A DNA stretch of 64,000 nt from Gemmatimonas sp. GTDB lineage: Bacteria; Gemmatimonadota; Gemmatimonadetes; Gemmatimonadales; Gemmatimonadaceae. Below are positions 1 through 64,000 of the stretch, in pieces. The notes under the pieces are model-generated. The model saw nothing but the letters and a program-made list of their open reading frames with translations. It was not told where the DNA came from and made no database searches. Position 1 is the stretch's first letter. The number at the start of each line of letters is the position of its first letter. The position numbers and the translations under genes were made by a program. The stretch covers positions 64,001 through 128,000 of the forward strand of contig JANNVQ010000029.1 of NCBI GenBank assembly GCA_031414535.1. The letters run 5' to 3'.

Positions 1-2
1 TT

Positions 3-593
3 ATGCTCGGTTCTCCGTCCCTGAATCAGCTGGAAGCAGTCGCCGAGGAGTTTGCTCGTGCGAGGGCGCGCTTTGCTGGGCTGGAGTCTCGCACGCGCGA
101 CGAGGAGTGGACCGCTCGGCCGGCGCCTGACGAGTGGTCGGTGGCCGAATGCATTGCACACCTGAATCTCACAGCGGCCGCCATGCTCCCGCGAATGCGT
201 CAGTCCTTCGCGGAGGCGCGGGAGCTTCCGCGCCTCGGCGAGCGCCGGTATCGTGGTGCGATGTTTGGCAGAATCCTCGCGGCGATGATTGGCCCAGTGC
301 CAATCGTGCTCGGCATCAGGCTTGGTAGAACGCGGACGGCAGCGGCCTTTGTACCTGGCGCCGAGCTGCCGCGCCAGCAGGTGGCGAGCGAGTTCCGTCA
401 CTGGAACACACAGGAAGCGGCGCTCGTGCGGGAGGCACAAGGCCTTCAGGTCGATAAAACCTTGGTGGAGTCGCCATTCGTGCAGGGCGCGCGCTACGAT
501 GGTTTCAGCGCCATGTGGATCCTGGCGCGCCACGAGCATCGTCATCTTGAACAGGCGGAGCGTGCCCTCGCTCGGGTGCGAGGCAAGTCGTGA
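3..593 (+). CDS. DinB family protein
   Basis: WSVAECIAHL and HEHRHLEQA His motifs typical of DinB/DinB_2; start at window edge. Confidence 0.8.
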   Translation: MLGSPSLNQLEAVAEEFARARARFAGLESRTRDEEWTARPAPDEWSVAECIAHLNLTAAAMLPRMRQSFAEARELPRLGERRYRGAMFGRILAAMIGPVPIVLGIRLGRTRTAAAFVPGAELPRQQVASEFRHWNTQEAALVREAQGLQVDKTLVESPFVQGARYDGFSAMWILARHEHRHLEQAERALARVRGKS

Positions 594-1054
594 GCATCCC
601 CACACGACTTGTCGGTGCCATGGGTGCCTGGGTGGGCAGTAACAAGCTCTGGTTCGAGCCCACGCAGGCGCCCATCGAGTGCGCCACCACCGCAGAGATT
701 CGCGGTGAAGCCGCTGGCCGCGTGTTGCGCGTGAGTTACACGTGGGAGTACGACGCGAAGCCCTGCGAAGGCGTCCTCGTGCTCGGCGACGACATTAAGG
801 CGGGTCGCTGCGATGCTTCATGGGCAGATTCGTTTCACAACGGGCATCGTCTCATGCCGCTCAGTGGTGCCGCGGCCGGCGATGGCATCGTGACGGTCAA
901 GGGCAGCTATGCCGCGCCGCCGGGGCCGGATTGGGGCTGGCGCATCACGCTCGAACATCCGTCGTCCGATACCTTCGTGATGCGCATGCACAACATCATG
1001 CCTGACGGGACAGAGGCGTTGGCAGTCGAAGCGTCGTACGCTCGTCGTCGTTGA
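590..1054 (+). CDS. DUF1579-like protein
   Basis: W.G.NKLW, WADSFH, GSY...PDWGWRI motifs; GTG start overlaps upstream stop. Confidence 0.65.
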   Translation: MSIPTRLVGAMGAWVGSNKLWFEPTQAPIECATTAEIRGEAAGRVLRVSYTWEYDAKPCEGVLVLGDDIKAGRCDASWADSFHNGHRLMPLSGAAAGDGIVTVKGSYAAPPGPDWGWRITLEHPSSDTFVMRMHNIMPDGTEALAVEASYARRR

Positions 1055-2315
1055 TGGCCAATGCCACCTCGGCCGCGGTGCGCGCGGCCGCTTCGAGCAG
1101 GGGAATGCCAGGGCCGAGGTAGCTGCCGCAGAACCAGAGGCGGCGGCCATGTTGTGCGTGCAGCAGGCTGACGGTGCGCGAGCCCTCAAGCGAGGCCGCA
1201 TTCACGAGTGGCCGATCAAAGCGAGCCTGCGCCTTGATCGTCTCCGGCCTTGGCTCGATGATCGGATTCCAGGTTTGGAAGACGGGCGAGGCCTTGGCGA
1301 GTCCAGGCTGCACCCGATTCATCCAGATGGTGGCCATCGGCTTATCGTGCGCCGAGCTGGTGATTACGTTCACCGGCGCCCAATGGGCGCGGTCGCGCGG
1401 CGCAAGTCGAGGGTCGGTGTGCACCACCACGGAGCTTGATTCATACGCGAACCGGTCGAGCGCTTCCTTCTCCCGGCGGTAGGCAGCATCGAGCATCGCC
1501 GCCGCCTGATTAGCCTGCGTCGCGACGACGACGTGATCAAAGCGCTGCTCTCCGCCCTCCCAGCGCACGCGCACGCCGTCGGCCACCGGCTGGATCTGCT
1601 GGACACGGATGCCGCAGCGCACCTCGTGCACCGGTTCGGTCAGGCGACGCACGACTTCGCGGGTGCCGAGCACCACTCGACGTACGCCACCGAAGGTAAG
1701 ACCGCGCGAGAGATAGTCGAGAATCACGCGTGCCGGGTAGGCCCGCACGGCGGCATTGGAGCAGGTGCAAACAGCTGCGAAGGTGGGAATAAGGAATCCC
1801 TCGCAGAAGTCTTCGCTGAGCCGCGCACGGTCGAGCCAGGAGCTCAGGGGCTCCTCGCTATCGCGCAGGCGCTGGAGCGCCGGGCGAGCGAGTCGGTAAA
1901 AGCGCAGTAGGTCGCGATTGATGCGTAGCGCTTGCGCCCCAAACGGCGAGGCCGGGAGCGGAATGGAGCGTCCGGCCACTAACAGATTGGTATAGCGATA
2001 ATAGGCCGCGCCGCCGAGCGCAGAGAAGGAGCCGGCGTAGTTCGTGCGCTCGAGCTGCACACCCAGCTGATGATACTGCGCAATCAGCGTCGGATAGTAG
2101 CCTTCGTAGAGTACGCGCAGCGGGACGTCCACGCGGTAAGTGCCACCATCATGCTCAAGGTCGAGCGAGTGCGCGTCCATGCCCGCCACCCCGTGCCGCT
2201 CGAGGAGCGTCACGCGATGGTGCGTGCTCAGGCGCCAAGCCGCCGAGAGTCCAGCGATGCCTCCGCCAATGACCGCAATGTCGAGACCCGTCCGCACGCG
2301 TCGAACTCCTGCCAA
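996..2315 (-). CDS. FAD-dependent oxidoreductase (amine oxidase-like)
   Basis: N-terminal IAVIGGGIAGLSAA Rossmann motif; C-terminal WFCGSY; exact start uncertain. Confidence 0.8.
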   Translation of the reverse strand: MAGVRRVRTGLDIAVIGGGIAGLSAAWRLSTHHRVTLLERHGVAGMDAHSLDLEHDGGTYRVDVPLRVLYEGYYPTLIAQYHQLGVQLERTNYAGSFSALGGAAYYRYTNLLVAGRSIPLPASPFGAQALRINRDLLRFYRLARPALQRLRDSEEPLSSWLDRARLSEDFCEGFLIPTFAAVCTCSNAAVRAYPARVILDYLSRGLTFGGVRRVVLGTREVVRRLTEPVHEVRCGIRVQQIQPVADGVRVRWEGGEQRFDHVVVATQANQAAAMLDAAYRREKEALDRFAYESSSVVVHTDPRLAPRDRAHWAPVNVITSSAHDKPMATIWMNRVQPGLAKASPVFQTWNPIIEPRPETIKAQARFDRPLVNAASLEGSRTVSLLHAQHGRRLWFCGSYLGPGIPLLEAAARTAAEVALAINDDERTTLRLPTPLSRQA

Positions 2316-2429
2316 GTGGGGATGCCTTCATCGCTGCCATTCCCGAGGCTTCAAGATGCGTCTCGGGCCGTCTCGGCGGTACTATGCCCAAGGCGGTAGA
2401 TTCTCCTCAACGTAGCAACTGGAGCTGAC

Positions 2430-2891
2430 ATGGAGCGGCAGGATATTGAGGGCGTGACCGTCCGGCTCGCGACCACGGCCGACGTTGAGGCCTGGAGCGA
2501 GCAGCGGGCCCTGCTGTGGCCGCAGTTGGACGAGCACGAGCACGCCGTTGAGGCAGTGCAGTGGATTGCTGATGCCTCGACTGACACCTTGCTCGCGGTG
2601 GCGCACGACGGGACTCTGTTGGGGTTTCTAGAAGTGGGCCTGCGCGACTATGCGGAGGGCTGCGAGACGAGCCCGGTGGGCTACGTCGAAGGCTGGTACG
2701 TGGATGGATTGGCGCGTCAGCGCGGGCTGGGACGCGCGTTGATTCGCGCGGCGGAGGACTGGGCCCGGTCCAAAGGATGCACCGAGATGGCATCGGATAC
2801 TGAAGTGCACAACGAGGTTTCACAGGAGGCCTACGAACGCCTAGGCTACCAGCGGGTGGAGACCATCGTCGTCTATCGCCGATCCCTCTGA
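2430..2891 (+). CDS. GNAT acetyltransferase, aminoglycoside 6'-N-acetyltransferase AAC(6')-I-like
   Basis: LRDYAEGCETSPVGYVEGWYV and GCTEMASDT motifs; GGAG SD upstream. Confidence 0.8.
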   Translation: MERQDIEGVTVRLATTADVEAWSEQRALLWPQLDEHEHAVEAVQWIADASTDTLLAVAHDGTLLGFLEVGLRDYAEGCETSPVGYVEGWYVDGLARQRGLGRALIRAAEDWARSKGCTEMASDTEVHNEVSQEAYERLGYQRVETIVVYRRSL

Positions 2892-2924
2892 CACCTCGCG
2901 TCCTTCACCGCCGTACAACAGCTT

Positions 2925-3560
2925 ATGCCAATGCTTCTCCAGGATATCCCCGCGCCACCGCCACCTCCCGCCCCGACTCCTATCGGCGCGGTCACAACGG
3001 TCAATGGCGTTCCGCAGTCCGTCGCCGACGTGCGCGCCTTGCGGGGGCAGCGCTCAGAGCTCTCAAATCAACTGCAATCCGCCCAACGGCGTCGCAATGA
3101 AGTCGTGGAGCAACTCGCGGACGCCACGCCCGCTGAGCGTCCCGGGCTCGAAGCGCGGCTTAAGCTGCTGGATGAACGCATCCTTGGCATCGAAACTGAG
3201 ATTGGGCGCACCGGAGAACTGATCGCGAAGACACCAGGTAATCTCCTTTCTACATCCTCTCAGGCTCCTAATGTAGGAGGCGGCCCAATGAACAACATTG
3301 ACTTCACCGCAGTGCTTGTCGTCTTCACCCTCTTCGTCCTCTCGCCGCTCGCGTTTACCGCCGCTCGCCTGCTGTGGCGGCGCGGAAACAATCCGGCACC
3401 AAAGAAGGTAGACGTGCAATCCGAAGAGCGTATGCGTCGTCTCGAGGCGGGTGTGGATGCCATCGCCATCGAGGTAGAGCGGATATCAGAGGGGCAGCGC
3501 TTTGTGACGAAGCTGCTGTCGGAGCGGGAGAAGCAGCCAGTTCTCAGAGGGGACGGATGA
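2925..3560 (+). CDS. hypothetical membrane protein (coiled coil + one TM)
   Basis: Pro-rich N-terminus, coiled coil, hydrophobic segment, C-terminal DAIAIEVERISEGQRFVTKLL. Confidence 0.7.
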   Translation: MPMLLQDIPAPPPPPAPTPIGAVTTVNGVPQSVADVRALRGQRSELSNQLQSAQRRRNEVVEQLADATPAERPGLEARLKLLDERILGIETEIGRTGELIAKTPGNLLSTSSQAPNVGGGPMNNIDFTAVLVVFTLFVLSPLAFTAARLLWRRGNNPAPKKVDVQSEERMRRLEAGVDAIAIEVERISEGQRFVTKLLSEREKQPVLRGDG

Positions 3561-3602
3561 CGGAAGAAGGATGATTGATGCCTCCGTCATCCGTCTTCTG
3601 TC
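3552..3602. repeat. GACGGAT heptamer inverted-repeat hairpin between convergent genes
   Basis: gacggatgacgga (3552-3564) / tccgtcatccgtc (3583-3595). Confidence 0.75.
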
Positions 3603-3608
3603 ATTTGT

Positions 3609-4778
3609 TCAGCTGGAATAATACGACGCATTCTCCTCGATATACCCCTTGGTGAGATCGCAACCGTAGGCCACCGCGCGCGCCTCACCGACGCCAAGCG
3701 CAATCTCGAGGTCCACCACCTCTGCTGCCAGCGCCGAACGCACCACCGCGTCGTCAAATGTGAGCCGCTCGCCGCCGCGCACCACTTGGTATCCGTTGAT
3801 CCAGGCGTCGGTGCTGGCGGGATGAATCGTGCAGTCGAAGCATTTGCCCACCGCCATCAAGAGGCGTCCCACGTTCGGATCCGCGCCGTGCACCATCGTT
3901 TTGACCAGCGGTGAGTTGAGCACGGACTTGGCGACAATCTTCGCCTCGCGATCATTCAGTGCGCTCCGCACTGTTACGCGCAGCAAGTGTTCGGCCCCTT
4001 CGCCATCGCGGCCGAGTGTCTCGGTCATTCGCACGCAGCCAGCAATCAAGGCTTCGCGGAAGGCCGCTTCATCCACGGTACCCGCCAATCCATTGGCGAG
4101 GATGGCGCAGGTGTCGCTCGTGGAGGTGTCGGTATCCACGCTCAACATATTGAAGCTCCGCGCAACGGCCTCGCGCAACAACTTGTCGAGTGTCAGCGCG
4201 TCGAGCGCGGCGTCTGTGAAGATGTAGGCGAGCATGGTCGCCATGTTGGGCTCAATCATCCCCGAGCCCTTGGCCACCCAGGTGATGGTGGCGTCGCCCA
4301 CGCTAAGGGAGAAGGCCTTGGGAAAGGTGTCCGTGGTCATGATGCCTTCCGCACCAACGAGCGGATCGTCCTGCAGTTCCGCCTGCATGCCCACCACTCC
4401 GCGCACAATCTTCTCGATGGGCAACGGCACACCAATCACGCCGGTGGAACTCACGAGCACCTTGCCTGCATCGGTCCCGAGTTCCTTCGCGGCCGCGGCC
4501 GCCATCTGGCGTGCGTTCTCAACCCCGGCAGCACCGGTGGCAACGTTGCTCACCTTGCTGTTGGCAATGATGGCGCGAAGTCGTCCGCCCTTCATCGTCT
4601 CACGTCCGAGCACGATGGGCGCGCCCGGAAAGTGATTGCGGGTGAACACGGCGGCAGCGTTTGCCTCAACCTCGCTCACGAAAAGCGTCAGGTCCTTGGC
4701 GTCAGGCTTGAGACCGACGTTGCGCGAAGCGCAGCGGAAGCCACGGGGAAAGCGAGGATGGTCGTGAAACGCTGGCAT
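3609..4778 (-). CDS. argJ: ornithine acetyltransferase / N-acetylglutamate synthase
   Basis: STGVIG, IMTTDT, AKGSGMIEPNMATML, DTSTSD, RDGEGA motifs. Confidence 0.95.
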   Translation of the reverse strand: MPAFHDHPRFPRGFRCASRNVGLKPDAKDLTLFVSEVEANAAAVFTRNHFPGAPIVLGRETMKGGRLRAIIANSKVSNVATGAAGVENARQMAAAAAKELGTDAGKVLVSSTGVIGVPLPIEKIVRGVVGMQAELQDDPLVGAEGIMTTDTFPKAFSLSVGDATITWVAKGSGMIEPNMATMLAYIFTDAALDALTLDKLLREAVARSFNMLSVDTDTSTSDTCAILANGLAGTVDEAAFREALIAGCVRMTETLGRDGEGAEHLLRVTVRSALNDREAKIVAKSVLNSPLVKTMVHGADPNVGRLLMAVGKCFDCTIHPASTDAWINGYQVVRGGERLTFDDAVVRSALAAEVVDLEIALGVGEARAVAYGCDLTKGYIEENASYYSS

Positions 4779-4868
4779 AGGCGAGGAATCTTAACGACTT
4801 CGAGGCACTGGCGTCTGACGAGGTGACCATAACGCCCCCGCCGTAACTCGTACCGTAGGAGTATCACC

Positions 4869-5543
4869 ATGCGCACAACCACAAAGTTCCTTGCCCTCGC
4901 AGGGCTCGTCATCGGCTTCGGTGGCGTAGCAAGCGCCCAGAACCCAGGTCCCAGCCCAATGCATCGCGCGCCGCAGGGCGGGCCAGTGGCGCCGCGCGGC
5001 CCGGGTAATGTCACGGCCATGCTCAATGCGCGTCGTCAGCTAGATCTCACGCCTCGGCAGGTCGCGCAGCTCGACTCAATCGAGCGGGGACTGCATGCGG
5101 AACGGGAGCGCGTCGCCGCGGCCAATCGCCCGGCCATGGATTCGTTGCGTCAGCACATGCGCAGCGGCGCGCCTCGCGATGAGCGGCAGCGCGAAGAGAT
5201 GCGCGCCGAGGCCGAGCAGCACCGGGCCGCCATGCGACCGCAGATGGAGCGTCTACGCTCGCGCGATTCGGTGGCCACTGCGACCGCTGATCGTTTGCTG
5301 ACAGAGACGCAGCGCACGAAGTGGCGCGAGATGCAGGCCGAGCGCCGCGGGTTTGAACGTGGCATGCGCGAAGGTCGCGGACGCCAGCAGGGCATGCAGG
5401 GCATGCGGGGTATGCAGGGCATGCAGGGCGTGCAGGGCATGCAGGGTCGCCCGGGCAATCGTGGGCAGCCGCAGATGCGTCGCCCAATGGGTGAGGGTCG
5501 GGCTGGAGAGGGCGGGCAGCCGGCACCGGGTCGCCGCCCGTAA
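4869..5543 (+). CDS. exported Spy/CpxP-like protein with low-complexity GMQ tail
   Basis: Signal peptide (ASA-Q), LDLTPRQ and LLTETQ LTxxQ-type motifs; AGGAG SD. Confidence 0.65.
   Translation: MRTTTKFLALAGLVIGFGGVASAQNPGPSPMHRAPQGGPVAPRGPGNVTAMLNARRQLDLTPRQVAQLDSIERGLHAERERVAAANRPAMDSLRQHMRSGAPRDERQREEMRAEAEQHRAAMRPQMERLRSRDSVATATADRLLTETQRTKWREMQAERRGFERGMREGRGRQQGMQGMRGMQGMQGVQGMQGRPGNRGQPQMRRPMGEGRAGEGGQPAPGRRP
5388..5447 (+). repeat. in-frame 9-bp tandem repeat (CAGGGCATG) x~6.7
   Basis: Units read directly; encodes (QGM)n. Confidence 0.9.
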
Positions 5544-5565
5544 CCTGAGCGATTGCGGCGACGCA

Positions 5566-5598
5566 CAGGGGGGACGCAGTTTATCTGTGTCCCCCCTG
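5566..5598 (+). terminator. GC-rich hairpin downstream of Spy-like gene
   Basis: caggggggacgcag / ctgtgtcccccctg stem; no adjacent U-tract. Confidence 0.5.
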
Positions 5599-5623
5599 GA
5601 CGTTTTCCCTCGCAGAGACTGAG

Positions 5624-6364
5624 GTGTTGCCGATGAACGTATTGTCCGAGAGCCCTGCTCCGGCGCCCGCAAAGGCGTCGTTGATCGAAGATTGCATTGA
5701 CATCTGGTTTAAGCCCTCCGCCGTGTTCGCCCGCCGCAGCGGTGCCGGATGGTTTGGGCCCTTCGCGGTCAGTGCCGTACTCTTGGTCGCGCTGTATTAC
5801 GCCGCCGCGGGCAGCATGCAGGGCGTCCTCGATGCGGAAGTGACCAAAGCGATTGCCTCTGCAAAGGCGGAGAACCCGAACATGACGGGTGAGCAGTTGG
5901 CAACGATGCAGACCGTCATTGAGAAGTCCATCCAGTTTGGCGGTCTCGTTGGCTTGCCGGTCGCACTCTTCATCCTTGGCTTCGGCGTGTGGCTCGTCTC
6001 ACGCTTGCTGGGCGGTATTCTGTCCTTGGGCGGCGGCATCATGGTGGCGTCCTTCGCGTACCTGCCAAAGGCGCTTGAGCTCCTATTGGTGATCGTGCAG
6101 GGCATGGTGCTCGACACGTCCGCTTGGAACGGGCGCTACAAGTTCTCCTGGGGTGCGGGCCGCTTCATGGAGCCGAGCGAGACGCAGGGCCTCTACAATC
6201 TGATTGGTCGTGTGGATGCGTTTACCATCTGGGTGACCATTCTCATTGCGCTCGGGCTCATCCACGCGGCGAAGGTGGAGAAGACCAAGGCCTACGCGGG
6301 CGCTGCCGTCGTCTGGATCCTCGGCGCAATTCCAGCGATATACCAACTCGCGACGGGGAAGTAG
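5624..6364 (+). CDS. Yip1 family membrane protein
   Basis: IWFKPSAVF N-terminal motif and about five TM segments. Confidence 0.75.
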   Translation: MLPMNVLSESPAPAPAKASLIEDCIDIWFKPSAVFARRSGAGWFGPFAVSAVLLVALYYAAAGSMQGVLDAEVTKAIASAKAENPNMTGEQLATMQTVIEKSIQFGGLVGLPVALFILGFGVWLVSRLLGGILSLGGGIMVASFAYLPKALELLLVIVQGMVLDTSAWNGRYKFSWGAGRFMEPSETQGLYNLIGRVDAFTIWVTILIALGLIHAAKVEKTKAYAGAAVVWILGAIPAIYQLATGK

Positions 6365-6388
6365 TACACGCTGGCATTCAAGGGATGA

Positions 6389-6884
6389 GTGGCACGGCCG
6401 ACACTTGTGGAATTCTCACAGGACGCGTCCGTGCCCTACATCCGCTCCGAGCCCAAGGACTTGGTGAGCCGCGGGGACAATCTCCCCACCTTGCCTAGCG
6501 TCGTGATGCAGCTGCACCGGGTCCTTGAGGATCCCGTGGCGGGCCCCGCGCACATCGCGGGTGTCATGTCGCAAGATCCGGCACTTACGGCGCGTCTATC
6601 ATGAACCGTGAACTCGGCCGCCTTCATTGAGAAATCTCTGGGTGCGGGTCGGCGCCACGCGTGCCATCTCAGCGGATGACGCTTACGTGGTTGGCCTCCT
6701 GCACGATGTGGAACTGTTAGTGCTCAACCAGCACTTTGGCGCCGCGTACTGGGCGATGCTCGATGCACGGGAGGATTCCGACGAGCCACTCGCGGCGCTG
6801 GAGGAGGCTCAGCTCGGGATTGATCACGGAGCCGTTGCTGCGTTCGCTGGGCGTGCCAGCGCCCGAGGTGCGTGGTCTGATTGA
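6389..6884 (+). pseudogene. HDOD domain pseudogene
   Basis: LPTLPSVV...QDPALTARLS*TVNSAAF with in-frame TGA (6602-6604); another frame carries AYVVGLLHDV and LGIDHG; middle of domain missing. Confidence 0.75.
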
Positions 6885-6926
6885 ATCAACCTGCGACGTA
6901 CATGCCTTCGCAGCGTCCTTCTTCAG

Positions 6927-7394
6927 CTAGCGACGCAGGTGCTTGGCAAAACAGTGCTTCTCGCCGACTTCAATTTCCGTCTGGTCCTTGGCGTAGCGCG
7001 CAATCTTCTCGGGATAGGTCCCGAGTGGCGCGCGATCGAATCCGCAGCTCATGAAGAGCTCGTCCGAGTACGAGACGGCGAAGAGATCGGTGTAGCCACG
7101 GGATTGCGCGAGATCTACGGCCGCCTGGATTAACTGGCGGCCGTAGCCGTTTCCGTGTGCATCCTCGTCCACCGCGAGCGAAATCAGCTCCACCACGCTC
7201 GGTGAGTACTCGTCGAGCGCCACGCAGCCGAGGATGCCGCCCTGCGCATCGCGCATCACGCGATAGTCGCTGAGGTGATTGGCGGCAAAGTCCGGCGTGC
7301 GGGCGAGCGTGAGCCCCGACGCCGAGTAGCGGTTGTTGAGCGAAAGCAGCTGCGGGATGTCCGTCTCGTGTGCGGGGCCAATGCGGTGGTTCAT
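6927..7394 (-). CDS. GNAT N-acetyltransferase, short ArgA-like
   Basis: ILGCVAL, ELISLAV..HGNGYG, PEKI resemble short N-acetylglutamate synthases. Confidence 0.7.
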   Translation of the reverse strand: MNHRIGPAHETDIPQLLSLNNRYSASGLTLARTPDFAANHLSDYRVMRDAQGGILGCVALDEYSPSVVELISLAVDEDAHGNGYGRQLIQAAVDLAQSRGYTDLFAVSYSDELFMSCGFDRAPLGTYPEKIARYAKDQTEIEVGEKHCFAKHLRR

Positions 7395-9142
7395 CGTTCC
7401 ACGGCCTCTAAGCGCTTGAGCGCGATGCGAATGGGTACCAGCGTCGCGACGATGCAGAGCACGAATGCAGCACCAAAGCCCGCCACCATCTGAGTGGGTT
7501 CAATCGGCTGGCTGAAGGCCTTGGCCGAGAGGTAGCTGTACACGGGGCCGGCTTCGAGCACGATGACGCTCCCGATCAAGGCCACCGACGACATCATGTA
7601 GAGAAGGCCGCCGAAGCTGGTGGGAATCTGCGCGGCGTTCTCCGTCTCGAACTGCGGGAACATGGTCCCGAAGCCAATCGCCATGCCACTCAGCGCGAAT
7701 GTCATCAACGTAATGGTTCCAACGGACACGAAGAACATGAAGTCGCTCACCTGCAACATGTAATCCGTTACGCCGACGATGGCGATGGCGAGAATGAGCA
7801 GAGGCAGCGTGCCCACCCAGAACTTGGCCCAGAGCAGGTCCTCCACCGCCATCGGGCTCGAGCGCAGCAGCCAAAGCGTGCGGCCTTCGAGTGAAACGCC
7901 TGGGAAGATGAATCGTGCGGCGATGGATGCCAACACGAAGCCCGCAAGCACCAAGTTCAGGAAGGGAACAACGTTCACGAGGAAGAACGTGATGCCTTCA
8001 CCGCGCAGCGGCAGGAACTTGATGTTGTACACATACACCACCACGAGCACGGCGAGCAGGATGAGCTGCGACCACTGCGTGGTATCGCGGAAGAACAGGC
8101 GCAGTTCCTTGAGTACCAGCTCCTGGCGCAGGGTGCCGAATGGCTTGAGGACGGTGTCGCCGAACGTGGAGAGGAAACCGTCCTTCTTCACCCAGCGCTG
8201 CGCGGACTCCTGTGCCTTGCTGAAACCGGTGAGGTAGAGCCACCGGTGCAGCATTGCGCCGAGTACCACCACCGCGGCGGCGGTTGCCCAAAGCATGTAC
8301 ATCGACAGCCAGTCGGGCTCTCCTGAGAGCCAGCCCATCGTCGCTTTCTGCACCCATTCGCTTGGCAACAAGGGCGAGGTCGGCGTGCGCAGGATGGAGA
8401 TGAATTCCATCAGCGAGCGGAATCCTTCCGGGCGCGCGAGCTGCTCGGGGCGCACCAAGCGGAACAGCAGCACGATGCCGCCGGCCGCGAGCACGGCGAT
8501 CACCGAGAGGATGTCACGCGTGCGGCGCGCGGGGAACACGTTCACGAGGATGAGCGTGAGCGCCGATCCCACTACGGCTGGAATGATGAACATCGGCAGC
8601 ATCAACATCACGGCGACGATCGGGAAGAGCCAGCCGCCCTTGTATGCAATGCCGTACGCCGAGAACATCGGAATGCTCACCAGCACCACCATCCAACTCG
8701 AGGCAATGATGGTCTCCAGCAGCTTCGCGCCATAGAGCCGCAACCAATCCACGGGCGCGGAAACCAGCATATCGAGGTCCTTCGCGAGGAAGAAACTCGA
8801 GAGCGCGGTAATCACATTGGAGAGCAATAGGATGCTGGTGAAACCCAGCAGAATGAGACCGAGCAACTTGCCCGCGAGGAGCGCGCCGATTTCTTCGACG
8901 CCGCGGAAGTACGTGAGCAGGCGATACAACACGCCAAACACGAAGGCCCAAAAGAGGAAGCCCACGAATCCGAGAATCGCGAAGCGCGCGCCACGGCCCT
9001 TCTCGCCCTGCACCGTGCGGGCGCGGGCTGTGAGCCACTTAGGCAGCAGCAGATGCAACAGGGGCGGATCCGGAAGCACGGACTCAGGGTCCGCTGCCTC
9101 CAGAATCACCGGCGGGCGCATGACGTCAGGCGTCGAGGACAT
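7391..9142 (-). CDS. putative ABC-2-type exporter permease
   Basis: Many TM helices, DLDMLVSAP and SLEGRTLWLLRSSP motifs; overlaps ATPase gene. Confidence 0.8.
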   Translation of the reverse strand: MSSTPDVMRPPVILEAADPESVLPDPPLLHLLLPKWLTARARTVQGEKGRGARFAILGFVGFLFWAFVFGVLYRLLTYFRGVEEIGALLAGKLLGLILLGFTSILLLSNVITALSSFFLAKDLDMLVSAPVDWLRLYGAKLLETIIASSWMVVLVSIPMFSAYGIAYKGGWLFPIVAVMLMLPMFIIPAVVGSALTLILVNVFPARRTRDILSVIAVLAAGGIVLLFRLVRPEQLARPEGFRSLMEFISILRTPTSPLLPSEWVQKATMGWLSGEPDWLSMYMLWATAAAVVVLGAMLHRWLYLTGFSKAQESAQRWVKKDGFLSTFGDTVLKPFGTLRQELVLKELRLFFRDTTQWSQLILLAVLVVVYVYNIKFLPLRGEGITFFLVNVVPFLNLVLAGFVLASIAARFIFPGVSLEGRTLWLLRSSPMAVEDLLWAKFWVGTLPLLILAIAIVGVTDYMLQVSDFMFFVSVGTITLMTFALSGMAIGFGTMFPQFETENAAQIPTSFGGLLYMMSSVALIGSVIVLEAGPVYSYLSAKAFSQPIEPTQMVAGFGAAFVLCIVATLVPIRIALKRLEAVER

Positions 9143-9884
9143 CCATCAGGTCTCGTGCGGCGTTCTCGCCGGTGAGTCGGAGGAAGAGTTCCTCAAGCCC
9201 CTTCTCGCCACCCTCTAACTGCTGACGTAGCTCGGCCATGTTCCCGTAGGCCTTGATCTCGCCTTGCACGATGATGGCGAGGCGATCGCAGAGTGATTCC
9301 GCGACCTCGAGCGTGTGCGTGGAGAAGATGATGGTGTGTCCGCGATGCGTGTACTCGCGGAATAGGTCCTTCAGGATGCGGGCAGCCTTGGGATCGAGCC
9401 CCACCATCGGCTCGTCCACCACGATCACTTCCGGACGATGCACAAACGCACTGGAGATGATGAGCTTTTGGCGCATGCCGTGCGAGTAGCTCTCCACCAG
9501 TTCATCGCGCCATTCCTCGAGGTCAAACAGTGCTAGGAGTTCGCGGGCACGATGCTCCACGTCCTTACCCTTCTGATCGTACAGTCCGGCCACAAAGCGC
9601 AGGAACTCGGCGCCCGTGAGCTTCTCATAGATGAAGGGCCGGTCGGGAATGAAGCCGAGCTTGCTCTTGGCGGCCACGGGATCCGCGATGAGATCCACGC
9701 CCGCGACGCGAATGTTGCCGCTCGTAGGCTTCAGGATGCCGGCCATCATGCGCAGCGTTGTCGTCTTCCCGGCGCCGTTGGGGCCAAGGAAACCGAAGAG
9801 TTCGCCGCGCGGCACGACGAGGTCGATGCCCTTGACGGCAGTGAAGTCGCCGTAACGCTTGGTGAGCTTGCTGATCTCAATCAT
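9126..9884 (-). CDS. ABC transporter ATP-binding protein
   Basis: GPNGAGKTT, YSHGMRQ, VVDEP, STH. Confidence 0.95.
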   Translation of the reverse strand: MIEISKLTKRYGDFTAVKGIDLVVPRGELFGFLGPNGAGKTTTLRMMAGILKPTSGNIRVAGVDLIADPVAAKSKLGFIPDRPFIYEKLTGAEFLRFVAGLYDQKGKDVEHRARELLALFDLEEWRDELVESYSHGMRQKLIISSAFVHRPEVIVVDEPMVGLDPKAARILKDLFREYTHRGHTIIFSTHTLEVAESLCDRLAIIVQGEIKAYGNMAELRQQLEGGEKGLEELFLRLTGENAARDLMDVLDA

Positions 9885-11470
9885 CGCGCGTTCAAAACCT
9901 CGATGCGGAGTGTGCCGACGAGCCGCAGGAGCTCGCCCTGACGCGTCAGTCCGCCAGAGACGAAACGCAGATGCGCCGCGTCAGCGGGGAACTGGCCAAA
10001 CGTGGGATCAACCGCCACCCATTCATTCATCCACACTTCAGGCCATGCGTGGTAGTAGAACTTCCCGTTCACGTAGGCTAGGCCGGTGGCGATGCGCGCG
10101 GGAATCCCAATCGCGCGCGCCAAGGCCACATAGAGCTGCGTGTGTTCGTTGCAATCGCCGCGCCGGTCGCGGAGCACCTGCACGGCACTCGGCACCGTGA
10201 TGGTGATTTCCTTGGCGATGGAATCGTACACCCAGGCGTTGATGCGCTCGGCGATGATGCGCGGGTCTCGCTCGTTGCCGGCGATGCGCACCGCGAGGTT
10301 CACGATGTCGCGATTGTTCACTTGGAGGAGCGGCTCTTCCCGCAGTTCCGCCGCGAAGCGCTCGCGGAAACCGCGTTGGCGCTCGTTCAGGCGCCAGGGT
10401 GCGCGCACCTGCAGCGGCGATTCCATCGTCACACGCAGCGTGTCGCCGTTCAGCGACTGACGGCCGCCTGCGAGGTCAAACGATTGCAGCGGCGTTCCCG
10501 ACAATCGCACCGAGAGCTGCCGGACGTTGCCATCGCCGGGAATGTCGCCTGCGGCGATTGCCGTACTCTCAATGAGACCGCCCGCACTGGCGGTCGTCGT
10601 GGCCGATGTTTGGTCGCGCGTACGACGCCAGTTCTCGAAGGCGATCTCGTATGCCATGCGGCGCACCACGATGCCACCGGGCTGCTGGGTCTGGACGACG
10701 TTGCCTTGGGCATCCACCCAGCCACTGAATCCACTGCCGTCTGTGGGCTCAAGCTTCCAGGCGCGCACGGTGTCGTCTCTCGCGCTCACAAAAAGATTCG
10801 TCGTCGAATCGTACTTGGCGCTGTCGGTGACGACGAACAAGGACTCGGCGGCAAAGGTCAGCCGCACTTCGGTGGCGGCCATCAGCCGCGGATCGAAGCT
10901 CGGCAGGGTGATAGTCTTGCCAACCTTTGGGTCGCCGCCAACGAGCATCGCGGCGGCGGGTAGCAGCGTGGGCACGAGGATCGGACCGTCCACCGCCACG
11001 CGCTGCGTGTCGCTGGGCTGGCCGGGCACACGCATCACGAAGCGCACGACCGAATCGCCTTCCACGCTGCCCGCCGCACTCATCGGCGAGTCGGGAATAT
11101 CGATCTGCACGTCAAAGCGCCTGAGCGCCAGCGCGCGCGACAGCGTGATGACGCTGCGAGCCGACGCGCGGAAGGATTGGCCGGCGAGCGGCAAGTCGGC
11201 GATGAAGTAGTCCAGCACCTCGAAGGTCGTGCCGCTGGTGTCAATGGTGGTGGACGCAAAGCCGATCTGGCGTCCGTCCTGTTCGACGACGAAGTAGATG
11301 GAGCCGGGCGCAAGCCGCATGGCGGCCTCCGCGAGAATCACCGATTGTTCGCGGAAAAATTCGCGCTGGACCAAGAGGCCAACGCCGGCGAGCCAAGCGA
11401 CGATGATGAGTGCGGCAGCGATGCTGCGTCCCCGGCGCTTGCCGGCGGCCATCTGAGTTCGCGTGGTCAT
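9881..11470 (-). CDS. membrane-anchored transglutaminase-like protein
   Basis: GDCNEH, HAW, DPT triad; N-terminal TM; ATG at 11470 chosen to avoid overlap with TPR gene. Confidence 0.85.
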   Translation of the reverse strand: MTTRTQMAAGKRRGRSIAAALIIVAWLAGVGLLVQREFFREQSVILAEAAMRLAPGSIYFVVEQDGRQIGFASTTIDTSGTTFEVLDYFIADLPLAGQSFRASARSVITLSRALALRRFDVQIDIPDSPMSAAGSVEGDSVVRFVMRVPGQPSDTQRVAVDGPILVPTLLPAAAMLVGGDPKVGKTITLPSFDPRLMAATEVRLTFAAESLFVVTDSAKYDSTTNLFVSARDDTVRAWKLEPTDGSGFSGWVDAQGNVVQTQQPGGIVVRRMAYEIAFENWRRTRDQTSATTTASAGGLIESTAIAAGDIPGDGNVRQLSVRLSGTPLQSFDLAGGRQSLNGDTLRVTMESPLQVRAPWRLNERQRGFRERFAAELREEPLLQVNNRDIVNLAVRIAGNERDPRIIAERINAWVYDSIAKEITITVPSAVQVLRDRRGDCNEHTQLYVALARAIGIPARIATGLAYVNGKFYYHAWPEVWMNEWVAVDPTFGQFPADAAHLRFVSGGLTRQGELLRLVGTLRIEVLNAR

Positions 11471-11498
11471 TCGGTGGGGAAGGAACGAATCATCGGGC

Positions 11499-12482
11499 TC
11501 ACGAGCGCTGCGCCTCGCGGGAACGGCGGTACCATTCCGCAGCTTCGGGCGGACGGCCCAGCCGGTCGAGTACCACACCAACTCCCTTGAACGCTCTCCA
11601 GTTCTCGGGGTCGAGTTGCGACGCACGCTCGTATGCGGCGCGCGCCTCTTCGAGGCGGTCTGTTTGGTTCAGCGCCTCGCCGATGAAGTAGTGCGCTAAA
11701 GCATGCTCGGGCGCCGCGGCCACACCCTTCTGCAAGGGCTCGACGGCGTCCTTCCAGCGGGCGCGGCGGCAGGCGAGGATGCCCGTCTGCACGAAGACTT
11801 CGGGATGATCGGGCTTGAGCTTCTCGGCCGCCTTGATGGCCTTGGCCGCGTCGTCGTAGCGGAGCATGGCGCCGAGGGCTGAGGCGCGAGCGCAGGTGAG
11901 CGAAAAGGCATCACCGCCGGCGGCTTCCGAGCGCTCGATGGTCTTGATGGCGCCAGCCGCATCGTTGGCCCGCTCCTGCGCGGTGATATAGGCCAAAGCC
12001 CGAGCGGTGTCGCCGGGCGTCTGCTCAAAAACGAGGCGCAGCACCTCGATTGTCGGGCGCTGCTGCCGTGCAATTGGCTCGTTGGTCGCGGCTGTGCGAA
12101 CCGGCGACGGCGAGGCTGCCGCACGAGCTGCCGCGCTGGCCGCCATAGCCTTGGGGTTCACCACGGCGCGAATCGGCAGGATGGGCGTCGCCTTGGTGGT
12201 TGGCGCGCTGACGCCATCAATACGACGCGCAACAAAGCGAGGCTCCTCCAGCTCCGAGTCGTCATACGACCACTCGCCACAGACGGGGGGCTCCCGGTGA
12301 GGGACTGCAACCATCTCGTCGGGCAGCGTGGCCGGGTCCACGACCGCGCCCTCGGCGTCGAAGACGCCGAGGGGAAGCTGGTAGGGATCTGGGGCGGAAC
12401 TGGGCTCGGAGTCCAAGGCGAGGAGGGAAGAGCGGAAATCGATGGTGAAAAGCGAAAATCGAGGAAACGACGGGGAGGACAC
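11499..12482 (-). CDS. TPR-repeat protein
   Basis: C-terminal TPR patterns (AHYFIGEAL, AFKGVGVVL...AAEWY); start uncertain. Confidence 0.75.
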   Translation of the reverse strand: MSSPSFPRFSLFTIDFRSSLLALDSEPSSAPDPYQLPLGVFDAEGAVVDPATLPDEMVAVPHREPPVCGEWSYDDSELEEPRFVARRIDGVSAPTTKATPILPIRAVVNPKAMAASAAARAAASPSPVRTAATNEPIARQQRPTIEVLRLVFEQTPGDTARALAYITAQERANDAAGAIKTIERSEAAGGDAFSLTCARASALGAMLRYDDAAKAIKAAEKLKPDHPEVFVQTGILACRRARWKDAVEPLQKGVAAAPEHALAHYFIGEALNQTDRLEEARAAYERASQLDPENWRAFKGVGVVLDRLGRPPEAAEWYRRSREAQRS

Positions 12483-12653
12483 GCTACTGGATTTCCCGCA
12501 AGGTGAACCCCGGGGGGAATCTAGTGGTTCGTCAGGGACTGGGCGCTGGGGAAGAACCGAAGGGAGGAGGGGGAGGAGACGGTCCCTGTCCCGTACCTCC
12601 TCCGTGAATCTGGGTTCCCCCTGCTCCTTGCTACCCCGCTATCTTCCCAGACT

Positions 12654-15479
<2,826 letters not shown>

Positions 15480-15548
15480 AGGTAGGCCGCCGAGGGGCTG
15501 ACGCATCAGCCTCCGCGGAGCGCGCGCATACTCAACCGGAGTACCCTC

Positions 15549-16850
15549 ATGTTTCGACGCCTGCTGCTCTCGCTCTCGTTCATCCCGCTTGCCGCGCAGA
15601 CCACCGAGGCCCAACGAACGAACGCGCCGTCTGAGCTGATGCGCTTGGTGGAGCAACGCCTCCCGGCCGTGATGCCCAAAGTCGTCGCTTGGCGGCGCGA
15701 CATCCACGAGCATCCGGAGCTCAGCTTTGAGGAACGTCGCACGGCGGCGCTGGTAGCCGCGCACTTGCGGTCGTTGGGACTTGAGGTGCAGACCGAAATC
15801 GGGCGCACGGGTGTCGTTGGCATCCTGCGCGGTGGCCGCCCCGGCCCAGTCATCGCCATGCGTGCGGACATGGACGGACTCCCGGTCACCGAGCAGGTTG
15901 AGCTCCCGTTCCGCAGCCGCGCTCGCGCGCAGTGGCAGGGCCAAGAGGTTGGAGTCATGCATGCCTGCGGACACGATAACCACGTCGCCATCCTGATGGG
16001 CGCCGCTGAAGTACTAGCCGGTATGCGAGATCAGATCCCAGGCACCATTAAGTTCGTTTTCCAGCCTGCGGAAGAAGGACTCGGTGGAGCCCGCGCCATG
16101 ATTACGGATGGCGTGAATCAGAATCCACGGCCTGATGCTTGGTTCGGGTTGCACGTATGGCCTACCCGTGTTGGCAGCATCGGCGTGCGGGCGGGCCCGG
16201 AGATGGCCGCCGCTGGCAACTTCCGCATCATCGTGAAGGGCGTGCAAACACACGGTTCGCAACCATGGTCGGGCGTTGACCCCATCGTGGTGTCGGCGCA
16301 AATCTTGCTCGGGCTGCAGACCATCGTGAGCCGACAGATCAACATCTCGCAGCTGCCGGCGGTGCTCACCGTTGGACAGATTCAAGGCGGGAACCGCAGC
16401 AACATCATTCCCGACTCGGTCGTGATGGTCGGGACGCTGCGCACCTTCGATGACGCGATGCGTGCCGACATCGCTCGCCGCATCGAGCGCACGGCGAGGG
16501 ATATCGCGAGCGCCGCCGGCGCCACCGCGATTGTGACCGTCGATCCCGCTGGGCTAGTGCTCGCCAACGACACCACGCTGACGAACCGGATGATCCCGGT
16601 GCTGCAGCGCAGCGCCGGGCAGGGCGGATTTTCGCTCATCAACCCGATCATGGGTTCCGAGGACTTCCCAGAGTTCACTCGGGACATCCCGGGCGTATTC
16701 TTCTTCCTCGGCGTAACGCCCATGGATCGTGACCTCGCGACCGTGTCGGCCAACCACTCACCGTATTTCTTTGCGGATGAAGGCGCGTTGGAGACCGGCG
16801 TGCGGGCGATGGCCAATCTTGCAGTTGAGTATTTGCGCGTGGGCAAGTAG
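15549..16850 (+). CDS. exported M20D family amidohydrolase
   Basis: RRDIHEHPEL, RADMD, MHACGHD, FQPAEEG, SEDF; signal peptide. Confidence 0.9.
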   Translation: MFRRLLLSLSFIPLAAQTTEAQRTNAPSELMRLVEQRLPAVMPKVVAWRRDIHEHPELSFEERRTAALVAAHLRSLGLEVQTEIGRTGVVGILRGGRPGPVIAMRADMDGLPVTEQVELPFRSRARAQWQGQEVGVMHACGHDNHVAILMGAAEVLAGMRDQIPGTIKFVFQPAEEGLGGARAMITDGVNQNPRPDAWFGLHVWPTRVGSIGVRAGPEMAAAGNFRIIVKGVQTHGSQPWSGVDPIVVSAQILLGLQTIVSRQINISQLPAVLTVGQIQGGNRSNIIPDSVVMVGTLRTFDDAMRADIARRIERTARDIASAAGATAIVTVDPAGLVLANDTTLTNRMIPVLQRSAGQGGFSLINPIMGSEDFPEFTRDIPGVFFFLGVTPMDRDLATVSANHSPYFFADEGALETGVRAMANLAVEYLRVGK

Positions 16851-16879
16851 CTCTTAGCCGCACAGAAGCGGCTCACGCA

Positions 16880-18541
16880 TCAGTAGCCGATCGCCAATCC
16901 GTCCTTTCGCGGATCGCTGCCACCAGCGTACCCGCGCGGCAGCCGGATGATAGCTTGCGCCCCGCCGAACGCGATGGGCGGCTGATCAATCAGCACGTGC
17001 CCCATTGCGACCAGCCCAGCGCGCACCGCATCCGTGATCGGCGCTTCTAGGGCCACGCGATATCCGTTGTAGTGGCGGAAGCGCGGAGCGTCGATCGCGG
17101 CTTGAATGTCCATCCCGAAGACAAAGTGGTTGAGCAGCATTTGTACGTGCCCCTGCGCCTGCACGCCGCCGCCCATGAGGCCGAAGCTCATATATGGCTG
17201 CTCGCGCCCGTTCACCGTCTGCGTGACGAAGCCCGGGATGAGCGTATGGAACGGCCGCTTGCCGGGTGCGACGGTGTTGGGCAGTCCCGGCGTGAGCGTG
17301 AAGCCGGCGCCGCGGTTGTGCAACGCGAAGCCCGTGCCCGGCACGACGACGCCCGAACCGAAGTAGTCATACACGGAGTTGATGAACGACACCATGTTCC
17401 CCTCGGCGTCGGCCGTGGTGAGGTACACGGTTTCGCTGCGTGTGCGGCTCGGGCCTGGCTCCACGCGCTCCTGTGCCCGCGTGGGATTCAGCAACTGCCG
17501 CCGCGCCGCGATGAATGCGTCACTCAGCATCTGCTCGGCGCTGAGCTCCAGATGGTCCGCATCGCCCACAAAGCGATCGAGGTCAGCGTAGGCGAGTTTC
17601 TTCGCTTCGATGAGGTGGTGCAGGTACGCCGGTGAGTTGTGCCCCATCGCTTGTAAGTCGTAGGGCTCGAGGATGCGCAACATCTCGAGCGCGGCGATGC
17701 CTTGGTTGTTTGGCGGCAGCTCCCACACGCGATAGCCGCGGAACGGCACGGAGATGGGAGTCACCCAGTTGGGCGCATTCGCGCGCATGTCGTCGAGCGT
17801 GAGGAATCCGCCGAGGCGCTCGACGTGGCGCACGATACGTTGGCCGAGCGTGCCGGAATAGAAGTGCGCGACGCCGCTGTCGGCGATGGCCTGCATCGTG
17901 CGGGCGAGATCAGGATTCGTGAACCAGTCACCAGCGCGCGGGGCGCGTCCGCGTGGCAGATAGGTCGCCGCCGCAGCGGAGTCGCGCTGCAGAAAGTCGG
18001 TCTGCTCCGTCCACTGCGCGGCGATGATCGGCGTCAAAGGGAATCCGTCGCGTGCGTAGCCGATGGCCGGCTGTAGCATCTGCGCGAGCGTCCGTGTGCC
18101 GTGTGCGCGCAGCAACGCATCCCAGCCCGCGAGCGCGCCGGGCACGGTGACGGACATGGCGCCCTGCTGCGAGCCCGCACGGAAGCCACGGGCAACCAGC
18201 GTGTCGCGCAGCATACGAGCCCCCGCGCGCCCGCTGGCGTTGATGGCCACGAGCCGCTGCTCCTTGGCGAGCCACACGATGGCGAACATATCCCCACCGA
18301 TGCCGGTCATGTGCGGCTCCGTCACGCCAAGGACGGCGGACGCGGCTACGGCGGCATCAATCGCGTTGCCGCCGCTACGCAACACCTCGAGCGCCGCAGC
18401 AGATGCGAGCGGTTGGCTGGTGGCGACCATTCCCTGCGGCGCGTACACGGTCGAGCGACCGGCGAGCGTGGTGGGGCGCTGGGCCAGGAGCGTGGTGAGT
18501 GGAAGCAGGGCCACGACGAGCGAGAGGGCTACGGTCCGCAT
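16880..18541 (-). CDS. ggt: gamma-glutamyltransferase
   Basis: GGNAIDAAVA, GIGGD, ET-VY autoprocessing Thr, PGKRPFHT, GSDPRKDG; signal peptide. Confidence 0.92.
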   Translation of the reverse strand: MRTVALSLVVALLPLTTLLAQRPTTLAGRSTVYAPQGMVATSQPLASAAALEVLRSGGNAIDAAVAASAVLGVTEPHMTGIGGDMFAIVWLAKEQRLVAINASGRAGARMLRDTLVARGFRAGSQQGAMSVTVPGALAGWDALLRAHGTRTLAQMLQPAIGYARDGFPLTPIIAAQWTEQTDFLQRDSAAAATYLPRGRAPRAGDWFTNPDLARTMQAIADSGVAHFYSGTLGQRIVRHVERLGGFLTLDDMRANAPNWVTPISVPFRGYRVWELPPNNQGIAALEMLRILEPYDLQAMGHNSPAYLHHLIEAKKLAYADLDRFVGDADHLELSAEQMLSDAFIAARRQLLNPTRAQERVEPGPSRTRSETVYLTTADAEGNMVSFINSVYDYFGSGVVVPGTGFALHNRGAGFTLTPGLPNTVAPGKRPFHTLIPGFVTQTVNGREQPYMSFGLMGGGVQAQGHVQMLLNHFVFGMDIQAAIDAPRFRHYNGYRVALEAPITDAVRAGLVAMGHVLIDQPPIAFGGAQAIIRLPRGYAGGSDPRKDGLAIGY

Positions 18542-18585
18542 CGGAAGTCCGGGAATTGCGTGAGAATGTTTTGGTCAGCGCGCAG

Positions 18586-18661
18586 GAGCGAGAGCCCTCC
18601 ACGTTCTACGCGGCCTGACCGCTTTGCGCACGGCCGCTACGAACGCGGAGGGCTCTCGCTC
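18586..18661. repeat. long intergenic hairpin 1
   Basis: gagcgagagccctccacgttc / gaacgcggagggctctcgctc, 20 of 21 pairs, plus inner gcggcc/ggccgc. Confidence 0.85.
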
Positions 18662-18713
18662 TCCCAAGCTCAGCGGCGGAACTCAGGTTGAACGCACTTC
18701 TGTTCATCAACCG

Positions 18714-18791
18714 CCGAGCGAAGGCCCGCAGGCCTGTAGGGACCGTGCTCGCAGAGGTCAGGTCCCGTAAGGCCTGCGGGCCTTCGCTCGG
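18714..18791. repeat. long intergenic hairpin 2
   Basis: Perfect 22-bp inverted repeat ccgagcgaaggcccgcaggcct / aggcctgcgggccttcgctcgg plus inner gggacc/ggtccc. Confidence 0.9.
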
Positions 18792-18818
18792 TACTTCAGG
18801 CACGCACAGAACCAGCGA

Positions 18819-20165
18819 CTACATCGCTACGTTCCGCTGTTGCTGCTTGATCTTCTCCATGTACTTCTTGAAGAAGTGCTTCTGGATGTCGTTCATGTCG
18901 ATCTCGCGGCCCTGGATATAGGCCTGTTCGATGTTCGTGGTCATATCCAGCGGCGTGCCAGTCGTAATGATCAGCGTCGCCTGCTTGCCGACCTCCAGCG
19001 AACCAACCTGATCGCTCACGCCTAGCATCTCGGCTGCGTTGATCGTCACAGCGCGAAGCGCCACTTCCTCCGGTAGACCGAAAGCGACCGCTACACCCGC
19101 GTCCCAAGGCAGACGATTGCTGTAAAGACCACCCGACTCGCCGGCGATGGCGAACTTCACACCCGCGGCGTGCAAACGCGCCGGCGTGCTATAGGCGCCA
19201 TCGTAGCCCTCATGATCGCGGCTAGGCGCGGCCATTGTGGATGTGAGGATCACTGACACGTTCTCGGCCCTGAGGCGGCTCGCCACGTGAATGGCGTCGC
19301 GGCCACCACGGATGACGAGGCGCAGGCCCTCGGCCTTGCCCCAGGTGAGCGCATCGTTGATCTGCGCCACACCGTCGGCTGCGACGACAACTGGGATTGT
19401 GCCGTTGAGCGCCGGAATCATCGCTGCGTACTTAGTGTTCGTACGCATCTGCTGGCCCGCGGCCAGCGCGTCGCGATACGCACGCGCCTCAGCGAAGAAA
19501 TCTTTCAGCTCCTGCACCTGCTCGGCGTAGGTCTTGGGCGCCGGCTGACGGGCGCCACCGGGACCGCCGGGGCCACCACCACCAAAGCGGCGCGGACGAG
19601 CGTTGGGGTCGGGCCAGTTGACGTTCAAGGCTGCCGCGCCCTTCAATGACATGTCTTCCCAGGTCCACCCTTCGAGCGACATCGCTGAGGAGAGGCCAGA
19701 AATCACACCACCGCCTGGCGTGGTGAAGGCCACGAGCACGCCCGCCGAGCGCGTGGTGCCGATGTGCCGGCTCTCCGCGTTGACGGCCACTTCGGCGCGC
19801 ACGTTCGGATTGAAGTCGCCAATCTCGTTGATGTCGTTGGATACATCCACGGCGCCGATCTCGGTAATGCCCACGGCACTGTACGCGTCAATGAGGCCCG
19901 GGTAGATGTGCTTGCCCGCGAGTTCGACGATTCGTGCGCCACGCGGAATCTCCACGTTCGCGCCAATTGCCACAATCCGACCGCCATCGAGTACGATCAT
20001 GCCGTTCTCGATGACGCCGTTGGTGACGGTGTGAATCGTCGCGCCGCGCAGCACAACCGGCTGCGACTGCGGCGCCACCGGCATCATCACCTGCGCGCTG
20101 GCGAGCGTAGCACTAGCCGCAACAAGGCCGACTGCGCCAATGATGTTTCGCTTGATTGCATTCAT
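18819..20165 (-). CDS. exported amidohydrolase-fold protein (metal motif degenerate)
   Basis: GKHIYPGLIDAYS, VTINAAEMLG, GSLEVGK; signal peptide from ATG 20165. Confidence 0.85.
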   Translation of the reverse strand: MNAIKRNIIGAVGLVAASATLASAQVMMPVAPQSQPVVLRGATIHTVTNGVIENGMIVLDGGRIVAIGANVEIPRGARIVELAGKHIYPGLIDAYSAVGITEIGAVDVSNDINEIGDFNPNVRAEVAVNAESRHIGTTRSAGVLVAFTTPGGGVISGLSSAMSLEGWTWEDMSLKGAAALNVNWPDPNARPRRFGGGGPGGPGGARQPAPKTYAEQVQELKDFFAEARAYRDALAAGQQMRTNTKYAAMIPALNGTIPVVVAADGVAQINDALTWGKAEGLRLVIRGGRDAIHVASRLRAENVSVILTSTMAAPSRDHEGYDGAYSTPARLHAAGVKFAIAGESGGLYSNRLPWDAGVAVAFGLPEEVALRAVTINAAEMLGVSDQVGSLEVGKQATLIITTGTPLDMTTNIEQAYIQGREIDMNDIQKHFFKKYMEKIKQQQRNVAM

Positions 20166-20166
20166 C

Positions 20167-23163
20167 TTACGGGCGCTCCTGCCCGGCGCCACGTGCCGGA
20201 CGATTGGTGGGATTGGCTTCCGGCGCGCTAGCGGCCAGCACAGCCTGAATCAGCAGATTGCGCTGACGCTCGACCTCGATGCGCAACGCCGCGTCTTCAG
20301 TGAGCGAGAAGTAACGACGTCCGTCCACCCACGTCTGCTCAGCTCTCGTGAACTGCGAGAGCGGGTTGCCGCTCCAGATCACGAAGTCGGCATCCTTTCC
20401 GGCTTCGAGCGAACCGACGCGATCTTGGATGGCCACTGCGCGCGCCGCTTGGTTGGTGACCGTGGAGAGCGCTTGGATTTCTTCCACGCCTGAGCGGAGA
20501 AGCTTGCCGGCCTCCCAGTTCATACGCGTGGAGATCTCAGCGTCGTCCGAGTGCAACGAGGTCACGACGCCGGCTTCCATCAGCAGGCGCGCGTTGTAGT
20601 TGGTGGCATCGTAGGACTCGAGCTTGAACGCGCCCCAGTCGCTCCACACCACGGCGGCCACGCCGGAATACTTGAGCTCGGTGGCAATCTTGTACGCTTC
20701 CACGCCGTGCTGCAGGGTCTGAATGCGGAAGCCAAACTCCTCGGCGAGGCGAATCAGCGCTAGGAATTCGTCGGCGCGGTAGCCGTGTGAGGAGACGAGG
20801 AGCTTTTGGTTCAGGATGTCGAGCAGGGCTTCCATACGCAGGTCGCGCCGCGGCGGGATACCGGCCTTGGTGCGGTCGTCATTCCAACGCTTCCACTCCG
20901 CTTCGTAGTCGCGCGCGGCGAGGAAGTGATCGCGAATGATTTCCTGCACGCCCATTCGCGTGTTGGGATAGCGGTTCGGATTGCGCTTGGGGTTCTCGCC
21001 GAGGGCAAACTTTACCGTGCGTGGCGCGTTCTCGAGCCGGAGCTGGTCGGGCAGCGAGCCCCACCGGTTCTTCACAAACACGTTCTCGCCACCAATCGGA
21101 TTCGCCGAGCCGTGCTTGACCATCTGCGTGGTGAGACCGCCGGCTAGCTGGCGGTACATCCAGATGTTGTTGTGCGTGAGCACGTCGCCCATTTGTACTT
21201 CGGGGACGATGGCGAAGCCGCTCTCATTCACCGCGCTCACGCCGGTGTGCGTGTGCGGATCAATGAGGCCCGGTGTGACGTGCTTGCCCGTGGCGTCAAT
21301 TTCCACGGCGCCGCGCGGTGCGGTGAGGCGCTGTCCAACCTGCACGACCTTGCCAGCGCGTACGAGCAAGTCAGCGTTCTCGAGACGGCCCTGCGGACCC
21401 TGCGTCCAAACAGTTGCATTGCGAACGAGCAGTACTGCCGGCTGCTCTGGCGGTGTCGCACGGCCAAACTCCATCGAAGGCCGCAACCACGGGAGGTTCA
21501 GTTCAGGAACCCGCGCTGCAACCGTACCGCGTGCGGGACCTTCGTACGCTTCGGTCCTCGTGCCGCGATACGCCGGGTCGGCGCCGTTGGGCAGGGACAT
21601 CCAGCCAAAGAATTCTTCACCGCGCACTGAGCCGGTGAGAAGGATTGTGCCTTGGTATCCGAGCGGCTCACCTTCGAAGGTCGCCTCGAGGCGGCCGGTC
21701 TCCGAGATGATGCGCGCTGATGCGAGGTTGACGGGGCGACGGTTCGGAAGTTCGATCGTTCCGCGCACGCGGTTGATCGGCCCTTCAATGCGCAGCGTGG
21801 CAGGGAAGCCCGCCGCGTCATCGGTCGTGATGGTCCACGTGCCGCGCGGATCAATCTGCACTGGGCGCGTCACGCCATAGCGCGTGCCCTGCACCCACAC
21901 GTCGCGCACGCTGGACTCTTCGGTGAAGAGGTCGCCATCTGCGACCACGAGATTCGCAACCTTGCCGGCGGCGATGGTGCCGTGCGTGCGCTCGATGCCG
22001 AGCCAAGCGGCCGGCACCGTGGTCAGTGCGGCTAGTGCCTTGTCTGCTGCCAGCCCGCGCGAGACGGCGATGCGCAGGTTCGGGAGGAATTGGTTGAGCG
22101 AAGAGAGGCCGTCAGTGGTAATTGCGAACGGCACGGCCGCGGCGGCTAACTGTGCCGCGTTCGTCGGCGCGAGGTACCAGTGACGGAGCTGTCCCAAGTT
22201 GACGTTGAGTGCGGCCTCGGGATTCGAGACCTCAGGCGCGTCAGGGAAGTTGAGCGGAATAATCAAAGGCTGCGTGCGGCCCTTTAACAGATCCACTAAG
22301 CGATACTCCTCGCCGCTCCCGCGGAACCAAGGCGTGAGCTTGTACTCGGTGGCGATCGCGAACGCGCGGAGATACTCCTCTTCGCTCGTCGTCTGGAAGA
22401 GCACCGGCTGACGGCCTTGTACGGCGCCGCCAAGTGCGGCGAGCGCCTCGCTGGTCTCCGGCGGCAGGATGGAACGACCGCTGCGCTCATAAGCAGCCTG
22501 TGCGCGGATGTACCACTCGGCGTCCATCAACGTCTGCTTCATTAGGGCAGTGGTGCCCATCGCCGAATTCGGGTAAGTACCGCCCAGCGTGAACGAGCGC
22601 TGGAAGCCGACCGACTGCACAATGTCAGGGCGAAGCACGCGCTCGCGAGCGCCGACATCGCTGAGGTTCACCACCGAGGCCTGACCGCGGAAGATGCCCT
22701 GCTTGGGGACGACGAGCGCGGTGCCGAAGCCGAGTGAGCGCAGGCTGCGACGCCGAGTGGTGTCGTCCTGGAAGCTGGACGTAGTGCTGTACCAAGCGCG
22801 CACTTGGGGATTCCAGTGCGTTGGGCCCACGTCGCCGCCTTGGGGTACTTCGCCGACGCCGAGGTCGGCGTGCGCGTCAATGAAGCCTGGGTAGACCGTT
22901 TGGCCCTTCAAGTCCCAGACGCGAGCGCCAGCCGGCGCTGCCTGATTGCGCGCCACCGAGACGATGAGGCCGTTGCGGATGACGATGGTCGCGTTCTCGA
23001 GCACTTGGCCTGGAGCGGTGACCACGCGCGCGCCGACGAGGGCGTGGTAGCCGGAGCCGTTGTCTCGCAGGCCAGTGACTGGCTCAGTGCGGGATGATTG
23101 TTGGGCTGGGAGTGCCGCGGTTACAAGCAGGCCGACGGCGACGAGGGAGCGAATCACTTTCAC
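20167..23163 (-). CDS. exported two-domain amidohydrolase
   Basis: PGFIDAHAD and PGLIDPHTH domains, KFALGENPK, HSD, GSLEAGKDAD. Confidence 0.88.
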   Translation of the reverse strand: MKVIRSLVAVGLLVTAALPAQQSSRTEPVTGLRDNGSGYHALVGARVVTAPGQVLENATIVIRNGLIVSVARNQAAPAGARVWDLKGQTVYPGFIDAHADLGVGEVPQGGDVGPTHWNPQVRAWYSTTSSFQDDTTRRRSLRSLGFGTALVVPKQGIFRGQASVVNLSDVGARERVLRPDIVQSVGFQRSFTLGGTYPNSAMGTTALMKQTLMDAEWYIRAQAAYERSGRSILPPETSEALAALGGAVQGRQPVLFQTTSEEEYLRAFAIATEYKLTPWFRGSGEEYRLVDLLKGRTQPLIIPLNFPDAPEVSNPEAALNVNLGQLRHWYLAPTNAAQLAAAAVPFAITTDGLSSLNQFLPNLRIAVSRGLAADKALAALTTVPAAWLGIERTHGTIAAGKVANLVVADGDLFTEESSVRDVWVQGTRYGVTRPVQIDPRGTWTITTDDAAGFPATLRIEGPINRVRGTIELPNRRPVNLASARIISETGRLEATFEGEPLGYQGTILLTGSVRGEEFFGWMSLPNGADPAYRGTRTEAYEGPARGTVAARVPELNLPWLRPSMEFGRATPPEQPAVLLVRNATVWTQGPQGRLENADLLVRAGKVVQVGQRLTAPRGAVEIDATGKHVTPGLIDPHTHTGVSAVNESGFAIVPEVQMGDVLTHNNIWMYRQLAGGLTTQMVKHGSANPIGGENVFVKNRWGSLPDQLRLENAPRTVKFALGENPKRNPNRYPNTRMGVQEIIRDHFLAARDYEAEWKRWNDDRTKAGIPPRRDLRMEALLDILNQKLLVSSHGYRADEFLALIRLAEEFGFRIQTLQHGVEAYKIATELKYSGVAAVVWSDWGAFKLESYDATNYNARLLMEAGVVTSLHSDDAEISTRMNWEAGKLLRSGVEEIQALSTVTNQAARAVAIQDRVGSLEAGKDADFVIWSGNPLSQFTRAEQTWVDGRRYFSLTEDAALRIEVERQRNLLIQAVLAASAPEANPTNRPARGAGQERP

Positions 23164-23334
23164 TTCGTACTCCGGGTAGGACCGCCGCCCTCAGGGGACG
23201 GTCGGGACTGGTGATACTATCCGACAGCTGCAGCGCTCTCGCCTGCGGCCAGCGTCGAGGAAAAGACTACCGATGACTACGCGCGAAGGGGGCGTGGGTG
23301 TTGAAGTCTCGAGCCCGAACTTATCATAACTCCC

Positions 23335-24276
23335 GTGCCCACCGCATCCTCAAGTACTCGGCGTGACTTTCTCCTTTGGACGGCCTCGATGAGCTCGAGC
23401 GCGGCCCTGGCATCCCTGCTACCTTGGCGCGCGGCCGCAGCACGCGCTGTCTCGATGGCGGCCGCCGAGCCTTGGGGGACCCTAGAGTCGCTTGGCGGCG
23501 ACGTCTGGGCCATGCTGTCCACCCCGCTCGCTGACCGCACCACTTTGTGTAACGGCGGTTTGATCGCCGGTCGCGACGGTGTGTTGATGGTTGAGGCTTT
23601 CGGCACAGACGCCGGGGCGCGCTGGATGCGCGATCGCGCGCGTGCAGTGACTGGCCGCGAGCCCACGCAGGTATTGCTCACGCACTACCACGGCGACCAC
23701 ACAGCCGGTGTGCCAGGCGCTCGCGAAGCTGGCGCCGAGCTCTGGTGCACCGCGCGCACTCGGGATGACGTACTAGAGCGCAATCAGAATCCGCCGGTGC
23801 AACTGCTCGCCGACGCGAAGCTCATACCGGCCGATGGCGAACAGATCATTGACCTCGGCGGGCGACGCGTGCGTCTGCTAGCACTAGATGGTCACACGGC
23901 GTCTGATGTGGTGGCCGTGGTGGAGGACGCCGGCATCGTGTTTACCGGCGACCTCGTGTGGTATGGCATGTTTCCCAACTTTGTAGATGCGCGGCCCTCG
24001 CGGCTCACGCAATCCGTGCGGCGATTGCGCGCGTTGGATGCACGCGTGTATGTCTCCGGGCACGGCGTTAGGACTGATGCGGCGGGCGTGGAGGCCTTCA
24101 GCGAACTGTTAGACATCGTCGAGCGCGCGGCCCGTGATGCGCACGCAGGCGGACGCAGCGCCGTAGCTGCTGCTGCAGACTTTCGGCTGCCGGCCGCGAT
24201 GGCGGACTGGACGCTGTTTAGTCCACGATACTTTGAACGCGCCATTGGCGCCTGGCTAAAGGAACTCGCTCCATGA
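23335..24276 (+). CDS. Tat-exported MBL-fold metallo-hydrolase
   Basis: TRRDFL Tat motif; THYHGDH, GHT, FTGD, SGHG. Confidence 0.85.
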   Translation: MPTASSSTRRDFLLWTASMSSSAALASLLPWRAAAARAVSMAAAEPWGTLESLGGDVWAMLSTPLADRTTLCNGGLIAGRDGVLMVEAFGTDAGARWMRDRARAVTGREPTQVLLTHYHGDHTAGVPGAREAGAELWCTARTRDDVLERNQNPPVQLLADAKLIPADGEQIIDLGGRRVRLLALDGHTASDVVAVVEDAGIVFTGDLVWYGMFPNFVDARPSRLTQSVRRLRALDARVYVSGHGVRTDAAGVEAFSELLDIVERAARDAHAGGRSAVAAAADFRLPAAMADWTLFSPRYFERAIGAWLKELAP

Positions 24277-25589
24277 TGACCTGTCACACTGTTGTGTCGC
24301 GCCGCGTGCGCGCCGCACTGCGCCTCGCGCTTGTCGGCTTCGCTGGAACACTCTCGGCCCAGCAGACATTCCCCAGCTCCTGGGATCCCGCCCTCCTGCA
24401 GCGCCCTGATGTCCGCGCTGCGCTCTCCCACCTCGACACCAACTTCCCGAAGCAGATGGAAGAATGGATCCGCATCGCACAGATGGAAGGCGCATCGCGA
24501 CACGAGGAAGTACGCGGCGCCTACGTGCGCGCCGAGTTGGAGCGGCAAGGATTGCGCGTCAGCGTGGATTCCATCGGCAACGTGACCGGTGTGCGCCCTG
24601 GCACGGGCGGCGGCCCCACGACCGTGTTCGCCGCGCATATGGACATCGCGTTTCCAGTGGGGACCAACACCAACGTGCGCCAGTCCGGTGACTCTCTGTT
24701 GGCGCCGGGCATCTTCGACAACAGCGCGTCGGTCGCGAATATGCTCGCCGTTGTTCGTGCGCTGAACGCCGCGCGCGTGGTGACGAAGGGAGACTTGGTA
24801 TTCGTGGCAACCGTGCAGGAAGAATTTGGCCTGCGCGGGATGGACTACTGGCTGCGCCACAATCCGCGCCCTGATCTCCTCATCGCGATGGACGGAGGGC
24901 TTGGCCCCATCAACTACGGCGCGCTCGGTATCTATTGGACGCGCTATCGCTACAAGGCTGCGGGCTCACACACGCTCTACTCGCGCGGCCGCCCGACACC
25001 TGTTCGCGCACTCGCTGATGCGATTCAGCGCATCTATGCATTGCAGCCAACTCCATTGCCCAATGGCGCGGTGATCAACGTGGGTCAGGTGCACGGCGGC
25101 GTGATCTTCAACGGCATTCCGCAGGATCTCTACTTCACGGTGGATCTGCGCTCGCCAGATCCGGTATTAGTCGACTCGCTCGACCGCGCCATCACGCGCA
25201 TCGCGCAGGAGTCAGCGCAGCGAGAGGGAGTGGAGATGGTCGTTGAAGTCGAACAGAAGAACGGCGCCGGCGGCACCGAGCCGATGCTCGCAGGTGCGCG
25301 GCGTCATCCGCTCGTGCAAACGGCCATCGATATCCAGCGCCAACTCGGCGTGCGCGTTGGAATGCCAGGCGCGTCTGAGGCAATCGCCACTGGAAGCACC
25401 GATGCCAACATCGGCGTGGTGATGGGGATTCCCAGCATCTCGATTGGCCGCGCATATGGCGGCGGTCAGCACACGCTCGCCGAATGGGCAGACGGGCCGA
25501 GTGCGTTGCTGGGCACCAAGCTCACCCTGCTGCTCGCCGCGACCTTCGGGGACGGGATTCGGGCGGTCCCGCCGAGGGTTGTGCCCTAA
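24273..25589 (+). CDS. M20/M25/M40 family metallopeptidase
   Basis: AAHMD, PGIFDN, TVQEE, GSTDAN, HTLAE. Confidence 0.85.
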   Translation: MMTCHTVVSRRVRAALRLALVGFAGTLSAQQTFPSSWDPALLQRPDVRAALSHLDTNFPKQMEEWIRIAQMEGASRHEEVRGAYVRAELERQGLRVSVDSIGNVTGVRPGTGGGPTTVFAAHMDIAFPVGTNTNVRQSGDSLLAPGIFDNSASVANMLAVVRALNAARVVTKGDLVFVATVQEEFGLRGMDYWLRHNPRPDLLIAMDGGLGPINYGALGIYWTRYRYKAAGSHTLYSRGRPTPVRALADAIQRIYALQPTPLPNGAVINVGQVHGGVIFNGIPQDLYFTVDLRSPDPVLVDSLDRAITRIAQESAQREGVEMVVEVEQKNGAGGTEPMLAGARRHPLVQTAIDIQRQLGVRVGMPGASEAIATGSTDANIGVVMGIPSISIGRAYGGGQHTLAEWADGPSALLGTKLTLLLAATFGDGIRAVPPRVVP

Positions 25590-25684
25590 GCGCGCGCCAA
25601 GGACCGCGATGTAATCCTCCCAGCGGCAATCATTTGGTATGGGTGCTGGGGTCGGCCCATGCTAGAGTGTGCTCCTTGGCAGGA

Positions 25685-25744
25685 TTGACAATTCACGGAA
25701 TAGATATTACTGTAATGCGTAATACCCATTACGCATTACGGAGG
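25685..25744 (+). promoter_or_regulatory. sigma70-type promoter and operator of TA operon
   Basis: TTGACA (25685-25690), 17 nt, TACTGT (25708-25713); perfect IR gtaatgcgtaat-N4-attacgcattac (25712-25739); GGAGG SD. Confidence 0.8.
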
Positions 25745-25748
25745 AGCT

Positions 25749-25976
25749 ATGCCGGTGTCTACTTTAACCACGAAGTATCAGGCCACGGTCCCGAAGGTCG
25801 TGCGCGAGGCGCTCGCGCTCGCGGCGGGGGATCGCGTCGAGTGGATTGTCGCGTCCGAAGGTGACGTGACCATCCGGAAGGCTTTGCCCGACCTCGCAGA
25901 GCTGCGCGCCATCGAGGTCACGCTCGCACCGGAGTGGGCGTCCGAAGACGACGAGGTCGCTTATGGCGGACTATAG
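25749..25976 (+). CDS. AbrB/MazE family antitoxin
   Basis: STLTTKYQATVPKVVREAL...GDRVEW swapped-hairpin pattern; acidic tail. Confidence 0.88.
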   Translation: MPVSTLTTKYQATVPKVVREALALAAGDRVEWIVASEGDVTIRKALPDLAELRAIEVTLAPEWASEDDEVAYGGL

Positions 25977-26295
25977 GCCAGGCGACATCGTCGTTGTGCC
26001 GTTCCCGTTCACCGACCGCTTGGCGTCCAAGCGACGTCCGGCGCTGGTGTGTTCGTCAACGGCCTACAATGGCGCGACTCGGCACGTGGTGTTGGCGATG
26101 ATCACCACTGCTACGCAGACCGCGTGGCCGGGGGATGTGGCGATTCGCGATCTTGCGGCGACGGGATTGCCTGCGCCGTCAACCGTGCGCTGGAAGTTGT
26201 TTACGCTGGATGCTTCGCTGATTTTGCGCCGGGCGGGGGCGCTTGGCGCGGATGACCGTGCGGCTTGCGCTGAGCGGCAGCCGATTGCGATCTGA
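25963..26295 (+). CDS. PemK/MazF family toxin
   Basis: GDIVVVPFPFTD, KRRPALV, AMITT, GLPAPS. Confidence 0.9.
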   Translation: MADYRPGDIVVVPFPFTDRLASKRRPALVCSSTAYNGATRHVVLAMITTATQTAWPGDVAIRDLAATGLPAPSTVRWKLFTLDASLILRRAGALGADDRAACAERQPIAI

Positions 26296-26363
26296 GAAGC
26301 AAGACGTCGGGGACGGTGGGCGGGCGACTCGCTCCATGGTAGCCGCTGCGGTATAATCGGCAT

Positions 26364-27713
26364 ATGTCGAACCGTAGAGCCTTCCTTCGTCGCGCGGCTG
26401 TGGGCACCGCCGCCACCGCTACAAGCTTTGCGCTTCCCTCGGCGATGCTTGCCGCGCCCTCGAGCGAGATGCTCACGCTGGCGCGCGAGCGCGCAGGGAA
26501 GCCGCTGCCTCCGCCACCGATTGGCTCGCCAGAAATGGTTGCCCAGGACGAAGCGTATTGGCGCGAGGTGGCAGCGCAGTACGCCATCACGGACAGCGTG
26601 ACCAATCTCGAAGCCGGCTTCTGGGGGATGATGTCCGCGCCGGTGCTCGCCGCGTACCACCGCAACGTGGACCGCGTGAACCGCGAGAGCTCGTACTTTG
26701 CGCGGCGCGAGTTTCCGGCGCTCTCGCAGCAGGCGCGTGCACGCACGGCCAGTGCACTCGGCGTCGCAACTGGTGAGATTGCCTTCGCCCGCAATGCCAC
26801 TGAAGCGCTGCAGTCCATCATCGGTCAGTACAATCGCCTACAGGCTGGCGATGTGGTGATGTACGCGGATCTCGATTACCCCGCGATGCAGATGGCGATG
26901 AACGCCCTCGCCGCCAAGCGTGGCGCGAGCGTCGCGACAATTGACATCCCCGAGCCCGCCACACGCGAGAACATTCTCGCGGCCTACACGCGCGCCCTCG
27001 ATGCGCACCCTCGCACGCGCCTGTTGCTGCTCACGTACCCGAGCAACAAGACGGGATTGATGCCGCCCGTGCGCGAACTTGTAGCACTCGCCAAGGCGCG
27101 CGGCGTGGATACCGTGCTCGATGCGGCGCACGCGTTTGGTCAGGTTCCGCTGTCACTCGCAGAGATCGGCGCGCCCTTTGCTGGCGTGAATCTTCACAAA
27201 TGGATTGGCGCGCCGATTGGTGTGGCGGCACTGTACATCCACAAGGACAGGCTGGGCCGTGTTGATCGTGCGCACGGTGATGATGGGCCGCTGGATCGCA
27301 TTGACAGCCGCATCCACACCGGCACTACCGATTTCGCCGCAGTGATGACCGTCCCCGACGCGCTCGACTTTCAGGAACGCATCGGCATTCCACGTAAAGC
27401 CGCGCGCCTGCGCTACCTGCGCGATGCCTGGGTGCGGCCCGCTCGCGAGATCGCAGGCGCGGACATCCTGGTGCCTGATGAAGCAGGACTCGCCGGCGCC
27501 ATCACGAGCTTCCGCTTGCACGGTGATGGCTCACGTGAGCGGAACGCAGCAGTCGCGCGCACGCTGCTCGATGAGTTTGGGATCTTCACTGTCGCGCGGT
27601 CCGGGCTCGCCAAGGGAGACTGTGTGCGCGTCACACCGGCTCTTTACAGCACGCCGAGTGATGCGGCGAAGCTTGTGGCCGCGATCAGAGTGATGGCGGC
27701 GCGCGGCGCCTAA
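26364..27713 (+). CDS. Tat-exported class V PLP-dependent enzyme (isopenicillin N epimerase-like)
   Basis: NRRAFL Tat motif; RNATEA, DAAH, NLHKW. Confidence 0.85.
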   Translation: MSNRRAFLRRAAVGTAATATSFALPSAMLAAPSSEMLTLARERAGKPLPPPPIGSPEMVAQDEAYWREVAAQYAITDSVTNLEAGFWGMMSAPVLAAYHRNVDRVNRESSYFARREFPALSQQARARTASALGVATGEIAFARNATEALQSIIGQYNRLQAGDVVMYADLDYPAMQMAMNALAAKRGASVATIDIPEPATRENILAAYTRALDAHPRTRLLLLTYPSNKTGLMPPVRELVALAKARGVDTVLDAAHAFGQVPLSLAEIGAPFAGVNLHKWIGAPIGVAALYIHKDRLGRVDRAHGDDGPLDRIDSRIHTGTTDFAAVMTVPDALDFQERIGIPRKAARLRYLRDAWVRPAREIAGADILVPDEAGLAGAITSFRLHGDGSRERNAAVARTLLDEFGIFTVARSGLAKGDCVRVTPALYSTPSDAAKLVAAIRVMAARGA

Positions 27714-28270
27714 GTCACAATCTCGTCGAAGTATGCCGAAAGCTCGAGCGTGAAGGGCGGCAGTTCCGCCCGTGGCGTCCACACGAGCGTGTCGGTGATG
27801 ATTTCGGGCTCCGTGTCGCCGCGACGCCAGCGCTCGATGAGCCGTTGGCCGGTGTCGACGATCCAGTATTCGCCAACATCCTCGCTCATGTATATCGCCC
27901 GCTTGCGGTAACGATCTGCGCGCGCCGTGCTTGGAGACAGTACCTCGATGGCGAGTAGCAGGGACTTCACCTCTGACCATTCAGCGGGCCGGCCGCTACT
28001 GCGCGCGGGCACGACGAACAGATCCGGCTGGACGAGCCGACGCGGCGAGAAGACGATGTCGGCCGGAGAAAACATTGTCCAGCCGAGTTCGTGGGTGCGC
28101 ACATACTCACGCAGGCGTGGGAACAGCTCTCCTAGTGCCGCCTGGTGCCGCAGCGAGGGTGACGGCGTCACGAACAGCTCGCCGTCGAGCACCTCGTAGC
28201 GATTGCCGTCGTCCGGCAACGCGAGTACGCGTTCGACAGTCCAGTCCATATCGAGAACGTGGGCAGGCAT
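27710..28270 (-). CDS. Uma2 family endonuclease
   Basis: RYEVLDGEL, QPDLFV, IEVLSPST, EYWIVD; start 28270 or 28276. Confidence 0.9.
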   Translation of the reverse strand: MPAHVLDMDWTVERVLALPDDGNRYEVLDGELFVTPSPSLRHQAALGELFPRLREYVRTHELGWTMFSPADIVFSPRRLVQPDLFVVPARSSGRPAEWSEVKSLLLAIEVLSPSTARADRYRKRAIYMSEDVGEYWIVDTGQRLIERWRRGDTEPEIITDTLVWTPRAELPPFTLELSAYFDEIVT

Positions 28271-28397
28271 GGCCATACGGTACGCTCGGCTCGGCGGGGA
28301 ACGCAATAGTGCATGAATCCACGGTGCGCACTGGTGCCGTTGAACCCCGCATCCTTGTCCCGCAGCCATCAGCGCTCTGATGGGCGCTGTCGAATTC

Positions 28398-29933
28398 TCA
28401 GCGAGCCAGGGATCCTGTCTGCAGCATGCCGGCAACCCGCGCTCGCGCTTCGGTAGCGTGCACCGGTAGAACCAAAAGGTCCCCCGCCTTGGCCCACGCG
28501 AGCATTGCCGCCACGCCGGCCTCTTCGCTCATCGCAATTTGCAACTGTGCTGGCTCCGCGCCGGCCGCCACCAACTCATCATGCAGGATGCGCGGCACCT
28601 CGCCTTCCGCGCGGCCACGCCGGTAATACTCCAGTTCCTGAAGCACCACCATGTCTGGCTTCACGTTCCATGCCGTGCGCGCCAACGCCTGCAGAGCGTC
28701 ATCGGCGCGGTCGCCAGCCTGGCCGAGGAGCAGCCCGAGTCGGCCAGTACCGCGATGCGCTTGGGCCACGGCGAGCAGGGCGGCGAGTCCGTGCGGATTG
28801 TGCGCGTAGTCCAGCCAGATGCGCACGCCGTTCCGCTCGTAGCGCTCAAGGCGCCCGGCGTTGTCCGCGTTCTCACGTCCGAACGAGCGCAGCGTCGCGG
28901 TGATCACCGACGGCGCCACGCGAAGCGCTTCCGCCGCGGCCACTGCAGCACACGCATTTTCGATGTTGTACCGCGCCGCGCCGCCAAACGCGATTGGCAT
29001 CTCCGCCGGCGGCGGCAACAAGGGCGAGGGGCTGCTCGCATGCAACCACAAGACGCGCGCGTCGGTCCGCGGGGTCAGCGCGCGCAGCGTGGCATCATCG
29101 GCGTTCAGCACAAGCGTGCCGCTGGCGTCCAACGCATGCGCAACGCCGAGCTTCACGGCCGCCACATCAGCGAGACTATCCACGCCGTACTCACCAAAGT
29201 GATCTGCTGCGATGTTCGTGACGACCGCCACATCCGCGCGCGGCACAAGCAAGCCGCGCCGCAACATTCCGCCGCGCGCGGTTTCGAGCACCGCCGCCGT
29301 GACGCGCGCATCCTCGAGCACGCGTCGCGCTCCACCCGGGCCGCTCCAATCTCCGCTCTCCACTTGCTCCTCGCCTACGAACACGCCGTCGGTGCAGCAA
29401 TAACCCACCACGTGCCCCGCGGCGCGCAGCATTGCCGCAATGAGACGAGTCGTGGTGGTCTTGCCGTTTGAACCTGTGACGAGCGCAATGGGGATCGCAC
29501 GCGTGGGCAGAGGCGTGGCGTCCTCTGGTGGTGACGCACGCTCAGCGGCAACCATCTCATTTAAGCGCGCCAACGCCGCCGATTGCTCGGTGGGCAAACG
29601 CTCGTCCTCCAACAAGCTCGCATCGTATGCCAGCCCATACTCGTCGGCCGCGGTTTGCAAGGCCCATTCGTTCAAGCTCGTCGCACTCATCAGGGCCGTC
29701 GCCGGCGCTGTGAATGCCAGAGAACTCCCTTGGGCGTGAAGGCGAATGCAGAGCGAAGTCTCGCCCCAGCCGATGGCCGCGCACATCCACCCGACGCGCC
29801 CGCTCCAAGCGCGCAGCAGCGCATCGTCGTGCCCGTGCGGCAGCGGCACCTCGAGCACGACGCCCGGTGCATCCAGCCAGAGGCTCGGGCCCAGCAATCG
29901 TCGTGAATCCGTGCAGAGCACTGCAGCCGGCAA
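28398..29933 (-). CDS. CphA-like Mur ligase protein lacking ATP-grasp domain
   Basis: N-terminal RRLLGPSLW like CphA start; VTGSNGKTTT, LETARGGMLRRG, DYAHNP, GDR. Confidence 0.8.
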   Translation of the reverse strand: MPAAVLCTDSRRLLGPSLWLDAPGVVLEVPLPHGHDDALLRAWSGRVGWMCAAIGWGETSLCIRLHAQGSSLAFTAPATALMSATSLNEWALQTAADEYGLAYDASLLEDERLPTEQSAALARLNEMVAAERASPPEDATPLPTRAIPIALVTGSNGKTTTTRLIAAMLRAAGHVVGYCCTDGVFVGEEQVESGDWSGPGGARRVLEDARVTAAVLETARGGMLRRGLLVPRADVAVVTNIAADHFGEYGVDSLADVAAVKLGVAHALDASGTLVLNADDATLRALTPRTDARVLWLHASSPSPLLPPPAEMPIAFGGAARYNIENACAAVAAAEALRVAPSVITATLRSFGRENADNAGRLERYERNGVRIWLDYAHNPHGLAALLAVAQAHRGTGRLGLLLGQAGDRADDALQALARTAWNVKPDMVVLQELEYYRRGRAEGEVPRILHDELVAAGAEPAQLQIAMSEEAGVAAMLAWAKAGDLLVLPVHATEARARVAGMLQTGSLAR

Positions 29934-29950
29934 GAAGGACGCGTCCTGGC

Positions 29951-32740
29951 TCAGTCGTCCAACTCGCGTGCGAGGCGCACGCCACGTTCGTCACGCACCA
30001 AGTTGCCAATCTCCGCTGCGATTGGCTCTACCACTTCCGCCACCGCCTGCACTCGCGGGATCGCGTGCTCCGCCGTCACGGGACGCGCCGAGCCTTCGGA
30101 GCGGAAATGGATGATCTGCTTCCACGTGCGCGTGATCTCGTCGCCGAAGACGAGCACGAGATCGCCCTGCCGCGCCATCGCCAGCGCCGCATCAACGGCC
30201 TGCTGCTCGTCGGGGATCTGTTGAATGCGCTCGGCCGGCACGCCGGCCGCGATCAACGCCTCGGCGAGCATCTGCGGCACTTCATCACCATCGCGGCCGC
30301 GCAAGCCGTCGTCGCGTCGGCAGATGTAGTGATCGAAGTGTCCCGCCGCTGCGCGCGCAATCTCCACGATGTCCTCGTCGCGTCGGTCGCCCGGAGCGGC
30401 GAGCACCACAATGCGCCGGCCCGACACATCGAGCCGCAGTGCCAGTTGGCACATCGCATCCACCGCGTGCGCGTTGTGGCCGTAGTCGAGAATCACCTTG
30501 AACGGATGCTCATTGAACACATTCGCGCGGCCCGGCGCTTGGAAGAACGTCGTGTCGAAGGTGCGCAGCCCCTGTCGGATCATCTCCAGCTTGATGCCCA
30601 TCGAGAATCCCATCGCCGCGGCCACCATCGCGTTCTGCACGTTGTGCATCGCGCGACCTTCCATCGTGGCGGGAATCAGGTGCGTCCACATCAGCGGAAT
30701 GTGCGCGCCCTTGTCGTAGATGGTGATCATGCTGCCGTTCACGCCGCTCTCCAACGAGACCGCGCGACCACCGGCGCGGATGTGCTCGCGCACAATCGCG
30801 TGCCCAGGATTCGTCGTCACGTAGCAGAGATGCTTGGCCTCGGTGTAGCTGGCCATCCGCAGCACGAGGGGATCGTCGGCGTTGAGCACGGCGGTGTCGC
30901 GCGCGACTTCAACCACGATACGCTTCACCTCGGCGAGTTCCTCAAGCGTGCCGATGCCCTTCAAGCCGAGATGGTCCGACTTCACGTTGAGCACCGCGCC
31001 AACGTCCACGTAACGCGTCCCCATGCCAGCGCGCAGTAATCCACCGCGCGCCACCTCGAGCACCGCCACATCAATCGTCGGGTCAGAAAGCACGATGCGC
31101 GTGGCCACGGGGCCAGTCATGTCGCCTTCCACCGTGCGCACGCCGTCGATGTACACGCCGTCGGTGGTGGTGAGGCCAGGTACGAACCCCGCCATCTTGC
31201 AGATGTGCGCGAGCATGCGCGCCGTCGTCGTCTTGCCGTTGGTGCCTGTGACCGCGGCCAGTGGCACTGTCGCCGGCGAGCCAGCAGGAAAGAGCATGTC
31301 AATCACTGGCCCAGCTACGTCGCGCGCCTTGCCCTCGCTCGGCGCGCTGTGCATCCGGAAGCCTGGCGCCGCATTCACCTCGCAGATGGCGCCACCGTGC
31401 TTGCGGTACGACTCGGTGATGTCCGGCGTGAGGAAATCCACGCCGCCCACGTCCAAGCCAATCGCCTTGATGGCGCGTTCGGCCATCTCGCGATTGTCGG
31501 GATGGATGATGTCCGTGACGTCCGTGGCCGTGCCACCGGTGGAGAGATTGCCCGTCGAGCGCAGGAATATCGTCTCACCCGCGGCGGGCACCGTAGCGGC
31601 GTCGTAGCCCTTGTCGGCGAGAAGTCGCAATGCTTGGTCATCAAGTGCGAGCCGCGTCAGCACCTTCTCGTGCCCTACACCGCGGCGCGGATCCGCATTC
31701 ACGATCTCCACCAATTCCGCGACGCTGTGCTTGCCATCGCCCACCACGTGACCCGGCGTTCGCTTGGTCGCCGCCACGAGTTCGCCATTCACCACCAAGA
31801 GGCGATGGTCATCGCCCGCCTGGAAGCTCTCGACAATCACGGAGCGCGAGACTTCCTGCGCCGCCTTGAACGCCACGCGCACCTGCTCATCAGTCGTCAG
31901 ATGAATCGCCACCGCGCGCCCGTGATTTCCATTGTATGGCTTGACCACCACCGGATACCCGATGCGTCGCGCGGCGCGTGCGGCGCTGTCTTCGCTCTGC
32001 ACGAGTTCCTGCTTGGGTACGGGCAACCCGAGTTGCCCGAGAATCTTATTGGTCTCTTCTTTGTCGCTCGCAAGTTCCACAGCGATATACGAGGTGCGCC
32101 CCGTAATCGTCGCTTGGATGCGCTGCTGGTGCCGTCCGTGTCCGAGCTGGATCAGTGACTGGCTATTGAGACGCATCCATGGGATGCCTCGGTCTTCTGC
32201 CGCGTGCACCAAGGACGCCGTGCTCGGCCCCAGCGCGCGACGCTGCGCAAAACGAATGAAACTGTCGCGCTGTGCGGTCCAGTCCCAATCGTCCGGCACG
32301 ATGCCCGCGGGTGTGACCTCTGCGGGCAGCAGCGAGGCCACAAGACGTAGCGCCAGTTCTCCCGCTTCAAGACCTTCATCGCGCTGTTCGTACTCGTACA
32401 CCACGAAGTACACGCCCTCAGTACCAGCCGTGCGCGTCTTGCCAAAGGTGACGGGGATGCCGGCGATGTTCTGTAGCTCGATGGCCACGTGTTCAATCAC
32501 GTGCCCGAGCCAGGTGCCTTCGTCCTCCGTCATGCGGCGCACGAATCCGCCGGGCTCACCGTACGAGCAGCCGTGCTCGCGGAGGCCGGGCAGGGCGGCG
32601 AGTAATCCGTCTATGAACGGCGCGCCTAGGCGACTCGTCGGCCACTGTTCCAGCGCGCCAAGATCGAGCGTCAGCCGGATGACGGGAAAGTGCGCGTAGA
32701 GCGAGGGGCCGACATAAACCGACCGTTCAAGGATTCGCAT
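29951..32740 (-). CDS. cphA: cyanophycin synthetase
   Basis: N domain GHVIEH, ATP-grasp KPYNGNHG / NLSTGG / EVNAAPGFRMH, Mur domain GTNGKTTT. Confidence 0.95.
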   Translation of the reverse strand: MRILERSVYVGPSLYAHFPVIRLTLDLGALEQWPTSRLGAPFIDGLLAALPGLREHGCSYGEPGGFVRRMTEDEGTWLGHVIEHVAIELQNIAGIPVTFGKTRTAGTEGVYFVVYEYEQRDEGLEAGELALRLVASLLPAEVTPAGIVPDDWDWTAQRDSFIRFAQRRALGPSTASLVHAAEDRGIPWMRLNSQSLIQLGHGRHQQRIQATITGRTSYIAVELASDKEETNKILGQLGLPVPKQELVQSEDSAARAARRIGYPVVVKPYNGNHGRAVAIHLTTDEQVRVAFKAAQEVSRSVIVESFQAGDDHRLLVVNGELVAATKRTPGHVVGDGKHSVAELVEIVNADPRRGVGHEKVLTRLALDDQALRLLADKGYDAATVPAAGETIFLRSTGNLSTGGTATDVTDIIHPDNREMAERAIKAIGLDVGGVDFLTPDITESYRKHGGAICEVNAAPGFRMHSAPSEGKARDVAGPVIDMLFPAGSPATVPLAAVTGTNGKTTTARMLAHICKMAGFVPGLTTTDGVYIDGVRTVEGDMTGPVATRIVLSDPTIDVAVLEVARGGLLRAGMGTRYVDVGAVLNVKSDHLGLKGIGTLEELAEVKRIVVEVARDTAVLNADDPLVLRMASYTEAKHLCYVTTNPGHAIVREHIRAGGRAVSLESGVNGSMITIYDKGAHIPLMWTHLIPATMEGRAMHNVQNAMVAAAMGFSMGIKLEMIRQGLRTFDTTFFQAPGRANVFNEHPFKVILDYGHNAHAVDAMCQLALRLDVSGRRIVVLAAPGDRRDEDIVEIARAAAGHFDHYICRRDDGLRGRDGDEVPQMLAEALIAAGVPAERIQQIPDEQQAVDAALAMARQGDLVLVFGDEITRTWKQIIHFRSEGSARPVTAEHAIPRVQAVAEVVEPIAAEIGNLVRDERGVRLARELDD

Positions 32741-32755
32741 TGCTTGAACTTGCTG

Positions 32756-33598
32756 CTAAGACTTGCTGACCGCGAGGTCGCCCGCCGAGGCGATGCGCGT
32801 GTGGAGGTTGAACGTGGTCCCTCGCACGAGCACGTGCATCGTCAATCCCAGCATCGCCACGGGGTCGTCCGCGCCTGCCCGGTCCATGGAAGAGAACTTC
32901 AGCTTTGAAGAGTCCACGATCGTGAGCGTCCCGCTGCCCTCTACTTCAACCGTTTGGTCGGGCGAGATGAACGCGGCCGTGTCCTCATCAATCCCGAGAC
33001 CGATTAGGAAGGGATTGAAGGCCAAGGCCGTGATCAGCCGTCCCAGCCGCCCGCGTTGCGTGAAGTGCTGATCAATCACCACGCGATTGGTGAGTCCAAG
33101 TCCGGGAGCGAGCGTCACAGAGCCTGCGTGCGGCGTGCGATTGTCATCGCCGAACGCAATCATGTGCTCGCTGAGGAAGCTCGCACCCGCGCTGGTGCCG
33201 GCGACGTGCCCGCCGTTCGCGTTGTGCTCGCGCAGGGCCTTGGCCACGGCGGTGCCACCCAAGGTGGTCGCGAGACGCATCTGGTTGCCGCCGGTGATGA
33301 ACACCCCATCACAGGCCTTGATGGCGGCCACACGACTCGGCTCGTCACCATCGCGGCGCGTATCGAAGTCCATCACTTCAACTTCGGCAGCCCCGAGATC
33401 CTTGAAGATGCTGCGGTAGCGATCGCCCGTGTCGGCCAGCTTCGAGGCCGTGGGAATCACCACGAGCTTGGCATCACGTCCGCCACAGAGCTGAACAAAG
33501 CGATCGAGGATGAGCGGATTGTTCTCCTTCTCCTCGCCACCGCCAATGGGGATGATCCATCCACGCGTCGCGCCGTCCGGCGTTTGGGACGGGCTCAC
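32756..33598 (-). CDS. cphB: cyanophycinase
   Basis: IGGGE, TGGNQ, GTSAGA, IDQHF.QRGRLGRL, GIDEDT. Confidence 0.93.
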   Translation of the reverse strand: MSPSQTPDGATRGWIIPIGGGEEKENNPLILDRFVQLCGGRDAKLVVIPTASKLADTGDRYRSIFKDLGAAEVEVMDFDTRRDGDEPSRVAAIKACDGVFITGGNQMRLATTLGGTAVAKALREHNANGGHVAGTSAGASFLSEHMIAFGDDNRTPHAGSVTLAPGLGLTNRVVIDQHFTQRGRLGRLITALAFNPFLIGLGIDEDTAAFISPDQTVEVEGSGTLTIVDSSKLKFSSMDRAGADDPVAMLGLTMHVLVRGTTFNLHTRIASAGDLAVSKS

Positions 33599-34776
33599 GA
33601 GCGACTCAGGGAAGTGGCGGACTCAAACTGTCCGCCGACGATGTGCGCGCCGTTGCGCAGGTGCCAGCGACCCATGGCCATCACGTCTTGCACTCCTCCC
33701 TTGTCGTCGAGCACCACGAGGTCCGCGTCGGCACCGAGTACGATCTCACCCTTGCGGGCCAATCGCAGCAGCTGCGCTGTATTACTGGTGAATGCCGGCA
33801 ACGCACGTTCGAGCGGTACGCCCAGCTCTAGCAGGCGCCGCAGCGTAAATGCCAACGCCCCCGGTTGCCCAACATCCATCTGCGTCACGCGGCCGTCCGC
33901 ATCGAAGGTCGGCAGGCAGCCGCCACCATCCGAACTGATGGTCACACGCTCCGCCGGTGCGCCAGCATCAAGAAAGCGCATCAGCGCCGCTTCCGCGCTC
34001 CAGGCATCTTCGCCGTCAGCGACGGGAAACGCGGTGATGTCCACCCACGAGCCCTGTTTCGCGAGCGCGATGGCTTCTTCGAACAGCGCCTTGCGACGGT
34101 TCACATGCGTGGGATTGAACACCCGCGGCGGCAATTCCGAGCCGGCGAGCGCTTCTCGGATGGGCTCGAGTCCCCGCACTCCATCGCCCACGTGTAGATG
34201 CACGAGTCCCGCCTTGCCCGTCATCAAGCCGCCCACGTGCGCCTCGCTCGCGAGCCGCAGCAGTTCATCGCGCGTCGGCTGGCTCGAGCGATGGTCGGAG
34301 ATGGCGGTCTTCACGCCGATGATGCACTCGATGTGCGCGATGTCGCCGCGCACGCTGCCGGTGATGGTGACCGGAGGGATGTGATAGCCTGCCGTCCAAT
34401 TCCACGCCGACAGTCCCTGGGCACGAAGCCCGTAGACCGCCGTCACCAACTCGCGCGGATGCCGCGTGGCGTCGTCGGTGCCGAGCAATCCCACGACGCT
34501 GGTCACGCCGCCGCGTGTGAACTGCGAGAGCGCGAGCGGAGGAACCTTGGACTCTGCGCCCGACTCGCCGCCGCCGCCGGTGATGTGGACGTGCGGATCA
34601 ATCAGTCCCGGGATGACGCGCCGGCCGCCAAGGTCTGTGGTCGTGACGTTGAGACCCGAGGGGAGATCTGGGCGCGCGTTCCCCATCCAGACGATGCGAT
34701 CACCCGCCAGCAGGATGTGCTGGATGCCCCGTTTGGCGGGGGCGTAGATGTTGGCGTTGAGGAGCAAGGAAAGCAT
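33595..34776 (-). CDS. iadA: beta-aspartyl (isoaspartyl) dipeptidase
   Basis: DPHVHITGGGGE, GLLGTD, AISDHRSSQP, PTHVNR, SSDGGG. Confidence 0.93.
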   Translation of the reverse strand: MLSLLLNANIYAPAKRGIQHILLAGDRIVWMGNARPDLPSGLNVTTTDLGGRRVIPGLIDPHVHITGGGGESGAESKVPPLALSQFTRGGVTSVVGLLGTDDATRHPRELVTAVYGLRAQGLSAWNWTAGYHIPPVTITGSVRGDIAHIECIIGVKTAISDHRSSQPTRDELLRLASEAHVGGLMTGKAGLVHLHVGDGVRGLEPIREALAGSELPPRVFNPTHVNRRKALFEEAIALAKQGSWVDITAFPVADGEDAWSAEAALMRFLDAGAPAERVTISSDGGGCLPTFDADGRVTQMDVGQPGALAFTLRRLLELGVPLERALPAFTSNTAQLLRLARKGEIVLGADADLVVLDDKGGVQDVMAMGRWHLRNGAHIVGGQFESATSLSRS

Positions 34777-34794
34777 TGCAACAAAAGTAACTGG

Positions 34795-34877
34795 AAGAGC
34801 GAGGAGCGAAGAGCGACAACGGAAAAGCGAAGTAGTGAAGAGCGAGGGGAGAAGAACAGAAGGGAGGAAGGGGAAGA
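34795..34877. repeat. left arm of inverted repeat around four-helix-bundle gene (purine-rich GAAGAGC heptamers)
   Basis: Matches reverse complement of 35307-35388 at 73 of 83 columns by manual alignment. Confidence 0.92.
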
Positions 34878-34882
34878 GTGAA

Positions 34883-35245
34883 TTAATGGCCGGTGGCGCG
34901 GCGGATGCATGTCACGCAGATGGCGATCAGCTCGTTGCATTCCGCGGCTAAGGCGCGTACTTCGGCGGGGCGGAAGCCGGCGCTCTCGGCCATTTGGAGC
35001 CAGGCCAGGGACTCGCGCAGTTCCTTTACACAGATCTTGAGCTTGTTCACATAGTCCCGCGTGGAGATTGCCTCCTTCGCCTCCGCGTAATTCGCCGCTG
35101 GAGACGTCGCCGAGCGGGCAAGCTGCCGGAAAATGTTCTCTAACGCGAAGTCTCGCGGCGCCCGCCGAATCAGCGCACAAGTCCGCCCCCCAAACAAGAC
35201 CAGCCGCTCCGCTAAAGGAACCCCTCTACGCCCATTATTGCTCAT
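34883..35245 (-). CDS. four helix bundle protein (23S rRNA IVP / bAvd-like)
   Basis: RQLARSATSPAANYAEA, DYVNKLKICVKELRESLAWL, NELIAI; start 35245 or 35260. Confidence 0.88.
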   Translation of the reverse strand: MSNNGRRGVPLAERLVLFGGRTCALIRRAPRDFALENIFRQLARSATSPAANYAEAKEAISTRDYVNKLKICVKELRESLAWLQMAESAGFRPAEVRALAAECNELIAICVTCIRRATGH

Positions 35246-35306
35246 CCATGGAGTGTGCATCAACACGCGTAAATTCCATCGCCGAGCCATCCCCACTCGT
35301 TCCATT

Positions 35307-35388
35307 TCTTCCCCTTCATTCCTTCTTCCCTTCACCCCTCGCTCTTCAATACTTCGCTCTTCCATTTCGCTCTTCGCTCCTCGCTCTT
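35307..35388. repeat. right arm of inverted repeat (pyrimidine-rich GCTCTTC heptamers)
   Basis: Outer 22 bp perfectly complementary to 34795-34816. Confidence 0.92.
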
Positions 35389-35400
35389 TAGCTTTCGGCC

Positions 35401-36075
35401 ATGGTTAGCATCCTAGACATCATCGGCCCCGTCATGGTCGGTCCGTCCTCAAGCCACACGGCCGGCGCTTGCCGCCTCGGCCTGGTCGCACGCGACCTCG
35501 TGGCCGGCACGCCGGAGTCAGCGCTCATCGAGCTCCACGGCTCCTTCGCCCGCACCGGCGAAGGTCACGGCACCGACAAGGCCATCGTCGGCGGCCTCCT
35601 CGGCTTCCGCCCCGACGATGAACGCCTCCGCGATGCACTCGTCATCATGGAGAAGGAAGCGCTCCCTTGGCGCTTCGAGAAAACCACGCTTGGTGACGAG
35701 CCCGAGGTGCACCCCAACACCGTGCGCATCACCGTCACGCGTCAGCATCGTCATCACGTCATGCTCGGTGCCTCCCTCGGCGCCGGTCGCATCAAGGTCT
35801 CGCAGATTGACGGCTATCCGGTGGAAGTGGATGGCTCGCATCACACCATCGTGATGGTCGCCGAGGACGTGAAGGGCAGTGTGGCGCGCATCGCGACAAT
35901 GCTCAGCGAGGGTGGCGTGAACATCGCGACGCTGCGGCTCAGTAGAAAGCATCGCGGCGGTGACGCATTCATGGTGATTGAAGTGGACGAGCGGCCCGAA
36001 GACTCCGTGGGCGCTGCACTCAAGGAGCTGTCGTGGGTGAAGTGGGCGCACCGCATTGATAAGGTTGGTGGCTGA
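35401..36075 (+). CDS. sdaAB: L-serine dehydratase beta subunit with ACT domain
   Basis: GPVMVGPSSSHTAG, GSFARTGEGHGTD, HPNT. Confidence 0.93.
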   Translation: MVSILDIIGPVMVGPSSSHTAGACRLGLVARDLVAGTPESALIELHGSFARTGEGHGTDKAIVGGLLGFRPDDERLRDALVIMEKEALPWRFEKTTLGDEPEVHPNTVRITVTRQHRHHVMLGASLGAGRIKVSQIDGYPVEVDGSHHTIVMVAEDVKGSVARIATMLSEGGVNIATLRLSRKHRGGDAFMVIEVDERPEDSVGAALKELSWVKWAHRIDKVGG

Positions 36076-36953
36076 TGTTCACCTCACTTGCCGACGCCAT
36101 TGCGCAGGCCACTGCGGAGAAGAAGTCGCTCGCGCTCTGCGCACTTGAACTTGAATCGCGCGATCAAGGCCGCAGCGTCGAGGACATTCGAGAGGCACTC
36201 GGCCGCGCACTCGCGGTGATGCGGCACGCCATCGAGCAGGGCCTCACGGGCGACATGCGCTCCGCGTCAGGACTTGTGGGCGGCGATGCGGCCAAGCTCA
36301 AGCACGGCCCCGCGGGTCCGCTCTCGGGCACCGTGTTCCGCGAGGTGTTGATGCGTGCGCTCGCGGTGCAGGAAGTAAACGCGGCCATGGGGGTCATCGT
36401 CGCCGCGCCAACCGCCGGTGGCGCCGGCGTCTTACCCGGCGTTCTGCTTGGCCTCGCGGAGAAGCACAAGCTGACTGATGCTCAGTTGGTGGATGCGCTC
36501 GCGACGGCGGGCCTCATTGGAGCGGTGGTGGCGCACCGCGCCTCACTCAGCGGCGCCGAGGGCGGTTGTCAGGCCGAGACTGGTGCCGCAGCCGGAATGG
36601 CCGCTGGTGCTGCGACGGAAATGTTGGGCGGTACGCCAAAGCAGGTAGGCTTCGCGGTGGCACTGGCTCAGCAGGGCACGCTCGGCCTCGTCTGCGATCC
36701 GCTTGGCGGCTTGGTTGAACTGCCCTGCGTGTTCCGCAACGCGACGGGTGCCGCGATCGCTCTCGCCGCGATTGAGATGGCACTCGCGGGTATCGAATTC
36801 GCCATTCCCGCCGACGAGGTGATTGATACCATGGGCGAGATTGGCCGAGAGATGGACGTGCGCTACCGCGAGACGGCTGGTGGTGGGCTCGCCGCCACGC
36901 CGACGGGGCGCCGCTTGGCGAAGGAACGGCTCACCCAGATCAAGCGCGGCTAG
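36075..36953 (+). CDS. sdaAA: L-serine dehydratase alpha subunit (Fe-S)
   Basis: AAPTAG, GAEGGCQAE, GLVCDP, PCVFRN, RETAGGGLA. Confidence 0.93.
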   Translation: MFTSLADAIAQATAEKKSLALCALELESRDQGRSVEDIREALGRALAVMRHAIEQGLTGDMRSASGLVGGDAAKLKHGPAGPLSGTVFREVLMRALAVQEVNAAMGVIVAAPTAGGAGVLPGVLLGLAEKHKLTDAQLVDALATAGLIGAVVAHRASLSGAEGGCQAETGAAAGMAAGAATEMLGGTPKQVGFAVALAQQGTLGLVCDPLGGLVELPCVFRNATGAAIALAAIEMALAGIEFAIPADEVIDTMGEIGREMDVRYRETAGGGLAATPTGRRLAKERLTQIKRG

Positions 36954-37082
36954 GGCGGCCTAGGCCGCCCGATGTAGCTATGGCGGCGGCCGGAGCATTA
37001 GGTAAACGTTGGCACGTTTCCGGTGTCTAATGCCGGACCCATCTGCCAAAGACTGCCTAGACACCCCCTCAGCGGAGTTGGA

Positions 37083-38405
37083 ATGCTCTTGGTTCGTCGC
37101 GCACCCGTACTGCTCGCTGGCCTCGGAATGCTCGCGCTCCTGTCCTCGAGCGCGGCAGCGCAGGGGAGCATTCGCGGCACCCTTATCGACTCATTGCGAG
37201 CCGGCGGCCCAGTCGCCGAAGCGGAAGTCGTGCTCATCGGCGCAAGCAAGAAGGCGGTCACGGGCCGCGGCGGCCGGTTTGAGTTCAGCGATCTCGCCGA
37301 AGGCGATTACACGGTCGCCTACTGGGCGCCCTGGCTCGACTCGCTCGGCCTCCCAGCCATTCAGCGCCAAGTGTCGGTGCGTGGCAGCCGCTCCCAGTCC
37401 GTGGTGCTCTCCACGCCCTCCAACGCCACTATTCAGCGAGCGGTCTGCGGGGACGTGCTTGGTGAGGGGCAGGGCCTCCTCATTGGTGAGCTTCGCGACG
37501 GCGACGGTGCCCCTGCGGAAGGCACTGGCATCTTCGCTCGATGGACGGAGACGGTCGTAGCCGGTCGGGAAGTGGCACAAGGCACGATGGCCGCTGCAGA
37601 CACCGCCGGTGCCGCGGGCTCCTACGTGCTCTGCGGCGTTCCGGTGGAAAGCGAGTTCACGCTGCGGGCCCTTGGCAACGACGGAGTCTCAAGCGGCGAG
37701 TTGCTGGTGCGCACCAAGTCCGCCATCGAGCGCCGAGACGTCATCGTCGGCGCTCGCGGTGTGACCTCGCAGGTGCTCGGGCGCGTGGTCAATCCCGCCG
37801 GTGCACCGATTGCGGGCGCGGCCGTGCTCATTGTCGGAGATTCGACGCAGTCCGTGCGCAGCGATTCCCTCGGGCGCTTCGTGTTGCCGGCCATGCCTCG
37901 ACGCTCCAGCCAGTTGATCGTGCGTGCCCTTGGGTTCACGCCGCTCCTGCGCCCCCTCGATCCCCTTGACGTTCGGGTGGACCTCGAGGACATCCAACTC
38001 GCCGATGCCCCCCGCGAACTCGCCACCGTTACGGTTACGGGCCAGCCCATGACCGCTGCGCAAGCGCAGTTCGAAACGCGGCGGGAGCGCGGCCTGGGTG
38101 TGTTTGTGGACGAGCAGGCGCTCCAACAACTGGGTGTGGTCAGCGCGCAAACGATTGCCACCACCAACCCGCGAGTCTCCGTGCAGCAAACCCCGCGCGG
38201 CCCCACGCTCCGGATGCGACGCGGATCCGATTTCTGCCGTCCACAATTCTTCATTGACGGCAACAACTTCCGGAACATCGAGATTGACGAGGAGAACACG
38301 TTCCTCCGCGTCGCCAAGCGCGTGGAGATGTACACCGCCAACAACGCCCCGCCGCAGTTCAATGACTTTGCTGGCTGCGGCTCAATCGTCATCTGGACCT
38401 ACTGA
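37083..38405 (+). CDS. exported carboxypeptidase-regulatory-like domain protein
   Basis: Signal peptide; repeated GRV...GAPIAGAAV...SDSLGRF units; C-terminal GCGSIVIWT. Confidence 0.65.
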   Translation: MLLVRRAPVLLAGLGMLALLSSSAAAQGSIRGTLIDSLRAGGPVAEAEVVLIGASKKAVTGRGGRFEFSDLAEGDYTVAYWAPWLDSLGLPAIQRQVSVRGSRSQSVVLSTPSNATIQRAVCGDVLGEGQGLLIGELRDGDGAPAEGTGIFARWTETVVAGREVAQGTMAAADTAGAAGSYVLCGVPVESEFTLRALGNDGVSSGELLVRTKSAIERRDVIVGARGVTSQVLGRVVNPAGAPIAGAAVLIVGDSTQSVRSDSLGRFVLPAMPRRSSQLIVRALGFTPLLRPLDPLDVRVDLEDIQLADAPRELATVTVTGQPMTAAQAQFETRRERGLGVFVDEQALQQLGVVSAQTIATTNPRVSVQQTPRGPTLRMRRGSDFCRPQFFIDGNNFRNIEIDEENTFLRVAKRVEMYTANNAPPQFNDFAGCGSIVIWTY

Positions 38406-38516
38406 CCCCGTAGTTCCTTCCGACTTCCCTCTTCCGTCATCCGTCCCCAAGGTGAAACTTTAGCCCACACCCGTCGCGTATCGGTGTGTGAATGCTCACC
38501 CTTGGGGACCCCATCG

Positions 38517-38918
38517 ATGGTCACGCCTGAACAGATTGACGGCTTCCTTGGCCGACTCGCCAGCGAAGGCGCTAGCTACGAAGAAATCGAGCCTGGCCTG
38601 TGGAAGCTCCATCCGGGCGGTGCCCTCGACCTCACCGTCGTCGTGCACCATTCGCCGCCGGTGGTGGTGCTCCGCGTAAAGGTGATGGAATTGCCCGGCA
38701 ACGGCACCGCCGATCGCCTCTGCCGCCGCTTGCTCGAACTCAATGCCACCGACCTGCTCCACGGCTCCTACGGAATTCAGGGGACGGAAATCGTCCTCAC
38801 CGAGGCGCTTGAGCTCTCCCACTTAGATTACGAGGAGTTCCAGGCCTCGTATGAGAGCATCACGCTGTCGCTCGCGGGCCACCTTCGCGAACTCGCCACT
38901 TTCCGTGAGGCCCGATAA
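38517..38918 (+). CDS. YbjN/CesT-like chaperone-fold protein
   Basis: RRLLELNA...HGSYGI...IVL pattern; 2 nt upstream of pspA. Confidence 0.65.
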   Translation: MVTPEQIDGFLGRLASEGASYEEIEPGLWKLHPGGALDLTVVVHHSPPVVVLRVKVMELPGNGTADRLCRRLLELNATDLLHGSYGIQGTEIVLTEALELSHLDYEEFQASYESITLSLAGHLRELATFREAR

Positions 38919-38920
38919 CC

Positions 38921-39679
38921 ATGGGCATCTTTGACCGTCTTGCCTCGCTGTTGAAGTCCAACATCAACGACCTGATCTCGAAAGCCGAGGATCCGGAGAA
39001 GATGTTAGATCAGATTGTCGTGGACATGCAGAACCAGCTCGCCCGTGCCAAGCAGCAGGTGGCCGCGGCGATTGCCGACGAGAAGCGCCTCAAGGACCAG
39101 TTCGAGTCCGAGTACAAGCAGTCCCAGGATTGGGAAAACAAGGCGATGCTCGCGGTGAAGGAAGGCCGCGACGATCTCGCCAAGCAGGCCCTGCTGCGTC
39201 AGTCGGAGCACTACGAGCACGCGTCCACGCTCGAGGCCACATGGCAGTCGCACGTCATGGAGACCGAGAAGCTCAAGAACTCGCTCCGCGACCTGAACGA
39301 CAAGATTCAGGAAGCCAAGCGTAAGAAGAATCTCCTCCTCGCCCGCCAGCGCCGTGCGCAGGCCCAGGCGAAGATCTCGGAGACGATGTCGTCCATGAGC
39401 GAGAAGAGCGCCTTTGAGGCCTTCGCGCGCATGGAAGAGAAGATCGGCCAGAACGAGCGCATGATCAAAGCCAGCACGGAGATCGACGAGGAATTCTCGG
39501 GCGATCGCCTCGCCGGCGACTTCAAGCGTCTTGAGAAGCAGGTTGGCTCGGCGAACGCCGATCAGCAGCTCACGGCACTCAAGCAGAAGATGGGGTTGCT
39601 CGGGCCGGGAGCGTCGTCGGCTGCGCCGAAGCGGATTGGCAAGGGCGAGATTGTGGACGCGGAGATAGACGACAAGTAG
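38921..39679 (+). CDS. pspA: PspA/IM30 family protein
   Basis: MGIFDRL...NIND...AEDPEKML, GRDDLAKQAL, FARMEEKI. Confidence 0.9.
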   Translation: MGIFDRLASLLKSNINDLISKAEDPEKMLDQIVVDMQNQLARAKQQVAAAIADEKRLKDQFESEYKQSQDWENKAMLAVKEGRDDLAKQALLRQSEHYEHASTLEATWQSHVMETEKLKNSLRDLNDKIQEAKRKKNLLLARQRRAQAQAKISETMSSMSEKSAFEAFARMEEKIGQNERMIKASTEIDEEFSGDRLAGDFKRLEKQVGSANADQQLTALKQKMGLLGPGASSAAPKRIGKGEIVDAEIDDK

Positions 39680-39762
39680 AAATCTCAGCGCGAGTTGCGA
39701 TTCGATGCCCGGTGCGCGGCGATGATGCCGCTCCCCGGGCTTCGTATTTGTACCGTGTCCCC

Positions 39763-40698
39763 ATGCGTCCCCCACCAACTCTCGAGCTTCGCCAAGTCAC
39801 GCGCCGTTGGCGCACGGGCCTGCTCGGCACCAGCACCGACATCCTCGCGCTCTCGCACGTTTCACTCACGCTACGCGTCGGTGAGCTGATGGCCATCACC
39901 GGCCCCGCGGCCGCAGGCAAATCCACGCTGCTGCTGATTGCCGCTGGCCTCGCGCGTCCCACCGCGGGCGAAGCGCGATGGAACGGCAGCACGGATCACG
40001 CGCCACTCAGGCCGCAGCACCTCAAGTCGCGGCCCTGGGAATACCACTTCCTCACCGTGCGCCAAGCCTTGGCGTTTCACGCGGATGTGCTCTCGCTCGG
40101 CGAGCAGGCACTCCCCGCACCCACTCGCTATCTGCCCTTGATGCATCGCGTGGGGCTGCGCGGAATGTCGCGCGTGCGTCTGGGAGCACTCTCGCCGCTT
40201 GATCAATTGCGCGTGGTCGTCGCACAGGGCCTGCTTGCGCACCCGGAACTCATCTGCCTCGACGAACCCTTTGCCTATTGCTCGCGCGAGCAACGCCGCG
40301 AGGGCGTTGCGCTCTTACAGGGCATTGCCGCGAGCGGGATCGCCGTGATGGTGGCCGGCCGCGACGGGGATGCCTGCGGCGGGCAAGGCACAGCGGACAA
40401 AGTGATTCGTCTCGTGGATGGTCGCGTGGATGGGATCGCGAGGCCGCGGCGCAACGTGTTGGAGTTGGCCGTGCTGAGTCCCGATGACGCCATGGAACGC
40501 CTGCTACCCAAGCTCCCGAGTCTGGCGCGGCGCGGGAGGCGGTTGCGCGTGCCGTTACCGCAGGGAACATCCGCGGAGTTCGTGCTGGCCCTGTGCCGCG
40601 ATGCGGGCGTGGCGGTACGGGCCTCACGCGTCGCCGAGGAAATCGTGCCGCGGGGAAGGCTAACCGAGCCGTTGCCGCTCCCTCACGCGTCCCGGTAG
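39763..40698 (+). CDS. degenerate ABC ATPase-like protein
   Basis: GPAAAGKST and ICLDEP present; signature reads LSPLDQ; H-loop His absent. Confidence 0.65.
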   Translation: MRPPPTLELRQVTRRWRTGLLGTSTDILALSHVSLTLRVGELMAITGPAAAGKSTLLLIAAGLARPTAGEARWNGSTDHAPLRPQHLKSRPWEYHFLTVRQALAFHADVLSLGEQALPAPTRYLPLMHRVGLRGMSRVRLGALSPLDQLRVVVAQGLLAHPELICLDEPFAYCSREQRREGVALLQGIAASGIAVMVAGRDGDACGGQGTADKVIRLVDGRVDGIARPRRNVLELAVLSPDDAMERLLPKLPSLARRGRRLRVPLPQGTSAEFVLALCRDAGVAVRASRVAEEIVPRGRLTEPLPLPHASR

Positions 40699-40707
40699 CT
40701 TTCCCCT

Positions 40708-42120
40708 ATGCCGGATTTCAATCTCTACAACACCATGTCGCGCGCGGTCGAGCCCTTTGTCCCAGAGGATGGGCATACGGTGAAGCTCTACACCTGCGGC
40801 CCGACCGTCTACAACCCGGCGCACCTCGGCAACTTCCGCACCTTCCTTTTCGAGGATTTGTTGCGGCGCGTCATTCGCTTGCGCGGATGGACGGTGGAGC
40901 AGGTGATGAACCTGACGGACGTGGACGACAAGATCATCGTCCGCGCCACGCAGCAGGGCAAGACCATCGGCGAGGTGACAGATCCGATTGTCGAGATCTT
41001 TCACGCGGACCGGAAGTATCTGCGCATTGAGGATGCGGAGCACTATCCGCGCGCCACGGCCTACATCCCGCAGATGATTGCGCTCGTTGAGCGACTGATT
41101 TCCAATGGGGTTGCTTACGTCGCGGAAGACAAGAGTGTGTACTTCGCGATTGATAAGTTCGCGGGCTACGGACGTCTTTCGCGACTAGATACACGTGAAA
41201 TCCAAAGCGGTGCGCGCGTTGCGCAAGACGACTACTCCAAGGAGAACGCGCAGGACTTCGCGTTGTGGAAGTCGGCAAAGGCCGAGGATGAGGCGTGCAA
41301 TGCCGCGTGGGATTCGCCCTGGGGCCGCGGGCGTCCCGGCTGGCATCTCGAGTGCTCGGCGATGGCCATGACCATCCTCGGCGAGACTTTGGACTTGCAC
41401 TGCGGCGGTATTGACCTCGTATTCCCGCATCACGAAGACGAGATCGCGCAGAGTGAGGCGGCCACGGGCAAGGAGTTTGCGCGTTGCTGGGCCCACGGTG
41501 AGTTCCTGCTCACGGACGGCGCCAAGATGGCCAAGCGCGTGGGCAACGTGCAGAACGTGGAAGGCTTACGCGAAGCGGGTATTACAGGAGCCGCGGTGCG
41601 GCACTTCGTGTTTAGCACGCATTATCGCAAGCAATTGAACCTGAGCGGCGACGCGCTCGAGGGTTCAATGGAAGCGGTGCGTCGCATTGGCGACTTCGCG
41701 GAGCGTCTGCGGGCAGCAAAGGGTGGCACGCGGGGCCTTGAGGATGCGGCGGATCGTCTGGAAACGGCGGCGCGCGCGGCCCTGTTCGATGACTTAAACG
41801 CGCCCGAGGCAATGGCCGCCCTGTTTGAGTTCGTGCGCGCGGCCAACAAGGAGCTCGATGCCGGCGGCTCGGACGCGGCGGCGCTGCGTCGGGCGCGCGA
41901 GGTCTTTCAGATGGTAGATCGCGTGTTGGACCTCGTACCCGCCGCCGTTGAGACGGACGCTGAGTTGGCGAGCTGGGTGGACGCGCAGATCCAGGCGCGC
42001 AAGGAAGCGAGGGCGCGTCGTGACTTCGCGGCGGCTGATGCGATTCGGGCGGCGTTGGATGAGAAGGGAATTGTGATTGAGGACGGGCCGGCGGGAACGC
42101 GATGGAAGAAGGCGCGGTAA
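40708..42120 (+). CDS. cysS: cysteine--tRNA ligase
   Basis: CGPTVY, HLGN, DFALWK, GRPGWHLECSAM, FPHHE. Confidence 0.97.
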   Translation: MPDFNLYNTMSRAVEPFVPEDGHTVKLYTCGPTVYNPAHLGNFRTFLFEDLLRRVIRLRGWTVEQVMNLTDVDDKIIVRATQQGKTIGEVTDPIVEIFHADRKYLRIEDAEHYPRATAYIPQMIALVERLISNGVAYVAEDKSVYFAIDKFAGYGRLSRLDTREIQSGARVAQDDYSKENAQDFALWKSAKAEDEACNAAWDSPWGRGRPGWHLECSAMAMTILGETLDLHCGGIDLVFPHHEDEIAQSEAATGKEFARCWAHGEFLLTDGAKMAKRVGNVQNVEGLREAGITGAAVRHFVFSTHYRKQLNLSGDALEGSMEAVRRIGDFAERLRAAKGGTRGLEDAADRLETAARAALFDDLNAPEAMAALFEFVRAANKELDAGGSDAAALRRAREVFQMVDRVLDLVPAAVETDAELASWVDAQIQARKEARARRDFAAADAIRAALDEKGIVIEDGPAGTRWKKAR

Positions 42121-42193
42121 CTGCGAGGACTTTTGCCCGCGGACTTCCTTCCTCGCTCTGGGCCCCTTATTTTTAGCGTTCTGCGTTCGGTTC

Positions 42194-42266
42194 GCTGACG
42201 TAGCTCAGCTGGTAGAGCACCCGATTTGTAATCGGGCGGTCGCGAGTTCGATTCTCGCCGTCAGCT
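42194..42266 (+). tRNA. tRNA-Thr(TGT)
   Basis: GCTGACG/CGTCAGC acceptor stem, cccga-tttgtaa-tcggg anticodon arm, GTTCGA; CCA not encoded. Confidence 0.95.
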
Positions 42267-42297
42267 CTGTGGGCTTGCGGTGGCAGCGCGGGAGTGC

Positions 42298-42379
42298 GGT
42301 GGGATACCCAAGTGGCCAACGGGAGCAGACTGTAAATCTGCCGGCATTGCCTTCGAAGGTTCGAATCCTTCTCCCACCA
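42298..42379 (+). tRNA. tRNA-Tyr(GTA)
   Basis: GGTGGGA/TCCCACC stem, gcaga-ctgtaaa-tctgc arm, long variable arm. Confidence 0.95.
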
Positions 42380-42388
42380 TAGAACAGC

Positions 42389-42473
42389 GGAAGAGCGAAG
42401 AGCGACAAGGGAAGAGCGAAGAGGGGAAGAGCGAGAAGGAGAAGGGGGAAGGGTAGAAATAGAAGTGAGAAGA
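42389..42473 (+). repeat. purine-rich GAAGAGC heptamer array in tRNA spacer
   Basis: gaagagc gaagagc gacaagg gaagagc gaagagg ggaagagc... Confidence 0.85.
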
Positions 42474-42474
42474 C

Positions 42475-42547
42475 GCGGGAGTAGCTCAGCTGGTAGAGCG
42501 CAAGCCTTCCAAGCTTGATGTCGCGGGTTCGAGCCCCGTCTCCCGCT
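42475..42547 (+). tRNA. tRNA-Gly(TCC)
   Basis: GCGGGAG/CTCCCGC stem, caagc-cttccaa-gcttg arm. Confidence 0.95.
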
Positions 42548-42550
42548 CTG

Positions 42551-42598
42551 GAAGTAGAAGGGTGAAGGGTGAAGGGTGAAGGTTGAAGGTTGGAAGAG
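42551..42598 (+). repeat. GAAGGGT/GAAGGTT heptamer array in tRNA spacer
   Basis: gaagggt x3, gaaggtt x2. Confidence 0.85.
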
Positions 42599-42601
42599 GT
42601 T

Positions 42602-42674
42602 GCACGCATAGCTCAGTCGGTAGAGCACATCCTTGGTAAGGATGAGGTCACCGGTTCGATCCCGGTTGCGTGCT
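42602..42674 (+). tRNA. tRNA-Thr(GGT)
   Basis: GCACGCA/TGCGTGC stem, catcc-ttggtaa-ggatg arm. Confidence 0.95.
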
Positions 42675-42681
42675 TGATACT

Positions 42682-42765
42682 GGACGGATGACGGACGCTG
42701 AAAGGGCGCGCTGAGCTAAGCTCGGCGCGCCCTTTTCCGTTGCATCCGTCATCCGTCTTCCGTCC
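42682..42765 (+). terminator. terminator hairpin nested in GACGGAT heptamer arms
   Basis: aaagggcgcgctgagc / gctcggcgcgcccttt stem with short T run, flanked by ggacggatgacgga and catccgtcatccgtcttccgtcc. Confidence 0.75.
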
Positions 42766-42948
42766 TGCTTCGGGGCACCTTCGGGATTAGCCCGGCGCCG
42801 TAAGCCTCGGATGGCTCAGCACTTGCATCACGCTCTACCTCAGTCTACGTTTCAAGGCTCGCCGCCATGCGCCCAAGTCCGGGGGCAGGGTGGCCTGTCG
42901 CGTCCCGTTGGCGGGACGTCTTGAACGCCCTAATTCAGAGAGTGTCCA

Positions 42949-43101
42949 ATGCCGCGTGACAAGATCATCCTCGCGTGCAGTGAGTGCAAGAATCGCAACT
43001 ACTTCACCACGAAGAACAAGCGCCTGCACCCCGAGCGCGTGGAGTGGAAGAAGTACTGCCCCCGCTGCAACAAGCACATGCTCCATAAGGAGACGAAGTA
43101 A
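42949..43101 (+). CDS. rpmG: 50S ribosomal protein L33 (zinc-ribbon form)
   Basis: Own translation [50 protein letters not shown]; absent from the ORF track. Confidence 0.96.
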
Positions 43102-43335
43102 GTGGCCAGCGAGGTCGTGCAGGTCCAGCCGTCTTTGCCTAAGCGCGTCGTGACCTTCTGGAACGACGTGGTGTCGGAGATGCGCAAGGTCACCTGGCCG
43201 GATCGTCCGCAGGTGCAGTCACTCTCCTTGGGCGTGATTGTCATCTCGCTCGCGATTGGCGGCGTGATCTGGTTGCTTGACCTCATCCTGCAGGCCGTGC
43301 TGGTGCGTGGTATTCCTGCGCTCTTCGGGGCCTAA
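43102..43335 (+). CDS. secE: preprotein translocase SecE
   Basis: EMRKVTWP plus one TM; synteny. Confidence 0.93.
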   Translation: MASEVVQVQPSLPKRVVTFWNDVVSEMRKVTWPDRPQVQSLSLGVIVISLAIGGVIWLLDLILQAVLVRGIPALFGA

Positions 43336-43337
43336 CC

Positions 43338-43883
43338 GTGACGCATCGCTGGTACGCCGTCCAGACGACCTCTGGGCACGAGAACAAGGTGCGCACGCTG
43401 ATTCAGCGGAAGATTGACGCTGATCCCACGGCGGCCGAGGATAGGCGCATCCGGCAGGCGCTGGTCCCGACTGAGCAGGTGGTCGAGATCAAGAACGGCA
43501 AGAAGGTCACCGTTGATCGCAAGGTCTACCCGGGCTACGTGCTCGTGGAGATGGCCATCAGCGAGGACACGCTACACAACATCAACGCCATTCAGGGCGT
43601 GATCAAGTTTGTTGGCACCAAGGACCGCGAGCCGCAGGCGCTGCGTGAAGATGAAGTGAAGCGCCTGCTAGGTATCGCCGTCGAAGAAGAAGTGGCCACG
43701 CCGAAGGAGGAGATTCCCTTCCTCATCGGTCAGGCCGTCGCGATCACGGACGGACCGTTCACGGACTTTAACGGAACGGTGGAAGATGTGATTGTGGACA
43801 AAGGAAAGGTTCGCGTCAGCGTCAGTCTCTTCGGGAGACCGACGAGTGTGGAGCTGGATTACTTGCAGTTAAAGGGACACTAG
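43338..43883 (+). CDS. nusG: transcription factor NusG
   Basis: WYAVQTTSGHE, PGYVLVEM, KOW DGPFTDFNG, FGRPT. Confidence 0.96.
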   Translation: MTHRWYAVQTTSGHENKVRTLIQRKIDADPTAAEDRRIRQALVPTEQVVEIKNGKKVTVDRKVYPGYVLVEMAISEDTLHNINAIQGVIKFVGTKDREPQALREDEVKRLLGIAVEEEVATPKEEIPFLIGQAVAITDGPFTDFNGTVEDVIVDKGKVRVSVSLFGRPTSVELDYLQLKGH

Positions 43884-43946
43884 GACGGAAGACGGATGAC
43901 GGATGCCGCACGCATCTGTTCAGCATCCGTCACCCGTCTGCCGTCC
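43883..43946. repeat. GACGGAT heptamer hairpin after nusG
   Basis: ggacggaagacggatgacggatgc / gcatccgtcacccgtctgccgtcc. Confidence 0.85.
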
Positions 43947-44121
43947 AGTTGAAAAGCAGATGCCTTTGCGCGAGGCAGGTGGACGAGGTCACAGTCTCCA
44001 CTGAGAAGCGCCCCGACGGAAAACCACGACGTCGTTAATCACATTGTGGGAGTCAGCGTGTAACGCCAGCCCGTCGCATCCGACGGTGCCCGTGCACGCT
44101 TCACGTTTTCCAGAGGGTAAG

Positions 44122-44544
44122 ATGGCCAAGAAGGTCACCGGTTTCGTCAAACTGCAGATTCCTGCAGGCAAGGCGAATCCGGCCCCGCCCGTCGGCACCG
44201 CGCTCGGTCCGCAGGGAATCAACATCATGTCGTTCTGCAAAGAGTTCAATGCTCGCACGCAGGGACAGGATGCGATTCTTCCGGTCGAGATCACGATTTT
44301 TGCCGACAAGTCCTTCACGTTCATCCTGAAGACGCCGCCCGCGGCGTTCCTCGTCAAGCGCGAGGCAGGAATCGAGAAGGGCTCCGGTCAGCCCAACCGC
44401 AACAAGGTTGGCTCGATCACCAAGGCGCAGGTCCGGAAGATCGCCGAAATGAAGATGCCCGATCTCAACACCGACAATCTCGAGTCTGCCATGGCGATGG
44501 TTGCCGGCGCTGCTCGTTCTATGGGTGTGGAGGTGAAGGGATGA
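44122..44544 (+). CDS. rplK: 50S ribosomal protein L11
   Basis: MAKK...[21 protein letters not shown]. Confidence 0.97.
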
Positions 44545-45230
44545 AGACGCACGGAAAGAAGTACCGCGCCGCCGCCGAGAAGATTCAGGCCGGCACGCTG
44601 CACACCCCGCAGGCTGCCCTCGAGGCCGTCAAGACGGCTGCGTTCGCCAAGTTCGACGAGTCTGTCGAAGTGGCCGTGCGCTTGGGCGTTGATCCCCGCC
44701 ATGCGGACCAGGTGGTTCGCGGCACGGTGATCATGCCGGCTGGAACGGGCAAGACGGTCCGCGTCCTCGTCATCGCCGTGGGCGAAAAGGCCAACGAAGC
44801 GACGGCCGCCGGAGCCGATTTCGTCGGCACCGAGTTCATCCAGAAGGTGAAGGACGGATGGACGGACTTCGACGTGATGATCGCGACGCCCGACCAGATG
44901 GGTCAGGTCGGTCAGCTGGGCCGCGTGCTCGGCCCCCGCGGTTTGATGCCGAATCCGAAGGCCGGCACCGTGACGTTCAACGTCGCGCAGGCCGTGAAGG
45001 AAACCAAGGCTGGCAAGATCGAGTTCCGTGTTGACAAGGCCGGCAATGTGCAGGCTGCGATCGGCAAGGTCTCGTTTGGCCTCGAAGCCCTGGAGACGAA
45101 CTTCGGCGCGTTCATGGATCAGATCATCCGATCCAAGCCCGCTGCTTCGAAGGGCGTGTACGTCAAGACAGTCGCCGTGAGCTCTACGATGGGCCCCGGC
45201 GTTCGTATCGACACCACTCCGTACCGGTAA
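44541..45230 (+). CDS. rplA: 50S ribosomal protein L1
   Basis: [24 protein letters not shown]. Confidence 0.97.
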
Positions 45231-45236
45231 CCCACG

Positions 45237-45722
45237 ATGAAGCGATCCGACAAGGAACAGCTCGTCGCCGAGCTGAAGGCCAAGCTCGCGGGCGCCGACG
45301 CGGTCTATTACACGGACTTCACCGGTTTGAACGTGAAGTCCATGACGACCCTCCGCCGCCGGTTCCGCAAGGCGGGCGTTGAGTACGTCGTCATTAAGAA
45401 CACCCTCGCGCTGCGCGCGGTCAACGAAGCCGGCTTTGCCGGTCAAGCGTTGAAGGGGCCCACGGGCGTTGTGGTGGCGAAGGATGCCATCTCCGCGGCC
45501 AAGCTCCTCTCCGACTTCGCGAAGGAGAATGACCAGAAGCCCACCATCAAGGGCGGCCTGTGGGAAGGCAAGGCCGTTGATGCGGATACGGTCAAGAAGC
45601 TCGCCTCGATGCCGACGCGCGATGAAGCGCTGTCGATTCTCGTTGGCACGTTCAACAGCGTGCTCTCGATGTTCGCCCTGGCACTCGAAGCAAAGAAGAC
45701 GCAGCTCGAAGGTTCGAACTAA
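45237..45722 (+). CDS. rplJ: 50S ribosomal protein L10
   Basis: DFTGLNV, VIKNTL, LASMPTR; synteny. Confidence 0.95.
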   Translation: MKRSDKEQLVAELKAKLAGADAVYYTDFTGLNVKSMTTLRRRFRKAGVEYVVIKNTLALRAVNEAGFAGQALKGPTGVVVAKDAISAAKLLSDFAKENDQKPTIKGGLWEGKAVDADTVKKLASMPTRDEALSILVGTFNSVLSMFALALEAKKTQLEGSN

Positions 45723-45799
45723 TCCCCCAGGCGTCTGCCTGATCACACACGCCCCAGGTTTTAAAGAACCCTGGGGGAAACTTTTGGAGAATTACACAA

Positions 45800-46183
45800 A
45801 TGGCTAACGCAACTCTCTCTAAGGACGAGATCCTCGAGGCGATCGGCAACATGTCGGTCATCGAGCTTGTTGACCTGATCGATGCGTTTAAGACGAAGTT
45901 CAACGTGACCATCTCCGCTGTCGCCGCTGGCGGCCCTGCGGGTGGCGCACCGGCTGCCGCTGCCGAAGAGAAGACCGAGTTCGACGTGGTCCTCAAGGAA
46001 GCGGGCGGCAAGAAGATTCAGGTCATCAAGGTGGTTCGCGAAATCACCGGCCTGGGCCTGAAGGAAGCGAAGGACCTGGTGGACGGCGCCCCGCAGGTTG
46101 TGAAGGCCGGCGTCTCGAAGGACGAAGCCGCGCAGATCAAGGCCAAGCTCGAGGCCGAAGGCGCTGGCGTCGAGGTCAAGTAA
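45800..46183 (+). CDS. rplL: 50S ribosomal protein L7/L12
   Basis: [24 protein letters not shown]. Confidence 0.97.
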
Positions 46184-46191
46184 GGCGGATG

Positions 46192-46229
46192 GGTTTACGG
46201 TCCGGGAGTCAAACCCCGGACCGCAACTC
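46192..46229 (+). terminator. hairpin after rplL (terminator/attenuator-like)
   Basis: cggtccggg / cccggaccg stem. Confidence 0.5.
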
Positions 46230-46371
46230 ACTCCCTCTTACTCGGCCTTTGCAATGCATCTGAAGTTCTTCTCGCTCTACATCTGAAGCTCCTTTCGCCT
46301 CGCCCCTCCCGGTCTTGTCCGGGTGGTGGCGGGGCGGTTTTCGCCTGTTCACGGGCACAGCCCGGGTCGCC

Positions 46372-50943
<4,572 letters not shown>

Positions 50944-50946
50944 CTG

Positions 50947-55269
<4,323 letters not shown>

Positions 55270-55275
55270 GAACAA

Positions 55276-55398
55276 GACGGATGACGGATGACGGACGCCA
55301 AGGGCGGGAAGAGCGAGAGCTCGACCCGCCCTTGGCGCGTTCTTGGGTATCCGTCATCCGTCATCCGTCATGCGTCATGCGTCTTCCGTCTTCCGTCC
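55276..55398. repeat. GC hairpin nested in GACGGAT heptamer arms after rpoC
   Basis: gacggat x3; cgccaagggcggg / cccgcccttggcg; about seven catccgt-type units. Confidence 0.9.
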
Positions 55399-55426
55399 AG
55401 TTTCCCAACGCGTAGATTCGCCTATC

Positions 55427-56104
55427 ATGGCGATTGACTTACGGGAGCGCCCAAGCGACGATGCCGTCACCGGCATCGTTCTGATGAACCTAGCGGTGAT
55501 CGTTGGCGCCCTCGTCAGCGGCGAGGGGCTCGTGATGCTCATGTGGCCGTACTGGATTCAGAGCGTGGTCATTGGCTACTTCAACGTGCGCCGCATTCAG
55601 AAGCTGCAGCGGTTTTCGACCGAAGGCCTGAAGATCAACGGCGCGTACGTGGATCCCACGCCGGGTACGCGACGACAGACCTGGGTGTTCTTCATGATCC
55701 ACTATGGATTTTTCCACGTTGGGTACATGATGTTCCTCTTCGCTTTCTCATCGGGGGGCATGACGGGTGAGAGCGGGGCGGGAGAGCCGACCAGGCTCCC
55801 TAGTGGGCTCGGGGAGTGGAATCGCCTGTGGTTTGTGGTCACGGCAATCGGCTTCCTCATCAGCCATGGACAGTCGCATCGCGAGCATGTGGATGCGGAT
55901 CTGCGCGGCACGCCGAACATCGGGACATTGATGTTCATGCCCTACATCCGCATCGTCCCCATGCATATCACAATCATCGTTGGCGCACTGCTCGGCGATG
56001 GCTTGGGACTGCTGCTCTTTGGCGGGCTAAAGACCGTCGCCGACGTGGCGATGCATAAGGTGGAGCATCATCTACTGCAAAAATCCGGCACCGTGGCTGC
56101 TTAG
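55427..56104 (+). CDS. DUF6498-like membrane protein
   Basis: YWIQSVVIG, FFMIHYGFF, MPYIRIVPMHI, LKTVAD. Confidence 0.65.
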   Translation: MAIDLRERPSDDAVTGIVLMNLAVIVGALVSGEGLVMLMWPYWIQSVVIGYFNVRRIQKLQRFSTEGLKINGAYVDPTPGTRRQTWVFFMIHYGFFHVGYMMFLFAFSSGGMTGESGAGEPTRLPSGLGEWNRLWFVVTAIGFLISHGQSHREHVDADLRGTPNIGTLMFMPYIRIVPMHITIIVGALLGDGLGLLLFGGLKTVADVAMHKVEHHLLQKSGTVAA

Positions 56105-59100
56105 CTGTCGAGGACGCGGCGTACTTCCTGCACCAAGTCGCGGACGCCGTAGGGCTTTGAGATGAAATTCCATTCGCCGTCGGGAGTGAAGCGGTCGGAG
56201 ACGACGTCGGCTGAGTAGCCCGAGGTGAAGAGTATCTTCAGGTGGGGGCGGCGTTTCTTGAGCTCTTCGGCGAGTTCGATGCCTGTCATGCCGGGCATGA
56301 CGAGGTCCGTGAGTACGAGGTCGAGATTCCCCTGATGCGACTCGAGCAGTGCAAGCGCCGCCGGGCCCGAGTCCGCCTCGAGGACGGTGTAGCCAGAGCG
56401 CTCGAGCACGCGCGTCGCCACAAAGCGGATGGACGCCTCGTCCTCGACGACGAGCACGGTTTCTTTGCCTCGCGGCACCCCGCGGGTCGGCGCCGAGGTC
56501 TGCTCGTCGGCGACCTCATCCGTGACCGGGAGGTAGATGCGGAACGTGGTGCCGATGCCGATTTCGCTGTAGCACCAGATGCTACCGCCCGACTGCTTGA
56601 CGATGCCATATACCGTGGAGAGGCCCAGTCCGGTGCCGCGGCCCTGTTCCTTGGTGGTGAAAAAGGGCTCGAAAATCTTGGCCTGGGTAGCCCTGTCCAT
56701 GCCCACTCCGGTGTCGGTAACAACGAGCGTCACGTATGGACCTTCGGTCATCCCCTCGCGGCGTGCGGCGTGTTCTTCGTCGATGGTCGCTTGTCCGGTG
56801 CTGATGGTCAGCGTGCCACCGCGTGGCATGGCGTCGCGCGCGTTCACGCAGAGGTTCATCAGCACCTGTTCCAGCTGACCCGCGTCGGCGAAGATCGCGG
56901 GGACCTTCGGCGCGAGCTTGAGGTCCAGGTGGATGTCCTCTCCAATCACCCGGCTCAGCATCGCGAGGAACTTGGTGACGACGTCGTTGAGATTGAGCAC
57001 TTCACGCTTGAGCACTTGCTGACGGCTGAAGGCGAGCAGCTGCCTGGTCAGGCGTGCCGCCCGCTCACCCGCATTGCGAATCTCTGCGATGTCGTGGCGC
57101 ACGGGATGCTCGGCCGTGAGTTCACCCAGTGCGAGGTCCGCCGAGGTGGTGATGACGGTGAGGAGGTTGTTGAAGTCGTGCGCGACGCCACCTGCGAGAC
57201 GCCCAACGGATTCCATCTTCTGGGAGCGCGTGAGCTGGGATTGCAGTTCCTCACGTTCGTTAAGCGACTTCATGCGCTCGGAGATGTCGCGGGCGATACT
57301 GAGCATCAAGCTGCGCTGACCGATGTCAATCACCGTGAGCGCAACTTCAACCGGTACTTGGTCGCCATCCTTCCGGCGGTACGTGCTTGGGCGGAGCAGG
57401 CCGCCCGCGTTGCGGACAGCGGTGGCCACCGTCGCGAGGCCGCCTTGCGCGCCGATATCCGCCACGATGTCAGCGGGTCCAAGGGCTCGCATTTCCGTTT
57501 CGGTGTACGCGAGCTGGGCGAGGGCGGCGGCGTTGAAGTCAACGAAGAGGCCGGTGGACAGGTCGGAGACGTAGATAGCGTCGGCGGAGCGATCGATGAC
57601 CTGCCGGAACAAGGTGAGTTGTTCGCGCTGTGCGTCCAAGGTTCGCTGGTTGCGGAGCACGGCCACGCCGAACGAGATGTCGCGTCCGAGTTCGGTGGCG
57701 AGCGCGAGTTCCTCGGCGTCGAAGGCGTTTGGCTCGTCGGCGTAGAGCATCAAGCCACCCACCACGTCGTTATTGACCGAGAGCGGAATGGACAGTGACG
57801 ACTGGTAGCCGCGCTCGCTTGCTGCCTTGCGCCAGGGTTCGTAGTTCTGTTCGGACAGAAGGTTCTGGGCGACTTGCGGTTCGCCGCTGCGTAAGCAACG
57901 CCCGGTGGGCCCTCGGCCACGTTCGTTGTCACCCCAGCTAATTGGGTTCTCTCGCAAATAGCCCAGCGCGTTGCCGGCGATGGCCACCGGGAGCACGCTT
58001 TGTTCTTCATCGTGCTGTTTGGCTCCAACCCACGCCATCCGGTAGCCGCCATCTCGGACGGCCACGTCACAAACAATCTGCAAGAGTTCCTGCTCGACCT
58101 CTGCCCGGACGATGGCGTGGTTGACGGCACCGCGCATGCGGAGGACGCGCTCCGAGCGGCGTAGCGAGGCTTCCGTCAGTCGGCGGCGGGTAATGTCCGT
58201 GATGGCGCCGCCCATGCGCGTCGCCCGACCGCGCTCATCTCGTTCGGCCTCCCCTCGCGTGCGAATCCACCGCGGGCTCTCTGTGCTACTGCTCCTGAGC
58301 TTCATCTCAAGGTCGTAGGGCTCGCCGAACTCGAGATGCCGGGCCAGCACGAGCTCGTGCCGTGCAGCATCCGCAGGGTCGAAGTACGACAGCAAATCGG
58401 AGACGCGGTGAATCTTCGCATCAAGGGAGACGCCGACAATCTCCCGCCAGCGCGGAGAGACGAACACCTCCCCGGAACTGAAGTCCCAGTCCCAGAGGCC
58501 GTCCGTGGTGCCGCGAAGCGCACGCGCGTAGCGCGCCTCATTGCGGCGCAGTTCCTCAATGCCGCGTTCGCGGTCGGCGAGGAGGGCGAGTTCGCGCTGC
58601 GTGCGTGCCAGATCCCGTCGGTACCACAGTGCGTAGATGACCGCGGCCACGCCAAGGAGAAAGAGGAGCACCACGAGCGTCGCGCGTAGCGCGGCACGCC
58701 GGATGGGCTCGCGGATCTCCGCTTCATCCACCTTGGCCACGAGCAACCAGCTGGTGCGGGGGATGGCGAGCACGGTTCCGCGCACGGAGACCCCACGGTA
58801 GTCCAGCGCCCCGATGCTGCCGCTCTCCCGTTGCAAGGCCCGAGCGACGAGCGCGGTCGAGTCGCTGCGGGCGACGGTGACCCGAAGTGCAAGGGTGGCC
58901 TCAGTGTTCGGGTCAGAGAGTAGGTGCAGCGAATCGGGCTCCGCTCGCCAGAGCAAGAACTCGCCGGTTCGGTACGCCACTGGCACTTCGCGCATCATGG
59001 GGAAAAGGGCGCGATTGGCGTCCACCACCAGCGCCACCCAGGCGCCTGGAGAGTCGTCGCGACCGGGATTGCGTGGAAGAGGCGCCCAGAACACCATCCG

Positions 59101-60177
59101 CGTCGACGGCCCCACGCGATGCAGATCGTCTACGATGACGCTGTCGGTGGCGGGGAGACGCTCGATCCGCCGCTGCAGGTCCTGTTGCAACTTGTCATCG
59201 AGCGCACCGGCTGCGGCGACGAAGCGCCGCCCCCCGTCATAGAGTGCGATACGCTCGTAGTCACTTTCCTGCTGCAGGGCCACGAGCCAAGCCTGCACGG
59301 CGCGGCGGTCGGCGGCGCTCGCGGTCGGGGTGGCCTGCCGAATGAAGCTCTCGGATGGCTGCATGCGCTTACTGACCGCCCGCGCCGTGAGCATCTGCCC
59401 CCGGTACCACGTCGCAATCTCTCGGGACTTGAGAGTGACAATCGTACCCAGCGTGGTGGTCAGGCGGCGTTCATTACGCGCGACCTCGCCGCGATACCAG
59501 AAGTAGCCGGAGGTGAGCACGATGCCCGAGAGCAGCATCGCGAGCCAGACAAAGGCGCCCTTAGACGGCACGACGCCGGGCCGGGCGCTTGGACTGACGA
59601 GACGCAGCGGCCAGGTATCGGGGCCGAGATCGAGTAGCGCGGCAATGCTACAGACTCCGAGCAAGGTCGCGGTGGGGGCAGCGACCGGAATCATGTCGCC
59701 ACCGTAGAGCAACGGAACGCCCAAGGCGTAGCCCTGCAGGATGACGATGCTGCTCGCCAACACGAGTGACGGAATGATGCCCTGCAGGAGGCGTCGTTCC
59801 TGTGAGCTTCTGAGCAACAGCGCAGTGGCGGTACCGGCCAAAAGGAAGGCCGTGATGAGGCTGACGCGGCCGATGCGAATGCCGCCGCGTACTTCCGATG
59901 TGCCCGAGAGCCAGCGCTCAAACGACAGGTCGTAGCCAATTGACTGCGAGGCGACGAACGCGAGCGAGAGAATGAGCGCTGCGGCGGCGAAGACCTGAGA
60001 GAGCGGGGTAGCTGCCGTTCCATGCGTGCGCCAGCGCACCGTAAGCAGTGCGGTGCCGAGCAGGACGAAGAGCAGTCCGCTTCCTGGGGCCATCGGGACC
60101 TGCCCTGGTCCAAATGTCAGCAGGTTACCGTACCCTGCGATCCAGACCGGGATGGAGGCAGCACCGATGCCCGCCAC
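56101..60177 (-). CDS. membrane hybrid histidine kinase (PAS, GAF, HisKA, HATPase, REC)
   Basis: AHDFNN H-box, NARDAM, DTGVGM, GTGLGL, receiver VVEDE / TDLVMP / KP; start uncertain. Confidence 0.93.
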   Translation of the reverse strand: MAGIGAASIPVWIAGYGNLLTFGPGQVPMAPGSGLLFVLLGTALLTVRWRTHGTAATPLSQVFAAAALILSLAFVASQSIGYDLSFERWLSGTSEVRGGIRIGRVSLITAFLLAGTATALLLRSSQERRLLQGIIPSLVLASSIVILQGYALGVPLLYGGDMIPVAAPTATLLGVCSIAALLDLGPDTWPLRLVSPSARPGVVPSKGAFVWLAMLLSGIVLTSGYFWYRGEVARNERRLTTTLGTIVTLKSREIATWYRGQMLTARAVSKRMQPSESFIRQATPTASAADRRAVQAWLVALQQESDYERIALYDGGRRFVAAAGALDDKLQQDLQRRIERLPATDSVIVDDLHRVGPSTRMVFWAPLPRNPGRDDSPGAWVALVVDANRALFPMMREVPVAYRTGEFLLWRAEPDSLHLLSDPNTEATLALRVTVARSDSTALVARALQRESGSIGALDYRGVSVRGTVLAIPRTSWLLVAKVDEAEIREPIRRAALRATLVVLLFLLGVAAVIYALWYRRDLARTQRELALLADRERGIEELRRNEARYARALRGTTDGLWDWDFSSGEVFVSPRWREIVGVSLDAKIHRVSDLLSYFDPADAARHELVLARHLEFGEPYDLEMKLRSSSTESPRWIRTRGEAERDERGRATRMGGAITDITRRRLTEASLRRSERVLRMRGAVNHAIVRAEVEQELLQIVCDVAVRDGGYRMAWVGAKQHDEEQSVLPVAIAGNALGYLRENPISWGDNERGRGPTGRCLRSGEPQVAQNLLSEQNYEPWRKAASERGYQSSLSIPLSVNNDVVGGLMLYADEPNAFDAEELALATELGRDISFGVAVLRNQRTLDAQREQLTLFRQVIDRSADAIYVSDLSTGLFVDFNAAALAQLAYTETEMRALGPADIVADIGAQGGLATVATAVRNAGGLLRPSTYRRKDGDQVPVEVALTVIDIGQRSLMLSIARDISERMKSLNEREELQSQLTRSQKMESVGRLAGGVAHDFNNLLTVITTSADLALGELTAEHPVRHDIAEIRNAGERAARLTRQLLAFSRQQVLKREVLNLNDVVTKFLAMLSRVIGEDIHLDLKLAPKVPAIFADAGQLEQVLMNLCVNARDAMPRGGTLTISTGQATIDEEHAARREGMTEGPYVTLVVTDTGVGMDRATQAKIFEPFFTTKEQGRGTGLGLSTVYGIVKQSGGSIWCYSEIGIGTTFRIYLPVTDEVADEQTSAPTRGVPRGKETVLVVEDEASIRFVATRVLERSGYTVLEADSGPAALALLESHQGNLDLVLTDLVMPGMTGIELAEELKKRRPHLKILFTSGYSADVVSDRFTPDGEWNFISKPYGVRDLVQEVRRVLDS

Positions 60178-60384
60178 TCCTGCGCCAAGCCACTGGGCTG
60201 CCCGTCGCCAGTTTTTGGTCAGCGCGTCCAGTTCACCCTGGGGTTCGATAGGTGTTCGCCTTGTGGTCGGTTGTGCCCAGATTTCTCATCGAGTATCGGC
60301 TGCCCCTAATCTCGCCCTGCTGCACTGGGCCGGATAGGGGCAGACTGCTAGCGGCCTCCCCGGCCACGGGACACATTCCCAGTC

Positions 60385-61665
60385 ATGCCTGCCATCCCTC
60401 GCCGTGCTGTCTGGAGCTGGATCCTCTACGACCTCGCCAACACCATCTTCTCGATGGGCGTTGTCTCGCTGTACTTCTCGCTGTGGGTGCGCGATGCCGT
60501 GGGTGCCGAACGGGCAGACACGGTATACGGCATCATCACCGCAGTATCGATGGGCATTATCTTCGTGATCTCGCCCCTATTGGGAGCGATGACGGACCGT
60601 GCGGCCCGCCGGATGCCGTTCCTCATCACCAGTACCGTGATTTGCGTGGCGCTCACGGCGGTGCTCGCCCGCGGTGGCTATTGGGTCACGATGCTGGCCT
60701 TTGTGCTGGCTAATGCCGCCTACCAAGCCGGCCTGCAGTTCTACGATGCCTTGCTGCCAGAGGTGACCACCGAGGAGAACCGCGGTCGCATCTCGGGTAT
60801 GGGGGTGGGCATCGGCTACCTCGGCTCATACTTCGCCGTCGGCATTGGCTTCCTGCCGCAGTCATCGGACAAGCCGTTTCTGTTCACGGCCATCGCCATC
60901 GCGTTCTTGGCGCTGAGCATCCCCTGCTTCCTGTTCGTGAAGGAGCGCGGCAATCCCAATCCGCGTCCGGTCTTTGGACTCGCGGTCATCAAGGACAGCA
61001 CGAAGGAAACGTTGCGCACGTTGCGCAGCGGCGGCGAGTATCCGGGATTGATTCGATTCTTGGTGGGCCGCGTGTTCTACACGGACGCCATCAACACCGT
61101 GATCAGCATCATGTCCCTCTACACCGTGAATGTGGTGGTGCAGTCTGGCCTGCCCACGTCCGAGGGCGAAACGAAGGCACGTTTCATCATGCTCGCGGCC
61201 ATCTCCTTCGCCGTGATTGGTGGATTCGTGTGGGGCCATCTCGTTGATAAGCTCGGACCCAAGCGCACGCTTGACTACGTGCTCTGGCTCTGGGTCGCGA
61301 CGTTTCTCGGCGCCGCGTCCGTCGGTTTGTTGGGCCTCCCGTGGCAGACCTTGTTCTTGGTGGCGTCAATGGCCGGTGTAGCACTCGGCGGCATCTGGAG
61401 CGCGGATCGGCCACTCATGCTACGCCTGACGCCCCCGGATCGCATCGGCGAGTTCTATGGCCTGTACGGGATGGTGGGGCGGTTTAGCGCGATCACGGGC
61501 CCCGTGATATGGGCCTTCGTCGCTTGGCTCTGCATCGGCAAGCTGGGCATGTCGCCGGCCAAGGGTCAGGGTATCGGCGTCCTGGTGTTGCTGAGCTTCA
61601 TTTTTGTGGCGCGGGCGATTCTTGGGCCGGTGACGGATACGCCACGGGAATGGAAGAAGACGTGA
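60385..61665 (+). CDS. MFS transporter (UMF1/ATG22-like)
   Basis: WILYDLAN, YDALLP, GEFYGLY; about 12 TMs. Confidence 0.85.
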   Translation: MPAIPRRAVWSWILYDLANTIFSMGVVSLYFSLWVRDAVGAERADTVYGIITAVSMGIIFVISPLLGAMTDRAARRMPFLITSTVICVALTAVLARGGYWVTMLAFVLANAAYQAGLQFYDALLPEVTTEENRGRISGMGVGIGYLGSYFAVGIGFLPQSSDKPFLFTAIAIAFLALSIPCFLFVKERGNPNPRPVFGLAVIKDSTKETLRTLRSGGEYPGLIRFLVGRVFYTDAINTVISIMSLYTVNVVVQSGLPTSEGETKARFIMLAAISFAVIGGFVWGHLVDKLGPKRTLDYVLWLWVATFLGAASVGLLGLPWQTLFLVASMAGVALGGIWSADRPLMLRLTPPDRIGEFYGLYGMVGRFSAITGPVIWAFVAWLCIGKLGMSPAKGQGIGVLVLLSFIFVARAILGPVTDTPREWKKT

Positions 61666-61724
61666 GAGGTAAGAGGTGAGACGTGAGAGCCTACCTCGCG
61701 TCACCTCTCATGTCTCATGTCTCA
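61662..61724. repeat. GTGAGAC/GTGAGAG heptamer hairpin between convergent genes
   Basis: gtgagag gtaagag gtgagac gtgagag / ctcatgt ctcatgt ctcat. Confidence 0.7.
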
Positions 61725-62261
61725 TTACGGTGCAATAACCTCATACCCCTGCGTCGCCAGAATCGCGTGCGCGGTGCCCGCCGTTGTCGCGACCTTCACA
61801 AAGGGCAATAGCTCGGCACGCGGCACGTTGCGGTTGATCAGGGCCTGACCGCAGACGATGATCTGCACGCCGGCCTCGTGGAGCGCGGTGAGCAGTGCGA
61901 TGCTGCCGTTGTCCGCGCCAGTGCGCGTCTTGTAGGCGGCGTTGTTCATGAGCGAGGGCGTTGCTGTGCCGTGCACGATGATGGCGAGCTTGACGTTGCT
62001 GCGCGAGACGCCGTTGGCGTCCATCAAGCGGAAGAAATTCGCCGGCGTCCGAAATCCATCAGCAATGCCGCTCGGCTGCTCAGGAGCGACCGTCACGTGC
62101 CACGCCATCTTATACACGAGGTCCCGTGGCGCCGCAAAATCCGGATCAGTGATGGCGGGCGTGCCGCCAATCTGGCGAATCAATGCTTCGCCGGTCTGCG
62201 CGGAGACTTGCAGGGGCGCGACGAGCAGCGCAGCGACGCAGAGCAGTTTGGTGCGAATCAT
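61725..62261 (-). CDS. exported DsrE family protein
   Basis: AIIVHG, GVQIIVCGQA, QGYE; signal peptide from ATG 62261. Confidence 0.75.
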   Translation of the reverse strand: MIRTKLLCVAALLVAPLQVSAQTGEALIRQIGGTPAITDPDFAAPRDLVYKMAWHVTVAPEQPSGIADGFRTPANFFRLMDANGVSRSNVKLAIIVHGTATPSLMNNAAYKTRTGADNGSIALLTALHEAGVQIIVCGQALINRNVPRAELLPFVKVATTAGTAHAILATQGYEVIAP

Positions 62262-62299
62262 CGGTGAGGTCCGGTGTGGGTGACGTTGCAAGCTAGCGC

Positions 62300-63394
62300 T
62301 TACGGCGGCGACCAGCGAAGGCGAGCTGCGGTTGGCGCCTTGAGACTGCCGAGCCAAAGCCAGCCTTCGGTCTCAAGCGCCGAGGTGAGTGAGGGGAGCT
62401 TGCCGCTGGGGTCCTGCAGGTCGGCGACCACGCGCCAGGTGGAGTCCACGGCGACAAGGTGCCCGTAGTTCTTGGGGCCGGGTCTGAGCGCGGCGGGTAA
62501 CCGTAGCAAGACTTTACGCAGCATCGGCTTGTCGGCCATCCAATCAGCGATGCCGCTGCGCGGGGACACCAAGGCAATCCAATAGCGACCGTTGAGACCG
62601 CGTCGCAGGTTGTCCGGAAAGCCAGGAAGGTCGGTCACCACGGCTTGCATGGCGCCGCGCGCCACACCACTGCGTTCGATGCGCAGCACACGATAGTTGC
62701 CCATCTCATTTACGAGCAGGGCAGCACCATCGTGGGTCACGGCAATGCCATTGGGGAAGACCAAGCCGCCAGCAATCTCGGAGGTGGCCCCGCTGGCTGG
62801 ATCGTACTCAATCACCCGACCGTTGCCGCGATGCTCCACGACCTCAAGGATGCTGGCGTCCAAGGCATCGTACTTGGGCCAGTAGAACTTTGTCGACGCA
62901 TCGGTGAAGTAGACACGGCCATCCGGGGCAACATCCACATCATCCGCGAAGCGGATGGGACGTCCTGCGGCCTCCGTGGCCATTACGAGCACGGCGGCGC
63001 TCGGGGAGACCGTCAGGAGGCCGCGGCGGCCATCGGCCACCCAGAGCGTACCGCTGGAATCGAAGGCCATCCCAAGTGGACGCCCTCCGGTGTTGGCCCA
63101 GCGTTGCGGGTTTTGGCCCGTGGAGTCTAGGCGGAGAATCCAGCCGCTGTACGTGGAGAGGTAGAGGCGCCCCTCGCGGTCCCTCGCGATGGCCTCGGGG
63201 CCGATGTCCTCGCCGATAGGCAAGAGCTCCATCGGGCTCAACTTCTCGTTTGCCTCAAACACACCCGTGTAGCGAGGATTGTGCGGGGCCTCCCAGCCCA
63301 CGGGGGCGATGGGCACCGGCCAGGCTAGTAGGTAAGCCAAGAGCAGCAGGAAGAGGCCGCCGAGGACCGCCTGCGCTTTTCGGGGACGGGTCAT
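62300..63394 (-). CDS. strictosidine synthase-like (SMP-30/gluconolactonase) protein
   Basis: GPE, GRPLG, YFTDAS, FPNG, LPGFPDN; N-terminal TM. Confidence 0.88.
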   Translation of the reverse strand: MTRPRKAQAVLGGLFLLLLAYLLAWPVPIAPVGWEAPHNPRYTGVFEANEKLSPMELLPIGEDIGPEAIARDREGRLYLSTYSGWILRLDSTGQNPQRWANTGGRPLGMAFDSSGTLWVADGRRGLLTVSPSAAVLVMATEAAGRPIRFADDVDVAPDGRVYFTDASTKFYWPKYDALDASILEVVEHRGNGRVIEYDPASGATSEIAGGLVFPNGIAVTHDGAALLVNEMGNYRVLRIERSGVARGAMQAVVTDLPGFPDNLRRGLNGRYWIALVSPRSGIADWMADKPMLRKVLLRLPAALRPGPKNYGHLVAVDSTWRVVADLQDPSGKLPSLTSALETEGWLWLGSLKAPTAARLRWSPP

Positions 63395-63440
63395 AGTTTG
63401 AATGTAGCGCCAATTTTCACCGTCAAATCAGGGCTTCCCC

Positions 63441-64000
63441 GTGCTGAATCGCCGAGACCTCGCATTCCTCCTCTATGAACTTCTTGGCGCCGACGAACTG
63501 GCGGCGCGTACACGATTCAAGGACCAAGGCCGCGAGGTCTACGACGCGGTGCTCGACACCGCCGAGGGCGTAGCGCGGGACTTTTACGCCCCCAATCGCA
63601 AGGCCAACGATCAGCAGGAGCCAGAGGTCCGAGACGGCCAGGTCGTCCTACAACCCGGCGTGAAGCCGGCCTGGGATGCTACGGCGGAATCGGGTATCAT
63701 AGCGGCGACTCATGATGAGGCGCGCGGTGGATTGCAGCTGCCACACGTGATCGCCGGCGCGGCCATCGCACATTTGGAAGCGGCCAACATCGGCACTGCG
63801 AGTTACCCGATGCTGACCGCCGGCGCGTCCAACCTCATCAACGCCTTTGGCGCTGAAGATCAGAAGCAGCGTTGGCTGCCACCGATGCTCACAGGGCGCT
63901 TCTCCGGCACGATGGCACTCACCGAGCCCGATGCTGGATCTTCGCTCTCGGACATTCGCACCAAGGCCATTCCTCAGTCCAACGGCACGTATCACATCGA
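63441..64000 (+). CDS. acyl-CoA dehydrogenase (truncated by window edge)
   Basis: Own translation from GTG: MLNRRDLAFLLYE...GGLQLP...GTMALTEPDAGSSLSDIRTKA. Confidence 0.88.
   Translation, partial: MLNRRDLAFLLYELLGADELAARTRFKDQGREVYDAVLDTAEGVARDFYAPNRKANDQQEPEVRDGQVVLQPGVKPAWDATAESGIIAATHDEARGGLQLPHVIAGAAIAHLEAANIGTASYPMLTAGASNLINAFGAEDQKQRWLPPMLTGRFSGTMALTEPDAGSSLSDIRTKAIPQSNGTYHI

Follow-up and report, generated by a model that had tools for sequence, protein, structure and literature searches.

The stretch of DNA analysed here (the window, 64,000 nt of a Gemmatimonas sp. contig) holds a 594-bp block between iadA, encoding an isoAsp dipeptidase (TIGR01975, E 2.7e-110), and sdaAB, outside any rRNA gene. 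The block consists of a gene of the four-helix-bundle (4HB) family, which lies between a purine-rich and a pyrimidine-rich arm. Coordinates are summarized in Table 1. The first-pass annotation of the window had described the arms as an inverted repeat with a perfect outer end, built of degenerate heptamers, and this description was reproduced to the base. Global alignment of the left arm with the reverse-complemented right arm gave 73 identical columns out of 83, with 9 mismatches and 1 gap, and the outer 22 bp (34795-34816 / 35367-35388) were found identical at 22/22 positions. A separate inverted-repeat match covered 60 nt at 85%, and a blastn search of the 3.7-Mb genome with one arm recovered the other one at E 3.7e-23. 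The inverted repeat is far above chance. The self-similarity of the arms, compared at shifts of 3 to 12, was highest at shift 7, yet reached only 0.51-0.53 there, so that "degenerate heptamers" is a fair label. As annotated before, no transposase or recombinase ORF was found inside the block.

Table 1. Features of the cassette, its flanks and further repeat elements in the window
Feature	Position	Strand	Remarks
Spacer, 18 nt	34777..34794		iadA start codon (minus strand, ATG 34776) to outer end of left arm
Left arm	34795..34877		purine 0.88 on + strand; degenerate GARGAGC-type 7-mers
Four-helix-bundle (4HB) gene	34883..35245	-	120 aa, probable start ATG 35245; intact
Right arm	35307..35388		pyrimidine-rich on + strand (purine 0.13); inverted copy of left arm
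Spacer, 12 nt, TAGCTTTCGGCC	35389..35400	+	right arm to sdaAB ATG
sdaAB, L-serine ammonia-lyase beta subunit	35401..36075	+	TIGR00719, E 8e-58
Solo purine arm	42390..42444	+	55 nt, 85% to arm positions 7-60; between tRNA-Tyr and tRNA-Gly
Gene-less hairpin, GACGGAW arms round GC-rich stem	55274..55383		orthologous site has other repeat types in relatives

At 34795, the left arm's outer end coincides with the conserved end of a dispersed repeat family described below. On the other side the boundary of this family lies exactly at 35388, and contigs from other copies part from the window's sequence right behind this position (4-9 loose ends per run). The longest open frame of the 4HB gene (34883-35365, minus strand) reaches into the right arm. 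One weak promoter-like site, overlapping the ORF start, was obtained in a promoter scan, and the promoter/terminator scan of the cassette region found no terminator. In the 12-nt spacer in front of sdaAB, the gene that the cassette stays beside across the genus, a TAGCTT box is kept in relatives with or without the cassette (30 loci, inspected by eye); it is probably the -10 box for an mRNA with a short leader or none. Folding of a 621-nt region resulted in z = -11.8 for the minus and -11.2 for the plus strand (20 shuffles each), and the duplex of the two arms was predicted at -135 to -142 kcal/mol. A surplus of G-U pairs on the ORF strand had been taken as a weak hint of selection on RNA pairing. 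The count proved exact (4 mismatches turn into G-U on the minus strand, 1 on the plus strand), but 4:1 is too small to carry meaning. By RNA folding energy of the gene-less hairpins, the plus strand was stabler in 6/15 and the minus strand in 9/15, with no consistent preference.

The ORF is a member of the 4HB family as proposed, with matches to TIGR02436 (E 4.4e-19, 68.7 bits, cut-off 24) and PF05635 (E 1.5e-10, 41.7 bits, cut-off 33.8). An AlphaFold2 model with a mean pLDDT of 93.8 contained four long helices (11-27, 33-57, 62-88 and 94-118). Foldseek matched this model to 2rld (TM 0.80), 2gsc (0.78-0.80) and Avd (4dwl, 0.74). Comparison with 9 orthologues gave dN/dS values of 0.10-0.24, indicating purifying selection. 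The protein is functional, with the Avd / S23p fold. To our knowledge, PF05635/TIGR02436 is a very large family whose function is known only within diversity-generating retroelements, and we know of no catalytic activity for the protein. The family was present in 99 of 151 sampled genomes of the phylum, with up to 13 copies each. The 2rld structure has 5 chains, and the Xcc S23p protein is quoted as a homopentameric ring in the accessible part of PMC4990558, while Avd is introduced as a small ring-forming nucleic-acid-binding cofactor in that of PMC10053308. Compared to Avd from diversity-generating retroelements (PDB 4dwl, 8ub7), the fold is the same (TM 0.74 to 4dwl), whereas the neighbours of the window's gene are iadA and sdaAB, with no adjacent reverse transcriptase. 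The single reverse transcriptase of the genome is found on another contig (C9), beside an HTH gene; no link between it and the cassette was found, and no copying enzyme was linked to the 4HB protein.

The layout resembles that of intervening sequences (IVSs) of 23S rRNA, as had been noted: a PF05635 ORF is located in the loop of a long 7-mer-built stem, here outside rRNA genes. Ralph and McClelland 1993 are cited by Warrier et al. 2016 on 23S rRNA IVSs that bear an ORF. Such IVSs occur in Coxiella burnetii (S23p IVS) and Leptospira, according to the accessible part of that article (Warrier et al., 2016, PMC4990558). Common to both settings are the same-family ORF in the loop of a terminal-inverted-repeat stem and the lack of a transposase, and the Coxiella IVS even has tandem heptamers (GACAGAT x3 and GACAGAA) in its 5' arm, before the S23p ORF (PMC4990558, accessible part). 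This shared architecture, heptamers included, and the very high predicted stability of the stem (z about -11 to -12) favor a reading in which the arms matter at this locus alone, with the 83-bp stem being cut or insulating a selfish ORF. The dispersed gene-less copies would then be decayed or deleted cassettes, unconnected to the protein. We consider this reading unlikely. In contrast to the 23S rRNA IVSs, the window's block does not lie in a 23S rRNA gene (helix 25 or 45). The arms of the Coxiella IVS measure 28 bp versus 83 bp here, and for the Coxiella ORF decay and a lack of translation have been reported, whereas the window's gene is under purifying selection (PMC4990558, accessible part). 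A further difference is that the window's arm is dispersed, with gene-less and solo copies.

Moreover, excision by RNase III as in the rRNA IVSs, which had been suggested at first, is unsupported here because no RNase III gene was found. TIGR02191 and PF14622 had no match in this genome, TIGR02191 matched none of the 55 genomes of the genus, and tblastn with four RNase III proteins of the same phylum as queries yielded a best E of 0.28. The gene was detected in none of 104 genomes from families f1-f8 versus 15 of 16 in f9-f12, and by these searches the lineage seems to be one without RNase III. This apparent absence sets the layout apart from the sole mechanism shown for its rRNA counterpart, and it counts against a stem acting only in cis. 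The same holds for the orientation of the gene: as it is antisense to sdaAB, with 12 nt from the arm to the ATG, a transcript with both arms is not assured.

Contigs from four DNA runs were aligned to the cassette region. The one long contig of the probable source run spans 33600-35555 without a difference and in the window's orientation, and flipped-order contigs joining 34794 to the 35306 side were not seen among the contigs of the four runs. Long inverted repeats can support inversion, and an invertible segment, i.e. a phase-variable one in which arm-arm recombination flips the gene, had been considered earlier. With the spanning contig in the window's orientation and no recombinase gene in or beside the block, we regard it as extremely improbable; the arms are symmetric, so that an inversion would alter nothing obvious. 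One contig joined opposite strands at 35310/35350. This joint lies inside the arm, as predicted for a gene-less hairpin elsewhere, and was not scored as inversion. Single contigs likewise skipped 455-519 nt between the arms, as gene-less hairpins elsewhere would produce, and these skips were not scored as excision.

The block had been called self-contained, which had to be given up, as its arm is one member of a repeat family dispersed in this genome. Using the left arm as blastn query, 43 matches were found in 3.7 Mb. None of the 43 begins beyond arm position 12, and their ends are spread from 37 to 83. They resolve into 16 close inverted pairs, i.e. the cassette and 15 gene-less hairpins with loops of 1-76 nt, and about 9 solo arms. 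These gene-less copies, hairpins as well as solo arms, lie at other gene boundaries. They are always anchored by one and the same outer end, and the purine arm always comes first. Of the 15 gene-less long hairpins, 14 lie within 25 nt of a called 3' end, based on crude ORF calls. Variant 7-mers follow one another in a fixed order along the 83-nt arm unit, and this internal order makes the gene-less copies recognisable as copies of the cassette arm rather than chance arrays. Over the 16 paired elements, the identity of an arm to its own partner was 0.64 versus 0.63 to arms at other loci, so there is no locus-specific compensation. No conserved target motif was seen by eye at the outer ends of the arms. 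The gene-less copies are without any gene remnant, and several of them enclose local terminator-like hairpins, which vary from site to site. Both observations, together with the occurrence of solo arms and two-family hybrids, argue against arms that matter at the cassette locus alone.

A transposon with MITE-like derivatives would account for some of these features. In this case the arms would be ends recognised by a transposase encoded elsewhere, the gene-less hairpins would be non-autonomous and the 4HB gene would be cargo. As in MITEs, short palindromic non-coding copies share their ends with one longer gene-bearing copy, the inverted ends have a conserved outer 22 bp, and internally shortened gene-less copies exist. 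The class-2 (window-type) cassette was, in addition, observed in three different contexts in the genus, namely upstream of sdaAB, next to ftsK, and in a third place with sucC on one side and a UPF0182 gene on the other. We nevertheless regard a transposon as improbable. In agreement with the first-pass annotation, no target-site duplication is visible at the cassette, and the same was found for the other copies (flanks of 25 copies, by eye). A Y1 transposase of the RAYT / IS200 type was not found in the genome (PF01797, no match). Further differences from MITEs are the solo arms, the hybrid pairs of two families and the arms placed round local terminators, and the arm unit varies at one fixed syntenic locus. 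Since the arms bracket site-specific local terminator hairpins, the pair was not moved as one block. The mobile element suggested earlier is weakly supported, by the two contexts other than sdaAB, while residence mostly at sdaAB, repeated loss and the missing target-site duplication speak against it.

In REPIN/RAYT systems, a low-copy gene lies between inverted repeat copies, gene-less doublet hairpins are scattered intergenically, and the repeat type goes with the gene type across genomes. The 15 gene-less pairs of the window's arm and 40 GACGGAW pairs in intergenic DNA are comparable to this arrangement. The window's gene differs in being a PF05635 gene without known nuclease motifs and not a Y1 (HUH) transposase, and the repeats differ in being heptamer-built with a strong purine/pyrimidine strand asymmetry.

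A second 4HB gene of the genome (contig C27) is located between hppA and ychF and possesses 27-nt inverted arms of GACGGAW. This is the commonest heptamer of the genome, found in 189 of 217 period-7 arrays (168 + 13 + 8, close variants included). Array pairs at gaps of at most 150 nt were purine-then-pyrimidine in 40 cases versus 0 in the reverse order. On contig C47 (4003-4633), arrays in cassette polarity surround a membrane-protein-like ORF.

Heptamer repeats as such are an old, unexplained excess, described in Xanthomonas (GGGAATC) and Nostoc (GGGGA(C/T)T) (Rehm et al., 2015, PMC4692102) and in Beggiatoaceae, where TAACTGA is the dispersed heptamer (PMC4679880), both articles being accessible in part. 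The arrays are described there as intergenic and near ORF ends, with the G-rich strand coding downstream and non-coding upstream, and for Xanthomonas 70-75 convergent pairs able to form stem-loops were counted (PMC4692102, accessible part). Intergenic location near ORF ends, strand rule and convergent pairs were all found here as well; the window's arm is different in being an 83-nt ordered unit and not a simple array. In the accessible text of PMC4692102 and PMC4679880, the terms "S23", "23S" and "helix bundle" had 0 occurrences, i.e. the 4HB / S23p family is unmentioned in it, and our search found no literature linking the PF05635/TIGR02436 family to dispersed heptamer repeats.

That arrays with the same strand rule were described without this gene family (PMC4692102, accessible part) would suit a passenger gene. 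The arrays would then be a gene-boundary feature of the host (terminator, insulator or G-rich element as in Xanthomonas), and 4HB genes would be small selfish ORFs prone to land or persist between two arrays, with no recognition of the repeat by the protein. Arrays in cassette polarity also bracket ordinary genes here, in 4 gene-sized spacers, which points in the same direction. We find a passenger gene distinctly unlikely, as about 56 spacers of the genome have paired arms, yet both 4HB genes lie in one, each with a different arm family.

For the comparison across the genus 55 genomes were used. The cassette is found immediately upstream of sdaAB in 8 genomes; it is long resident at this place and was lost repeatedly. 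iadA is the left neighbour only in this genome, and the upstream side of sdaAB was used for the comparison. One apparently deleted site (G056) keeps GGAGC-A-CTCC where another genome (G042) carries the cassette (by eye), an apparent deletion scar in line with the cis-only stem. All class-2 cassettes retain outer units of the GGAGCGA type at dS 0.9-1.9. The order of the class-1 locus, hppA-4HB-ychF, was found in 29 of 30 loci. Its arms stay complementary though the unit differs among species, which again favors a stem needed in cis. Gene and arms were inherited as one unit. In the flank-DNA sisters G050/G010, G045/G007 and G012/G000 (support 98-100) the arm units differ and the 4HB proteins fall into different clades. 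Arm-type changes amounted to 9 on the 4HB tree versus 10 on the flank tree, in a comparison of 14 rows with 10 types that was too small to have power; 15 of the 29 syntenic loci did not enter it, as arm type or full flanks were missing. Judged from the three well-supported conflicts above, the arm type goes with the 4HB clade and not with the flank phylogeny, which argues against a passenger gene.

Across species, the type of the dispersed repeats mostly matched the type of the cassette carried. For three GACKTGA units in a row (x3), the match counts were 172, 83, 53 and 17 in precisely those four genomes that have class-1 cassettes with such arms, against 3 and 1 in two further genomes and 0 in 49. 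This near confinement is a second point against a passenger gene. AGATGTR x3 peaked (26 and 17 matches) in the two genomes with such arms, and GARGAGC x3 was detected in 8 of 11 genomes carrying the class-2 gene and, among the 44 others, in 2. The tracking is not strict. GARGAGC x3 had no match in three genomes carrying the class-2 gene, and window-type hairpins were seen in G070 and G003, where no class-2 gene was found. GACGGAW x3 is abundant in G023 (145), G017 (94) and G004 (48) despite their GACKTGA class-1 arms; for the passenger gene, these three genomes with abundant arrays and no matching cassette are a point in favor. For the class-2 gene and GARGAGC arrays, the raw proportions, uncorrected for kinship, were 7/8 versus 1/23. 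Comparison by independent pairs was underpowered, with 4 of them, 3 going the same way, 0 the opposite way and 1 without difference (p 0.25).

Orthologous intergenic sites were also compared, and they hold differing repeat types in different species. At the site of 55274-55383, G000 has GACGGAT arms, G004 and G012 have GACKTGA arms, which is their own cassette type, and G023 has one arm of each type; G017 possesses a long hairpin of its own class-3 type, and G070 none. At a second site (C40a), the window's arm type is present in G000 and a hairpin resembling the arms of its own class-3 cassette in G070. At a third one (C8), G004 and G060 have terminators of GC-stem and T-run, while G000, G003 and G070 have a long hairpin. 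Repeat types at fixed sites change to match the resident cassette, which is not what arms relevant at the cassette locus alone would predict.

We favor the reading that the 594-bp block is a resident cassette whose protein acts in trans as a sequence-specific binder, or "reader", of the arms, and we rate its chance as somewhat below even. The arms are also dispersed without the gene at gene ends, so the protein likely recognises the repeats and helps to maintain them. By analogy to its relatives Avd and Xcc0516, the protein would be a ring-forming nucleic-acid binder. Its target would be its own arm repeat, in DNA or RNA form, and through this binding the arms at gene ends would spread, be replaced or be kept up. 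At transcript ends, paired arms would form long stems, in place of the ordinary terminator hairpins of relatives. The constant outer end, the truncation at the inner end only and the fixed polarity would fit copying begun at the outer end.

A further step, which we regard as a long shot, is that the family provides the specificity subunits of a repeat-writing system, in which an Avd-like ring and a polymerase copy the arm onto DNA 3' ends. The ring would bind the pyrimidine arm at the 3' end of the cassette transcript, or the arm DNA. The arm would be copied from its outer end inward at gene boundaries, and intergenic hairpins would be converted genome-wide to the type of the resident cassette. 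If true, repeat writing would explain the constant outer end, the inner-end-only truncation and the fixed purine-first polarity, as well as the solo and hybrid arms, the missing target-site duplications and why 7-base repeats are in excess in bacterial genomes. For the preferred reading, in which the protein acts as a reader of its arms, the consequences are already considerable. A reading protein would connect an orphan protein family with the 7-base repeats that are still unexplained in bacteria, and both puzzles would become testable. The window is an unusually clear case linking the 4HB family and heptamer repeats, and the relatives show repeat types at fixed sites replaced to match the cassette type carried.

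Homologues lacking arms, a prospect which the first-pass annotation had set against its own reading, turned out not to be the rule, as arms round homologues are usually present. The search for related loci used the single protein as query. In the phylum, a flanking inverted repeat of at least 28 bits was found at 26 of 29 4HB loci versus 0 of 52 shifted controls. Flanking inverted repeats were also obtained at 44 of 77 testable loci of other phyla versus 0 of 141 controls, which again argues against a passenger gene. The best period was 7 in 39 of these 44 repeat-flanked loci, and among the loci with inverted repeats in other phyla the left arm had G > C in 39 versus 4. A 12-mer arm motif, a further sign that gene and arms travel together, was present in the right orientation upstream at 10 and downstream at 13 of the 77 loci of other phyla.

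Our preferred reading of the 594-bp element, a four-helix-bundle (4HB) gene plus its enclosing arms, is held with slightly less than even confidence: a repeat-plus-reader cassette, in which the 4HB protein would bind its own arm, this putative binding might underlie spread or upkeep of the arms, and paired arms could act as transcript-end stems. The inverted repeat described in the first-pass annotation was borne out by the sequence, including the arm coordinates. Left and inverted right arm were found identical at 73 of 83 alignment columns (9 mismatches, 1 gap), the outermost 22 bp contained no mismatch, and 4 mismatches became G-U pairs on the minus strand versus 1 on the plus strand. Self-similarity of the arms peaked at shift 7; as it reached just 0.51-0.53, the 7-mers are degenerate. 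In a genome-wide blastn search one arm matched its partner at E 3.7e-23, folding z-scores of the region were -11.8 and -11.2, and pairing of the arms by chance is excluded.

Features of the cassette and its neighbours (window coordinates)
Feature	Position	Strand	Remarks
Left arm	34795-34877		88% purine
Right arm	35307-35388		13% purine; inverted copy of left arm
4HB ORF	between the arms; ATG 35245	minus	120 aa; TIGR02436, PF05635; longest frame from 35365, within right arm
iadA	start codon 18 nt from left arm		divergent
sdaAB	start codon 12 nt from right arm

In a profile search the ORF scored 68.7 bits with TIGR02436 and 41.7 bits with PF05635, both above the curated cut-offs. Similarity to relatives starts at about residue 11 counted from the ATG, and the shorter product was therefore adopted. 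An AlphaFold2 model (20 homologues as input) showed four long helices at a mean pLDDT of 93.8, with BT_0352 (2rld, TM 0.80), Xcc0516 (2gsc) and Avd (4dwl, TM 0.74) as best solved structures. Compared to nine orthologues, dN/dS was 0.10-0.24 at saturated dS (0.9-1.9), thus the gene encodes a protein kept by selection. The left neighbours (window 29951-34776) resemble a cyanophycin cluster ending with iadA, which was tested by profile; a 929-aa and a 280-aa ORF left of it were assigned by eye as putative synthetase and cyanophycinase. This putative block adjoins the cassette solely in the genome of the window (G000).

The layout is general. Of 55 genomes of the genus, 45 carry the 4HB family; flanking inverted repeats at E <0.01 were seen in 45 of 51 loci, then in 16 of 18 additional ones. 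Arms of these cassettes measure 12-116 nt, their units vary by species (AGATGTR, GACKTGA, CAGGTRT, GAGTYGT, GATGCGG and GGAGCGA among them), and the G- or purine-rich arm invariably comes first. In a phylum sample with one locus per genome, one locus near a contig end being dropped, 26 of 29 testable loci carried a flanking inverted repeat of at least 28 bits versus 0 of 52 control positions shifted by 1 kb. Using the window's protein, 79 loci were found for other phyla (Verrucomicrobiota, Planctomycetota, Bacteroidota, Ignavibacteriota and others, plus 2 labelled "uncultured Gemmatimonas sp.", a label naming the genus), of which 2 at contig ends were dropped; 44 of the remaining 77 reached 28 bits versus 0 of 141 controls. 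Seven was the best period in 39 of these 44; in the left arm, G exceeded C in 39 and fell short of it in 4. Flanking repeats are therefore widespread, and the outcome named beforehand as refuting, homologues generally lacking such arms, was contradicted. The 12-mer CGAACAAGGAAT, allowing 1 mismatch, recurred in the right orientation upstream of 10/77 and downstream of 13/77 other-phyla loci (wrong orientation 4/154); the recurrences lie in arms and come from Verrucomicrobiota, Planctomycetota, Bacteroidota and Ignavibacteriota. Arm sequence seems to travel with the window's protein subfamily across phyla. In the full-text literature, subscription journals excepted, no paper was found tying PF05635/TIGR02436 to dispersed heptamers or to a cassette outside rRNA. 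Papers on dispersed heptamers (PMC4692102, PMC4679880) do not mention the family in the excerpts consulted, and the consulted excerpt of a Coxiella paper records heptamers in its intervening sequence, not the wider pattern (PMC4990558).

The cassette had been called self-contained; instead, its arm is a dispersed repeat of its own genome. Blastn of the arm versus the G000 assembly (3.70 Mb, 58 contigs, 98.4% complete) yielded 43 matches (42 in another run). Upon reading of the flanks they resolved to 16 close inverted pairs: one is the cassette, the other 15 are gene-less hairpins, 155-225 bp long, whose loops measure 1-76 nt; about 9 solo arms were also counted, 2 of them with a decayed partner. 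The purine arm comes first in every pair. An invertible segment, which long inverted repeats could support, is scarcely credible. All 43 matches start within the first 12 nt at the outer end of the arm while their ends spread from 37 to 83, so copies were shortened at the inner end only. Contigs of other copies part from the window sequence exactly behind 35388. Crude ORF calling placed a gene 3' end no more than 25 nt from 14 of these 15 hairpins without a gene. A transposon with MITE-like copies would provide for such dispersal and is judged highly improbable. Neither target-site duplications nor a common flanking motif were visible by eye at arm copies, hairpin loops held no remnant of the 4HB gene, and no Y1 transposase was found in G000. 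Arm identity was 0.64 within pairs versus 0.63 to arms at other loci, hence partners resemble each other no more closely than arms of separate loci do. A stem acting in cis only, to which the strong folding of the cassette would be suited, appears unlikely. One solo purine arm (window 42390-42444), in a cluster of tRNA genes, is flanked by tRNA-Tyr (42298-42379) and tRNA-Gly (42475-42548) and presumably co-transcribed with them.

The sole other TIGR02436 gene of G000 lies on contig C27 between hppA and ychF, and the 27-nt inverted arms around it are made of GACGGAA/GACGGAT units. This genome has an excess of period-7 arrays, with 217 counted versus 88 at period 6 and 48 at period 8, and 189 of the 217 consist of GACGGAW or a near variant. 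At gaps of up to 150 nt, 40 array pairs were purine-first and 0 in reverse order, whereas at gene-sized gaps (301-2500 nt) the reverse order prevailed (12 versus 5). Ordinary genes are accordingly bracketed pyrimidine to purine, and 4HB genes show the polarity of the spacers. Some 13-15 of the 40 GACGGAW hairpins surround, as judged by eye, a local terminator (GC-rich stem plus T run); these differ from site to site, so arms were added around pre-existing sequence. Four further purine-first pairs bracket ordinary genes; therefore bracketing alone is not 4HB-specific in so array-rich a genome. That the 4HB gene is a passenger in host repeats is nevertheless regarded as distinctly unlikely. At C47:4003-4633, one of these four pairs, purine-first GACGGAW arrays enclose a membrane-protein-like ORF of about 150 aa, not 4HB; the bracketing is either coincidental or marks a cassette that carries different cargo. 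At C38:24300-24432, a hexamer (CAACGG, about 7 copies) is repeated in tandem in the loop of a GACGGAW hairpin.

4HB cassettes were further compared between genomes. The gene between hppA and ychF (class-1) is syntenic at 29 of 30 loci, and its arm unit varies even among close relatives. In three well-supported pairs of sisters by flank DNA (G050/G010, G045/G007, G012/G000) arm units differ and the 4HB proteins fall into separate clades (tree of 14 rows; 15 loci lacking a typed arm or full flanks were omitted). Three-unit patterns were counted across all 55 genomes. GACKTGA reached 172, 83, 53 and 17 in the four genomes whose arms have this unit, 3 and 1 in two more and 0 in the remaining 49; AGATGTR 26 and 17 in two genomes with such arms and at most 12 elsewhere. 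GARGAGC, the window's type, was found in 8 of 11 carriers of a gene like the window's and in 2 of 44 others, with a reversed-unit control that is not independent, being a rotation of GARGAGC. GACGGAW is a clear exception to this tracking: besides G000 (213) and G024 (91), whose arms are of this type, it is also abundant in G023 (145), G017 (94) and G004 (48), whose arms are not. A kinship-aware association test had 4 informative pairs, 3 pointing the same way and 0 opposite (p 0.25). The backwards control WAGGCAG gave 53 matches, in G067 alone, where one 4HB cassette has GGCAGAT-type arms; these matches are another cassette-associated heptamer family. Of five orthologous intergenic sites compared across species, three (window 55274-55383, C2:11880, C40a) change repeat type by species, each type being present in that species' cassettes. 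Site C8 holds ordinary terminators in G004 and G060 and a long hairpin in G000, G003 and G070; site C14:294060 has arms in G000 only.

Stem cleavage by RNase III is, in the excerpt consulted, the sole mechanism demonstrated for the rRNA counterpart (PMC4990558). For the excision model of the first-pass annotation no gene of the enzyme was found: PF14622 and TIGR02191 had no match in G000, and tblastn with four RNase III proteins from families f9-f12 of the phylum gave a best E of just 0.28. TIGR02191 matched none of the genus (0/55 genomes) or of families f1-f8 (0/104) versus 15 of 16 genomes of f9-f12; the searches give matches in 8-9 of 14 controls. Canonical RNase III thus seems to have been lost class-wide in Gemmatimonadota, which prompts the question what processes rRNA precursors and long hairpins in these bacteria. 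The lone reverse transcriptase of G000 lies on another contig than the cassette (C9:45658-46524; 3159-4025, minus strand, of extracted locus L255; 288 aa, RVT_1 E 6e-14), adjoins a 100-aa HTH_3 gene and looks like a retron or defence-type enzyme; nothing was seen that ties it to the cassettes.

As iadA is the left neighbour in G000 only, sites were compared upstream of sdaAB. The proposed search for an empty iadA-sdaAB interval was thus confined to one genome, while filled and empty sites beside sdaAB were found. By eye, the sdaAB ATG is preceded in 30 of 30 loci, at a distance of 6-11 nt, by a TANNTT-like box, for the most part TAGCTT. This box is probably the -10 element of an mRNA that is leaderless or has a short leader; it overlaps the uvrA stop codon in seven genomes. 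The cassette abuts this box in G000, G066, G007, G018, G042, G049, G012 and G069, with an orthologous gene (68-80% identity; a stop codon in the G018 copy) and GGAGCGA-type arms. On the sdaAB + sdaAA DNA tree (31 rows, 6 with cassette) it takes 6 changes to explain where the cassette is present, and well-supported branches force at least 4 of them; presence is unclustered (shuffled mean 5.6). The close sisters G042 (filled) and G056 (empty) have both flanking genes in common. The empty site, read by eye as TAG-GGAGCACTCCGC-TAGCTT, looks like the outermost bases of two arms joined, which could be chance, and in G010 about 30 nt of the right arm remain with the gene absent. An old resident cassette, deleted repeatedly, accounts for these patterns better than fresh insertions do. 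Cassettes of this type also occur in the sucC/UPF0182 interval of G062 and beside ftsK in G023, and its left neighbours vary; hence relocation or rearrangement at the arms occurs.
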